From positions 186,001 to 250,000 of the IMG/VR virus record IMGVR_UViG_3300028676_000003: 64,000 nt of DNA; one strand, 5' to 3'. The notes below the pieces were generated by a model that searched no databases, had not been told where the DNA came from, and saw only the letters and a program-made list of their open reading frames with translations. The translations under genes and the position numbers were made by a program. Numbering within the stretch: position 1 is the first letter of the stretch; every line of letters begins with the position of its first letter. This document shows positions 1 through 64,000 of the stretch, one piece after another.

Positions 1-810
1 AAACTAGATTCAGCGAGCGTTCTATCTAAGGTAGATAACCCTAACAAAACACAGTCAAATGTTACTGGTTTTGAGGTTTTCGGTGGAATGTATACACTAA
101 AATTACCAGCGGCACAATTCGGAGCCAAAGGATTTTATTCGATTATGATTAAACCAGTCGAAATTAGAACAACTATCGTAGATGTTGGTGTTTTATCAGC
201 ATTTCCTGATATTAAAGGACTAGTATTCGATTTATCGACAATTCCAAACACATTCCTTAGTAAGTTTGAGAATAATGGTCTTGTTGGGTATAGAATTGAG
301 TATTTAAACACGAATACTGGTGGAAGTGATGCTAAATTGAACAATTTCTTTAGAGTTATTACATCAAACAACAGAGCTGAACCAGTTAACCAAAATCTTA
401 CGAATTCTAATCAAAAAGCAATACGTTACAGATTCAACGACAATTCAACTCTTACATTTTGTACACTAACACCAGCTTCAGCATCAAATGTTAAACCAAA
501 TGCGTTGCCATTCATTGGACAACCTAATCAACAAGTGATTATTACAAATACATTATTCAATCCATTTATGCTTGAAGTAGAAATGGTTGAACACGATATT
601 GAAACTCTTGCATATGCATTGTTAGGAAACCAAAGCAAGTCTCTTGAAGATGGTATTTATACAATTTACAATTTCAGCAACGATATCTACAAACAATATA
701 ACTTGTATGAAATAAAAGACCAATTTACTGGTAAACCATTGTTCGAGGTTAGAGAAGAAAGAACGGCTATAGATTTTAGCAAAACATTTAATAATGTAAC
801 AACAATTTAA
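1..810 (+). CDS. Probable virion structural protein, 5'-truncated by window edge
   Basis: Frame is open from base 1 into the 88..810 ORF; upstream of large structural genes. Confidence 0.5.
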   Translation, partial: KLDSASVLSKVDNPNKTQSNVTGFEVFGGMYTLKLPAAQFGAKGFYSIMIKPVEIRTTIVDVGVLSAFPDIKGLVFDLSTIPNTFLSKFENNGLVGYRIEYLNTNTGGSDAKLNNFFRVITSNNRAEPVNQNLTNSNQKAIRYRFNDNSTLTFCTLTPASASNVKPNALPFIGQPNQQVIITNTLFNPFMLEVEMVEHDIETLAYALLGNQSKSLEDGIYTIYNFSNDIYKQYNLYEIKDQFTGKPLFEVREERTAIDFSKTFNNVTTI

Positions 811-814
811 TAAA

Positions 815-3800
815 ATGAGTGATAAAAAAATAAAAGTAGCGGGGTATGCAAAGAAGGTTGTATATGACGGTAACATAGAATACAGAAATTTCAGTCCTGA
901 CCTAGTTGGTGTACAATTAGCTAGTAATGGTGGAACCCCTTTGTTTACAATGGGGAATTTTTCTATTACAACCAATCTTGACCCTAAAACCAATAAGTCT
1001 TTTATTACCAATAGTTTTTCAAATTTTACGTCTCTTGATGACTTACAGTTAACACTTGACCAAACCAAGGCTCTTTTAACAAATAATGCTGGTGTAATTC
1101 TTAACTTGGATAAAACCAATCTTAAATACTACTCATTATTTGGTTCACTTACTGAGTTTGTTAGAGTTTCATTGGAAAATGTTATTACTACTTGGCCCGC
1201 TTCATTGTATATGTATTCAGTGAATACTAATGCGGCAGGTACAACAATTACAAATAATACATTCGATAATTATACTTATGATAGTATTTCAGATACTTCT
1301 AGCTTTAGAGTTAATACAAATTCAATCATAAACAGCTTTGATATCAATTACCTTTTAAACGGAACTATCCAAGATACTTTCAATGCATCAAATGATATAA
1401 GAAACTTAACAGTAAACTTTTATTCATATGCTGTATTATTTGAAGGTGTGGAATTTCCAGTAATTGGATATACTGGTTCAACTGATACCGTAAACGATTT
1501 TATCTATTTTGATATCAAAGGAAACCCGTTTTCAGGACAACCAAACAATATAACTTATCACGTAAAGCCAAATAAGACGATTGAAGACACGTTCTTTAAT
1601 ACGTTGGATGATTTTACCTCTTATCTATTAAATCGTCTTATAACACCTGTTTATACGGCTACATTCAGTTATCCAATCAAATCTGAAGATGGATTGATTC
1701 TTTATGTAGATAAATCAGTAACTTGGCCTGTAAGTGATGGTTATAACATTGATTTTGATTCAGGTGAGTATTTGTCGTATGCAACAGAATTATTTGAAAT
1801 TGCAACAAATAATGACTTGTATACAAGTAACCTTATGAATAGATTTCTTGTATCGGAATCTATTACATCATTTGATACACAACCTGTATTCCTTGCCGAT
1901 GAGCATATGGATTCTTCAGGTCAAAAAATGAACAAGACTCTTAATCTTTATGGTCAAGAATTTGATGATATTAATAAGTTTATTACTGGTATTTCTTTTG
2001 CACATACAGTAACATATGATAAATTGGATAACACACCTGATATCTACGTTAAAGATTTAGCGAGAGTAATGGGTTGGGACCTTATCTCAAGTGTTGTAGA
2101 AAACGATTTATTAGCGAATTATGTAAAAGCGTCAAAATCAACATATAGTGGTCAAACTGTTGGACTTACAGCAGTAGAAGCTGATGTTGAGCTATGGAGA
2201 AGACTTATTCTTAATTCACCTTGGATTTGGAAATCTAAAGGAGCTAGAAAAACAGTTGAATTCTTATTGAAGTTCATTGGAACTCCGCAAGGACTAATCC
2301 AATTTAATGAATATGTTTATAAAGCAGATGGACCGATTGATATTGATTTCTTTACACAAGTTCTAGAATTAAATGGTCTTGATACTGATTTGACATTATA
2401 TTCATTGGATTCAAATGGTTATCCAAGATTTCAAACAGATACTGATGATATGTACTTCCAAAATGATGGTCTTTGGTACCGTGAAACTGGTGGTGCTGAC
2501 TCAGTGGTTGATATCCTTACTGGAAATAACCCACACGTTGGGCCTTATGATGGTGGATATAAATACATCAATCAATTAAGAACACTTATACCTAATTTTT
2601 CAGCGGTAACGATTACTGGTGAAACAATTACTAGTGGAACAACAAATCTATTTACAAATTATCTATTAGGTGATATAACTAACTATACAGGAGCTACTTA
2701 CGTTGATGTAATAAATGATGATGGAAGCGAAATAAATTCTACACTTGTTGTAGTATCAAGTATTATTGATGACCCAAGACCAACTGTAGAACAAACACCT
2801 TGTGGTTGTATTCCAGCTAGTGCTGATGACGCTTTGAGTATCTGTGTTAAAACAGTTGAACCAACAATTGCATTACCTTGTAGTAGTCTTGCTAATCAAC
2901 CAACGAAAGATAATGAAAATGGTTATTATGTGTTCCAAAAATACCAATATAACCAAGATGGTAGTATTTATTCAGTTAATGGAAATCCTGTTTTAACAAA
3001 TGGATTATTCATTGACAGAGAGTGTTGTACTGCGTTGAACGGTGCTCCAAGTTATTCAGACTATGTTAACCCTACAAATAGCGAAGTATCAAGTGGTTAT
3101 GCATGTTGTCATGGTAATAATTGTGGTTGTTCACTAGCTTGTAATTGGTATTTAAGTCCAAGTACTATTTCAATAAGTGGAAATAACTTTTTAGATTTCA
3201 GAACCCTTTTCGGAACTGGAACTCATAAGGTTGTATCTCCTGATACTTCTAATTGTCCGACACGTTGGTCAACACCAGTACCAAATATCATTGACCCATA
3301 TACTAATGAAACAGGTTTTGGATGTAAGATTAATTCACTTGGAGTTACTGAGTTTACTACAATGGTAAACTACTTTAAGGCTAAGGCTGATGGTGGTAAT
3401 GGTGAGGTTAAGTGTTGTGCTTTCACACCTGAATACTATATTGATTTAATAACACCACCGCCAGTTGTTGTAGTACCACCAGTTGAACCGCCAGTGGTTA
3501 TACCGCCAGCGGGTTGTAAACCAATTCTTATATTTGATTATATCGGAAACGGTGGTCCAGCAATCTTTAAATATAAGGTTTGTGGTGATTCAAATTATTC
3601 AACACATACATTTAACTTGTTACCATCAACGGCTAACCCATATACTTACCCAGTTTACTCTGATTCAGCGTTTACTACCAAGTGTATTGTTGAAAATAGT
3701 ATGGAATTAGTAAGTGGAGATATAACAATAACTCAAAACAGATATATTTATTCAGGTACGAGTTGTACAAGTAACCCACCAGTTGTTGTACCACCAATTG

Positions 3801-4459
3801 TTAGTAGAGCTTGGCATTTCAGTAATGTAGGTAATACAACAGTAATGGATTCTTGTGGTAATAATACGTTTACATTAACACTTTACACAAGTCCACAAAA
3901 TGGTGCAACACCACTTATGGGTAGTCAAATGTTTACTGATGCTAATTTAACAACACTTTATACAGGTGGTAACCTATGGTATAACTCTAAAGAGGCATCT
4001 GCTGGAACACCAACATCTTACAAGATAAATAATGCGGGTGTTCTTATAGATTCATCAACTTGTCCTGATTATTGTTGTGGTGATTTAATATTCTACGCTT
4101 CTAACTTTACAGGTGAAAATATGAGTTATGCTTATCAAGATTGTGATACTGGTACGACGATTTACGTATTTATACCTTATGGTGGACAACCTGAAACGGC
4201 TTATGGTAGAATTCAGTGTGGTCAACACCAATTTGGAATGAGTGCATATAAAAGCACTGGTGCTGAAGCTTGTGCTTATGTTGGAGCTGAAATAATACTT
4301 TATGCGGCAACAAATGCCTTGAGTATTGGTACTATTGTATTTGAAGATGCTTCACTACAATATCCAGCAATTCACGGTACAACATTCATGAAAGAAATGG
4401 CAACTGGTAAGGTTTGGAAGATAGTAAATTCTAAGATTACAGCACAATATACATGTTAA
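815..4459 (+). CDS. Large virion protein, baseplate-wedge-like N-half and Cys-rich C-terminal modules
   Basis: 1214 aa; 'WKSKGARKTVEFLLKFIG' resembles baseplate wedge motif; Cys/Pro-rich tail modules. Confidence 0.5.
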   Translation: MSDKKIKVAGYAKKVVYDGNIEYRNFSPDLVGVQLASNGGTPLFTMGNFSITTNLDPKTNKSFITNSFSNFTSLDDLQLTLDQTKALLTNNAGVILNLDKTNLKYYSLFGSLTEFVRVSLENVITTWPASLYMYSVNTNAAGTTITNNTFDNYTYDSISDTSSFRVNTNSIINSFDINYLLNGTIQDTFNASNDIRNLTVNFYSYAVLFEGVEFPVIGYTGSTDTVNDFIYFDIKGNPFSGQPNNITYHVKPNKTIEDTFFNTLDDFTSYLLNRLITPVYTATFSYPIKSEDGLILYVDKSVTWPVSDGYNIDFDSGEYLSYATELFEIATNNDLYTSNLMNRFLVSESITSFDTQPVFLADEHMDSSGQKMNKTLNLYGQEFDDINKFITGISFAHTVTYDKLDNTPDIYVKDLARVMGWDLISSVVENDLLANYVKASKSTYSGQTVGLTAVEADVELWRRLILNSPWIWKSKGARKTVEFLLKFIGTPQGLIQFNEYVYKADGPIDIDFFTQVLELNGLDTDLTLYSLDSNGYPRFQTDTDDMYFQNDGLWYRETGGADSVVDILTGNNPHVGPYDGGYKYINQLRTLIPNFSAVTITGETITSGTTNLFTNYLLGDITNYTGATYVDVINDDGSEINSTLVVVSSIIDDPRPTVEQTPCGCIPASADDALSICVKTVEPTIALPCSSLANQPTKDNENGYYVFQKYQYNQDGSIYSVNGNPVLTNGLFIDRECCTALNGAPSYSDYVNPTNSEVSSGYACCHGNNCGCSLACNWYLSPSTISISGNNFLDFRTLFGTGTHKVVSPDTSNCPTRWSTPVPNIIDPYTNETGFGCKINSLGVTEFTTMVNYFKAKADGGNGEVKCCAFTPEYYIDLITPPPVVVVPPVEPPVVIPPAGCKPILIFDYIGNGGPAIFKYKVCGDSNYSTHTFNLLPSTANPYTYPVYSDSAFTTKCIVENSMELVSGDITITQNRYIYSGTSCTSNPPVVVPPIVSRAWHFSNVGNTTVMDSCGNNTFTLTLYTSPQNGATPLMGSQMFTDANLTTLYTGGNLWYNSKEASAGTPTSYKINNAGVLIDSSTCPDYCCGDLIFYASNFTGENMSYAYQDCDTGTTIYVFIPYGGQPETAYGRIQCGQHQFGMSAYKSTGAEACAYVGAEIILYAATNALSIGTIVFEDASLQYPAIHGTTFMKEMATGKVWKIVNSKITAQYTC

Positions 4460-4485
4460 AATAAAAATAAAATAAATAAAAATAA

Positions 4486-7035
4486 ATGGCAAATACTAAC
4501 TTATCAGAAGTTATAAGCAAATGTACAACGCTTTGGAACACTGCGATTTCACAAAATGGAATCATCAAAAATGCAGATGGAACAATATCGGTGTATGTTA
4601 CAAATAGTAATAACGTAAAAGCTCCTTATCAAGTAACCAAGACATGTTGTGAAACACTTGCTACTATGACAAATGAGGGTTATTTCTATGATTTAGATAC
4701 ACAAAAATGTAAATGGTCAATCGTTAACCAAGATGAGGTTAGCGATAAGCCATTTAAGATTGTATTGAATCCAACTGGTAATGATGGTAGTATTTTCCAT
4801 TATGACACAAATGAAACTTGTTCTTTGGTAGTTGATTTAGACTATTTGTTGAAATTTGATTGTGAAGTTCTTTCAAATATACTTTCACCAGTAACACCAA
4901 TTGACTCAGCTACGCTTGCAAAAATAAATAACCTACAAACTCAAATTAATCAACAAAGTGTCTTATTAGAAGAAGTTGAATCTGATTTGAACTTATATAG
5001 AATAGAGTTGGATAATCTGACATATTCTATCGTTTGTGATTCATTTCCAATACAAGATTCAAATCTTATTGCTGACCCACAAACAAGTGTAACACCTACA
5101 GCCAAACAAATTGTACCTTTTAGTAAAACAGCGTTTGGTAATGTAGCACCATTTTCATTTGCTTATGCAACGAAAGCGGTAACATATTGTCTTACAGAAC
5201 CAACAGGTCTTGAAGTTTGGGAAAGTATTCTTGGAACAAACAGATATCAGTCATTCTTAAATGGAAATGCTGATTCTTATACTTGTAATGATGTAATTAA
5301 CATTTTTAATCAAAGCGCATCGAGTTCTGAGGTTCTTATTTATGAGTGTACAACACCTTTCGGGGCCAAGACACTTGTTCAAAGTAAGATAAACGCTCTT
5401 GAATTGCAACAAGCAAGTCTTATTGACAGTATCTTAGCGTTACAAACTGAATTAAACCAAGTACAAAGACTAGAAGCAAATAGTTGTGATTATCCTATGG
5501 GTATTCTTGAAACAATGGATGTATCTATGTCTATTGATTTAGTAGAACAAAATGGTAATTTAACAAGTGTTTATGATAATAATATCTTTCCAGCAATAGG
5601 ATTAGGTAATCTATATGAATACTTAACACTAAAAGGTGATAAGAGTGGTTTTTTCATTTGCGGCCAACCTAATTCAACTGAGACTTGGACTAGCGGTTGT
5701 ACTGGTTTAAATTTATCAGCGTCAAGCTTAGGACAAGAAACAAATGTAACATCTTGTATCAATATTCATGATTATTTCTTGAATGAATTATATACTGAAT
5801 CAGGTTATAGAGATGTAACTGATGGATTAACAGCGTTTACAACATCACTAACACCAAATGTTTTAGCTTCAGAATGGCTACATTATTCGGTTAATATTGA
5901 TGATAAAGCAATCATTGAACAAATTACAGACCAAAAGATTAAATTAAGTCTTAAGATTAATAGTTCTTGTGGTGATTTCTGTGTTCTTGTTGATAATATT
6001 TCATTGAATAAGGTTTGTACTCAAGTTGATAGAAATGATATTGTTGTTTCGAAATCTCCTGGTTTCCAATTATCTAGAGTTATAGATAATAAGAAATCTT
6101 GGGTAAATAACGATTCACTTATTTCTAGAGTTTTTGATATTAATAATGTTAATACAAATTCTGATATTCGTCAAACGGATTACCAAATCAAAGATGAAAG
6201 ACTTGTTATTAATACCAAGGAAATTGACTTGGATTTAAACTCAGCAAAAGCGGTAGAGTATGATGTTTTAACATTCATACAAGATAATCCTTGTTTATTA
6301 ACTGGTGAAACAACATGTCAGCCTTGTATTGATGATAATAAAATGTTCCAAGATGATGAGTGTTTTATCTTCATGGATGGTGATTCATATGACTTCCAAG
6401 ATGGAATTGATGGTGATGATAACCCATGTTGTGGTGACCATACAGATTACTCTAAGTTATTTACAACAGACTTATCTACAATTACAACCGTTGAGATGTT
6501 TGAGACTGTCTTAACGTCAGAAATTATTGATGCTAAGAATAGACAAACAATTTCAAGTTATCCAACACTTAAAGCCCTATATGAGAGATATCTTGCAAGT
6601 AGTGGTTTTTGTGGTGTACAAAGCTCAGGATTCAACTATGAAAATATGGACCAATTTGCAGGTCTTATTGGTGATTATTGGGTAGATATCATTGAACAAG
6701 TAATTCCAGCAACAACACTTTGGGGAAGTGCTAGAATCTATACAAATACCCTATTTGACCAACAGAAATTTAAATATAGAAGTTATTCATCTTTATTCTG
6801 TGAAAATACACATCCTGATATCAAAAATGTTAAAGGAATCTTCTGTAATTCAGAAGAAGTAGAGGTAATAACATCGGTAATAACACAAGTCGGAGCTAAT
6901 GAGATTCAACCTAAACCAATTTACACTAGATGTAATAAGATTTATCTAGTTCAAATGAATGCAAGTTCAGAGTTTATTGGAACTGTTAGTTTTTCAAATA
7001 ATAATGAGAATTCAGTAACAGAAATCATAATCTAA
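4486..7035 (+). CDS. Large virion structural protein with coiled coil
   Basis: 849 aa, coiled-coil segments, structural-gene context. Confidence 0.45.
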   Translation: MANTNLSEVISKCTTLWNTAISQNGIIKNADGTISVYVTNSNNVKAPYQVTKTCCETLATMTNEGYFYDLDTQKCKWSIVNQDEVSDKPFKIVLNPTGNDGSIFHYDTNETCSLVVDLDYLLKFDCEVLSNILSPVTPIDSATLAKINNLQTQINQQSVLLEEVESDLNLYRIELDNLTYSIVCDSFPIQDSNLIADPQTSVTPTAKQIVPFSKTAFGNVAPFSFAYATKAVTYCLTEPTGLEVWESILGTNRYQSFLNGNADSYTCNDVINIFNQSASSSEVLIYECTTPFGAKTLVQSKINALELQQASLIDSILALQTELNQVQRLEANSCDYPMGILETMDVSMSIDLVEQNGNLTSVYDNNIFPAIGLGNLYEYLTLKGDKSGFFICGQPNSTETWTSGCTGLNLSASSLGQETNVTSCINIHDYFLNELYTESGYRDVTDGLTAFTTSLTPNVLASEWLHYSVNIDDKAIIEQITDQKIKLSLKINSSCGDFCVLVDNISLNKVCTQVDRNDIVVSKSPGFQLSRVIDNKKSWVNNDSLISRVFDINNVNTNSDIRQTDYQIKDERLVINTKEIDLDLNSAKAVEYDVLTFIQDNPCLLTGETTCQPCIDDNKMFQDDECFIFMDGDSYDFQDGIDGDDNPCCGDHTDYSKLFTTDLSTITTVEMFETVLTSEIIDAKNRQTISSYPTLKALYERYLASSGFCGVQSSGFNYENMDQFAGLIGDYWVDIIEQVIPATTLWGSARIYTNTLFDQQKFKYRSYSSLFCENTHPDIKNVKGIFCNSEEVEVITSVITQVGANEIQPKPIYTRCNKIYLVQMNASSEFIGTVSFSNNNENSVTEIII

Positions 7036-7057
7036 CAATATTTATAAATAAAAAGAC

Positions 7058-7348
7058 ATGAAATTAACAGATAGACAATTAGCCCCAGTATATTCAGAAA
7101 CGGATTTGATTCACGTAGTATTAACTGGTGATACATCACAAAATCCAGCAGGTAGTTCATATAAAGCTGAAATTGGTAACTATAACAATAATATTGTAAG
7201 GGACCTAATCATCAATATAAATTATTTGCCAAATGATTACACGGAACAAGATGTTTGCGATTACATAAACAACTTACCACCTGAAGAAAGAACAATTGCT
7301 CCAACGGATAGTAAGTGGAACGTAATCATAGCAGTTTTAGGTAGCTAA
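7058..7348 (+). CDS. Small tail-fibre-associated protein
   Basis: 96 aa, preceded by ATATTTATA motif; N-terminus resembles fibre anchoring segments. Confidence 0.4.
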   Translation: MKLTDRQLAPVYSETDLIHVVLTGDTSQNPAGSSYKAEIGNYNNNIVRDLIININYLPNDYTEQDVCDYINNLPPEERTIAPTDSKWNVIIAVLGS

Positions 7349-7977
7349 TGACGGTTTATATTCCATCATATTTCAAGGATTACCAAGAAAGAAAAGATAA
7401 ATTTAAAGAGGTCATTGATTCATACCTTAAGCTAGATTTTTATATTGTAATTTATTGGATGAATCCTAGTAATGAAAAGATACTGAACGAAAGAATAAAA
7501 TATATAGATGCTGATGAAATAGTCAATGCATCTATAGCTAGAAATCATCTTTTAAGGCTATTTTACGCAAGCGAAGATGATGAAGCAATACTAAGTGACG
7601 ATGACACGATTTTAAACGCTTTTAACAGCTTTAAAATAGATTTTGATGTAATATCACTAGTTAACGATAAAAGACCTGAAATAGTTGAAACTCCGATGAT
7701 ATCAAGTGCTATCATGATTGTTAAAAATTTAAAGAAGAAATATGATAAAGAGTTGTATTTTGATGAAAGTCTAGAATCTAACCAAGACTACGATTTTGGG
7801 TTAAATTTGGTAAGTAACGGATTAAAGGTCGGAACGCTGAATACTCAACAAGTAGAAATAAATAAAGGAAAATCAGTAATGTTTGACAATCAAATGCAAA
7901 GATTGTATAGAAAAAATCAAACACTGCACACAATAATAAAAAAATGGAAATTAAACGATGGATTTAGTAATAGATAG
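7348..7977 (+). CDS. Glycosyltransferase, GT-A/family-2-like
   Basis: 'VYIPSY', 'ASIARN', DxD-type 'SDDD', 'QDYDF' motifs. Confidence 0.6.
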   Translation: MTVYIPSYFKDYQERKDKFKEVIDSYLKLDFYIVIYWMNPSNEKILNERIKYIDADEIVNASIARNHLLRLFYASEDDEAILSDDDTILNAFNSFKIDFDVISLVNDKRPEIVETPMISSAIMIVKNLKKKYDKELYFDESLESNQDYDFGLNLVSNGLKVGTLNTQQVEINKGKSVMFDNQMQRLYRKNQTLHTIIKKWKLNDGFSNR

Positions 7978-9007
7978 AATATATGAAATTCAAAATATTG
8001 GAAAGGGTGAAATAATAAATATTCTTCCTGAAAATCTTTTGGAGTTATATAACGTTGATAATAACACCCTTTGGGAACGTGGAAGTGGTTATGGTTCGTT
8101 GATACCAAAAGGTTCAAACAACACAGCTACTCAAAATAATTCTATTGCTATTGGTGCAGGTACTGAAGCAACTGGTAATGATTCATTTGCTGGTGGTTTT
8201 TTATCAATCGCAACCAATAATAATGCTTTTGCCTTTGGTTATCAAACACTTGCTGACCAAGTAAATGCTTTTGCTATTGGTTCTGCAACAACAGCTTCAG
8301 GAACCAATTCATTTGCTGGTAATGAAAGTACACTTGCTTCAGGTTATGCTTCTTTTGCTGTAGGTAGAGGAACTATTGCCAGTGGTATGGTTGGTTCAGC
8401 ATTTGGTAATGGAACAACAGCGGCAAACTATTCAACAACAGCATTTGGTAATTTTACAAACGCAAACGGTGATACATCATTTGCGGCTGGTTATTTAAGT
8501 GATGCAAACGGTGATTATTCATTCGTATTGGGTGCTGGTAGTATTGTTAACGGTAACTATTCTATTGTATTAGGTCAAAATATTACTGGAAATCAAAATG
8601 ATACAACATATGTTGATAATTTGAATATTAAGACTCTTGGAGTTGGAGCACCAGTTACTAGCCTTGCAATTGATTCAAATGGTTATGTAGTTCCAGCACA
8701 AGCGCAAAACCTACAAAAAACAATCACTGGTAGTACAACACTAACAACAGCTGATAATAATTATACAATCCTTATTAATAACGGAGCTAACCCAATTACA
8801 ATTACAGTACCAGCTGGTTTATTATCAGCAATAAGTATTGGATTCATTCAACAAGGAACAGGTGATGTAACATTTATTGCTTCAGGAACAACAATTAGAA
8901 CACCTCTAGTTGGAGCCTTTAAGATTAAAGGTCAAAATTATAATGCTTACTTAGAACAAGTAGGAAATACAGACGTTTATCATTTATTAGGTAATTTAAA
9001 AGTATAA
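7958..9007 (+). CDS. Tail fibre/adhesin with YadA-head-like 14-aa repeats
   Basis: Repeated 'A.G..S.A.G' units. Confidence 0.7.
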   Translation: MDLVIDRIYEIQNIGKGEIINILPENLLELYNVDNNTLWERGSGYGSLIPKGSNNTATQNNSIAIGAGTEATGNDSFAGGFLSIATNNNAFAFGYQTLADQVNAFAIGSATTASGTNSFAGNESTLASGYASFAVGRGTIASGMVGSAFGNGTTAANYSTTAFGNFTNANGDTSFAAGYLSDANGDYSFVLGAGSIVNGNYSIVLGQNITGNQNDTTYVDNLNIKTLGVGAPVTSLAIDSNGYVVPAQAQNLQKTITGSTTLTTADNNYTILINNGANPITITVPAGLLSAISIGFIQQGTGDVTFIASGTTIRTPLVGAFKIKGQNYNAYLEQVGNTDVYHLLGNLKV

Positions 9008-9010
9008 TTT

Positions 9011-9679
9011 ATGTGGAATTTTAAAAGAGATATCTTTAGGTCGGAAATGGATTCTGGTATTGAAATAGATTTATGTTTTGATACCATTAGCCCAAGTGCG
9101 GCTTGTTTTAGTTGTGGAGAAATAGAATTCGAACCTTTTGATTCAATGGTTGTAAGATTTATCTATGAAAAACCTTCAAATGGTACAGATTTAGATATTA
9201 TGGTATTTTATGACAATACAGGTACAATATACGATAAAGATGCAGTAGGATATGGACAAACACCTAATGGAACCAAGGTTCCAACTGATGCAACACCTGA
9301 TGGTAATGCTTACTTATGGTGGGCTTCTGATGATGTTGGAACTACAGGTGGAACTTGTGTTGAAGCGGTTGTTATTGGAATTAAAAACTTCACAGATAAC
9401 GTATCGACAGTTGGAAACATCATTGATATTCCATTAAGAGTAGGTTGGTTTAACTCAAGAGGTGATGGTAACATTACTATTGAATTAGTTACATATTCAG
9501 GTGGAACAATGTCTAAGGTTGGAACAAATATTATCAATACTGGTGGAGTTGTAGTTGATTCTCAATCTACAACCAAAAATGTTCTGTCTACATCAGGACA
9601 AGTAACTGAAATACACTCAGATTTAGTAGGAACAGTTCAATATAACAAAACAACCAAAGCGGCAATTTTAATAGCATAA
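9011..9679 (+). CDS. Hypothetical beta-rich virion protein
   Basis: 222 aa ORF in fibre cluster. Confidence 0.4.
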   Translation: MWNFKRDIFRSEMDSGIEIDLCFDTISPSAACFSCGEIEFEPFDSMVVRFIYEKPSNGTDLDIMVFYDNTGTIYDKDAVGYGQTPNGTKVPTDATPDGNAYLWWASDDVGTTGGTCVEAVVIGIKNFTDNVSTVGNIIDIPLRVGWFNSRGDGNITIELVTYSGGTMSKVGTNIINTGGVVVDSQSTTKNVLSTSGQVTEIHSDLVGTVQYNKTTKAAILIA

Positions 9680-9680
9680 C

Positions 9681-10874
9681 ATGGCAACATATTTCATAGA
9701 TTCAACAGTATTTTCTGCGGCAACAGCTGTATACACCAATATTGGATTAACAACGCATGCCCCTGATGGATATTATTCATTTAGTGGTACATACAGACAA
9801 CAAAGTGGTGGAGTTTTACTTGCACCAACTAATATATGTGTAGCTACACCAATCATTGCAGTAGATGATGCTTATTCAGCGATTGTAACACAAGGAATAA
9901 ATGGTTACAATATCCTCGCAAATGATACACTAGGTGGAAGTGCGGCAACTACAAGTAACGTGGTTATTTCTCAATTAACTACAAGTAGTCCAAACGTACA
10001 TATAAATATAGGTACAGGTGCTGTAGTTGTTGCTACAGGAACAAGCGTTGGAACTTATTCGATAACATATAAAATTTGTGAGGTTGGAAATCCAACTAAC
10101 TGTGATACTGCAAATATTGCAATTACAATAAGTGCTTTACCAAATTATAATTGCTTTAATTATGGTGCAGATTGTGCGTCAGCTTGTCCTACGTCAGCGG
10201 CTACATTCTCTTATTTCGTGAATAAAACAGCAGGTGCAGGTGAACCCGCTCCTACAGCAGGTTGTTCAGCAGTAACAACAATTCCAGTTTATACAGCAGA
10301 AGAAATTACTGAAATCACAACTGGTATGACAATTTATGTTGATAGTAGCCTTACAACACCATTTAGTGGTGCTTCTAAGTGGTACGGTGTTGGAGCGAAT
10401 GAAGAAGGACCAAGTTACGGTAAATTCCAAGTAAATAATACAGGTACACTTACAGTAAAACAAACTTGTCCTGATTATTGTTGTGGTGAAATAGTTTTAT
10501 ATGCTTCTAACTTTACAGGTGAAGATGCAAATTATTTCATTTATGATTGTGAAACCAATGCAGTAGTTGGTTATACTGTTCATTATGGTGAACCACCAAT
10601 GAGTGTTTACGGTAGAATACAGTGTGGTCTTAATCCATTCCAAATGACAAGAGTAAGAAGCACTGGTGCTGAATCTTGTAACGATGTTGAATTAACATAT
10701 GTATTATATGCTCAAACAAATCTTCTTACAGTTGGTAATTATTTATTTGAAGATAATGCAGGACTATATACTTTCCAACACGGTACAGTATATATGAAAG
10801 AAATAACAACCGATAGAATTTGGAAGGTAAACCAATACGGTAAAATAGAATCAGAATATACATCATGCCCATAA
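9681..10874 (+). CDS. Ig/cadherin-like domain virion protein
   Basis: 'AVDD...NILANDT...GTYSITYKICE...NCDTA' Bacteroidetes Ig-like repeat; C-terminal module shared with 815..4459. Confidence 0.55.
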   Translation: MATYFIDSTVFSAATAVYTNIGLTTHAPDGYYSFSGTYRQQSGGVLLAPTNICVATPIIAVDDAYSAIVTQGINGYNILANDTLGGSAATTSNVVISQLTTSSPNVHINIGTGAVVVATGTSVGTYSITYKICEVGNPTNCDTANIAITISALPNYNCFNYGADCASACPTSAATFSYFVNKTAGAGEPAPTAGCSAVTTIPVYTAEEITEITTGMTIYVDSSLTTPFSGASKWYGVGANEEGPSYGKFQVNNTGTLTVKQTCPDYCCGEIVLYASNFTGEDANYFIYDCETNAVVGYTVHYGEPPMSVYGRIQCGLNPFQMTRVRSTGAESCNDVELTYVLYAQTNLLTVGNYLFEDNAGLYTFQHGTVYMKEITTDRIWKVNQYGKIESEYTSCP

Positions 10875-11293
10875 TAAGTAATCAAAAAACATGGAAACTA
10901 CTTGCACAAATACAAGAAGCTAATAAAGACACAGTTTTTGTTGGTGGAATATCAGAAATGATGCAAGGAAAAAGAGAATCAGCAACAGATATTGATATTT
11001 GTGTATTAAATACTAATGGCCTAGACGTTTTCGGTGAATTAAAAGAATGGATTACCGAATCACCAGTAAGTATAAGTGGAAAAAGAGCTGGAATTGAGAA
11101 TCCAAACTTAATTTTAGATATTTTCATTGAAGACGAACTTCCTGAGTATGTAGAAATACTAGGATTACGTTTCGCTACCTTAGAAGCGTTAGAAACACGT
11201 TATGTAAAGGTAATTAGTGAACTTAATGACCCAACACAACAAAAATTTAAAGAAAGACTTGTTGAACAATTAAATAATTTAAGAAAAGAATAA
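10865..11293 (+). CDS. Nucleotidyltransferase-fold protein
   Basis: 'FVGG.S....G.R..ATDIDI' Pol-beta superfamily motif. Confidence 0.5.
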   Translation: MPIISNQKTWKLLAQIQEANKDTVFVGGISEMMQGKRESATDIDICVLNTNGLDVFGELKEWITESPVSISGKRAGIENPNLILDIFIEDELPEYVEILGLRFATLEALETRYVKVISELNDPTQQKFKERLVEQLNNLRKE

Positions 11294-11294
11294 T

Positions 11295-12347
11295 ATGGAA
11301 TCATGTTTTTATACACTTTGTAACACAATAATTGTTGGTTGCAAGCTTTTTCAAAATAACTTAGCTACTATACCTGTTATAGATGGTTATTATTCTGATG
11401 GAACCAATTGTTTTCAAGTAAGTGGTGGGACTGTTATTGCAATAACAACATGTCCTGATGCTCCTATTAGTAATGTTTTTTGTTATACACTTGAAGAGGA
11501 AACTCTTGAAACAGAAACAATAAATTGTTTAGGTACACCATTTAATATTACACACGCAAGAACTGTTATAACACTTAAAGATTCAGATGGTAACCCAGTA
11601 GTTGCCGACCAAGATTATACTTTTAATGTTTTATATGATGAACATGATTGTCAAAATCCACCAGTTGTTGCAGGGAATACTATTACAGTATACTCAGGGT
11701 CAACATCAGGTTCTTATGGTTATGTATCTGATAACTGGGTTGATTGTGGTCAAGGAAATTGTGAATTTGAATCAATTAGATTATTAGGGATGGGTTCAGT
11801 TCCACCTGAATTAAGTGGAATAACTGAATGTCCTGGTTTTACACCATGTGGATATAGACACTTACAAGCAGTTGTAGTTGCCGCAAACTTCCCTGAAGTT
11901 GTAACGTTAACATATTTAAACCAAACTGGTGGAACGATTAATCAAATTTGGACAGCTGATGGAGCGGGTGAAGAAGTTTATCACAATTTCGGTGTTAATG
12001 AATGTGTTTTTGAATCAACACTTAGTATAAATGCTGGTAGAATAATAGATAAAATTTGGGTTGATGCAATTGACTGTTGTGAAACTTCAACTGGTACATG
12101 TAAGAGACTTAATGTAACTATTAATGAAGCAGATGTTATTGCTTCAGATGATGGTACAGTAACTATGACTTATATGGATTGTACAGGTAATCCTTTAGCA
12201 ACATACGGATTTAGTGAAGGTGGTACTTGGTTAGTCGATATTTGTGTTGATGATGATTCAAGCTTCTCATTTAGTTACCTTCAAGGTGGTAGTTCACAAA
12301 ACTCAGGAGCTTCAGGTGCAATCATAACAGGTCCATGTCCAGCATAA
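11295..12347 (+). CDS. Cys-rich virion protein
   Basis: 350 aa; 'DGYYS' motif also at start of 9681 ORF. Confidence 0.4.
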   Translation: MESCFYTLCNTIIVGCKLFQNNLATIPVIDGYYSDGTNCFQVSGGTVIAITTCPDAPISNVFCYTLEEETLETETINCLGTPFNITHARTVITLKDSDGNPVVADQDYTFNVLYDEHDCQNPPVVAGNTITVYSGSTSGSYGYVSDNWVDCGQGNCEFESIRLLGMGSVPPELSGITECPGFTPCGYRHLQAVVVAANFPEVVTLTYLNQTGGTINQIWTADGAGEEVYHNFGVNECVFESTLSINAGRIIDKIWVDAIDCCETSTGTCKRLNVTINEADVIASDDGTVTMTYMDCTGNPLATYGFSEGGTWLVDICVDDDSSFSFSYLQGGSSQNSGASGAIITGPCPA

Positions 12348-12374
12348 TAAAATAATTTAAATAAAATAGATAAA

Positions 12375-12746
12375 ATGGAATTTTACATAAACCAACACGC
12401 AACACTAAATAAATTAAGACTTGAACTTATTCAAGATGGAAGAAATGATTTTCATAAGTTCCACGAAAAGATTCAAAACGCTGTCATTCATTTTACTATG
12501 ACAGATGTAGTTACAGGTGTTAAAAAGATTGCTAAAAAGCTTGCTGGTATTGAGCAAGTGGAGCCAATGAATTGTATTGGTGAAGAATTTTACCTTGTCT
12601 ATCAGTTTACCAAAAAAGAAACAGCAGTTGCTGGAAGATACGTTGGTAAATTCGATATAGACTTCCTAGATGGAAGTGGTACGCTTATCGTACCTATTAG
12701 AGAAGAGCTTTTTATTAATATTCTTGACGGAAGTATAAAAAAATAG
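12375..12746 (+). CDS. BppU-N-like baseplate protein
   Basis: 'YQFTKKETAVAGRYVGKFDIDF.DG...IVP' pattern; ends in TAG. Confidence 0.45.
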   Translation: MEFYINQHATLNKLRLELIQDGRNDFHKFHEKIQNAVIHFTMTDVVTGVKKIAKKLAGIEQVEPMNCIGEEFYLVYQFTKKETAVAGRYVGKFDIDFLDGSGTLIVPIREELFINILDGSIKK

Positions 12747-12805
12747 CATTTTTTAGTTGCATTTTTGCGAATTTAATGGTATCTTTGTAAATAAAGAGAG
12801 AATAA

Positions 12806-13582
12806 ATGAGCCAAGCAAAAATTTGGGAAGGTCCAGTATACTTGGAACCCATAGAACACAAATACATACACAGAAAAACTGGTAAAAAATACAAGTCAGT
12901 AACTACAATCCTCTCGTCAATTGAACCACATTTTGACGTAGAGGGTGTTTCTGCGGCTATTGTAAATCAGGCCGATGATAAAAAACAAGAACGTTACATC
13001 GGATTATCACAAAAAGAAATTATAGATTATTGGCAGATGCTTAATGATGAGGCTAACGTATACGGTACAATGGTACACGATATTGTTGAGCGTTATCTAT
13101 TAGGTAATGGATGGTATTTTCCATCAGGAGAAAATGCTGAATTTGAACAAAAGGTAATCGACGGCTTTAATAGCTTGGAAATAGAAACTGGAATGGCTGT
13201 ATGGCCTGAAAGGATTCTATTTGCCGAGCAATACGAGCTTGCGGGTATGTCAGATTTAATCATCGATATTGATGAGACTTATTTCGATGTTTTAGACCAC
13301 AAAACAAATAGAGTATTCAATTTCTATAATCCTTATGGGTATGAAACACTACATAAACCATTTGACCACTTACAAGCTTGTCAATGGAGTATTTACACAC
13401 TACAATTGAGTGTTTATGCTTATATGTATGAATTGGAATTTCCAAAGAGAAAATGTCGCCAAATCGTAATTCTTTATTGGGATAAAGAAAAAGAAAGCTT
13501 CGAGAAAATACACGTTATGTATATGAAACATGAAGCAAAAAAATTAATTGATATGCATTACCACAATATCATGATGAGCTAG
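12806..13582 (+). CDS. PD-(D/E)XK exonuclease
   Basis: 'SVTTIL', 'GTMVH', 'AGMSDL', 'DHKT', 'QLSVY' motifs. Confidence 0.8.
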   Translation: MSQAKIWEGPVYLEPIEHKYIHRKTGKKYKSVTTILSSIEPHFDVEGVSAAIVNQADDKKQERYIGLSQKEIIDYWQMLNDEANVYGTMVHDIVERYLLGNGWYFPSGENAEFEQKVIDGFNSLEIETGMAVWPERILFAEQYELAGMSDLIIDIDETYFDVLDHKTNRVFNFYNPYGYETLHKPFDHLQACQWSIYTLQLSVYAYMYELEFPKRKCRQIVILYWDKEKESFEKIHVMYMKHEAKKLIDMHYHNIMMS

Positions 13583-13597
13583 AATTAAAAACAAAGA

Positions 13598-14158
13598 ATG
13601 GATATAGATTTTACAATTGAAGATAGAAATATTTACCTATCAGAACAAATCAGTCAAGAATCAGTGACTGGTGTTATCGAAAAGATAATAACAATAAATG
13701 AAAGCGATGCGTTTTTAGAGAAAAAAGCTCAATTATTCGGTTTTACTTATGAAAGAAAACCAATCAAATTATACATCGATTCATTTGGTGGAAGCGTATA
13801 TCAGTGCTTAGGTCTTATCTCGGTAATGGGAAGGTCAGAAACTGAAATACACACAATATGTACGGGAGCGGCAATGAGCGCAGGGTTTGTAATATTAATC
13901 TCAGGTCATAAGCGTTTTGCTCACAGATACTCAACTCCATTATATCACCAAGCTTCAAGCTTCGTAGTTGGAACGCTTAAGGATATGGAAGATGATGTTG
14001 AAGAAACTAAAAGACTTCAAAAAATGCTTGAACAAATCGTATTAGAAAAAACCAGCATCAAGAAAGACAGACTTAAACAAGTCTATGTTGAAAAGATTGA
14101 TTGGTTTCTTAGTGCTGAAGATGCATTGAAATATAACGTGATTGATGAAATTTTATAA
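13598..14158 (+). CDS. ClpP-family protease (divergent paralog)
   Basis: 'IDSFGGSV', 'AMSAG', 'YHQ', 'DWFLSAEDA'. Confidence 0.85.
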   Translation: MDIDFTIEDRNIYLSEQISQESVTGVIEKIITINESDAFLEKKAQLFGFTYERKPIKLYIDSFGGSVYQCLGLISVMGRSETEIHTICTGAAMSAGFVILISGHKRFAHRYSTPLYHQASSFVVGTLKDMEDDVEETKRLQKMLEQIVLEKTSIKKDRLKQVYVEKIDWFLSAEDALKYNVIDEIL

Positions 14159-14976
14159 TGAGCGAAATTAAAAAAATAGTACACTTAGCAGATATTCACA
14201 TTCGTACATTTCGTATGCATGATGAATATCAAGAGGTGTTCAGAAATCTAATGAGAGACCTTAACGGTCTCTTAGCAGACTATAAAAGAGAAGAAATTAG
14301 AATCGTAATAGCTGGTGACCTTGTACATCAAAAAATCATTATTTCTAACGAACAGTTGATGCTTGGAACTTGGTTCCTTCGTAAGCTTGAAGAAATTGCA
14401 CCAGTAATCCTTATTGCTGGAAATCATGACCTTTTAGAGAATAACAAGGACCGTATGGACTCGATTAGCCCAATGGTTCAGTTTCTACCTGACCATAACA
14501 TTAATTATTTCAAAGAATCAAAGTGTTATTTGGATGGTGATGTAGTTTGGTGTGTTTATTCAATCTTTGAAGAAAATGCGAAGCCTGATATTGAATCAGC
14601 AAGAAAGCAATTTGGTGAAGATAAAACATATATTGGATTATATCATGCGGCCCTTATGAATGCTAAGACAGATATTGGTTATGAAATAGACCACGGAGCT
14701 GATTTAGATATATTTGAGGGTTGTGACTTAGTTATGCTTGGTGATATCCATAAGAGACAAACATTCAACCATAAAGGAATCATCATTGCTTATCCATCAA
14801 GTCTAATTCAACAAAATTTTGGAGAGAATATTACAAAGCACGGTTTCTTATTATGGGATGTTGAAACAAGAACCTATACTGAACACGATGTAGAAAATAA
14901 CGCACCATACTATCAATTTAATATCAAGAGTCTTGATGATATTGAGAATGGTACTGAAGTAATAACAAACTTATAA
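14158..14976 (+). CDS. Mre11/SbcD-like nuclease
   Basis: 'DIH', 'AGD', 'GNHD', 'GDIH' phosphoesterase motifs; near Rad50-like gene. Confidence 0.85.
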   Translation: MSEIKKIVHLADIHIRTFRMHDEYQEVFRNLMRDLNGLLADYKREEIRIVIAGDLVHQKIIISNEQLMLGTWFLRKLEEIAPVILIAGNHDLLENNKDRMDSISPMVQFLPDHNINYFKESKCYLDGDVVWCVYSIFEENAKPDIESARKQFGEDKTYIGLYHAALMNAKTDIGYEIDHGADLDIFEGCDLVMLGDIHKRQTFNHKGIIIAYPSSLIQQNFGENITKHGFLLWDVETRTYTEHDVENNAPYYQFNIKSLDDIENGTEVITNL

Positions 14977-15209
14977 TGACACTATATGAATTAAAGGTAT
15001 ATGTTAATAGTATACCTGAAGAAATGGATGAATTTAACGTTGTTAACGGGGAATTCGGCCTAGTAAAGGACGGTAATACCTTTGTAATGACAAATAATGA
15101 GGTTTTACTATGTTATGTAGATGAAAAAAACCAAGAAGTTCAGTTTTTACACCAAACTGACAAAGAAGTAAGAGATATATTGATAGATGGAGATTCCGAA
15201 GAACACTAA
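14976..15209 (+). CDS. Hypothetical protein
   Basis: Overlapping operon ORF. Confidence 0.5.
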   Translation: MTLYELKVYVNSIPEEMDEFNVVNGEFGLVKDGNTFVMTNNEVLLCYVDEKNQEVQFLHQTDKEVRDILIDGDSEEH

Positions 15210-15552
15210 AGATGAGATTTGGGACTATTGTAGACACAATAACATCACAAATATTGATGAATTTACACTAAAACTTATCAAACAAGGTTTTACTGTTGAA
15301 AAATTTGGTGCTACACCAGTTACTCAGGCTAAGATAATCGAAAAAATTGTTGAAGTACCTGTTGAAACAATAGTAGAAAAGGTCGTAGAACGAATAGTTG
15401 AGGTTCCTGTTGAAGTAAACGACAAGGAATTGACCAAAAAATATAAAGATTTACAAAAACAGAATGAAAAATTGTTAACTGAGGTTCAAAATATCAAATC
15501 TGAATTGGAAATCGAGAAAAAAAGAAACAAGAAAGACATATATGGCGAATAA
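15187..15552 (+). CDS. Hypothetical protein with VEKIVEVP repeats and coiled coil
   Basis: ORF track, operon context. Confidence 0.55.
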   Translation: MEIPKNTKDEIWDYCRHNNITNIDEFTLKLIKQGFTVEKFGATPVTQAKIIEKIVEVPVETIVEKVVERIVEVPVEVNDKELTKKYKDLQKQNEKLLTEVQNIKSELEIEKKRNKKDIYGE

Positions 15553-17890
15553 TTTAATATCACCATACTCTAAAATTAAGGTATATTGGGATGACAGACC
15601 CGAAAACTATAGCAAAGAAGCTAAAACTAGAGTTAGAAACTACTTTGCAAGCAAATATGGAGTTAGTAAAAGCAATATTAACGTAGTATATAGACCTATA
15701 AGGGTAAACTCTAAGGGGGAGACTATAGAAATCACTGGTGCTGGGTTAGAAAACATCATGGATGTTAACTACCAACGTTCTTTAATGAAAGAACTTATTG
15801 AACGTGATGGAAAGGTAGTAGACTTTAATAGAATCATAGCACTAGATGAAAAGGTTAATGCTGAACTAGACATAGATGTTAATGCTTCACAACACAGAAA
15901 TTGGGCCATAAAATGGATTATGGTAGATAACTTTTTATCTTTCGGGGAACAAAACTATTTTCCTTTTAGCAAGATGAAAGGACTTACTATTGTAAATTCA
16001 CTTCCAGCAAACCAAGGTGGTAAAACTACACTTACAATTGATGCTATCAAGTTCCTACTTCACGGAACAACAAGCAAGACAGATACAAACGAAGAAGTAT
16101 TCAACAAATTTTCAGATAAAAATGAGTTGGTGGTTCGTGGTATGATTGATGTTGAAGGAGACGAAATCATTATTGAAAGAAAAATGAAGCGTTCACCTAA
16201 AAAAGGTGGAACTTGGACAGTTAGCAACAAGGTAAATTATTATGAACTTCTACCTAACGGTGATGAAGAAATGATGAATGAAGAAAACGCCAAATTAACA
16301 ACGAAAAAGATAAAAGAGACCATTGGTTCGGAAAAAGATTTTGAGATGCTTGTATTAGCCACAGAATCTAATTTAGACGCACTTATTGGTTTATCTGCTA
16401 CTGAATCAGGTAAGGTTATCACAAGACTTATTGGTCTTGAGATTCTTGAGATTAAAGAAGGTGTTGTTAGAAAGATGTATAACGAGTTTTCAAGCAAAAA
16501 GAAATCAAATAGTTTTGATATCATTACTCTTGCTGAAGAAATAACGGACCACGAAGAAAAGGTAGCCCAAGGAATTGAGTTAGAAGCACATTTAGTTAAA
16601 AAGCTTGAAACTACCAAAGCTGAGATAGTTTCTCTTAACGATGAGAAGGAAAAATACATAAACAGCAAAGAAAAGATTGATGTTGTGATTGCTGAATTAA
16701 ATCCTGAAAAATTAGAAGAAGATATCAAAACCCTTACTACTAAAGGTATTGCGTTAGCAAATACAGTAAAATTAACCAAAGAAAAGATACTTGAAATTGG
16801 AATACCTGAGTTCGATGAAGATAAATTCTTCAATACAACAAAGGAACTTAACAAAAAAATCACTGAAAAAGCATTAGCTGAAGCAGAAATGGTTCGTTTA
16901 AGGAAGGTTGTTTCAGGTCTTGTTGCTGGTGGTATATGTCAATCATGTAATCGTAAATTGGACGATGTAGATAATACAGAACACATCATGAAACATGAAT
17001 TAGAGATTGAGAAGCTAAGAATTAGTGTTATCGAACTTGAAAGTGTTATTGAAGCTCATTCTCTAGAATTAGAAGCATCAAATAAGGTTAAAAAACAAAT
17101 TGATGAAAAGAATCGTCTAGACTTGGATGTTGATAGAACAGAAGTTGAAATGGGGAGCCTTAGAAATTCTGTAATCTCAAAAAAGAACGATTTGAATAAG
17201 TACAAGCTTAATTTGGACGCAATAGAGTTCAATAAAAACTTAGAAATTCAGATTATTAATGTTAAAACAAAGTTAAATGTTTCTGAGTATGCCAAGGATG
17301 AAATCTTGACCAAGATACAAAGAACGACTACAGATACTCAAACTCACAGAGAGTCAATTCTTACAAAAATGAAACTTATTGAAGTTATCAAGAAAGAAGA
17401 AGAAATTGACAAGATATTTAAAATATACATCGAGTTGGTTGGAAAGAAAGGTGTTAGTAAGTTGGTGTTACGCAGTGTATTACCTATTATTAACTCTGAA
17501 GTACAAAGACTTCTTGAAGATGTTGTAGATTTCGAAGTTGAGATATTTATAGATGATAAAAATAATGTACAATTCTTATTAAATAAGGATGGTGTATCAA
17601 AACAATTGAAATCGGGTAGTGGACTTGAAAAAACAGCTTCTAGTCTAGCTTTGAGATGTGTATTAGGGAAACTCTCAACGCTACCAATGCCTAATTTCAT
17701 TACGTTTGATGAGATTTTAGGAAAAATTGCTCCTGAGAACCTTGAGAAGTTAAAATTATTGTTCGACAAGATTAAGGATATGTATGAAATTGTATTCTTT
17801 ATTACGCACAATGATGTTGTTAAGGATTGGGGTGATAATGTTGTAACAGTTGTTAAAACTGAAAATATTTCCAAGATTTCTATTAAATAA
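15542..17890 (+). CDS. Rad50/SbcC-like ATPase
   Basis: Walker A 'NQGGKTT', zinc hook 'CQSC', signature 'SGLEK', Walker B 'FDE', 'ITH'. Confidence 0.9.
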   Translation: MANNLISPYSKIKVYWDDRPENYSKEAKTRVRNYFASKYGVSKSNINVVYRPIRVNSKGETIEITGAGLENIMDVNYQRSLMKELIERDGKVVDFNRIIALDEKVNAELDIDVNASQHRNWAIKWIMVDNFLSFGEQNYFPFSKMKGLTIVNSLPANQGGKTTLTIDAIKFLLHGTTSKTDTNEEVFNKFSDKNELVVRGMIDVEGDEIIIERKMKRSPKKGGTWTVSNKVNYYELLPNGDEEMMNEENAKLTTKKIKETIGSEKDFEMLVLATESNLDALIGLSATESGKVITRLIGLEILEIKEGVVRKMYNEFSSKKKSNSFDIITLAEEITDHEEKVAQGIELEAHLVKKLETTKAEIVSLNDEKEKYINSKEKIDVVIAELNPEKLEEDIKTLTTKGIALANTVKLTKEKILEIGIPEFDEDKFFNTTKELNKKITEKALAEAEMVRLRKVVSGLVAGGICQSCNRKLDDVDNTEHIMKHELEIEKLRISVIELESVIEAHSLELEASNKVKKQIDEKNRLDLDVDRTEVEMGSLRNSVISKKNDLNKYKLNLDAIEFNKNLEIQIINVKTKLNVSEYAKDEILTKIQRTTTDTQTHRESILTKMKLIEVIKKEEEIDKIFKIYIELVGKKGVSKLVLRSVLPIINSEVQRLLEDVVDFEVEIFIDDKNNVQFLLNKDGVSKQLKSGSGLEKTASSLALRCVLGKLSTLPMPNFITFDEILGKIAPENLEKLKLLFDKIKDMYEIVFFITHNDVVKDWGDNVVTVVKTENISKISIK

Positions 17891-17927
17891 GAAATAAAAG
17901 TTGTACTTTTGTAAAAAAATAACAGAT

Positions 17928-18431
17928 ATGAAATTTAAAAATTATTGTGCAGTAATAATGGGGTTCACGGAAGGTGTGGCTCCTGAAATAGAAAAGATAA
18001 GCGATTCAACACCTAACGTGTTGGTAGCAAAAGGTAGCGGTATGGTCATTGCAACATTTACAAGTTTTATGTCAGTGCAAGAGATAACCGATTGGTTTAG
18101 AGAGAATAAGCGTAGTTTCTTCGTATTTGAAATTAATGAAGAAACTGCTGGATATTACTTAAACAAACCTGAAATACATGAAGGACTTTTTGGGTTCCTT
18201 GATAAAGTAAACAATGAAGAGTTAAACACCAAAACGCTTGATTTCTTGAAAACGGTTGCCGTTGATGTAAAGAAAATTGAGCCGATTGAGGTTGACAAAG
18301 AGATAACAGAGGAAGACATTTTGTCTTTTAGCAATGATGAAAAGGAGCAATTATTAAATCAATTTATTGAGAACGGTTTCCAAAATTTAAGTGAAAAAGA
18401 CAAAAAAATAATGACTCTTTTGTCTAAATAA
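17928..18431 (+). CDS. Hypothetical protein
   Basis: ATG at 17928 after promoter-like motif. Confidence 0.55.
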   Translation: MKFKNYCAVIMGFTEGVAPEIEKISDSTPNVLVAKGSGMVIATFTSFMSVQEITDWFRENKRSFFVFEINEETAGYYLNKPEIHEGLFGFLDKVNNEELNTKTLDFLKTVAVDVKKIEPIEVDKEITEEDILSFSNDEKEQLLNQFIENGFQNLSEKDKKIMTLLSK

Positions 18432-18518
18432 AGCCCTAAAAAGCTTGACTTTTCAACGTTTTATGCGTATATTTGTAATATACATAATAACATAAAAGAA
18501 AAAGAATGTGAGAGGTTA

Positions 18519-19346
18519 ATGAACAAAAAATTCACAAATTTTGAAACTGACGATAGTGTCGCAAAATATTTTAAAGAAGTAAGAAAGTCAGTTATTTTAA
18601 CTCCTGCTGAGGAAATTAATTTAGCTAAAAGAATAAAAGAAGGAGATAACAAAGCGATTGAAGAATTAATACAAGCAAATTTAAAGTTTGTAATTTCAAT
18701 TGCAAAAGAATACCAAGGACAAGGTTTACTATTGGGAGATTTAATCAATGAAGGAAACTACGGACTAATAAAAGCAGCTCATAGATTTGACCATACAAGA
18801 GGTTTCAGATTCATATCATACGCTGTTTGGTGGGTTAAGCAGTCAATAATTCAAAGCCTTAATGATAATGCTAGAATCGTTAGACTACCAGCAAACGTGA
18901 TACATAAGATTTCAAAACTAAACAAAGATATTGCTAAGTTTGAATCAGATAATGAAAGAGAACCAGTGTACGGTGAAATCTTTGATAAAGACAAGGATGC
19001 GATGCTATTAAGCTTTCCAAAAGCAACTAGTTTGAACCAAATGATAAATGAAGATGGTGATGAACTAATAGAATTAATTCCTAGCGAAGCTGAAGATTTA
19101 GACCAATTAGAGGTTAACGACATGTTAAAGAAAGAGTTAAATAAAACTCTTATGGTACTTGATGAAAGAGAAAAAATCATCATTGAGAGTTATTTTGGTG
19201 TAAACACAGATTGTGAACCAATGACACTTGAAGCCATAGGTGAAAAGTACGATTTAACTAAAGAAAGAATCCGTCAAATCAAAGAAAAAGCAATTAGAAA
19301 ACTACGTCATAATGCTCATGGACTACAAGTCTTAATGAATGAATAA
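18519..19346 (+). CDS. Sigma70/RpoD-family sigma factor lacking region 1.1
   Basis: 'ANLKFVISIAKEY', 'DLINEGNYGL', 'FISYAVWW', 'TLEAIG...LTKERIRQI'. Confidence 0.92.
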   Translation: MNKKFTNFETDDSVAKYFKEVRKSVILTPAEEINLAKRIKEGDNKAIEELIQANLKFVISIAKEYQGQGLLLGDLINEGNYGLIKAAHRFDHTRGFRFISYAVWWVKQSIIQSLNDNARIVRLPANVIHKISKLNKDIAKFESDNEREPVYGEIFDKDKDAMLLSFPKATSLNQMINEDGDELIELIPSEAEDLDQLEVNDMLKKELNKTLMVLDEREKIIIESYFGVNTDCEPMTLEAIGEKYDLTKERIRQIKEKAIRKLRHNAHGLQVLMNE

Positions 19347-19348
19347 AG

Positions 19349-19371
19349 AAAGGGCGTAATGCCCTTTTTTT
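19349..19371 (+). terminator. Intrinsic terminator
   Basis: AAAGGGC-GTAAT-GCCCTTT plus T tract. Confidence 0.75.
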
Positions 19372-19402
19372 GTTTTAATAACATATTTATAAAATAAAGA
19401 AA

Positions 19403-20644
19403 ATGAAAATAAAATTCAGTTACATAATATTAGCTTTGGCCTTAGCAGTAGCAGGTACTGCGGCATATTTCTCAGTTTGGGGACTTAGCCAATTATTCGC
19501 AGGGGCAAGTACAGCGGTTATTATAATGGCTAGTATTCTAGAAACGGCAAAGATTGTTTCAACAACAGCTCTGCACAAGTATTGGGATAAATTAGCAAAA
19601 GGATTACGTATTTATTTAACAACAAGTGTTGTTGTTCTTATGATAATAACATCGGCAGGTATTTATGGTTTTCTATCAAATGCTTATCAAAAAACAGCTA
19701 ATAAGTTAGAAATACATGAAGGTGAAGTTAGAGTATTAGACGGAAAGAAACAAATCTTTGCAGATGCCTTAACTGCCAATAATAAAATCATTGATTCAAA
19801 GAATAAACGTATTGACCAATTAAGCGGGTTACGTTCAACACAAGAAAGTCGTATTGATGCGGCAAGAACCAATTCAAATGTGTTAAGAGGTGATATCAAC
19901 TCATCAAATGCTGAAATTCAAAAGCTATCAACTGAAATAGACGTTTTAAACGCAAAAAATTCAGTATTAAATGATTCTATCAGTAAATATCAAACAAAGG
20001 TTTTAGAAGTTAAATCAGGAAGTGATGTAGCTGGTGAAGTTGGTCCACTTAAGTATATTTCAGAATTAACTGGAACACCAATGGATAAGGTAGTTAACTA
20101 CATGATTCTATTACTTATTTTCGTATTTGACCCATTGGCAGTAGCTCTTGTTCTTATTACAAACAGAGTTTTCCAAATTGAAAAAGATGAAGAAGAAAAG
20201 AAAAATGAGGGAGCAAATGAGGGAGCAAATCAAGAACCAATTATAGTTGAAGAACCCGTAATTATTGATGAACCAGTGTTTGAAGCAGAACCAATTGAAG
20301 AAGAAATTCATGAAGATGAAGATATTGATGATGGTGTAAATGAAATTGAAGTTCACGATGAAGAAATTGTGAGTGATGCTGTAATTGAGGCTGTAAGTGA
20401 GCCTGTAAATGATGTTGTAATCGAACCAATTGTTGAACCACAACCTACACAATACTTTAGACAACCAGTACAAAAAACTGGTAGAGTTGAATTAGAAGAC
20501 ATAAAAGAAATCAAAGAAAATAGAGGTTTCAGTGTTTTGATTCCTGAACCTAAATCAAATACTATTGACCGTATTGGTAACAACAAGTTTTTGATGAATG
20601 GTGATAACAAAAAGATTTATTATAAACGTGATGATAATCAATAA
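19403..20644 (+). CDS. Multi-pass membrane protein with coiled coil and acidic tail
   Basis: Three N-terminal TM segments, coiled coil, fourth TM 'LLLIFVFDPLAV'. Confidence 0.6.
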   Translation: MKIKFSYIILALALAVAGTAAYFSVWGLSQLFAGASTAVIIMASILETAKIVSTTALHKYWDKLAKGLRIYLTTSVVVLMIITSAGIYGFLSNAYQKTANKLEIHEGEVRVLDGKKQIFADALTANNKIIDSKNKRIDQLSGLRSTQESRIDAARTNSNVLRGDINSSNAEIQKLSTEIDVLNAKNSVLNDSISKYQTKVLEVKSGSDVAGEVGPLKYISELTGTPMDKVVNYMILLLIFVFDPLAVALVLITNRVFQIEKDEEEKKNEGANEGANQEPIIVEEPVIIDEPVFEAEPIEEEIHEDEDIDDGVNEIEVHDEEIVSDAVIEAVSEPVNDVVIEPIVEPQPTQYFRQPVQKTGRVELEDIKEIKENRGFSVLIPEPKSNTIDRIGNNKFLMNGDNKKIYYKRDDNQ

Positions 20645-21242
20645 TGTAACACACAGATTAACAGAAGATAACTATATACCAGTTGAGTGTATTAAATCAC
20701 AGATAGTTTTAGGGCAAACTTTCAACCACGATATGAAGCATGTCGTGGGTTGGAAGAACCGATTTAATGGCAAATACAAAAAAACAGCGGCTTTCACTAT
20801 TGATGCCGCTGGTTTGGTTTATAGTCATTTCGATTCAAAATATCAATCACGTTTCTTCGGGAACTTGGAATTAGATTCAAAATCTATCGTTATTTTGCTT
20901 GAAAATGACGGTTGGTTAGTCAATAACCCTAAAAATAATAAATTTATTAATTGGATTGGCGATATTTATAACAATCAAGAGGATGTTGTTGAAAAGAAAT
21001 GGAGAGGTTACCAATATTGGGCTCCATATAATCAAGAACAATTTGATTCAGCGGTTACGCTAATAAATATGCTTTGTGAAGAATTCTATATTCCGAAGAC
21101 TGTAACCAGTCATAATACGAAGATAGAAACACTACATGGTTATCAAGGTGTGATTTATAAGAGTAACCTTGAGAAACATTATACTGATTTAAACCCAACT
21201 TGGAATTTCAGTGAATTTAAAAATAAAATAGAAGAAAACTAA
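20631..21242 (+). CDS. Amidase_2-like protein, possibly inactive
   Basis: Motif order matches amidase_2 but expected zinc His positions read 'IVLGQT'. Confidence 0.55.
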   Translation: MIINNVTHRLTEDNYIPVECIKSQIVLGQTFNHDMKHVVGWKNRFNGKYKKTAAFTIDAAGLVYSHFDSKYQSRFFGNLELDSKSIVILLENDGWLVNNPKNNKFINWIGDIYNNQEDVVEKKWRGYQYWAPYNQEQFDSAVTLINMLCEEFYIPKTVTSHNTKIETLHGYQGVIYKSNLEKHYTDLNPTWNFSEFKNKIEEN

Positions 21243-21247
21243 ACGAA

Positions 21248-21796
21248 ATGGCAGAAAGAATAAACGAACACGATATGACAAAAAGAATGATGGATGTTAT
21301 GAGAGGTGGATATAAAGGATTGTTATCAGAAGCTGATGCACCTGTACAACCACAAGCTCCTAACAATGTTGGACAACCGCCAGCACCAGTTGACCAAACA
21401 CCAGCTGACCCATCACAACCAATATCACAAACTCCTATCAAGGATGATACAATCCAATTAAAACCAGGAGATGCAGCATTCAACGACGAATTAAACTCAA
21501 TGAGAGATATCGTTGATGGTTCAGTAGTCATCAATGATTTCAATATCTATCCAACAGATAGAAATGTTGTTATTGATGGACTTGTAGATAAACAAGAAGC
21601 GGCTGATTCAGGAATCTTCTTCAAGATGCAATCTACAGCTTCAGATGTTGAAATAAATATAAACGGTGTTGAATTAACAGACTCAACCAATGAACATATG
21701 CAAAGACTTAAAGGTTACTTCGCTAAGTTCAAAGAAGATTGGTCAACTAGAGTTAATGGAGAATACCAAAACGGTAATTCAGCAGATAATGTCTAA
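21248..21796 (+). CDS. Hypothetical protein, probably head-associated
   Basis: Pro/Gln linker, 'INE'/'LSE' motifs. Confidence 0.5.
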   Translation: MAERINEHDMTKRMMDVMRGGYKGLLSEADAPVQPQAPNNVGQPPAPVDQTPADPSQPISQTPIKDDTIQLKPGDAAFNDELNSMRDIVDGSVVINDFNIYPTDRNVVIDGLVDKQEAADSGIFFKMQSTASDVEININGVELTDSTNEHMQRLKGYFAKFKEDWSTRVNGEYQNGNSADNV

Positions 21797-22169
21797 ATTT
21801 GACTTAAAAACGAAGATTATCTTCATTATGGGGTTACTACTCATAATTGGATTTATCTTCACGCAGAGGGGTTCTAAAAACGATTCTGAGAGTGTAATTA
21901 AAGACTTACATGAGAAGGCTATTTCTTTAGAGAAAGAAAATGAAGATTTGAAAAAAGCAAATATAAAATTGGATTCAAGTATTGCGGTTATTAAAACCGA
22001 ATTAGCAGTTAATAAGGCTAATCTTGAAAAAACCCAATTAAAATTACAAGAATTAAATAGTAAACGAGATGAAATATCTTCTAACGTTAATCGTTTGTCT
22101 GCTAATGGGGTTGCAAATGCACTCTCAGACTACCTCGATAAAAGAACCAAGAGTACAAACAATCGTTAA
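21789..22169 (+). CDS. Membrane-anchored coiled-coil protein, spanin-like
   Basis: N-terminal TM then coiled coil; overlaps next gene. Confidence 0.4.
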   Translation: MSKFDLKTKIIFIMGLLLIIGFIFTQRGSKNDSESVIKDLHEKAISLEKENEDLKKANIKLDSSIAVIKTELAVNKANLEKTQLKLQELNSKRDEISSNVNRLSANGVANALSDYLDKRTKSTNNR

Positions 22170-22530
22170 CGTAAAGGGTGATACTCTTATTCAGATGCAT
22201 TTATCTGATGCTAAGATAATCCTTGCAGACGTTTTAGATAGAGAAGTCCTAGATAGCATCATAGATGTTTATAAGCAAAGAGACTCCATCAACGATAGCA
22301 CGATTCAATTACAAGTGAAAGAAATAAGACTTCTTAATGAAAAAAGTCTTAATCAAGTAGCACAAAATGATAATTTGAATAAAATAATTGAACTTAAAAA
22401 TGCTGAGATTGCTGAATTGAATAAAACAATAGTTATTCAAAAGAAGGAAATCAAAAAGCAAAAGTTTTATAAGGTATTGACATTCATTGCGGCTGTCGTA
22501 TTACCAATTACAGTTTTAACCCTAAAATAA
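22069..22530 (+). CDS. Signal-peptide coiled-coil protein with C-terminal TM, spanin-like
   Basis: Hydrophobic N and C termini flanking a coiled coil. Confidence 0.4.
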   Translation: MKYLLTLIVCLLMGLQMHSQTTSIKEPRVQTIVNVKGDTLIQMHLSDAKIILADVLDREVLDSIIDVYKQRDSINDSTIQLQVKEIRLLNEKSLNQVAQNDNLNKIIELKNAEIAELNKTIVIQKKEIKKQKFYKVLTFIAAVVLPITVLTLK

Positions 22531-22931
22531 TGAAAGGCGACTTTAAACCAAGAACACTAAATTTTCTAAAAAAGAATAGATTTATAGTAAATTTTCCTGA
22601 ATCGTTTAACATTCCACAATACCAATTAAGAAGTGTTAAGATTCCACAAATTCAATTAACTAATGGTTGGAAGATAAATTACTCAAACTGTGAGATAATT
22701 TACGGTCTTACAGTAAACGATGATTTAGTAAAAACACTAATGGAAGTCATGGAAAAAATGGATAGTTTTGATTTTAATATTGAACTATTAGATTCTGTTG
22801 GTGTTGTAGTTGAAAAATATTCTATGGTAGGTTTAATAAATAGAATCGAAATAGATGAATTAGATAATGGAGCTGATGGGAATATCAGTGTAAAAATATC
22901 ACTCTCAATAAACAACTTTAAAGCCCAATAG
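22530..22931 (+). CDS. Tail tube (T4 gp19-like) family protein
   Basis: 'NRFIVNFP', 'IELLDSVGVVVEKY'. Confidence 0.6.
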   Translation: MKGDFKPRTLNFLKKNRFIVNFPESFNIPQYQLRSVKIPQIQLTNGWKINYSNCEIIYGLTVNDDLVKTLMEVMEKMDSFDFNIELLDSVGVVVEKYSMVGLINRIEIDELDNGADGNISVKISLSINNFKAQ

Positions 22932-22975
22932 GGCTTTTTTTGTTATTATTTTGATATTTATTAAAAAACAATAAT

Positions 22976-23230
22976 ATGACTCAAGATAACAAAAATTACA
23001 TTAGAGAAAATCTATCTAAATCGGATGTTTCGAAAGAGATGAGTGTTTATATGAACACCAAGGAATTCAAAGATAAGATTGAAAAAATTGTTCAAGAGAA
23101 ACTTAAGAATAATAAAGAACTAGAAGATAAAGTAGTAGAAATAACATCAAATGTATTAACACAACTTTATAAAACTCTTTGGGTTAAAAGAGGTCTTTGG
23201 AGAAATAATTTAAGTAATAAAAGTAGCTAA
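22976..23230 (+). CDS. Hypothetical protein
   Basis: ORF after ATATTTATT motif. Confidence 0.55.
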   Translation: MTQDNKNYIRENLSKSDVSKEMSVYMNTKEFKDKIEKIVQEKLKNNKELEDKVVEITSNVLTQLYKTLWVKRGLWRNNLSNKSS

Positions 23231-24667
23231 ATGAAACAAACCCCAAACCGTAAATTGGTTAAGATTACCAAAGAACAATACAATAGAATATTCGCCTCTA
23301 AACTACTTACAGAAGGTGAAATGGATTCTATGGCTCCAACTGAAACTGATGGAGATTTAAAAAACGAAACACTTGAACTTATCAAGTATTTATACCGTGA
23401 ATCAAAAGACTTGTCTCCGTTTTGGGAACAAAACGGATTGACTTACGAAGAATTATGCACATATCTTGCAAACAAAAACCTTATCGTTCAAAAAGACGGT
23501 AAATATGAGATTCCTAAATCTTTAGGTAGTCCACAAAGAGCTGTAGAAGAAATTGAAACTGCTTTACAACAAGCTATTGGTTCACCTGAAGAAGAAATGT
23601 CTAGTGAATTACCAATGGATGTAGAAACTGAAATCGAACCTGAAATTAGCGATATCGAAATTGAAGAAGACAACTATCCATTAGGAGCACAAGATGACCC
23701 AATGGCACCTTGGAATCAAGGAGAGATGGAACCTGAATATACTGAAGAACCAATCGTTGAATTAAATGGTCCACTATCAACATTAGCAAGTAACCACGAG
23801 TTAAGCATCCTTACAGATGGTGTTAACCAATTTGTATTTGTTTATGGTGATATGAGTGAACAACCTCTTGATGACCAACAAGTTAATCAATGGGCTGAAA
23901 TGAATCCACAAGAAATTGGTTACGGATTAGACTCTTGGATTGAAGGTAGAGATAGACTTATTCAAATTGATGATGCTCTTAAACAAGACCTTATGACAAT
24001 GTATGATAAAGATGGAATTATTCTAAATGCAATCAATCCAATTGATGAGGAAGAAGAATTCATTGGACCAGTTGAACCATTAACACCAATTGTTATTGAT
24101 TCTCCTTCAACAGGTGGAAATAAGGTAATTGAAAAACTAAAAGAATTAAAAAGAGAAGAAGATGCTATGGAAGGAATGGCACCTGAAGGTTTAGAAGAAA
24201 TGACTTCTGCTGGTTCGTCTGCTACAGGTGGTTCATCAGGTCCTTTTACTGCACCGTTAAATTTCGGAAATGGAAAAGAAGATGATATTATCAAAAAAGA
24301 AATTCCTACGATTTATGAAATGACTGACTCAAGTTCATCAGGACAATATGATGCAAATGCACTACACGGAATCGGCCGTGATGGTTCTTTCAAGAAAACC
24401 AAAAAAACAAAAGCTGAAACTCATACACAATGGCCTGACGGTGGATTTGTTGAATTTAACGATTGTACAAAGCTTAATAATAAGGTAGCTGGTACAGGTT
24501 GTAGTGGTGGAGCAGTTGATAATGTAGTATCAGTAAAGAAAACAAGTGGAAATATTAATGCACCATCTTTAAATGAAATGAGAATTCTTGTGACTATTGC
24601 TCAAAAAACGGGTAAAACAATCAAAGAAATAAAAACGATAATTGAGGCAAAAAAGGCGAAAGCTTAA
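23231..24667 (+). CDS. Acidic protein, probable internal head protein
   Basis: 478 aa, 'KITKEQYNRI...LLTE' N-terminus, many xxE motifs. Confidence 0.5.
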   Translation: MKQTPNRKLVKITKEQYNRIFASKLLTEGEMDSMAPTETDGDLKNETLELIKYLYRESKDLSPFWEQNGLTYEELCTYLANKNLIVQKDGKYEIPKSLGSPQRAVEEIETALQQAIGSPEEEMSSELPMDVETEIEPEISDIEIEEDNYPLGAQDDPMAPWNQGEMEPEYTEEPIVELNGPLSTLASNHELSILTDGVNQFVFVYGDMSEQPLDDQQVNQWAEMNPQEIGYGLDSWIEGRDRLIQIDDALKQDLMTMYDKDGIILNAINPIDEEEEFIGPVEPLTPIVIDSPSTGGNKVIEKLKELKREEDAMEGMAPEGLEEMTSAGSSATGGSSGPFTAPLNFGNGKEDDIIKKEIPTIYEMTDSSSSGQYDANALHGIGRDGSFKKTKKTKAETHTQWPDGGFVEFNDCTKLNNKVAGTGCSGGAVDNVVSVKKTSGNINAPSLNEMRILVTIAQKTGKTIKEIKTIIEAKKAKA

Positions 24668-24710
24668 TAACTTTGCTGAAAAACAATATATTTATAATAA
24701 ACTCGTAAAG

Positions 24711-26438
24711 ATGGATAAAAACATAATAAAACAATACTTATCAGAAAGATTTCTTGCTGAAGTGACTGGAGATAGCAGTACGCCTGGGATTACGGTGACT
24801 AATGCGGCTAACAAAAAGTCAGGCAAAATCAACAAAGATGGTGTTAACGCAATTGAAAAAGATGTTAAACAATACGACAAAGACTTGAAGAAAAACAAGT
24901 CTGAAGTAAAGAATAACAAATTCAATTATGAAAATGATTGGGAAAAAACTTACCATAATGATATGGAAATCATGAATGGTCAAGAGATGATACAATACAC
25001 TAGTGAACCAAGCAAGCTTTTTAAAGAAAAAGCTAAAGAAGCTATTGAAGGTAGTACTAGAATGGGAAACAAAGGTGGTAAAGGTAGAGGTAACGCTGAG
25101 GAATCTTGGGGTGCTTCATCTGACGACTTTGGAAAAGACTTCGTAAAAAGAGTTGACGCAACTACAAAGAAAAGAGCTGATGCGGCTGATAAACTTATCA
25201 GTTTCGGTGATGATATCGAAAACACAAAAAGCAAACCAAAAAACAATACCAAGTTTAGTGCCCTTAATGAAGGTGCGTTAGGTAAAGGATATACTCACTT
25301 TGCAATCAACAAAAATGATGGAAAAATCTATGATGGTTGGGATTACACTGGTGAAGATAAAGAAAGTGTTGCTTATTACGCTAAGATAGATTTAAAAGAT
25401 AATTTTCCTAATAATAAACCAAGTGATTTTAAAGTAGTAACTAAAAACTTGCTTGCAAAACAAGGAATGAATGTTTCAGACACTAATAATTGGTATAAGC
25501 CAGAGAGTGCTAGTATTAACAATAATAACCCACAAATAAAAGAATCAATGAAAAGACTTAAATTTAAAAAAGAATTTAACGGTGTTGGAAACGCCCTTAA
25601 AATGATACCTGAGTCATATAGAGTAGATAACAAAGAATTTGAAATGACTGACGGAAACGAAAGTTACAAAATTCGTTGGGAAGGTACTCTAACTGAAGGT
25701 AGAGCGGTAGTTTTAACTGCGGCAAACAAAACAATGATAAACGAAGATATGCAAAAGATGAAACACCTTATGGGGTACAAATCTCAAGATACTCTTGGAA
25801 CTTCTAAAACGGTTTCTAGACTAACTGAAGGTGCTATTTTTGACGATATTCTTGCAAAAACAAGAGTACTTTTAGAAGGTGAAGATATCGAAAGCGTAGA
25901 TGCACCTGAAAAAGATGCAGAAGGTGATGATGTTATCAACCAAGCTCCTGAAGCTAAGAAACACATTGAAGGTTCAGCATCAACAGATGACGGTACTGAT
26001 GTTCCAGCTCCAAAAGAAGGACATTGGGAAGATATCAGCGTTCCACAAGCGGCTGACGCTAAGAAACATATCGAAGGAAGTGTTGCAACTGAAGCTAAAA
26101 CAAACGCACCAGCTCCAAAAGAAGGTCATTGGGAAGATATTAAAAAACCACAAGCGGCAGAAGCTAAAAAAGACATTACAATGAACGAAAGTGAAGAAGA
26201 AGAGGTTCCAGTTAACAACGAAGACCCTACGACTCAGCCTGGTTATGTTCATGAAGATGAGGTAGAAGACGAAGAAGAAGAAATGGTAGATGAATCAATC
26301 AAATTAATGGTTAGTGAGTCAACTGGTAAATTCTACATCGTTGGTGCTACAGATAAACCTTTTGCAGTTCCTGCTAAAGATAACGCTAAAGCTCTTAAAA
26401 ATCCTAAGAAATATATCTCTGAAGTATTTAAAAAATAA
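24711..26438 (+). CDS. Probable internal head protein with tandem repeat
   Basis: Two copies of 'AKKHIEGS...PAPKEGHWEDI..PQAA'; LNE/LTE/INE motifs. Confidence 0.5.
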   Translation: MDKNIIKQYLSERFLAEVTGDSSTPGITVTNAANKKSGKINKDGVNAIEKDVKQYDKDLKKNKSEVKNNKFNYENDWEKTYHNDMEIMNGQEMIQYTSEPSKLFKEKAKEAIEGSTRMGNKGGKGRGNAEESWGASSDDFGKDFVKRVDATTKKRADAADKLISFGDDIENTKSKPKNNTKFSALNEGALGKGYTHFAINKNDGKIYDGWDYTGEDKESVAYYAKIDLKDNFPNNKPSDFKVVTKNLLAKQGMNVSDTNNWYKPESASINNNNPQIKESMKRLKFKKEFNGVGNALKMIPESYRVDNKEFEMTDGNESYKIRWEGTLTEGRAVVLTAANKTMINEDMQKMKHLMGYKSQDTLGTSKTVSRLTEGAIFDDILAKTRVLLEGEDIESVDAPEKDAEGDDVINQAPEAKKHIEGSASTDDGTDVPAPKEGHWEDISVPQAADAKKHIEGSVATEAKTNAPAPKEGHWEDIKKPQAAEAKKDITMNESEEEEVPVNNEDPTTQPGYVHEDEVEDEEEEMVDESIKLMVSESTGKFYIVGATDKPFAVPAKDNAKALKNPKKYISEVFKK

Positions 26439-26528
26439 TCAAATCACAATCAATAAAGCCACTCTTTGAGTGGTTTTTTTGTTTAAGGCATATTTATAGT
26501 AAAATAACATGATTTAAATCACATTACT

Positions 26529-27143
26529 ATGAGTTTAATTAAACTACAAGAGAAAATAGGAGTTAAGGCCGATGGGTCTTTTGGTCCAGCAACACTAAAA
26601 GCGGCAATGGCGTACTTTGAGTTAACACCAGTACAAGCGGCACACTTTTTCGGTCAAACAGCACATGAAACAGGTGGGTTCAGTGTATTTACAGAAAATC
26701 TTAATTATTCAGCTAAGGGACTTATGACAACATTCCCAAAATACTTTCCAAGTAATCTATCGGAACTATACGCAAGACAACCATATAAGATTGGTTCAAG
26801 AGTTTACGCAAATAGAATGGGTAATGGAAATGAAGCTTCACGTGAAGGATATTTCTACTGCGGTAGAGGTGCGCTTCAAACAACTGGAAAAGAAAATTAC
26901 CAAAAATTGGCTAACTATCTTAAAAACCAAGATATCATGACAAATCCTGACCTAGTTGCGACAACATATGCTTTCGAATCAGCTAAGTTCTTTTTCGATA
27001 ATAACAAATTATGGGCCAAGTGTGATAAGGGTATAACTGATGCTACGATACTTGCAGTTACAAAGGTAATCAATGGTGGAACAAATGGTCTTGATGATAG
27101 AATTTCATTGACTAAGAGATATTACAAATGGTTAACAGAATAA
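26529..27143 (+). CDS. GH19-family endolysin with N-terminal peptidoglycan-binding segment
   Basis: 'GVKADGSFGPAT', 'QTAHETGGF', 'ENLNYS', 'GRGALQTTGKENY', 'INGGTNGL'. Confidence 0.9.
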   Translation: MSLIKLQEKIGVKADGSFGPATLKAAMAYFELTPVQAAHFFGQTAHETGGFSVFTENLNYSAKGLMTTFPKYFPSNLSELYARQPYKIGSRVYANRMGNGNEASREGYFYCGRGALQTTGKENYQKLANYLKNQDIMTNPDLVATTYAFESAKFFFDNNKLWAKCDKGITDATILAVTKVINGGTNGLDDRISLTKRYYKWLTE

Positions 27144-27197
27144 CACTATTAATCTTTATTTTTTTGAGTTTGATACTATATTAAATAAAAAAAGAAT

Positions 27198-27668
27198 ATG
27201 AATAGATTTGATAGAATTAGCTTTTTAGCATATATACATAATCCTATGAGTAGAGAGAGTATTGCGGTATTATATGATGCAAATAACATAAAGTTTGAAA
27301 AATGTGAACTTTATAGTGATTTTGTACAATCATTACTAATGCTGATTTTTAGCACATATATGGGTGATGAATTCACCAATCTTGATGACCAATTTAAACA
27401 TTTCGAATGGTGTTGGGACAAGACAATAAAAAACTTTGAAGAAGAAGGTATCTTTTTTAATAGCAATAAGTTATACAACTACTTTTTAGAGTTTATGCTT
27501 GAGGTATTTTACTCATACCCAGATAAATCCAATTTTGAGTTTACCGAAAAAGGTATACTTAGAATATGGAATGATATCTTTAATTACACAAGTACAAAGA
27601 CAAATTCGGATATTGACACACTGATAGAAATCTATCAAATATTCGAAAAATCGTTGAATAATGATTAA
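27198..27668 (+). CDS. Hypothetical protein
   Basis: ORF track. Confidence 0.55.
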   Translation: MNRFDRISFLAYIHNPMSRESIAVLYDANNIKFEKCELYSDFVQSLLMLIFSTYMGDEFTNLDDQFKHFEWCWDKTIKNFEEEGIFFNSNKLYNYFLEFMLEVFYSYPDKSNFEFTEKGILRIWNDIFNYTSTKTNSDIDTLIEIYQIFEKSLNND

Positions 27669-27718
27669 AAAATAGGTTTTACACTTTATTTTAAAAAATA
27701 AATTAGTAGTTTTACAAT

Positions 27719-27961
27719 ATGAATACACAAAGACTTTTCGACGCAATGATTCTAAAGTTATCCCTAGACCAAAAAAAACTAGAGGATGAATTAGAACGTA
27801 CAGTAAATTCAGATAACCCAATAGATATGAAATTGGCTGATTTTACAAGGTTATTAGAAAGAATGGTAGCCTTAGATGCTTCGATACAAAAATTTAATCA
27901 AATTGTATCGAGTCAAAATAACAATAATAATACAGAACAAAACAACACTCCAAATGGATAA
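27719..27961 (+). CDS. Hypothetical protein
   Basis: ORF track. Confidence 0.5.
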   Translation: MNTQRLFDAMILKLSLDQKKLEDELERTVNSDNPIDMKLADFTRLLERMVALDASIQKFNQIVSSQNNNNNTEQNNTPNG

Positions 27962-28133
27962 ATTTAATCAATTAAAAGACCTAGTTGCTGGGTTAGAAGA
28001 AGATGCAACAAAATTTTACGATAAAAACAATAAAGCGGCAGGTGTAAGACTTCGTAAGGGGCTTCAAGATATCAAAACGCTTTCACAAGCTTTGAGACAA
28101 GACGTTTCAGCTAAAAATAACGAAGGAAAATAA
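27954..28133 (+). CDS. Bacteroidetes-type histone H1-like (Hc1 family) protein
   Basis: 'DATKFYDKNNKAAGVRLRKGLQDIK' signature. Confidence 0.75.
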   Translation: MDKFNQLKDLVAGLEEDATKFYDKNNKAAGVRLRKGLQDIKTLSQALRQDVSAKNNEGK

Positions 28134-28141
28134 TAACTAAT

Positions 28142-28354
28142 ATGTTACTAACAATAATAAATAAAGTTTTGGTAGTTTTATTTTTTCTTGCATGTCTAAC
28201 AGCGTTAAGACATGGATATTACATTATCCAAGCAAGTCTTACTTCAACTGAAGAAAATCCAAGAAAATATGTTTTATCTAAAAAAACCCTTTTATTATTA
28301 GGGTTATCGGTAGCATATATCCTATCAACTATCTTTACAGGAATACAAATTTAA
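28142..28354 (+). CDS. Small two-TM membrane protein
   Basis: Two hydrophobic segments. Confidence 0.5.
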   Translation: MLLTIINKVLVVLFFLACLTALRHGYYIIQASLTSTEENPRKYVLSKKTLLLLGLSVAYILSTIFTGIQI

Positions 28355-28357
28355 AAG

Positions 28358-29146
28358 ATGGCAAATATACAAAAAGCACTAGATGCGCTTCAACCATACG
28401 TAATTGGAATTCGTTACCTACAAGGAACACCGTTGGTTGATGTTGTTTTTAAAGAAGGTTGGACACTACCTGAAGATGCTCATATTACCCGTGAGAAAGG
28501 TGACGAGTCAATGAACTACTATATGTTGTTCAGTCAATCACCACACATTGGTTTAGATGAACTTTTAGCGTATGTCGAAAAAACAATCAGACTTAATCAA
28601 GACCGTGAGAAAAAAGAAGACTTGTTAAAAGCAAAGATTAATGAAATGAGACAATTATTCAATAAAAACTCATTAACGAAACTTCAAACACTTAAATTCA
28701 CCTTCAAAGATGATATGGTGGTTGATAATTTTTCTTTGGATATTGAAAATGATGTTCAGAATACTGTTAAAACACCAAGTGTTGCAGAAGTAGAAGAAAC
28801 TGAAGATTCAGTTGTTTGGTCGGCTCCTTATCAAGAAGAAGAATATGATGAAGAACCTGAAATTCAAGAACCAATAGCTTATTTAGATGAAAATAAACAA
28901 CCAATTGCCTTGACTGAAGAAGACCGTGAAATTATGGCTGAAGAAGCTAGAGCTGAACGTAATCGTATCATGATTGAAAGAAGAAAAGAAAAACGTGCTA
29001 ATGCACCTGCTCTTCCAAAAAATAAAGTGGAATTACCACCTAAAAGACGAGTTCCAGCTATGGCTGAAGAAGTTCACAACTACGGTAGTTGTAATTGTGG
29101 GCCTGATGAAGCATGTGGTGAGTGTATTGACTCAAAAGGTTACTAA
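28358..29146 (+). CDS. Hypothetical protein with C-terminal Cys cluster
   Basis: 'CNCGPDEACGEC'. Confidence 0.55.
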   Translation: MANIQKALDALQPYVIGIRYLQGTPLVDVVFKEGWTLPEDAHITREKGDESMNYYMLFSQSPHIGLDELLAYVEKTIRLNQDREKKEDLLKAKINEMRQLFNKNSLTKLQTLKFTFKDDMVVDNFSLDIENDVQNTVKTPSVAEVEETEDSVVWSAPYQEEEYDEEPEIQEPIAYLDENKQPIALTEEDREIMAEEARAERNRIMIERRKEKRANAPALPKNKVELPPKRRVPAMAEEVHNYGSCNCGPDEACGECIDSKGY

Positions 29147-29202
29147 TAGACATAAAAAAAGACCCATTTAAGGGTCTTTTTTGTTTTTAGGTGTAAGATA
29201 AC

Positions 29203-29544
29203 TTAATCATTATTAAAAGCTCTTTCTAGGGCTTCCTGAAGCGTATGGATTAACCACACACCAGCAGTTGAAATCAAACCATTAAAGAAAACTATTAGAT
29301 AAAGGTTAGTCATTCCTAATGAAGCCATTGGTGTTAATGCTAAATAACCAAAATAGTTAAAGATAAGCGTTACAGCAAATCCCATCCACGTACCTAAACA
29401 CATAAAACATGTAAATAATTTATGAAGTGATTTCCCACCTGTTCCTAGCTTAGCTAGTAGGTTTCTGAAACCTTCAAATATGGACCCGTAAATTAGATTA
29501 TTACAAGCACCATAACAAATTAATATAAAAAGAAGTAAAGTCAT
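29203..29544 (-). CDS. Membrane protein with CxxC (DUF1360-like)
   Basis: 'LFTCFMCLGTWMG' between TM segments. Confidence 0.55.
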   Translation of the reverse strand: MTLLLFILICYGACNNLIYGSIFEGFRNLLAKLGTGGKSLHKLFTCFMCLGTWMGFAVTLIFNYFGYLALTPMASLGMTNLYLIVFFNGLISTAGVWLIHTLQEALERAFNND

Positions 29545-29633
29545 AGTTTTTTATTTTAAATATAATAATAAGTTTTTACAATGTCAATAACTATTTACTA
29601 AAATAACGAAATTCGATAAATTTAATAAAAAAG

Positions 29634-29852
29634 ATGAAAGATAACTTAACAAACAGAGAAGCTAGTAAACTTGAGAAGGATATACTAGTTGAAAAATACA
29701 AGACAGCTCTTAAAAAGAACCAATTTCTTAATGAGTTGAAAAGTGGACTAGGTGCTGAGATTAAAAAGAATCCAGGTCGTGCCAAGATAATAAAAAAGCC
29801 TTGGTATGCTAAAATACTAATAACATTACGCAAAATATTCACTAAATTCTAA
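29634..29852 (+). CDS. Hypothetical protein
   Basis: ORF track. Confidence 0.5.
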   Translation: MKDNLTNREASKLEKDILVEKYKTALKKNQFLNELKSGLGAEIKKNPGRAKIIKKPWYAKILITLRKIFTKF

Positions 29853-29854
29853 AT

Positions 29855-30082
29855 ATGAACTACGACTCATTAATCGAAACCATTTCACTAATGGTTGAAA
29901 ACGAAAAAATAAACACAAAAGGTCTTATTATGACTTATGAATTAAGCGAAGAGGAACACTTGAACCTAAATGTGGACCTATTCTATAAAACCAACCCAAA
30001 CGGTAACTTCCAACCAACCAATGACTTTGAAGTTGAAATTGGTGGAATATTAATTAAATTTGTAAAAAAGTTGCAAGATTAA
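29855..30082 (+). CDS. Hypothetical protein
   Basis: ORF track. Confidence 0.5.
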   Translation: MNYDSLIETISLMVENEKINTKGLIMTYELSEEEHLNLNVDLFYKTNPNGNFQPTNDFEVEIGGILIKFVKKLQD

Positions 30083-30105
30083 AAACTTTTTAATACCTTT
30101 GCCTT

Positions 30106-30372
30106 ATGAATATTAACGATTGGATTGGAATAGTTGGTTCTTTGCTAATGTTATTAGCATTTATCTTGAACATTATCGATAAAATTGATGATGATGATTT
30201 ATTATACATTTTATTAAACTTCTTCGGTGCTGGAATAGCATGCTACGCTTCATATATGATACCGTACTACCCATTTGTGGTTTTGGAAGGAGTTTGGACA
30301 CTAGTTTCAGCTTGGGGTATCTATGACTACATCAAACGTTATATAAAAAGACATATAAATGAAATTAGATAA
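30106..30372 (+). CDS. Three-TM membrane protein (CBU_0592-like)
   Basis: 'DWIG.VG..L.L.AF', 'Y.LLNFFGA', 'PFVVLEGVW'. Confidence 0.6.
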   Translation: MNINDWIGIVGSLLMLLAFILNIIDKIDDDDLLYILLNFFGAGIACYASYMIPYYPFVVLEGVWTLVSAWGIYDYIKRYIKRHINEIR

Positions 30373-30985
30373 GATTCTTGATTATGCTCCTGAAAAGCTA
30401 TTAGAATTAGAACATATCTGTGGAATTGATGAAGTTGGAAGAGGTTGTGGTGCGGGTCCTGTGGTAACAGCGGCTGTGGTACTTCCGAAAGACTTCAAAT
30501 CAAACCTATTAAGAGACTCAAAGAAGTTATCAGATAAACAGAAGAAAGAAGCCTACGACTTAATCATGGAAAATGCTCTAGCTATTTCATGTAAGGCTGG
30601 AATTGTAACAGATATAGATACGATGGGAATTAACCCAGCAACATTCAAAGCAATGCATGAATGTATCTTAGAAGTTAAAACAATTCTAGCGATAAAATAT
30701 CAAGAGCTTGATGCAATCTTATTAGATGGGATTGTTTGGGATAAAAACTCAGATATTAAGGTTAACTTGGTTCCAAAGGGTGATGATACTTATATGTCCA
30801 TTGCAGCGGCCGCTATCGTGGCTAAGGTAAGAAGAGATGAATACATGGTAAAGCTCCATCAACTCTATCCAAATTATGGTTGGGACACGAATGTAGGTTA
30901 CTTATCACCAGCTCATATAAAGGGTTTAAAGGAACACGGAGCAACAAAATACCATAGAAAAGAGTATATTAAAAAATTTATTTAA
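30359..30985 (+). CDS. rnhB: Ribonuclease HII
   Basis: 'GIDEVGRG', 'DSKKLS', 'KGD', 'SIAAA.IVAKV.RD'. Confidence 0.93.
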   Translation: MKLDKILDYAPEKLLELEHICGIDEVGRGCGAGPVVTAAVVLPKDFKSNLLRDSKKLSDKQKKEAYDLIMENALAISCKAGIVTDIDTMGINPATFKAMHECILEVKTILAIKYQELDAILLDGIVWDKNSDIKVNLVPKGDDTYMSIAAAAIVAKVRRDEYMVKLHQLYPNYGWDTNVGYLSPAHIKGLKEHGATKYHRKEYIKKFI

Positions 30986-31003
30986 AAATATTTCACTTTT
31001 TAC

Positions 31004-31034
31004 TTGCATATTGAAAATTATTGTAGTACCTTTG
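31004..31034 (+). promoter_or_regulatory. Bacteroidetes-type sigma70 promoter (-33 TTG, -7 TACCTTTG); representative of many copies
   Basis: Same motif and 23-nt offset at 37282/37305, 38598/38621, 42761/42784, 48167/48190, 49013/49036. Confidence 0.8.
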
Positions 31035-31072
31035 TACCACATTAGAAATAACAAATTAAAACAAAAGAAATT

Positions 31073-32512
31073 ATGAGTACATTATTGAAAGCAATGCAAA
31101 CTAAAGATTCAGTTACTGAAAACGGTATGGCAACAAACTCTACTTCATTGAACAACTCGGTTGATTTATTCTTCCAAATTGGTGCAATGAGAGGGCAAGA
31201 CAAACAACGCCTTATTAATGCATTCACGAAATCTTTTGGTGAAAATCCGTTAACAGCTATGAAGTTGTTATTTTGGGCACGTGACGTAAGAGGTGGTGCT
31301 GGTGAAAGACAAATCTTTAGAGATATTGTTGCTTACTTAGCTACAAACCGTACTGAAACACTAGCGAAAAACGTTGGTTTATTTGCTGAATATGGTAGAT
31401 GGGATGATATCTTGGTATTATTCGGTACTCCATTGGAAGCACAAGCTTTAAGCTTAATCGCTGAAGCGTTGGCAAACAAAAACGGTTTATGTGCTAAGTG
31501 GATGCCACGTCCAAACGTTAAGAACCGTGAGGACAAAAGAATCGCTAATACAATTAGAAAACACTTGGGGTTAACACCTAAAGAGTACAGAAAATTGTTG
31601 GTTGAAAATTCTAACACTGTTGAGCAATTGATGTGTGCTAAAGAATGGTCAAAAATCGAATACTCTAAATTGCCTTCAAAAGCAATGAGTGATTTGATGA
31701 AAGCGTTTTCTAAAAATGACTTGGCTAGATTCCAAGCATACTTATCAAGTGTAGAAAAAGGAGAAGTTAAGATAAATGCTAGTGCGGTTTACCCATACGA
31801 CATTTTGAAAAGCTTAATGCAAGGTAATACCAAAGGTGCTAACGTACAATGGACTGCTTTACCTAACTACCTTGAAGGAAGCAAAGAAATCTTCATTCCA
31901 GTTGTTGATACTTCGGGGTCAATGTTTTGGGATTCTGCTAAGATTAGTGGAGACTTGTTCGCAGGTCACGTTGCAATGTCATTAGGTATGTATATCTCAG
32001 AAAGAAACTTAGGTGTTTTCCAAGATGCATTCTTAACATTCAACACTCGTCCTGAGCTTCATGTGTTAAAAGGTACATTATCTGAAAGATATGAACAATT
32101 GAGACGTTCACCAGTTGGTGGAAGTACAAACCTTGAAGCGGTTTACACACTATTGTTAAACAAAGCGGTAGAACACAGTGTTCCTGAAAGCGAAATGCCT
32201 ACAATGATTATGATATTTTCGGATATGGAATTCAACCAAGGTACAAGCGGGAACTACTCAAATACTGCTCAAGAGATTGCTGAGAAAAAATACGCAGACG
32301 CTGGTTATAAAATGCCAAAGGTTGTTTATTGGAACTTAGCATCTAGAAATGACAAAAACAAACCAGTTCAATTCGACAAGAATGGAACAGCCTTAGTGTC
32401 AGGATTCAGTCCAGCACTTTTAGGTAGTTTGTTAGGTGGTAAAGACATGACACCATACTCAATGATGATGGAAGTTATCGGAGCTGAACGTTACTCTAGA
32501 GTAACAATCTAA
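31073..32512 (+). CDS. TROVE/Ro60-related protein with vWA domain (DUF2828-like)
   Basis: 'TENG', 'RDVRGGAGER', 'YGRWDD', 'AKWMPR', MIDAS 'DTSGSM', 'FSDMEF'. Confidence 0.8.
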   Translation: MSTLLKAMQTKDSVTENGMATNSTSLNNSVDLFFQIGAMRGQDKQRLINAFTKSFGENPLTAMKLLFWARDVRGGAGERQIFRDIVAYLATNRTETLAKNVGLFAEYGRWDDILVLFGTPLEAQALSLIAEALANKNGLCAKWMPRPNVKNREDKRIANTIRKHLGLTPKEYRKLLVENSNTVEQLMCAKEWSKIEYSKLPSKAMSDLMKAFSKNDLARFQAYLSSVEKGEVKINASAVYPYDILKSLMQGNTKGANVQWTALPNYLEGSKEIFIPVVDTSGSMFWDSAKISGDLFAGHVAMSLGMYISERNLGVFQDAFLTFNTRPELHVLKGTLSERYEQLRRSPVGGSTNLEAVYTLLLNKAVEHSVPESEMPTMIMIFSDMEFNQGTSGNYSNTAQEIAEKKYADAGYKMPKVVYWNLASRNDKNKPVQFDKNGTALVSGFSPALLGSLLGGKDMTPYSMMMEVIGAERYSRVTI

Positions 32513-32564
32513 AACAAAAATATGGAGTGGGAAACTGCTCCATATCTTTCAAATATTGTTTAAA

Positions 32565-32761
32565 AAGATGTATTCTGCAAAATTAAAACAAAAAAATTAA
32601 ACAGATACTATTAACGATGAAAAGGGGGTCTTTCCTTTAAAAACAGATTACCAACAAGGGCCACAAAAGAAGATTAAGGATTGCCTTCCTACTTTAGTTT
32701 ACAGTAACAACACAATGGGTAAAATCTTACAGGGTTCGATGATAAAGCCCCCGCATCTTGA
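32565..32761 (+). ncRNA. Putative structured RNA, repeated motif copy A
   Basis: AAGATGT/GCATCTT closing stem, ATTCTGCAA after 5' strand, followed by terminator. Confidence 0.5.
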
Positions 32762-32881
32762 AACAATCAAACAAAATAGCTCCTTTTAGGGGCTTTTTTT
32801 GTTTTATGTCTTTACTCATAATTTTTTTTTATGTAGTTTTGTTTATAAATTTAAAAATAATACTATATTTAAGAATATAAC

Positions 32882-33118
32882 ATGAAGACAATCGTTGTAA
32901 AAGAACTAAATAAAAAAGAATCCGTTTCAGAATACATTATCTATCTTATGGTAGGTGAAAATAAAAGGCCCGTACAAGCATTTACTGAAATTGGTGAAGA
33001 AAATAAAAAACTTAGAGTTAATGATATAATTCTAGAACATTTCGTTGACCACGAGACGTTAAAATCACACAATAAAATAATACTAGAAGATATCCTTTTT
33101 GAAGAGTATCTTAAATAA
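32882..33118 (+). CDS. Hypothetical protein
   Basis: ORF track. Confidence 0.5.
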   Translation: MKTIVVKELNKKESVSEYIIYLMVGENKRPVQAFTEIGEENKKLRVNDIILEHFVDHETLKSHNKIILEDILFEEYLK

Positions 33119-33127
33119 TCAAAGAAA

Positions 33128-33475
33128 ATGGAACAACACCCTTTAATTATCGTCTTTTATCTTGATGAAGATATGATGAGACAACCTGAAATAATTCAAC
33201 CATTCGCAGAATCAATCAACGAAATGCTTATTTATAAAAAAGTTAATGCACTTGCATTCTTTATTCCAACAAAAGGAGAAGAAAGAGTTGAATGTATCAA
33301 CCCTGTAGTATTACCTGAAGCAGATGTAGCTAAGGTTTATAAAATGATAGATGATATCAAAGAAAGCTTCGCAATTGGAGTTGATATTGATGTTGATATC
33401 GAAGATGTGGACCTAGACGTTCAATACAAGCCTTGTGATTGTGGTAATAACCCTGATGGAGCATGTCAATGCTAG
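33128..33475 (+). CDS. Hypothetical protein with C-terminal Cys cluster
   Basis: 'CDCGNNPDGACQC'; TAG stop. Confidence 0.55.
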   Translation: MEQHPLIIVFYLDEDMMRQPEIIQPFAESINEMLIYKKVNALAFFIPTKGEERVECINPVVLPEADVAKVYKMIDDIKESFAIGVDIDVDIEDVDLDVQYKPCDCGNNPDGACQC

Positions 33476-33620
33476 AACCAAGCATAGACCCAACATCAAG
33501 TTTTGATGTCAAAAAGGAATGGGTTGAAAAATATCTCCAAAAATCATGGAAAAAAAATAATGAGAATGACGAACAAGATTTGCCAATTTTCAAAAAAATA
33601 AGACAAATAATTAAACAAAA

Positions 33621-33809
33621 ATGACAAATCAAGAAAAAGCAGATTTCTACGATGCATGTATCAGAGAAAATGACAGATTACTTAGAGAAAATTCTAAGAT
33701 AAAATCAGACTTCGCTGGTAACATACCACCTGAGTTAGACTTACAAATAAAACGAAACGAAGAAAGAATCGCTTTATTAGTTGGAAAGATTGAGCAAATG
33801 ATGAGATAA
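33621..33809 (+). CDS. Hypothetical protein
   Basis: ORF track. Confidence 0.5.
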   Translation: MTNQEKADFYDACIRENDRLLRENSKIKSDFAGNIPPELDLQIKRNEERIALLVGKIEQMMR

Positions 33810-33813
33810 TATT

Positions 33814-33838
33814 AAACCCGCTAAATGCGGGTTTTTTT
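33814..33838. terminator. Terminator between convergent genes
   Basis: AAACCCGC-TAAAT-GCGGGTTT plus T tract. Confidence 0.7.
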
Positions 33839-34493
33839 ATGGACGGGTACTAGTTCTTCTTATCTTGGTGTAAGGCCAACCAGTTTCATCATGTATCAAG
33901 TCATATAGACGGGTCATAGTCGCTGGTGTTGCAGTACCCATAAATAATAGACTCTTTATCTTCTGTTTCTTGGCAATCTTAGCTAGTGTATGGTGCAGAC
34001 GTTGAGCTTCTTCAAGGTTTTTACAGATTACCATATCAAATTGTTCTTCATTATAGATAATTAGCTTATTATGAGCTATGATTATCTGTTTAACTACCTT
34101 TTTTGAGTGTGCGTTTACCATAAGACGCTTAACAATCTCGGTAATTGTCACTCTATCAGTATCGTTAGGTAGTCCATATATCCAAAATGTTTCTTCAATA
34201 TCGTATGTATCGGAAGTAAGGATGGTCCAATCACCTAAAGGAGCCTCAGTATAAAGCTTTCCTAAGTCATCTCTTCTAATTCTGAACACATCTCCTTCTT
34301 CGGTAACCTTTGTGATGCATATTTCAAACTTAACTGGTCTGATTCCGTGACTATTAATTACTTTTTTCGGAAAATAGACCTTATTTTGTTCTTTGAATGA
34401 ATAAAACTTGGTATAAACTGTTTCTAAGGTATTACATTGGTATAGTGTTTTTTTATATTCTCCATTTGAGAGCAAAACAACTCGGTATTTCAT
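33837..34493 (-). CDS. Hypothetical protein
   Basis: 218 aa ORF with no competing + strand ORF. Confidence 0.6.
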   Translation of the reverse strand: MKYRVVLLSNGEYKKTLYQCNTLETVYTKFYSFKEQNKVYFPKKVINSHGIRPVKFEICITKVTEEGDVFRIRRDDLGKLYTEAPLGDWTILTSDTYDIEETFWIYGLPNDTDRVTITEIVKRLMVNAHSKKVVKQIIIAHNKLIIYNEEQFDMVICKNLEEAQRLHHTLAKIAKKQKIKSLLFMGTATPATMTRLYDLIHDETGWPYTKIRRTSTRP

Positions 34494-34552
34494 TTTTTAT
34501 TTGTTTTTATGGAATAAATATAGTACTTTTGTACAATAAATAAATAACATAG

Positions 34553-35581
34553 ATGAAAAAAAGAGATTATTATGAAATTCTAGGGGTAACCAAAGAATCC
34601 TCTGCTAATGATATCAAGAAAGCATACCGTAAATTAGCTAAGGAACTTCACCCTGATGTTAATCCAAACAACACAGACGCTGAAAACAAGTTTAAAGAGG
34701 TATCTGAAGCCTATGAACACTTATCAGACAAACAAAAAAGAGCACACTACGATAGAATGGGTCATATGTCGGGTCCTAACAGACAAGACATGGATAACCA
34801 ATTCAACGATATATTCAGATACAGCCAACAAAGACCAATCAGAACTGGTAATAACTTAAGTGTTATAATTAAATTAACTCTTGAAGAAATTTATTCAGGT
34901 GTTACAAAAACATATAAGTATACTAGAGATGTTAAGTGTAATGTTTGTGAGGGTCACGGTGGTCATGATGTACATGACTGTCCAACTTGTCATGGAATGG
35001 GTGAAATCGCTAGAATGTATAAAACACCTTTCGGAGTTATCCAACAAGGAGAATTATGTTATTCTTGTCATGGAACTGGTGAAACAACCAAAACACCATG
35101 TGGTACTTGCCACGGAACTGGTCTTGAAAAAGAAGAAACAACTGTTGAACTTGAAATACCTTCAGGTGTAACTAATAATATAACAGTAGCAATGAATGGA
35201 AAAGGTAATGCTATCAAAGGTGGAACCTATGGAAATCTTCATTGTACAGTAATGGAACTTCCTCATAAGGTATTCATCAGAAATGGTAATGACCTTAGAA
35301 TGAACCTAAAATTAACATATCCACAACTTATACTTGGTGATAAGGTTGAAATAGAGACCATAGGTGGCAAGAAAATTAGAATTACGATAGCTGAGCTCAG
35401 TAATATAGGAACGAACCTTAAAATAGCCTCAAAAGGGCTTATACCGCTAGGTGAGACCGAATCTAAACGTGGCGATTTGATAATTACCCTTGGATTGGAC
35501 ATTCCGAAGGAAATTGACGATGAAACGAAGAGCTTAATCATTGATTTAAAGACTAAAATGGATGCAAGTAAAATTTCTTAA
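34553..35581 (+). CDS. dnaJ: DnaJ chaperone
   Basis: J domain with HPD; four CxxCxGxG repeats. Confidence 0.95.
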
Positions 35582-35653
35582 GGAAAATGTTGCAACCAAT
35601 ACTTCTAAATAGTACCTTTGTATAACAATAAAAATAAACAATTAAATATAAGT

Positions 35654-36103
35654 ATGGGAAAGTACATAGAACCGTTTGAAGACACAGTTTTAGAATTTGA
35701 AGCAAAAATTAGAGAAGCTGGATTAGATGTTTCAACAAACATTAAAATTATCACAGATAACAAATTGAAACCTGAAATTTTCAGTGTTAAGAAATGTTCT
35801 CCAATTGAATCATATAAAACTGGTGATGATGTTAATATCTTTTTAAACGAAGACATTTTTGACAAATTACCTGATGATTTACGAGCATTAACAATAATCG
35901 AAGCATTGGCTTGGGTTTCATATGATTCAGAAAAGGATGTAGTAGCGGTTAACGCACCTGACTTTAAAGCTCACTCAATGGTTTTAGCTAAACACTCGTA
36001 TGAAGAAATGGTTGTTCTTAAAGAATCAATCAAAACTCTTTTACAAGTGCAAAAAGAAGCTGAAGATGCTGAAAAAGCGGCAAACAAGAAAGCTAGACAA
36101 TAA
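35654..36103 (+). CDS. Hypothetical protein
   Basis: ATG after TACCTTTG promoter. Confidence 0.55.
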   Translation: MGKYIEPFEDTVLEFEAKIREAGLDVSTNIKIITDNKLKPEIFSVKKCSPIESYKTGDDVNIFLNEDIFDKLPDDLRALTIIEALAWVSYDSEKDVVAVNAPDFKAHSMVLAKHSYEEMVVLKESIKTLLQVQKEAEDAEKAANKKARQ

Positions 36104-36106
36104 GTC

Positions 36107-36508
36107 ATGACACAAGAAGAGATTCATAAGGTAAATCCCAAGGTAATAGTTTGGGATTTTTTAGATGAAGCAATAATGGGTATCGCAAACAAGGAATTGG
36201 ACGGACCCATTGTTGTAACTCTTTCTGAAGACCCTGAAACACTTGTTTTAGAATTTTTTGATAATGAAGAAGAAACATATGACAATTGGGGTAGACGAGA
36301 GTTTGGACCTGTAGTTGCATATGACATTAATAAAATCATAGATATTCTAATGAGAGATGTAAGTGTTAATGAGAATGATTTAGAAGACGGAATGACGGTA
36401 GAAGATGCAAAGTATGAGACAGCGTTGGAGTACTTTGAATTTAATATTGACGGTGCTTGGGTTGGTGAATTTACACCTATACATATCTTAGTTAAAGAAG
36501 AAGAATAA
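36107..36508 (+). CDS. Conserved-looking phage hypothetical protein
   Basis: 'LDEAIMG', 'ALEYFEFNIDGAWVGEFTP'. Confidence 0.6.
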   Translation: MTQEEIHKVNPKVIVWDFLDEAIMGIANKELDGPIVVTLSEDPETLVLEFFDNEEETYDNWGRREFGPVVAYDINKIIDILMRDVSVNENDLEDGMTVEDAKYETALEYFEFNIDGAWVGEFTPIHILVKEEE

Positions 36509-36528
36509 AAACAATAAAAACAAAATAA

Positions 36529-37269
36529 ATGAATTTAGTAAACGATTTTAAAAATTATGCTATCAAGCATATCGGATGTTCAGAGTATGACTTTCAAATT
36601 TGGGAAGAAATGCAAGGTCAAATCTATAATCCAAGCGTAGTAGCTAATATGTATGCAGGTGGAGTTGTTAGTGAACCAAAAGCCTCAATGACACCATATA
36701 TCTTAGAAGAAAGAGAAATGCGTGTAACACAAATGGATATCTTTTCACGTCTTATGATGGATAGAATTCTTTGGTTGGCAGGTCCAGTAAATGATAGAAT
36801 GAGTACTGTAGTACAAGCACAGCTTATGTTCTTAGATAACTTAGAAGTTGGAGATATTACTCTACATGTGGATTCACCTGGTGGGTCGGTTAAGTCAGGT
36901 CTTAGTATTGTTGACGTTATGAACTATATCTCTTCAGATATCATCACAATCAACACAGGTATGGCGGCAAGTATGGGAAGTATCTTATTAGGTGCAGGAA
37001 CCAAAGGAAAACGTTACTCTTTACCAAACTCTAGAGTTATGCTTCACCAAGTTTCAACAGGTGCTCAAGGTACAATGGCAGACGTTAAGATTTCTATCGC
37101 TGAAGGTGAAAAATATAACACGAAATTATTCGGTATGTTAGGTGAGTACACTGGAAAAGACCCTGAACAAATTATGATTGATGCTAACCGTGATTTATGG
37201 TTAAGTGCAGAAGAAGCTAAGGCTTATGGGTTGGTTGATGGTATCATCACAAAAAAAATTACAAAATAA
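36529..37269 (+). CDS. clpP: ATP-dependent Clp protease proteolytic subunit
   Basis: 'DIFSRLMMDRI', 'SPGGSV', 'AASMGS', 'MLHQ', 'RDLWLSAEEA'. Confidence 0.95.
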   Translation: MNLVNDFKNYAIKHIGCSEYDFQIWEEMQGQIYNPSVVANMYAGGVVSEPKASMTPYILEEREMRVTQMDIFSRLMMDRILWLAGPVNDRMSTVVQAQLMFLDNLEVGDITLHVDSPGGSVKSGLSIVDVMNYISSDIITINTGMAASMGSILLGAGTKGKRYSLPNSRVMLHQVSTGAQGTMADVKISIAEGEKYNTKLFGMLGEYTGKDPEQIMIDANRDLWLSAEEAKAYGLVDGIITKKITK

Positions 37270-37382
37270 TTCATTTTTTACTTGTTTTTAGTAAATTAAT
37301 GTAGTACCTTTGTAAAACAAAATAAGATATGTGGGTTTTTTTATCGGAACCCACATATTTATTTACAAGTTCTTAAATTTAT

Positions 37383-37754
37383 GGGGATGCCAAGGTATTG
37401 ACTGTCTAGTAGTACGAGGTAAGCATGTAGTGAGATGACAACTATCACTTAAATCTATGTTATCAAAAATGTAATTGACAACGATTTATTCGTATCAGAA
37501 AATTTCTTCGATGAAGCTGTAATGGTTTCTACAAGAGAGCTTGCAGTAGCCTAATACTTGCACATGGTTGTATACAACCTGATGATAGTAATCTATCAGA
37601 ACCCATTTTCGTCACTGTGGTAAAGAGGCGAGGTTTGATGATAGTGTAAACCTTAATAACACCTTTTAAAGATTGCTGGTTATATGAATCAGATAAACAT
37701 GTAGAAAAAATCGTGGTATTATCCAACACAGGGGTTCGATTCCCCTCATCTCCT
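37383..37754 (+). ncRNA. ssrA: tmRNA
   Basis: GGGGATG/CATCTCC acceptor with G3-U70, 3' T-arm GGGGTTCGATTCCCC, internal tag frame 37477-37554 DNDLFVSENFFDEAVMVSTRELAVA*. Confidence 0.9.
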
Positions 37755-37886
37755 CAAAAACAAATGCTTTAACAGCTACTATCCCTACCAAGGAACACTA
37801 GTAATATTATGCCAATTATATCGTCTATAATTGGCATTTGTTTTTAACTCTTTCAGTTTTTCACATATTTATAAATAAAAAAGAAT

Positions 37887-38159
37887 ATGGGTAAGATTAT
37901 GCAAGATTTAGTAAACAGTTTCAAGACAAGCGCAGGTGGATTTAGTTCAAGAAAATTAACCGCATTTGTTATCGTATTTTTGGTTGTATTAACTCATATT
38001 AAATGGTTAACACTAGGAAATTTGTCACAATTAGAAATGGTTTTGACAATTGACTACGGATTTATTTCAGCATTGTTTGGTATGACAACATATCAGACAA
38101 TAAAAAAGAAGAATGATGCTACAAAAGAAGAATCGAAAGACGAAACTAAGGTAGAATAA
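37887..38159 (+). CDS. Holin-like two-TM protein
   Basis: 'FSSRKL', two TM segments, charged C-tail, ATATTTATA motif upstream. Confidence 0.5.
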   Translation: MGKIMQDLVNSFKTSAGGFSSRKLTAFVIVFLVVLTHIKWLTLGNLSQLEMVLTIDYGFISALFGMTTYQTIKKKNDATKEESKDETKVE

Positions 38160-38292
38160 AAAAGGCCCTCAAAGGGCCTTTAATTATTTTTTAGGTGGTT
38201 TGCAACCACATCCGTTTTGTGTGTTCATAGCATTTAAGTATTAGTTTACGTTATTCTTACAATAATAAATATTTGAAATAATAAAAATAATT

Positions 38293-38562
38293 ATGTTTAA
38301 CGAAAAATTTAATATATTTTCTTTTATCATAACCATTAAAAATCTCTTTAAAAAGAAATATACTGTCAACATATTAGATAGTAAATGGCAAGTTATATCA
38401 GAAGATGTTAAACTTGAAAAGATTCCAAGACAAGATGAATATATTTGGAGCGGGACAAGATACTATCAAGTAATCAATATTGTCCACATATTCAACAAAA
38501 AACAACAAATTTTAATAATTGTAGAGGAACTTACAAGTAATGAAATCACTGATATTCAATGA
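38293..38562 (+). CDS. Hypothetical protein
   Basis: ORF track. Confidence 0.5.
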   Translation: MFNEKFNIFSFIITIKNLFKKKYTVNILDSKWQVISEDVKLEKIPRQDEYIWSGTRYYQVINIVHIFNKKQQILIIVEELTSNEITDIQ

Positions 38563-38669
38563 GTTAAAAAATAATTTAAAAATAAATTGAAAATTACTTG
38601 ACTTGAATTAAAATAATTAGTACCTTTGTATATATTTATTTGAAAACGTTCTTACAAATTATCATAAAA

Positions 38670-38887
38670 AAGATAGGTCCAGCAACCAAACAAACAAACA
38701 GCTAAGAAAATCCTGAAAGATGGAAAATTCGGAAGATAACCGAGGGTAAGCTAAATCACAACATCATTACCACCCCAATAGGTGCAAGTAGGGTGTAACC
38801 ATCGGGATGATGGTCACTGCCAAAGCAAAGCCGAAGATGTAAACAGGGTTAATCTGCCGAGATGAAAAACACGAAAAACTATCTTGA
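38670..38887 (+). ncRNA. Putative structured RNA, repeated motif copy B
   Basis: AAGATAG/CTATCTT closing stem, GTCCAGCAA; first element after the 38621 promoter. Confidence 0.5.
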
Positions 38888-38977
38888 GATAAAAAATATT
38901 GTTATTTACATACTAGAGATGTATGACACTTGATGATTGATTAAGTGATTGGTGAAATCCCAATATAACAAACATAT

Positions 38978-39050
38978 TGCGGGGTAGAGCAGTTGGTAGC
39001 TCGCAAGGCTCATAACCTTGAGGTCGTCCGTTCGAATCGGGCCCCCGCTA
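38978..39050 (+). tRNA. tRNA-Met(CAT), initiator-like
   Basis: Cloverleaf, CAAGG-CTCATAA-CCTTG, 1:72 mismatch. Confidence 0.9.
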
Positions 39051-39079
39051 CTAGAATCGTGAGGATTTAAAACTCAAAT

Positions 39080-39152
39080 TAGTGATATCGTCTAAGTTTA
39101 AGATGGCTCCCGTGGAGGGAGTTGATAAAGGTTCAAGTCCTTTTATTGCTAC
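39080..39152 (+). tRNA. Atypical tRNA-like element, anticodon unclear
   Basis: Acceptor TAGTGAT/ATTGCTA, T-arm AAAGG-TTCAAGT-CCTTT, arm CTCCC-GTGGA-GGGAG. Confidence 0.55.
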
Positions 39153-39158
39153 ACATAT

Positions 39159-39229
39159 TGCGGTTTAGTGTAATTGGTAACATGACGGGCTCATAACCCG
39201 AAGTCGAGGTTCGAGTCCTTGCTCCGCTA
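39159..39229 (+). tRNA. tRNA-fMet(CAT)
   Basis: GGG/CCC anticodon stem, CTCATAA loop, 1:72 mismatch. Confidence 0.85.
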
Positions 39230-39236
39230 CAGATAA

Positions 39237-39299
39237 AGAATAGTTACAGCAAATTAACAAAAATTTTTAATGGTATAAAAAACAAACATGCTATTCTGA
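39237..39299 (+). ncRNA. Putative structured RNA, repeated motif copy C (minimal)
   Basis: AGAATAG/CTATTCT stem, TTACAGCAA; terminator follows at 39312-39338. Confidence 0.45.
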
Positions 39300-39364
39300 A
39301 CTTATAAAAAGAACCTCATCATATCGGTGAGGTTTTTTATTTTAAAACAATAAATAATTTAACA

Positions 39365-40043
39365 ATGGGAAAACTTAATTTAGAAATCCGTGACGCAGAA
39401 GGTGGAACTGATGCGAAGTTGTTAGTAAGTGTGATGAAAGAAATCTACACGAAAACAGCTAAAAATAACAATTTAGAATGTACAGTAGTTGAGGAAAGAA
39501 ATGGGTTCGCCCATCTATGTCTTTAGCGGGGCTGATGTAGATAAAATATTCGGAAACGAAGTAGGAAACCACAGATGGCAAAGGGTACCGCCTACGGAAA
39601 AGAAGGGTAGAGTTCACACAAGTTCTATTACAGTTGCAATTCTAGGAGAAAACGATTATCAAGAGGTTGAAATATACCCAAGTGAATATCGCTTAGAAAC
39701 AACAAGAGGAACAGGAAACGGTGGACAACATAAGAATTCAACAGATTCTTGTGTGGTTGTAACTCACATTTCAACTGGAATAAAGGTTGTAAGAGATGGA
39801 AGGGACCAACATAAAAACAAAGCAGAAGCACTAAAAGAAATTCATTTAAGAGTTAATAATTTCTACAAGACAGGTCACGATGATGCGGCCAGTCAAGAAA
39901 GAAAAGAACAAATAGGTGACGGTGGACGTAGTGATAAAAGAAGAACGTATAGAGTTAAGGACTCATTAGTAATTGACCACGTAACGAATAAAACTGCTTC
40001 AATGAAGGACATATTAAGAGGTAAAATTGAACTATTATCATAA
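39365..40043 (+). CDS. RF1-type peptide chain release factor lacking domain 1, expressed by predicted +1 frameshift at CTT-TAG (39521-39526); about 225 aa
   Basis: Frame 0 MGKLNLEIRDAEGGTDAKL...HLCL*; +1 frame has 'HRWQRVPPTEKKGRVHTS' (PxT), GGQ and 'RSDKRRTY'. Confidence 0.85.
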
Positions 40044-40258
40044 TGAAATTAGGACGTAAAAATAGAGTAATTGATTGGGAAGTGATAGGTGTAAATGTCT
40101 TAGGATTTAACCCATCAATGAGACCAAAATTTATAGACATAGAAGTAGATTTACATCTTGTAGATAAGCTTTGGGTACCAGTTGGTAATTCTAGTACTAA
40201 TATTCATACGAGAATAAGTGATACAAACATCTTTGATTATATTAAAAAAGGCTCCTAA
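40043..40258 (+). CDS. Hypothetical protein
   Basis: Coupled TAATG overlap. Confidence 0.45.
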   Translation: MKLGRKNRVIDWEVIGVNVLGFNPSMRPKFIDIEVDLHLVDKLWVPVGNSSTNIHTRISDTNIFDYIKKGS

Positions 40259-40391
40259 TTAGGAGCTTTTTTATTTGCACTATGTTAAAAAAAATAGTAC
40301 CTTTGTTAAACTTAAAAACAAATAAAATGGCAGGATTAATTTTACTTATCTTCATCATGTTAATGATGAGTGATAGCAATAACAGAAGATA

Positions 40392-40658
40392 ATGGAAGAA
40401 ATTACAGAATTAACGTCTGAAAATGTAGAAGAAATAGTTTTAAACTATAAAACAAAGCATTTAGCTGGGTTTACAAGAGTTGAATTACTAGCCTTATTGG
40501 AAAAGTATTCGATTGATGTGGACCATTTCTACGATAAATTAGGTGTAAATACCGTTATGGTAATCGAAACTGAAGTTGTAACCTATCATTGCGATATTCT
40601 AAAAGGGTTACGATGTGTAATTGAAAATAGAGAACAAACCTACGAAGAATGGGATTAG
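40392..40658 (+). CDS. Hypothetical protein
   Basis: ORF track. Confidence 0.5.
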   Translation: MEEITELTSENVEEIVLNYKTKHLAGFTRVELLALLEKYSIDVDHFYDKLGVNTVMVIETEVVTYHCDILKGLRCVIENREQTYEEWD

Positions 40659-41017
40659 TACTTGGTGAAAGACTTCTTCAAGAAGAATGGTCTAGCTTAG
40701 GAACACAAATAATGGGTTTCAGGATAAGTACTTGGACAGTTGGAATTGCCAGTGATGAAATTGAAGCTATGGTTCATCATAAATTATGGATTCCATTATG
40801 TGAGAAAATAACTGAATCATTAGATGCTAGAAATCAAATACGATATGGTTTTAGGTAAAAAACTTCCAATTAGACATTGGACCGATATAGGTAAATGTCT
40901 ATTACATAGAGATATATCAGACCCATATAATTTTATAGTTAATATGGAAATTGATAGAATGATTAATATGATGGTTTGGAGTAGGGTTGGTAGGACAATA
41001 GTTTTTCAGCCTACGAT

Positions 41018-41497
41018 ATGAGAGTAGCTGGAACAGGTCATAGACCTGATAAACTAGGTGGTTATTCAAATAAGATGCATTTAAATCTTGTTTCAATAGC
41101 AGAAGAAGCTCTTAAGAAGATTAAACCAACTGAAGTTATATCAGGGATGGCGATGGGGTGGGATATGGCACTAGCGCAAGCGGCAATTAACCTTGGAATA
41201 CCACTAATAGCGGCTGTTCCGTTCAAAGGACAAGAAAAAGCGTGGTTTGAGAAGACTCAAAAATATTATCATAGCTTACTATCTAAGGCGAAAGAGATTG
41301 TAATTGTTTCTGAAGGTGGATTTACCAAGGGAAAGATGCAAATTAGGAATGAATGGATGGTTGATAACTGTGATTTGGTGTTGTCGATGCATAATGGCGA
41401 CAAATTTGGTGGAACCTTCAACTGTATAACATACATTGAGAATAAAAAGAAACCAAATATTAATTTATATACAAAACTTAAAATAGAAAATGAATAA
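41018..41497 (+). CDS. SLOG/YspA-like (DUF1273) protein
   Basis: 'GTGHRPDKLGGY', 'ISGMAMGWD', 'RNEWMVD', 'GGTFNC'. Confidence 0.8.
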   Translation: MRVAGTGHRPDKLGGYSNKMHLNLVSIAEEALKKIKPTEVISGMAMGWDMALAQAAINLGIPLIAAVPFKGQEKAWFEKTQKYYHSLLSKAKEIVIVSEGGFTKGKMQIRNEWMVDNCDLVLSMHNGDKFGGTFNCITYIENKKKPNINLYTKLKIENE

Positions 41498-42002
41498 ATT
41501 TAAAAGATTACTTATCATAGGCCATGCTCGCCATGGGAAAGATACCTTTGCTGAAATTCTTGAGGAACACTACGGACTTAAATTCGTATCATCATCACAA
41601 GCGGCCGCAGATATCTTCATATTTGATGAGTTAAAAGACAAGTATGGTTATGAAACATCAGTAGAGTGTTTCGAAGACCGAGTAAATCACAGACCTGAAT
41701 GGTATGAGATGATTTGCGATTACAATAAAGACGATAAAGCTAGACTAGCTAAGGGAATCCTTGAAATGGCTGATTGTTATGTTGGAATGAGAGATAGAGG
41801 TGAAATACTTGAATGTATGAATCAAAAATTGTTTGATATTATCATTTGGGTAGATGCAAGTGAAAGACTTGAGCTAGAAGAAGCCTCATCATTCAACATT
41901 GATAAAAAAGATGCTGATTTTATTGTTGATAACAATGGAACACTTGAACAATTTACAGATAAGGTAATCCGTATTGGTAAACTATTGTTGAAAAATGACT
42001 AA
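41490..42002 (+). CDS. Deoxynucleoside monophosphate kinase-like P-loop protein
   Basis: 'GHARHGKDT', 'ADFIVDNNGT'. Confidence 0.7.
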   Translation: MNKFKRLLIIGHARHGKDTFAEILEEHYGLKFVSSSQAAADIFIFDELKDKYGYETSVECFEDRVNHRPEWYEMICDYNKDDKARLAKGILEMADCYVGMRDRGEILECMNQKLFDIIIWVDASERLELEEASSFNIDKKDADFIVDNNGTLEQFTDKVIRIGKLLLKND

Positions 42003-42264
42003 GACAGAATTTATTGGGTTTTTGAAATCAAAAGCTATCGAATTACAACATGTTTCACATTGGGTCCAATCTTTTGAAGGAACTGATGAACATTGGACCC
42101 TTTATAGACCAAGTGTTGATTGGTTAGAAGATAGAATGGACCTATCTAATGAAGGTATTGTAAAGATAATTTACTCTGAAGCCTTTTATGATGACCCAAA
42201 GTCACTTGAAATGTCGTATGAAGAGTTTGTTGAAGATTACTCAAAATCAGTAGGTTACGTTTAA
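41995..42264 (+). CDS. Hypothetical protein
   Basis: ORF track. Confidence 0.5.
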   Translation: MTKTEFIGFLKSKAIELQHVSHWVQSFEGTDEHWTLYRPSVDWLEDRMDLSNEGIVKIIYSEAFYDDPKSLEMSYEEFVEDYSKSVGYV

Positions 42265-42345
42265 AAATAAAAATAATATAAAAAAAGATACAAAAAAGTT
42301 TGGTAGTTCAAAATATTATTGTACCTTTGTAAAAGAAATCAGAAC

Positions 42346-42558
42346 ATGAATACACAAAAAATTATCAAGGCTTTAAATTCTGAAATAGGAATTAAGATTT
42401 TTATATTTGTTATGACATTTATAATCGGTGGAATATTTTTCCTAGCCTTAAAACAAATTTACGTTAGAGAATGGTACGATTTGTTATTATCACTAATAAT
42501 TGTTATAGCAAATGCTATCGGGATTAGAAGAGAATTTAAAAAATTAACAAAAAAATAA
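42346..42558 (+). CDS. Small two-TM protein
   Basis: Hydrophobic segments, promoter upstream. Confidence 0.5.
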   Translation: MNTQKIIKALNSEIGIKIFIFVMTFIIGGIFFLALKQIYVREWYDLLLSLIIVIANAIGIRREFKKLTKK

Positions 42559-42559
42559 T

Positions 42560-64000: not shown

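What the first reader, a model, noticed from the sequence alone, without database searches (positions are those of the whole stretch)
32565..39299. Repeated ncRNA scaffold near a TROVE/Ro60-like gene
Seen: three intergenic elements (32565-32761, 38670-38887, 39237-39299) share a 7-bp closing stem with compensatory changes (AAGATGT/GCATCTT, AAGATAG/CTATCTT, AGAATAG/CTATTCT). Each has NNNC(A/T)GCAA after the 5' strand, an A-rich linker, a variable interior of about 50-200 nt, and GA after the 3' strand. A weaker candidate follows tmRNA (CAAATGC-TTTAACAGC...GCATTTG, about 37761-37840). Copy A is just downstream of the TROVE-vWA gene. Established: Ro60 binds the terminal stem of Y RNAs, often encoded next to it. 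Inference: a family of Y-like RNAs with swappable modules; copy C precedes the terminator upstream of the RF gene and might be regulatory.
Basis: partly seen in the sequence, partly recalled or inferred. Interest (0 to 1): 0.75.

Follow-up and report, generated by a model that had tools for sequence, protein, structure and literature searches.

The report
Modular partner RNAs of Ro60-like protein
A giant bacteriophage carries a family of small RNAs that share one short "handle" but hold different inserts; they sit beside a gene for a ring-shaped Ro60-like RNA-binding protein, and the handle closely resembles the Class I RNAs reported only from social amoebae.

Summary
The three elements exist as described, and the 368-kb phage genome holds at least three more. 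All share a handle: a 7-bp closing stem, then NUN-CWGCAA, and an unpaired G after the 3' strand. The stem covaries strongly in 22 short copies from 20 loci (99% paired, 6 of 7 pairs with double changes).

The neighbouring gene (Pfam DUF2828 + DUF7788) folds as a full-length Ro60 look-alike with an intact DxSxS (MIDAS-type) motif. In 76 related phage loci, 64 to 72 have a handle RNA starting a median 28 nt after the stop codon. Controls gave 0 or 1. The reverse test also holds (30 of 33 against 1 of 22).

Inserts are swappable: none, a T arm, a permuted tRNA-like domain that Rfam's YrlA model detects below threshold, a pseudoknot module (copy A) and a conserved 200-nt module (copy B). The best reading is Y-RNA-like partners of a divergent Ro60.

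Rfam's only recurrent other match is Dictyostelium Class I RNA (28-33 bits, below threshold), which has the same stem, the same UUACAGCAA motif and the same 3' G.

The candidate after the tmRNA is only a terminator. Expression and binding remain untested.

The parts
31024..31036 (+). Phage promoter motif TAGTACCTTTGTA (Bacteroidota-type -7 box TAnnTTTG) upstream of the Ro60-like gene
   Evidence: 13 matches in the window, all on the + strand, against 0.45 expected. Assigning the motif type to Bacteroidota rests on my own knowledge.
31073..32512 (+). Gene for a 479-aa Ro60-like protein (Pfam DUF2828 + DUF7788; PHROG 850 'RNA-binding protein')
   Evidence: Pfam E 4e-35 and 7e-43. PHROG 850 E 4e-144. 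AF2 model pLDDT 92.3. Foldseek top hits are TROVE/Ro60 structures: 9kop, 9l5y, 2i91, 1yvp, 2nvo, E 1e-9 to 1e-6; TM-score 0.5-0.6 except 2nvo at 0.33. Swiss-Prot top hits are Ro60 of mouse, human, Deinococcus, Xenopus and C. elegans. Invariant D279-x-S281-x-S283, T352 and D384, read as a MIDAS-type site, plus invariant or near-invariant R40, R70, R73, R79, R109, K142, R146 and R173.
32565..32761 (+). Copy A: handle RNA with the 'type A' insert (variable hairpins plus a conserved 3' module CUUC..ACNGGGUUAGAAG..GCCCC next to the 3' strand)
   Evidence: Stem 32565-32571 / 32753-32759, with G at 32760. Orthologues follow the DUF2828 stop codon in 19 aligned loci. The GGG/CCC helix shows GC<->AU double changes in 3 sequences. 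CUUC/GAAG is conserved but does not covary.
32778..32800 (+). Intrinsic terminator ending the gene-plus-copy-A transcription unit
   Evidence: The same gene-RNA-terminator order is seen in relatives.
38618..38630 (+). Promoter motif TAGTACCTTTGTA about 40 nt upstream of copy B
38670..38887 (+). Copy B: handle RNA with the conserved ~200-nt 'type B' insert (ACCACCCCAAUAGGUG..AAGUAGG..GCCGAAGA..CUGCCGAG..ACGAA)
   Evidence: Stem 38670-38676 / 38879-38885, with G at 38886. 15 orthologues aligned at 69% mean column identity. 11 of 22 predicted pairs show double changes. No Rfam match at E <= 10.
38978..39230 (+). tRNA-Met, tRNA-Pro and tRNA-Met, co-oriented between copies B and C
39237..39299 (+). 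Copy C: minimal handle RNA (61 nt, A-rich loop), starting 7 nt after tRNA-Met
   Evidence: Stem 39237-39243 / 39291-39297, with G at 39298. R1 scores 52.9 bits, though C was in the seed alignment. Rfam RF01414 Dicty_Class_I_RNA scores 33.4 bits over model positions 1-56, E 0.0021 in 7 kb.
39312..39339 (+). Hairpin plus U-run (terminator-like) ending the B-tRNA-C unit, 25 nt before the RF gene
   Evidence: Read directly from the sequence. The terminator scan missed it because the stem has few G-C pairs.

Best explanation
These are the partner RNAs of the phage's own Ro60-like protein, the DUF2828/DUF7788 protein encoded at 31073-32512. They are functional analogues, and in part relatives, of Y RNAs.

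Each RNA has a constant handle: a 7-bp stem joining its two ends, in which the second pair is nearly always G-C and the fifth is always U-A. The stem is followed by a single-stranded NUN-CWGCAA motif, and one unpaired G follows the 3' strand. I infer that the ring-shaped protein binds this handle, as Ro60 binds the terminal stem of Y RNAs.

The interior is a swappable module: nothing (copy C), a T arm, a permuted tRNA-like domain as in bacterial YrlA, a pseudoknot module (copy A) or a 200-nt structured module (copy B). I infer that the module recruits or mimics other factors, so that one protein forms several different RNPs.

The RNAs are made either as the 3' end of the protein's own transcript (A) or inside tRNA operons (B and C, plus D and F elsewhere in the genome). 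There, cleavage of the flanking tRNAs by RNase P and 3' processing enzymes would release them.

Shown: the elements, stem covariation, the two-way genomic linkage, the Ro60 fold and the YrlA-like inserts. Inferred: transcription, processing, binding and the role in infection. The likely role is RNA surveillance or repair, or taking over tRNA or RNA-decay factors, in a phage that also carries 62 tRNAs, a tmRNA, a release factor and two Rnl2-type RNA ligases.
For: Copies and motif.

Stem covariation in 22 short copies from 20 loci: 99.4% of cells paired, 6 of 7 pairs with changes on both sides, 51 compensatory cells. The covariation score is 0.865 against 0.20 in shuffles (0 of 500 reach it) and 0.11-0.17 with slid partners.

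Gene to RNA: 64 of 76 loci by a strict rule, and at least 72 by eye, have a handle RNA starting a median 28 nt after the stop. Controls: 1 of 76 on the reverse complement, 1 of 70 upstream, 0 of 76 inside the gene.

RNA to gene: of exact GGTTCCTTACAGCAA matches in IMG/VR, 30 of 33 with a complete handle lie next to a DUF2828 gene, against 1 of 22 incomplete chance matches (Fisher 5e-11). The other 3 lie in tRNA arrays.

Protein: the fold matches Ro60/TROVE plus vWA over the full length. An ESM Atlas cluster mixes TROVE, DUF2828 and DUF7788 annotations. The DxSxS motif, T352, D384 and conserved basic residues are present.

Related jumbo phages carry copies wedged between tRNAs much as copies C, D and F are here, with different but still complementary stems.

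T-arm hairpins occur in 25 elements against 0.1 in shuffles. T arm + closed acceptor-like hairpin + D arm inserts are hit by Rfam YrlA at 29-38 bits, E 6e-5 to 0.03, and are not tandem tRNAs. One phage array (L133) puts minimal, T-arm and YrlA-like RNAs side by side, all with the same handle.

Promoter and terminator context.
Against: There is no binding evidence: complex prediction was not folded.

The handle has no bulged helix like the Ro60 site of animal Y RNAs, and the outer stems of the YrlA model do not align to it. All Rfam matches are below the gathering scores. The protein does not match Pfam TROVE, and its sequence profile gives only E 0.08 to Ro60.

Three or four DUF2828 loci have no RNA downstream, and one complete 360-kb relative (G003) has no detectable short handle RNA.

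The conserved single-stranded motif could instead be read by another protein or could pair with a target RNA.
Confidence: 0.75

Rival explanations
1. The handle is a maturation or stability signal read by some other factor, such as a host RNase, a tRNA-processing enzyme, or an RRM-type protein like Rnp1A in Dictyostelium. On this view the Ro60-like gene is only a frequent operon neighbour, or acts on the RNAs without binding the handle.
For: Several copies abut tRNAs and would be cut out by tRNA processing. The stem has the 7-bp length of an acceptor stem followed by one unpaired base. In Dictyostelium the protein shown to bind a Class I RNA directly is an RRM protein (PMC7919456).
Against: The linkage to DUF2828 is tight in both directions. 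The protein has the fold of a protein family that binds exactly this kind of terminal stem. The handle is also present on RNAs that do not abut tRNAs (copy A and its 19 orthologues).
Confidence: 0.12
2. The elements act in cis: copy A as a 3' UTR stabiliser or attenuator of the Ro60-like mRNA, and copy C as a leader that controls the release-factor gene.
For: A lies between the stop codon and the terminator. C lies just before a terminator-like hairpin and the RF gene start.
Against: The same handle occurs between tRNAs far from either gene, in this genome and in related phages. Tandem arrays of two to five different handle RNAs occur. Inserts are large, conserved structured modules.
Confidence: 0.06
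3. The elements are decayed or rearranged tRNA genes left over in tRNA arrays and have no function of their own.
For: They show T arms, D arms and acceptor-like hairpins, and they lie in tRNA arrays.
Against: The NUN-CWGCAA motif, the invariant U-A pair and the 3' G are not tRNA features, yet they are conserved across phages whose proteins are only 54-77% identical. The stem covaries. Minimal, type A and type B copies have no tRNA parts at all. Neither ARAGORN nor the Rfam tRNA model calls copies A, B or C in the window.
Confidence: 0.03

Closest known systems
Bacterial and phage Y RNAs (YrlA, Rfam RF02553) with Ro60/Rsr
   Same: The RNA is encoded next to a ring-shaped TROVE+vWA-fold protein. 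The 5' and 3' ends form the closing stem. There are several different RNAs per genome. Some members carry the same permuted tRNA-like domain (T arm, closed acceptor-like hairpin, D arm), and the YrlA model detects it. Phage-encoded Ro60 with Y-like RNAs is already known (PMC4201824, PMC12135203).
   Different: The protein belongs to other Pfam families (DUF2828/DUF7788) and does not match TROVE. The closing stem is a short perfect 7-bp helix followed by a conserved single-stranded CWGCAA motif, not the longer interrupted stems of YrlA. Most members have no tRNA-like domain. All YrlA scores are far below the gathering score (29-38 against 69 bits).
Dictyostelium Class I RNAs (Rfam RF01414)
   Same: A short stem joins the two ends; its sequence varies while pairing is kept. 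It starts (A)AG with a conserved G-C pair. The motif (CC)UUACAGCAA lies directly after the 5' strand; relatives carry the exact 11-mer CCUUACAGCAA, as in GGUUCCUUACAGCAA. The 3' strand ends C-U-G. The rest is variable and A-rich, about 60 nt in all. A few longer members carry inserts. The Rfam model hits five phage copies at 28-33 bits, each time over the full model and exactly on the element.
   Different: The host is a bacteriophage, not an amoeba. There is no DUSE promoter. The spacer is one base shorter. Scores are below the gathering score of 41.5. Most short copies tested did not reach E <= 1. Many phage members carry large inserts. The known direct binder in Dictyostelium is an RRM protein, and I could not check whether dictyostelids have a DUF2828 protein.
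Animal Y RNAs with Ro60
   Same: There are several small RNAs with one shared protein-binding stem and different loops. The partner protein has the same overall fold.
   Different: There is no bulged helix with the conserved Ro60-site sequence. There is no Rfam Y_RNA match at E <= 10 in 32400-39450.

Membership tests
Y RNA / YrlA (Ro60 partner RNAs) | Encoded next to a Ro60 (TROVE + vWA) gene | tested here: inconclusive
   The RNA is adjacent to a Ro60-fold protein in 64-72 of 76 loci. However, the protein is DUF2828/DUF7788, with no Pfam TROVE match. The similarity is structural only.
Y RNA / YrlA (Ro60 partner RNAs) | The 5' and 3' ends pair to form the stem that holds the protein-binding site | tested here: met
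   A 7-bp terminal stem with strong covariation. That the stem is the binding site is inferred.
Y RNA / YrlA (Ro60 partner RNAs) | Permuted tRNA-like domain (T arm, acceptor-like hairpin, D arm) in at least one RNA per genome | tested here: met
   In this genome a YrlA-like domain lies at 286623-286700 (Rfam 29.3 bits, E 0.02), and copy E has a T arm plus hairpin. Examples are clear in L133, L135, L098 and L121. The domain is absent from the three copies in the window.
Y RNA / YrlA (Ro60 partner RNAs) | Reaches the Rfam gathering score of RF02553 (69 bits) or RF00019 | tested here: not met
   The best YrlA score is 38 bits. There is no Y_RNA or YrlA match on A, B or C at E <= 10.
Y RNA / YrlA (Ro60 partner RNAs) | Bound by Ro60 in vivo or in vitro | not testable with these tools
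   Complex prediction returned no fold for a protein-RNA pair.
Dictyostelium Class I RNA (RF01414) | Short stem joining the 5' and 3' ends, with pairing but not sequence conserved | tested here: met
   Class I features are taken from PMC7919456.
Dictyostelium Class I RNA (RF01414) | 11-nt motif CCUUACAGCAA next to the 5' strand (T3, C6, C9, A10, A11 near invariant) | tested here: met
   Copy C has UUACAGCAA. Relatives have the exact 11-mer. A and B keep C6, C9, A10 and A11 only. The spacer is one base shorter than in D. discoideum.
Dictyostelium Class I RNA (RF01414) | Conserved ends: start (A)AG, end CUGU | tested here: inconclusive
   The start AAG/AG and the end C-N-G are conserved, and the G is invariant in 22 of 22 copies. 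The final U is not conserved.
Dictyostelium Class I RNA (RF01414) | Rfam gathering score of 41.5 bits | tested here: not met
   Scores are 33.4, 30.8, 30.7, 28.8 and 27.9 bits.
Dictyostelium Class I RNA (RF01414) | DUSE promoter about 60 nt upstream; dictyostelid genome | tested here: not met
   The upstream motif is a bacterial-type phage promoter or a tRNA operon. The record is a 368-kb phage genome.
Ro60 / TROVE protein family (for the neighbouring gene) | HEAT-repeat ring plus vWA domain with a MIDAS site | tested here: met
   There are full-length Foldseek matches to Ro60 structures, TM 0.5-0.6 for most. DxSxS, T and D residues are invariant. I did not inspect ring closure in the model.
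Ro60 / TROVE protein family (for the neighbouring gene) | Significant sequence match to Pfam TROVE (PF05731) | tested here: not met
   The profile against PDB Ro60 gives E 0.08. One Atlas cluster mixes TROVE and DUF2828 labels.

The most novel reading that the evidence does not exclude
The Class I RNAs of dictyostelid social amoebae are the same kind of RNA as these phage RNAs. Class I RNAs are abundant, affect development, have an unknown mechanism and were reported as unique to Dictyostelia. On this reading they are minimal Y-like RNAs whose stem-plus-UUACAGCAA handle is the docking site for a DUF2828-type Ro60 relative, either inherited or acquired together with the protein. This would predict a DUF2828/DUF7788 protein in dictyostelids that binds Class I RNAs. 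One unexplained candidate is DDB_G0281243, a protein of unknown function pulled down with DdR-21 (bioRxiv 10.1101/2020.04.05.026054).
Probability: 0.3. Interest if true: 0.9.

Novelty: new variant of a known kind. Interest (0 to 1): 0.8.

Why it matters
Ro60-Y RNA particles are conserved from bacteria to humans, but their mechanism is still poorly understood. This finding points to a second, very large branch: the library of 50%-identity representatives holds more than 6,500 relatives of the protein, mostly viral by the ESM Atlas taxa, and no paper in the library describes a function for them. The branch has its own, unusually simple and well-defined RNA handle and a natural set of swappable RNA modules.

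That gives three things:
- a function to test for DUF2828/DUF7788 proteins, which also occur in plants and other eukaryotes (plant papers);
- a compact system for studying how one ring protein is re-targeted by different RNAs;
- a concrete, testable hypothesis for the long-unexplained Dictyostelium Class I RNAs.

Tried and rejected
- RNA-seq check: two metatranscriptome runs hold 7-9% of the sampled words of 31000-39400.
- Complex prediction on the protein plus copy C was counted but not folded, so it says nothing about binding.
- Single-sequence AlphaFold gave pLDDT 41 and was discarded. The model built from the alignment was used instead.
- MFE folding of single copies is not better than shuffles.
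- The phage GenBank collection has no close relative of this region.
- The post-tmRNA candidate was rejected as a family member.
- A weak YrlA match at window 49203-49322 spans two tandem tRNA-His genes. It is the false-positive type described in PMC4201824.
- About 20-30 exact matches of the 15-mer in IMG/VR lie in unrelated G+C-richer sequence and lack the 3' strand. I treat them as chance matches.
- Dictyostelium link: Avesson 2011 is not held. DDB_G0281243 and DUF2828-type peptides were not found in the stored, truncated proteome supplements. AlphaFold DB cluster hits came without organism names. Whether dictyostelids have a DUF2828 protein therefore stays open.
- The phage has no RtcB. 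It has two Rnl2-type RNA ligases elsewhere in the genome.

Full report
**Setting.** The window is bases 186001-250000 of a 368,549-bp virus record that CheckV rates as complete. It comes from a peat or soil metagenome. The region holds genes for RNase HII, a DUF2828/DUF7788 protein, DnaJ, ClpP and a release factor. It also holds a tmRNA and many tRNAs; the whole genome has 62 tRNA calls. A motif TAGTACYTTTGTA occurs 13 times, always on the + strand, against 0.45 expected. It sits upstream of the DUF2828 gene, dnaJ, the tmRNA and copy B. I read it as the phage's promoter, of the Bacteroidota TAnnTTTG type; that assignment rests on my own knowledge.

**The observation.** The degenerate 16-mer built from them occurs four times in the genome, all on the + strand, and never when the pattern is read backwards. 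A stem-plus-motif script and a covariance model raise the count to six:
- A, B and C lie in the window.
- D lies at 271429-271506, between tRNA-Val and tRNA-Leu.
- E lies at 286885-287012.
- F lies at about 301199-301256, between tRNA-Gln and tRNA-Tyr.

The generic script has a noise level of about 9 hits per genome. The case therefore rests on comparison with relatives, not on counts within one genome. Folding energies of single copies are unremarkable.

**Comparison with relatives.** The protein has thousands of relatives. In the 90%-identity collection, 6,923 of the 8,000 candidates scored had E <= 0.001, the best at 70-77% identity. In the library of 50%-identity representatives, 6,595 proteins had E <= 0.001. 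I fetched 80 viral loci that encode it at 54-77% identity.

- A strict rule (6-bp stem, 3-nt spacer, C[ATC]GCAA, then the 3' strand plus N plus G) finds an element within 700 nt downstream in 64 of 76 loci. It starts a median 28 nt after the stop codon.
- The same rule finds 1 of 76 on the reverse complement, 1 of 70 upstream and 0 of 76 inside the gene.
- Eight of the twelve misses have a visible element with one mismatch.
- Many loci have two or three elements in tandem.

In an alignment of 22 short copies from 20 loci the 7-bp stem is paired in 99.4% of cells. Six of seven pairs show changes on both sides, giving 51 compensatory cells. The covariation score is 0.865, against 0.20 in shuffles (0 of 500 reach it) and 0.11-0.17 for slid partners. 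Some positions never or hardly vary: the second pair is G-C in 21 of 22, the fifth pair is U-A in 22 of 22, and U..CAGCAA and the unpaired G after the 3' strand are invariant.

The reverse test also holds. Among exact matches to GGTTCCTTACAGCAA in the viral collection, 30 of 33 with a complete handle lie next to a DUF2828 gene. Only 1 of 22 matches without a 3' strand does so (Fisher 5e-11). The three exceptions sit in tRNA arrays.

**The protein.** Pfam gives DUF2828 and DUF7788, not TROVE. PHROGs calls the family an RNA-binding protein. An AlphaFold model built on 66 diverse relatives has pLDDT 92.3.
- Its best PDB matches, over the full length, are the TROVE protein and Ro60 dimer of Thermus phage phiLo, Xenopus and human Ro60, and Deinococcus Rsr. 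E-values run from 1e-9 to 4e-5. TM-scores are 0.5-0.6 for most and lower for 2nvo and 9nen. Isolated vWA domains follow.
- In Swiss-Prot the top five are Ro60 proteins, followed by telomerase p80.
- Sequence profiles alone give only E 0.08.
- The DxSxS, T and D residues, which I read as a MIDAS-type site, are invariant, and so are many basic residues in the helical half.
- One ESM Atlas cluster carries TROVE, DUF2828 and DUF7788 labels together.

**The inserts.**
- Copy A belongs to a type found directly after the gene in the closest relatives. It has an A-rich linker, variable hairpins and a conserved 3' module in which CUUC/GAAG and GGG/CCC interleave. The second helix shows GC-to-AU double changes; the first is only conserved. 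I also saw, by eye only, hairpin loops that pair with a downstream stretch and change together between loci.
- Copy B belongs to a conserved ~200-nt type. Its 15 orthologues have 69% mean column identity, and 11 of 22 predicted pairs show double changes. Rfam has no match for it.
- Copy C is the bare handle.
- Copy D adds a T arm. Copy E adds a T arm and further hairpins.
- Across all candidate elements, T-arm hairpins occur 25 times against 0.1 in shuffles.
- A subclass has a T arm, a closed acceptor-like hairpin and a D arm. This is the permuted tRNA-like domain that defines bacterial YrlA (PMC4201824). Rfam's YrlA model finds these at 28.7-38 bits with E 6e-5 to 0.03, including one in this genome at 286623-286700. 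They are not tandem tRNAs, because the acceptor-like part is a closed hairpin and ARAGORN calls no tRNA there.
- Locus L133 shows a minimal RNA, a YrlA-like RNA, a tRNA, a T-arm RNA and another YrlA-like RNA in a row. Every RNA in the row except the tRNA has the same handle.

This is the strongest tie between the handle family and Y RNAs.

**How the RNAs are made (inferred).** The DUF2828 gene, copy A and a terminator form one unit behind a promoter motif. A second promoter motif precedes B, three tRNAs, C and a terminator-like hairpin. D and F, and their counterparts in a related 362-kb phage, are wedged between tRNAs with gaps of 0-10 nt. The stems differ between the two phages but stay complementary, for example AAAAUGA/UCAUUUU against AGGGUGG/CCACCCU between tRNA-Gln and tRNA-Tyr. 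Processing of the flanking tRNAs would release these RNAs.

**The Class I resemblance.** Apart from tRNA, tmRNA and YrlA, the only Rfam family that hits these elements repeatedly is RF01414, the Class I RNA of Dictyostelium. Copy C scores 33.4 bits (E 0.0021 in 7 kb). L059 scores 30.7, L079 28.8, and L133 30.8 and 27.9. Each hit covers model positions 1-56 and lies exactly on an element.

The features that the phage family conserves are the ones that Kjellin et al. list for Class I RNAs:
- a short terminal stem whose sequence varies but whose pairing is kept;
- a start at (A)AG with an invariant G;
- the motif CCUUACAGCAA after the 5' strand;
- an end at CUG(U);
- a variable A-rich remainder of about 60 nt (PMC7919456).

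Relatives carry the exact 11-mer.

The limits are clear. All scores are below the gathering score of 41.5. Most short copies in the nine loci did not reach E <= 1. The spacer is one base shorter, there is no DUSE promoter, and the known direct binder in Dictyostelium is an RRM protein. I could not determine whether dictyostelids encode a DUF2828 protein. [quoted passage not shown] I treat common origin or a shared mode of recognition as a live possibility of about 0.3, not as a finding.

**Verdict.** It is not a member of any curated family by score. It works most like Ro60 with Y RNAs, with a different protein family, a different and simpler handle, and a wider set of inserts. No paper in the held library describes a function for DUF2828/DUF7788 or RNAs linked to them. 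Expression and binding remain to be shown.

Noticed in passing
window 39365-40043: The release-factor gene is split into two frames at CTT TAG C (stop codon at 39524-39526). This is the shape of the prfB +1 frameshift site, but with UAG instead of UGA. Read with a +1 shift, the product continues as a short RF (about 226 aa, lacking domain 1) with an RF1-type RVPPTE motif and GGQ. In-frame readthrough would hit TGA after two further codons. A UAG-sensing autoregulatory frameshift in an RF1-like gene would be unusual.
   Followed up: partly
window 42804-42879: A tRNA with anticodon CUA (ARAGORN labels it 'Pyl') would read the amber stop codon. It sits in the same genome as an RF1-like factor and a tmRNA (37383-37757).
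   Followed up: no
It contains the tmRNA terminator (37809-37837), enclosed by a long-range AAACAAAUGC/GCAUUUGUUU pairing. It is not a handle RNA.
   Followed up: yes
window 32882-33475, and the same position in L005-L030: Two small ORFs (78 aa and 115 aa, with no Pfam or PHROG match) follow the gene-RNA-terminator unit. ORFs with similar openings follow the terminator in many relatives, seen by eye only. They could be further partners of the system.
   Followed up: no
G000 286590-286728 (L088 about 1209-1347), outside the window: A YrlA-like tRNA-like domain (T arm, closed 7-bp hairpin, D arm; Rfam YrlA 29.3 bits) is flanked by a degenerate handle (CAGCAU, with one mismatch in the stem). It is probably a seventh copy.
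   Followed up: partly
D. discoideum DdR-66 and DdR-67 against window 38760-38800: The two long Class I RNAs of D. discoideum carry an insert with the words GUAGGAU, AUAGGUG and ACCACCCC. These words also occur in the conserved core of type B (ACCACCCCAAUAGGUG..AAGUAGG), but in a different order. This could be chance between G/C-rich complementary segments. I did not quantify it.
   Followed up: no
L034 / G003 (360-kb relative): This complete jumbo phage has a DUF2828 gene (58% identity) followed directly by a terminator, and the model finds no short handle RNA anywhere in it. Either its handle has diverged or the protein can work without these RNAs.
   Followed up: partly
G000 253976-254566 and 306408-306917, outside the window: There are two Rnl2-type RNA ligase genes. 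The genome has no RtcB.
   Followed up: no
L098, L128 and L139: In a few phages the handle RNA lies upstream of the DUF2828 gene instead of downstream.
   Followed up: no

Follow-up and report, generated by a model that had tools for sequence, protein, structure and literature searches.

The window, the whole 64,000-nt stretch of DNA analysed here, derives from a large AT-rich phage and carries a gene for a class-I release factor that is divided over two reading frames. Our main reading, to which we assign a probability of about 0.72, is that this gene encodes a phage RF1-type factor without domain 1, which would be made by a prfB-style programmed +1 frameshift in competition with the decoding of UAG. 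The structure of the gene, the RF1-type motifs, the conservation of the shift cassette and the selection acting on both halves are shown by the comparisons reported below. The feature is real and well beyond chance, and it most probably represents a known mechanism in a new form, with an RF1-type gene, UAG as the stop codon and no stimulator in the window's class.

The 0-frame part starts at ATG 39365 (MGKLNLEIRDAEGGTDA...HLCL), and its 3' end is formed by CTT (39521-39523), TAG (39524-39526) and C (39527). The +1 frame is entered with AGC at 39525 (SGADVDK...) and stays open until TAA at 40041-40043 (Table 1). Joined at ...HLCL-SGADV..., the full-length frameshifted protein comprises 225 residues. 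The ATG is separated by 25 nt from the upstream tRNA-Met gene and terminator-like hairpin; this hairpin, with its loop of 9 nt, was missed by the hairpin scanner.

Table 1 Features of the release-factor gene and the surrounding translation genes (positions in the window)
Feature	Position	Strand	Evidence
Phage tmRNA	37383..37757	+	Rfam RF00023, 66 bits vs gathering score 47; missed by ARAGORN
tRNA-Met, tRNA-Pro, tRNA-Met, directly upstream of the release-factor gene	38978..39230	+	
Terminator-like hairpin (AACCTCA / TGAGGTT) with T run, between tRNA cluster and release-factor start	39312..39339	+	Direct reading of the sequence
ORF1, 53 codons, 0 frame, N-terminal part of release-factor domain 2 (LEIRDAEGG...HLCL)	39365..39523	+	Pfam PCRF positions 103-144, NCBIfam RF1 positions 107-148
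Shift cassette TGT CTT TAG C: E-site Cys codon, slippery P-site CUU, A-site amber stop, then C	39518..39527	+	
ORF2, +1 frame, 172 codons and TAA: remainder of domain 2, domain 3 with GGQ, domain 4	39525..40043	+	NCBIfam RF1 172-333 (E 1e-48), Pfam RF-1 5e-22, PCRF 165-194
0-frame read-through dead end CGG GGC TGA, 3' of TAG	39527..39535	+	
PPT, RF1-type PxT "tripeptide anticodon", inside HRWQRVPPTEKKGRVHTS	39588..39596	+	PPT falls on PAT when a continuous relative is aligned to E. coli RF1
GGQ, peptidyl-tRNA hydrolysis motif	39720..39728	+	
tRNA with anticodon CUA (amber suppressor), proposed competitor for the shift-site UAG	42804..42879	+	ARAGORN; Rfam tRNA, 61 bits
PTH2-type peptidyl-tRNA hydrolase gene, starting ATG AAG TAG with amber as codon 3 (43063-43065)	43057..43407	+	Pfam PTH2, 31.9 bits vs cut-off 23

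On the RF1 profiles of Pfam and NCBIfam, the two pieces of the window's protein fall end to end (107-148, then 172-333), and the interval between them is bridged by the 17 junction residues. With the NCBIfam models, the ORF2 product scores 166 bits for RF1 and 91 bits for RF2; the former value remains below the equivalog cut-off of 400, as expected of a truncated, divergent protein. Pfam RF-1 gives 78 bits at a cut-off of 35. The decoding loop HRWQRVPPTEKKGRVHTS, aligned on HRVQRVPATESQGRIHTS of E. coli RF1, follows the RF1 pattern (Q-R-V-P-x-T-E ... H-T-S) and not SPF. An RF1-type loop is kept throughout the 166 loci examined, where SPT or PPN variants are few; this uniformity is partly built in, as our scan patterns required a P(P/S)T-type loop. 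The window's two pieces were searched separately, and the alignment to PDB entries was made with the continuous relative P0029, which the database gives as an uninterrupted protein. P0029 spans E. coli RF1 residues 113-340 and matches RF1 at 3e-39, RF2 at 4e-25 and PrfH at 6e-11. On its alignment to E. coli RF1, the window's ...CL-SG... sits on ...KISG..., and the junction is gapless.

Domain 1, which provides the contacts to RF3 and the L7/L12 stalk, is missing from the window's protein, as the match begins at RF1 residue ~107-113. There is no room for this domain because the tRNA-Met gene and the terminator-like hairpin lie directly upstream of the release-factor start. The relatives all begin at the same point and likewise have no domain 1. 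Two other identities were considered and rejected. PrfH reaches 60 bits with TIGR03072 (cut-off 167), and its PDB match is far behind that of RF1; the ArfB model gives 18 bits (cut-off 100), and a PCRF (domain 2) part is present. By motifs and profiles, the window's protein is of the RF1 type, is not a full prfA orthologue since domain 1 is absent, and is neither PrfH nor ArfB. Its stop-codon specificity and its activity in peptide release are inferred.

A first-pass annotation, made from the sequence alone, had already described the gene in these terms. It had claimed 53 codons of domain 2 from ATG 39365 to CTT TAG C, the remainder with PPT and GGQ in the +1 frame, and a TGA that is met after CGG GGC when the TAG is suppressed in frame; all three held upon inspection of the sequence. 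The claim of an RF1 type without domain 1 held on motifs, profiles and the upstream tRNA-Met and hairpin. The claim that no Shine-Dalgarno-like (SD-like) stimulator lies upstream held as well, as such a run is absent within 12 nt of the window's CTT.

Over 6,516 bp, the window is identical to two IMG/VR contigs (274 kb and 368 kb) from different metagenomes. Nineteen distinct sequences, with 45-87% protein identity, shift exactly where the window does. Their junction reads TG(T/C) CTT TAG C (n = 17) or TG(T/C) CTT TGA C (n = 2), and CTT accounts for only 26% of the Leu codons in the window. Synonymous sites are near saturation among the window-class sequences (pS 0.5-0.9). Both halves of the release-factor gene are under purifying selection, with dN/dS of 0.10-0.28 for the N part and pN of 0.09-0.26 against pS of 0.5-0.9 for the C part (window compared with relatives). 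Ahead of the junction, the +1 leader has 3-13 codons in most of the class, and the 0 frame is shut 1-10 codons past the stop in most relatives. An ATG is found in the leader of 8/19 sequences, and start positions, where present, vary. No ATG, GTG or TTG occurs in 5/19 leaders; therefore, the second half cannot start independently there.

An SD-like stimulator is present in only 1/19 window-class sequences. RNAalifold, applied to 14 of them from 21 nt before to 80 nt after the shift site, returned zero pairs of conserved RNA structure. A small hairpin (ATGGG-TTCG-CCCAT, 39501-39514) was considered as a shift element and rejected, as it is not kept in the relatives. In three relatives (L034, L037 and L118), the CTT TAG C shift occurs together with an in-frame TGA. 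A nucleotide search of GenBank phages gave one weak match only, and the relatives came from protein-level searches. Among the results of these searches were dozens of distinct proteins (62-95% identity) that start with a short leader ending in YVFSG, YAFSG or FAFSG; this leader is TGTCTTTAGCGG read in the +1 frame.

For the wider family, 246 loci were gathered from IMG/VR, JGI metagenomes, GTDB genomes and GenBank huge phages, and the 224 distinct ones were classified. Of these 224 members, 152 can join their N- and C-terminal parts only through a +1 shift. The last 0-frame codon at the junction is CTT in 151 and TTT in one; the stop is TGA in 86, TAG in 65 and TAA in one; and the base after the stop is C in 124/152. 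The presence of a CTT/TTT-stop junction in all 152 distinct shift-requiring relatives excludes its origin by chance. Most of these sequences (133/152) shift 17 codons upstream of the window's position, after ...RRG-L, and form a separate clade that is GC-richer than the window's. Their DNA reads CGG AGG GGT CTT TGA C, or has TAG in place of TGA, which corresponds to a GGAGG-type run, three bases, CTT, the stop and C. Such a run is found within 12 nt of CTT in 111/133 upstream-class sequences, about 3 nt before it. At the sequence level, the upstream class has the complete architecture of the prfB cassette (motif according to PMC12421855).

In 56 members the gene is continuous in a single frame. 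Two in-frame TGA codons occur in 31 of them, one TGA in 19, a TGA together with a TAG in four, and none in two. The genetic code was examined by aligning neighbouring genes: over 11,175 aligned codons, the neighbours of continuous members contained 134 TGG and no TGA, and they lack such in-frame TGA or TAG codons. Therefore, those phages do not use TGA generally for Trp. The in-frame TGA is most often the codon just before Leu, where the window has Cys TGT, and the base that follows is A or C and never T. With 54/56 genes carrying an in-frame TGA or TAG, we consider it very likely that the continuous relatives are recoded as well, by a different route. Recoding of a stop codon, by shift or read-through, is required in 206/208 classifiable members.

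On the tree, the window's type is interleaved with the in-frame-TGA type. In the other, upstream-shift clade, TAG and TGA have been swapped at least eight times, even between near-identical Kofleriaceae copies. The stop at the shift site showed no association with the decoding tripeptide; the members are all P(P/S)T, a loop that the scan patterns partly imposed. No matching suppressor tRNA was found within 3 kb of the TGA-type loci. The family occurs in phages, including the huge-phage genomes LR745206 and LR7565xx, and in bacterial genomes (Myxococcota and others); Minicystis rosea and Thiobacillus denitrificans have copies on the chromosome. RefSeq annotates a copy on a Variovorax plasmid as a 56-residue hypothetical protein and a "peptide chain release factor-like protein." The family is large and appears to have escaped recognition so far.

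The release-factor gene is part of a conserved translation island with the order tmRNA, tRNA-Met, tRNA-Pro, tRNA-Met, release-factor gene, YpsA/SLOG protein, tRNA(CUA), PTH2, two tRNA-Cys and CCA-adding enzyme. In many relatives the tmRNA occupies the equivalent relative place, and the tRNA-Met ahead of the release-factor gene is conserved. The tRNA(CUA) lies 1-3 kb downstream of the release-factor gene in relatives of both the frameshift and the in-frame-TGA type. Compared with the Gln, Lys and Trp tRNAs of phages, it showed no clear match that would assign its amino acid. The M-x-TAG start of the PTH2 gene is kept in ~28 relatives. We infer that amber read-through is probably in use in the window's phage group, next to the gene for the very factor that is expected to terminate at amber; this inference rests on sequence alone.

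The long genes of the window use the standard code, and 76% of them end in TAA. ORF coverage with TAG or TGA read as sense gave no clear code signal, either in the window or in the 6.5-kb loci. A small ORF further on, at 43385-43663, has a Trp codon in the window that is replaced by TAG in four relatives. SD-like leaders precede only 4/64 window genes, and most leaders are A/T-rich. In the window-class loci 4% of leaders are SD-like, compared with 32% in the upstream-class loci. The absence of an SD stimulator from the window's class is in keeping with the translation style of the phage. The G+C content of the window is 33%, and one relative was binned with a Bacteroidetes genome. Together with the scarcity of SD, these features may point to a Bacteroidota-like host, which is an inference only.

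In the proposed mechanism, the ribosome would pause with peptidyl-tRNA-Leu on the P-site CUU while UAG-C, a poor terminator, occupies the A site. The tRNA-Leu would then re-pair one base forward on UUU, and AGC would be decoded next. Two outcomes are predicted to compete with this shift. Termination at UAG, whether host RF1 or the phage factor brings it about, would release a 53-residue peptide, and in-frame reading of UAG by the phage tRNA(CUA) would yield a 56-residue dead-end product. Accordingly, slow decoding of UAG would raise the output of the factor, and an abundance of RF1 activity or of the suppressor would depress it, so that the circuit would be the prfB feedback moved to RF1 and UAG. 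The ribosomal nature of the shift, its efficiency, the feedback and the stop specificity of the product are all inferred. For the Mimivirus release-factor gene, CUU UAG C was shown to support +1 frameshifting in E. coli (PMC3521657). With no SD-like stimulator and no conserved RNA structure, the efficiency in the window's class might be low; there are no expression data, and neither the product nor its yield has been shown.

The self-feedback part of this reading needs to be qualified. The stop is TGA at 86/152 shift sites, and TAG and TGA are swapped while the loop remains RF1-like; therefore, feedback by the own product is not a general rule of the family. It is conceivable that it is not the main point in the window either. 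Two explanations are possible for the TGA shift sites, a dependence of synthesis on host RF2 activity or a PPT/SPT loop with a broader stop-codon range than that of RF1; we cannot decide between them.

In view of these results, the first-pass annotation was correct in the main, and its regulatory logic remains inferred. Its claim of a prfB-style programmed +1 frameshift is supported by strong comparative evidence. The check it had proposed, an alignment of homologues for a conserved CTT-TAG, gave TAG in 17/19 same-position relatives and TGA in 2/19, with CTT throughout. It had named continuous homologues as a refutation; some homologues are indeed continuous, yet 54/56 of these carry an in-frame TGA or TAG that is absent from neighbouring genes. 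Its concern about a single-base indel error is countered by the two identical contigs and the recurrent junction in distinct relatives. The proposal that the slippery codon is paired with the stop its own product reads fits the window and fails across the family, where 86/152 sites have TGA with an RF1-like loop. It remains an inference that synthesis of the factor requires slow UAG termination, and likewise that the suppressor tRNA lowers its output.

Several alternatives have to be considered. The first is a bolder version of our reading, which is possible. Here, recoding would be the defining trait of an unrecognised family of RF1-like proteins without domain 1, present in jumbo phages and bacterial genomes and acting as sensor and effector of stop decoding, with the factor made only when ribosomes linger on the stop codon. 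In the window's clade, the release factor would be wired to tRNA(CUA), the amber-gated PTH2 and tmRNA as a switch of the UAG state during infection. By extension, the free TAG/TGA swaps may reflect a PPT/SPT loop able to read all three stops, which would make the protein a natural omnipotent release factor of the bacterial type. In favour of this version, recoding by a CUU-UAG/CUU-UGA shift or by UGA/UAG read-through is needed in the 206/208 classifiable members.

A second, unlikely alternative accepts a real programmed frameshift and denies the self-feedback. The shift would report the stop-decoding state of the infected cell, i.e., host RF1 or RF2 activity or a rise of suppressor tRNA, or it would set a fixed low yield. 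In the window, the release-factor gene, tRNA(CUA) and the amber-gated PTH2 would then jointly form a UAG switch. This view is supported by TGA at 86/152 shift sites and an in-frame TGA or TAG in 54/56 continuous genes despite the RF1-type loop. It is also supported by the toggling of TAG and TGA (at least eight swaps on the tree, and swaps even among Kofleriaceae copies that are nearly identical) and by the conservation of tRNA(CUA) and of PTH2 with TAG as codon 3 beside the release-factor gene. Against it, the stop in the window and in 17/19 of its class is TAG, the codon read by an RF1-type factor, and because of this, self-feedback is inherent in the window-class architecture. The two views are not mutually exclusive, and the existing data do not separate them.

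It is very unlikely that the gene is a split gene whose 53-residue N peptide and separately started C fragment (e.g., from ATG 39501) assemble without a frameshift. ATG 39501 does belong to the +1 frame and follows a GAGGA at a distance of 5 nt, and an ATG is found in the +1 leader of 8/19 relatives. However, 5/19 leaders have no ATG, GTG or TTG, and the start positions differ elsewhere. The phage hardly uses SD sequences (4/64 genes), and the GAGGA codes for a conserved Glu-Glu-Arg. A split gene could do without an invariant CTT-stop-C, without a constant +1 offset and without the gapless fit at the junction of 152 sequences, and the prfB stimulator is present in the upstream class.

Transcriptional slippage, in which RNA polymerase omits one U and brings part of the mRNA into frame, is similarly improbable. 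The outcome, CUU AGC, would be identical to that of a ribosomal +1 slip. However, the conserved in-frame stop, the C that follows it and the SD-like element of the upstream class are ribosomal signals. A run of three T is far shorter than known tracts of transcriptional slippage.

An artefact or decay, i.e., a one-base insertion in the T run by sequencing or assembly or a recent pseudogene, could be suspected since the junction lies inside a TTT run and one T fewer would give an uninterrupted frame, but it is practically ruled out by the two identical contigs from different metagenomes, by the recurrence of the junction in 19 distinct sequences here and 133 at the other site (many studies, assemblers and isolate genomes), and by purifying selection on both halves.

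We therefore retain the programmed +1 frameshift as the preferred reading. The prfB frameshift is the textbook case of translational feedback, and on this reading the window's family gives its RF1/UAG counterpart many times over. The family has two independent shift positions, and its shift sites occur with and without an SD stimulator, in line with how the likely host translates. The toggling stop codon is a natural experiment on what the frameshift senses. The family also bears on how large phages with suppressor tRNAs manage termination versus read-through, and on how far a release factor works without domain 1. For annotation, the consequence is that genes of this family are currently entered as two products, one a "hypothetical protein" and the other a truncated "release factor-like protein."

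The closest known system is the +1 frameshift of bacterial prfB (RF2). Both share CUU, the in-frame A-site stop, the next base C, the +1 direction and the location in a class-I release-factor gene; the family's upstream class additionally has the SD-like element at 3-nt spacing, as in the prfB motif (SD-like, 3 nt, CUU UGA C; PMC12421855). In contrast to prfB, the window's gene is of the RF1 type, is phage-borne, uses UAG as the stop and belongs to a class without an SD stimulator. Its site is in domain 2, whereas the prfB site is at codon 26 of domain 1, which the window's protein does not have. UAG occurs in 0/8,164 prfB motifs (PMC12421855). The same 2025 survey of >12,000 genomes showed no programmed frameshift in prfA, where interrupted genes look like pseudogenes, and inferred that only RF2 needs frameshift control (PMC12421855). 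According to a 2016 review, a UAG/RF1 counterpart of the prfB frameshift was unknown (PMC5009743). In the literature we searched for a phage or RF1 frameshift, nothing was found beyond prfB and the eRF1 genes of the giant viruses Mimivirus and Megavirus.

In these giant viruses, the class-I release-factor genes R726 (Mimivirus) and mg280 (Megavirus) combine UGA-C read-through with a +1 frameshift at CUU UAG C or CUU UAA C (PMC3521657). The likeness includes a virus-encoded release factor and the identical heptamer CUU UAG C, and L034, L037 and L118 also add an in-frame TGA. The giant-virus proteins are eRF1 of the eukaryote/archaea type from viruses of amoebae, whereas the window's family is a bacterial-type RF1 (PCRF and RF-1) of phages and bacterial genomes. 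The two devices are of independent origin.

Among phages, those with recoded TGA encode RF1 in a "code-change module" with suppressor tRNA and TrpRS (bioRxiv 10.1101/2021.08.26.457843), and RF1/RF2 genes have been reported for huge phages (PMC7162821). The window's gene likewise lies beside a suppressor tRNA and other translation genes. Some huge-phage genomes of the latter work (LR745206, LR7565xx) contain members of the window's family. These papers, however, describe release-factor genes in the standard code and mention no frameshift or in-frame stop, and unlike in the TGA-recoded phages, the window's suppressor reads UAG, the same codon as RF1. Finally, PrfH (RF-H) and ArfB have likewise lost domain 1 and kept GGQ. 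Both are without the RF1 decoding loop, whereas the window's family retains it.

The third codon of the gene for a PTH2-type peptidyl-tRNA hydrolase is an amber codon (TAG, window 43063-43065), and a tRNA with the anticodon CUA is encoded shortly upstream. The M-x-TAG start of this gene is kept in about 28 related loci, two of which belong to the distant clade of the release factor (RF) family. The PTH2 gene appears to be amber-gated, which is a possible reading inferred from sequence alone.

Features of the window around the RF gene
Feature	Window position	Remark
tmRNA, phage-encoded	37383-37757	Rfam 66 bits
YpsA/SLOG-family protein	40994-41497	
tRNA, anticodon CUA	42804-42879	
PTH2-type peptidyl-tRNA hydrolase	43057-43407	begins ATG AAG TAG
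Small ORF	43385-43663	
CCA-adding enzyme	44629-45765	PolyA_pol head domain, 4e-34

The position of tRNA(CUA) is conserved at 1-3 kb 3' of the RF gene. Its acceptor end is formed by G1-C72 and G2.U71, the anticodon stem has a G27.A43 mismatch at its top, and the discriminator is A73 in the window and U73 in some relatives. As a comparison with the phage Gln, Lys, and Trp tRNAs gave no clear resemblance to any of them, the inserted amino acid is left unassigned.

In the small ORF, the window has Trp (ERSW...), whereas its homologues at four loci of RF-gene relatives (L008, L030, L036, and L039) have an in-frame TAG (ERS-TAG-...). A separate observation concerns the RF gene of the L022 group, where TAG is present at a place in which sister genes carry TGA. 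In-frame TGA codons, one or two per gene and at fixed positions, occur in the relatives whose RF gene is continuous, i.e., in a single frame (L010, L012-L017, L019-L021, L107-L111, and others). They are confined to the RF gene, and no TGA was found in 11,175 aligned codons of the neighboring genes, compared with 134 TGG. The base following these in-frame TGA codons is A or C and never T.

Several related phages (L054, L071, L119, L126, and L129) encode a tRNA-Leu with the anticodon AAG at most 3 kb from the RF gene. Judged by its anticodon, this tRNA would decode the slippery CUU codon. Its closeness to the RF gene may still be a coincidence because these five loci lie within large tRNA arrays.

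The tmRNA was not called by ARAGORN despite its Rfam score, and it occupies the same relative place in many relatives. The CCA-adding enzyme and the YpsA/SLOG-family protein share the island with 21 tRNA genes. Across the whole window, an SD-like motif precedes only 4 of 64 long ORFs, the ORF leaders are A/T-rich, and TAA terminates 76% of the long ORFs. Taken together, these features suggest a bacterium without SD pairing, possibly a member of the Bacteroidota, as the host.

RF genes lacking domain 1 and carrying CTT-TGA/TAG are also found in bacterial assemblies, mostly of Myxococcota (L167-L246, from GTDB; prophage copies were not distinguished). The isolates with such a gene include Minicystis rosea, Pyxidicoccus fallax, Thiobacillus denitrificans, Achromobacter anxifer, and Novimethylophilus. 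A further copy (L247) is located on the Variovorax plasmid NZ_LR594690, where the RefSeq annotation splits it into two CDS.

The PPT tripeptide of the decoding loop is replaced by PPN in L081, L160, L066, L140, and L139 and by SPT in L116, L042, L118, L059, L136, L142, L117, and L134. Neither variant is associated with the stop codon at the shift site. SPT is a mixed tripeptide that begins with the residue opening the RF2 motif and ends with the one closing the RF1 motif.
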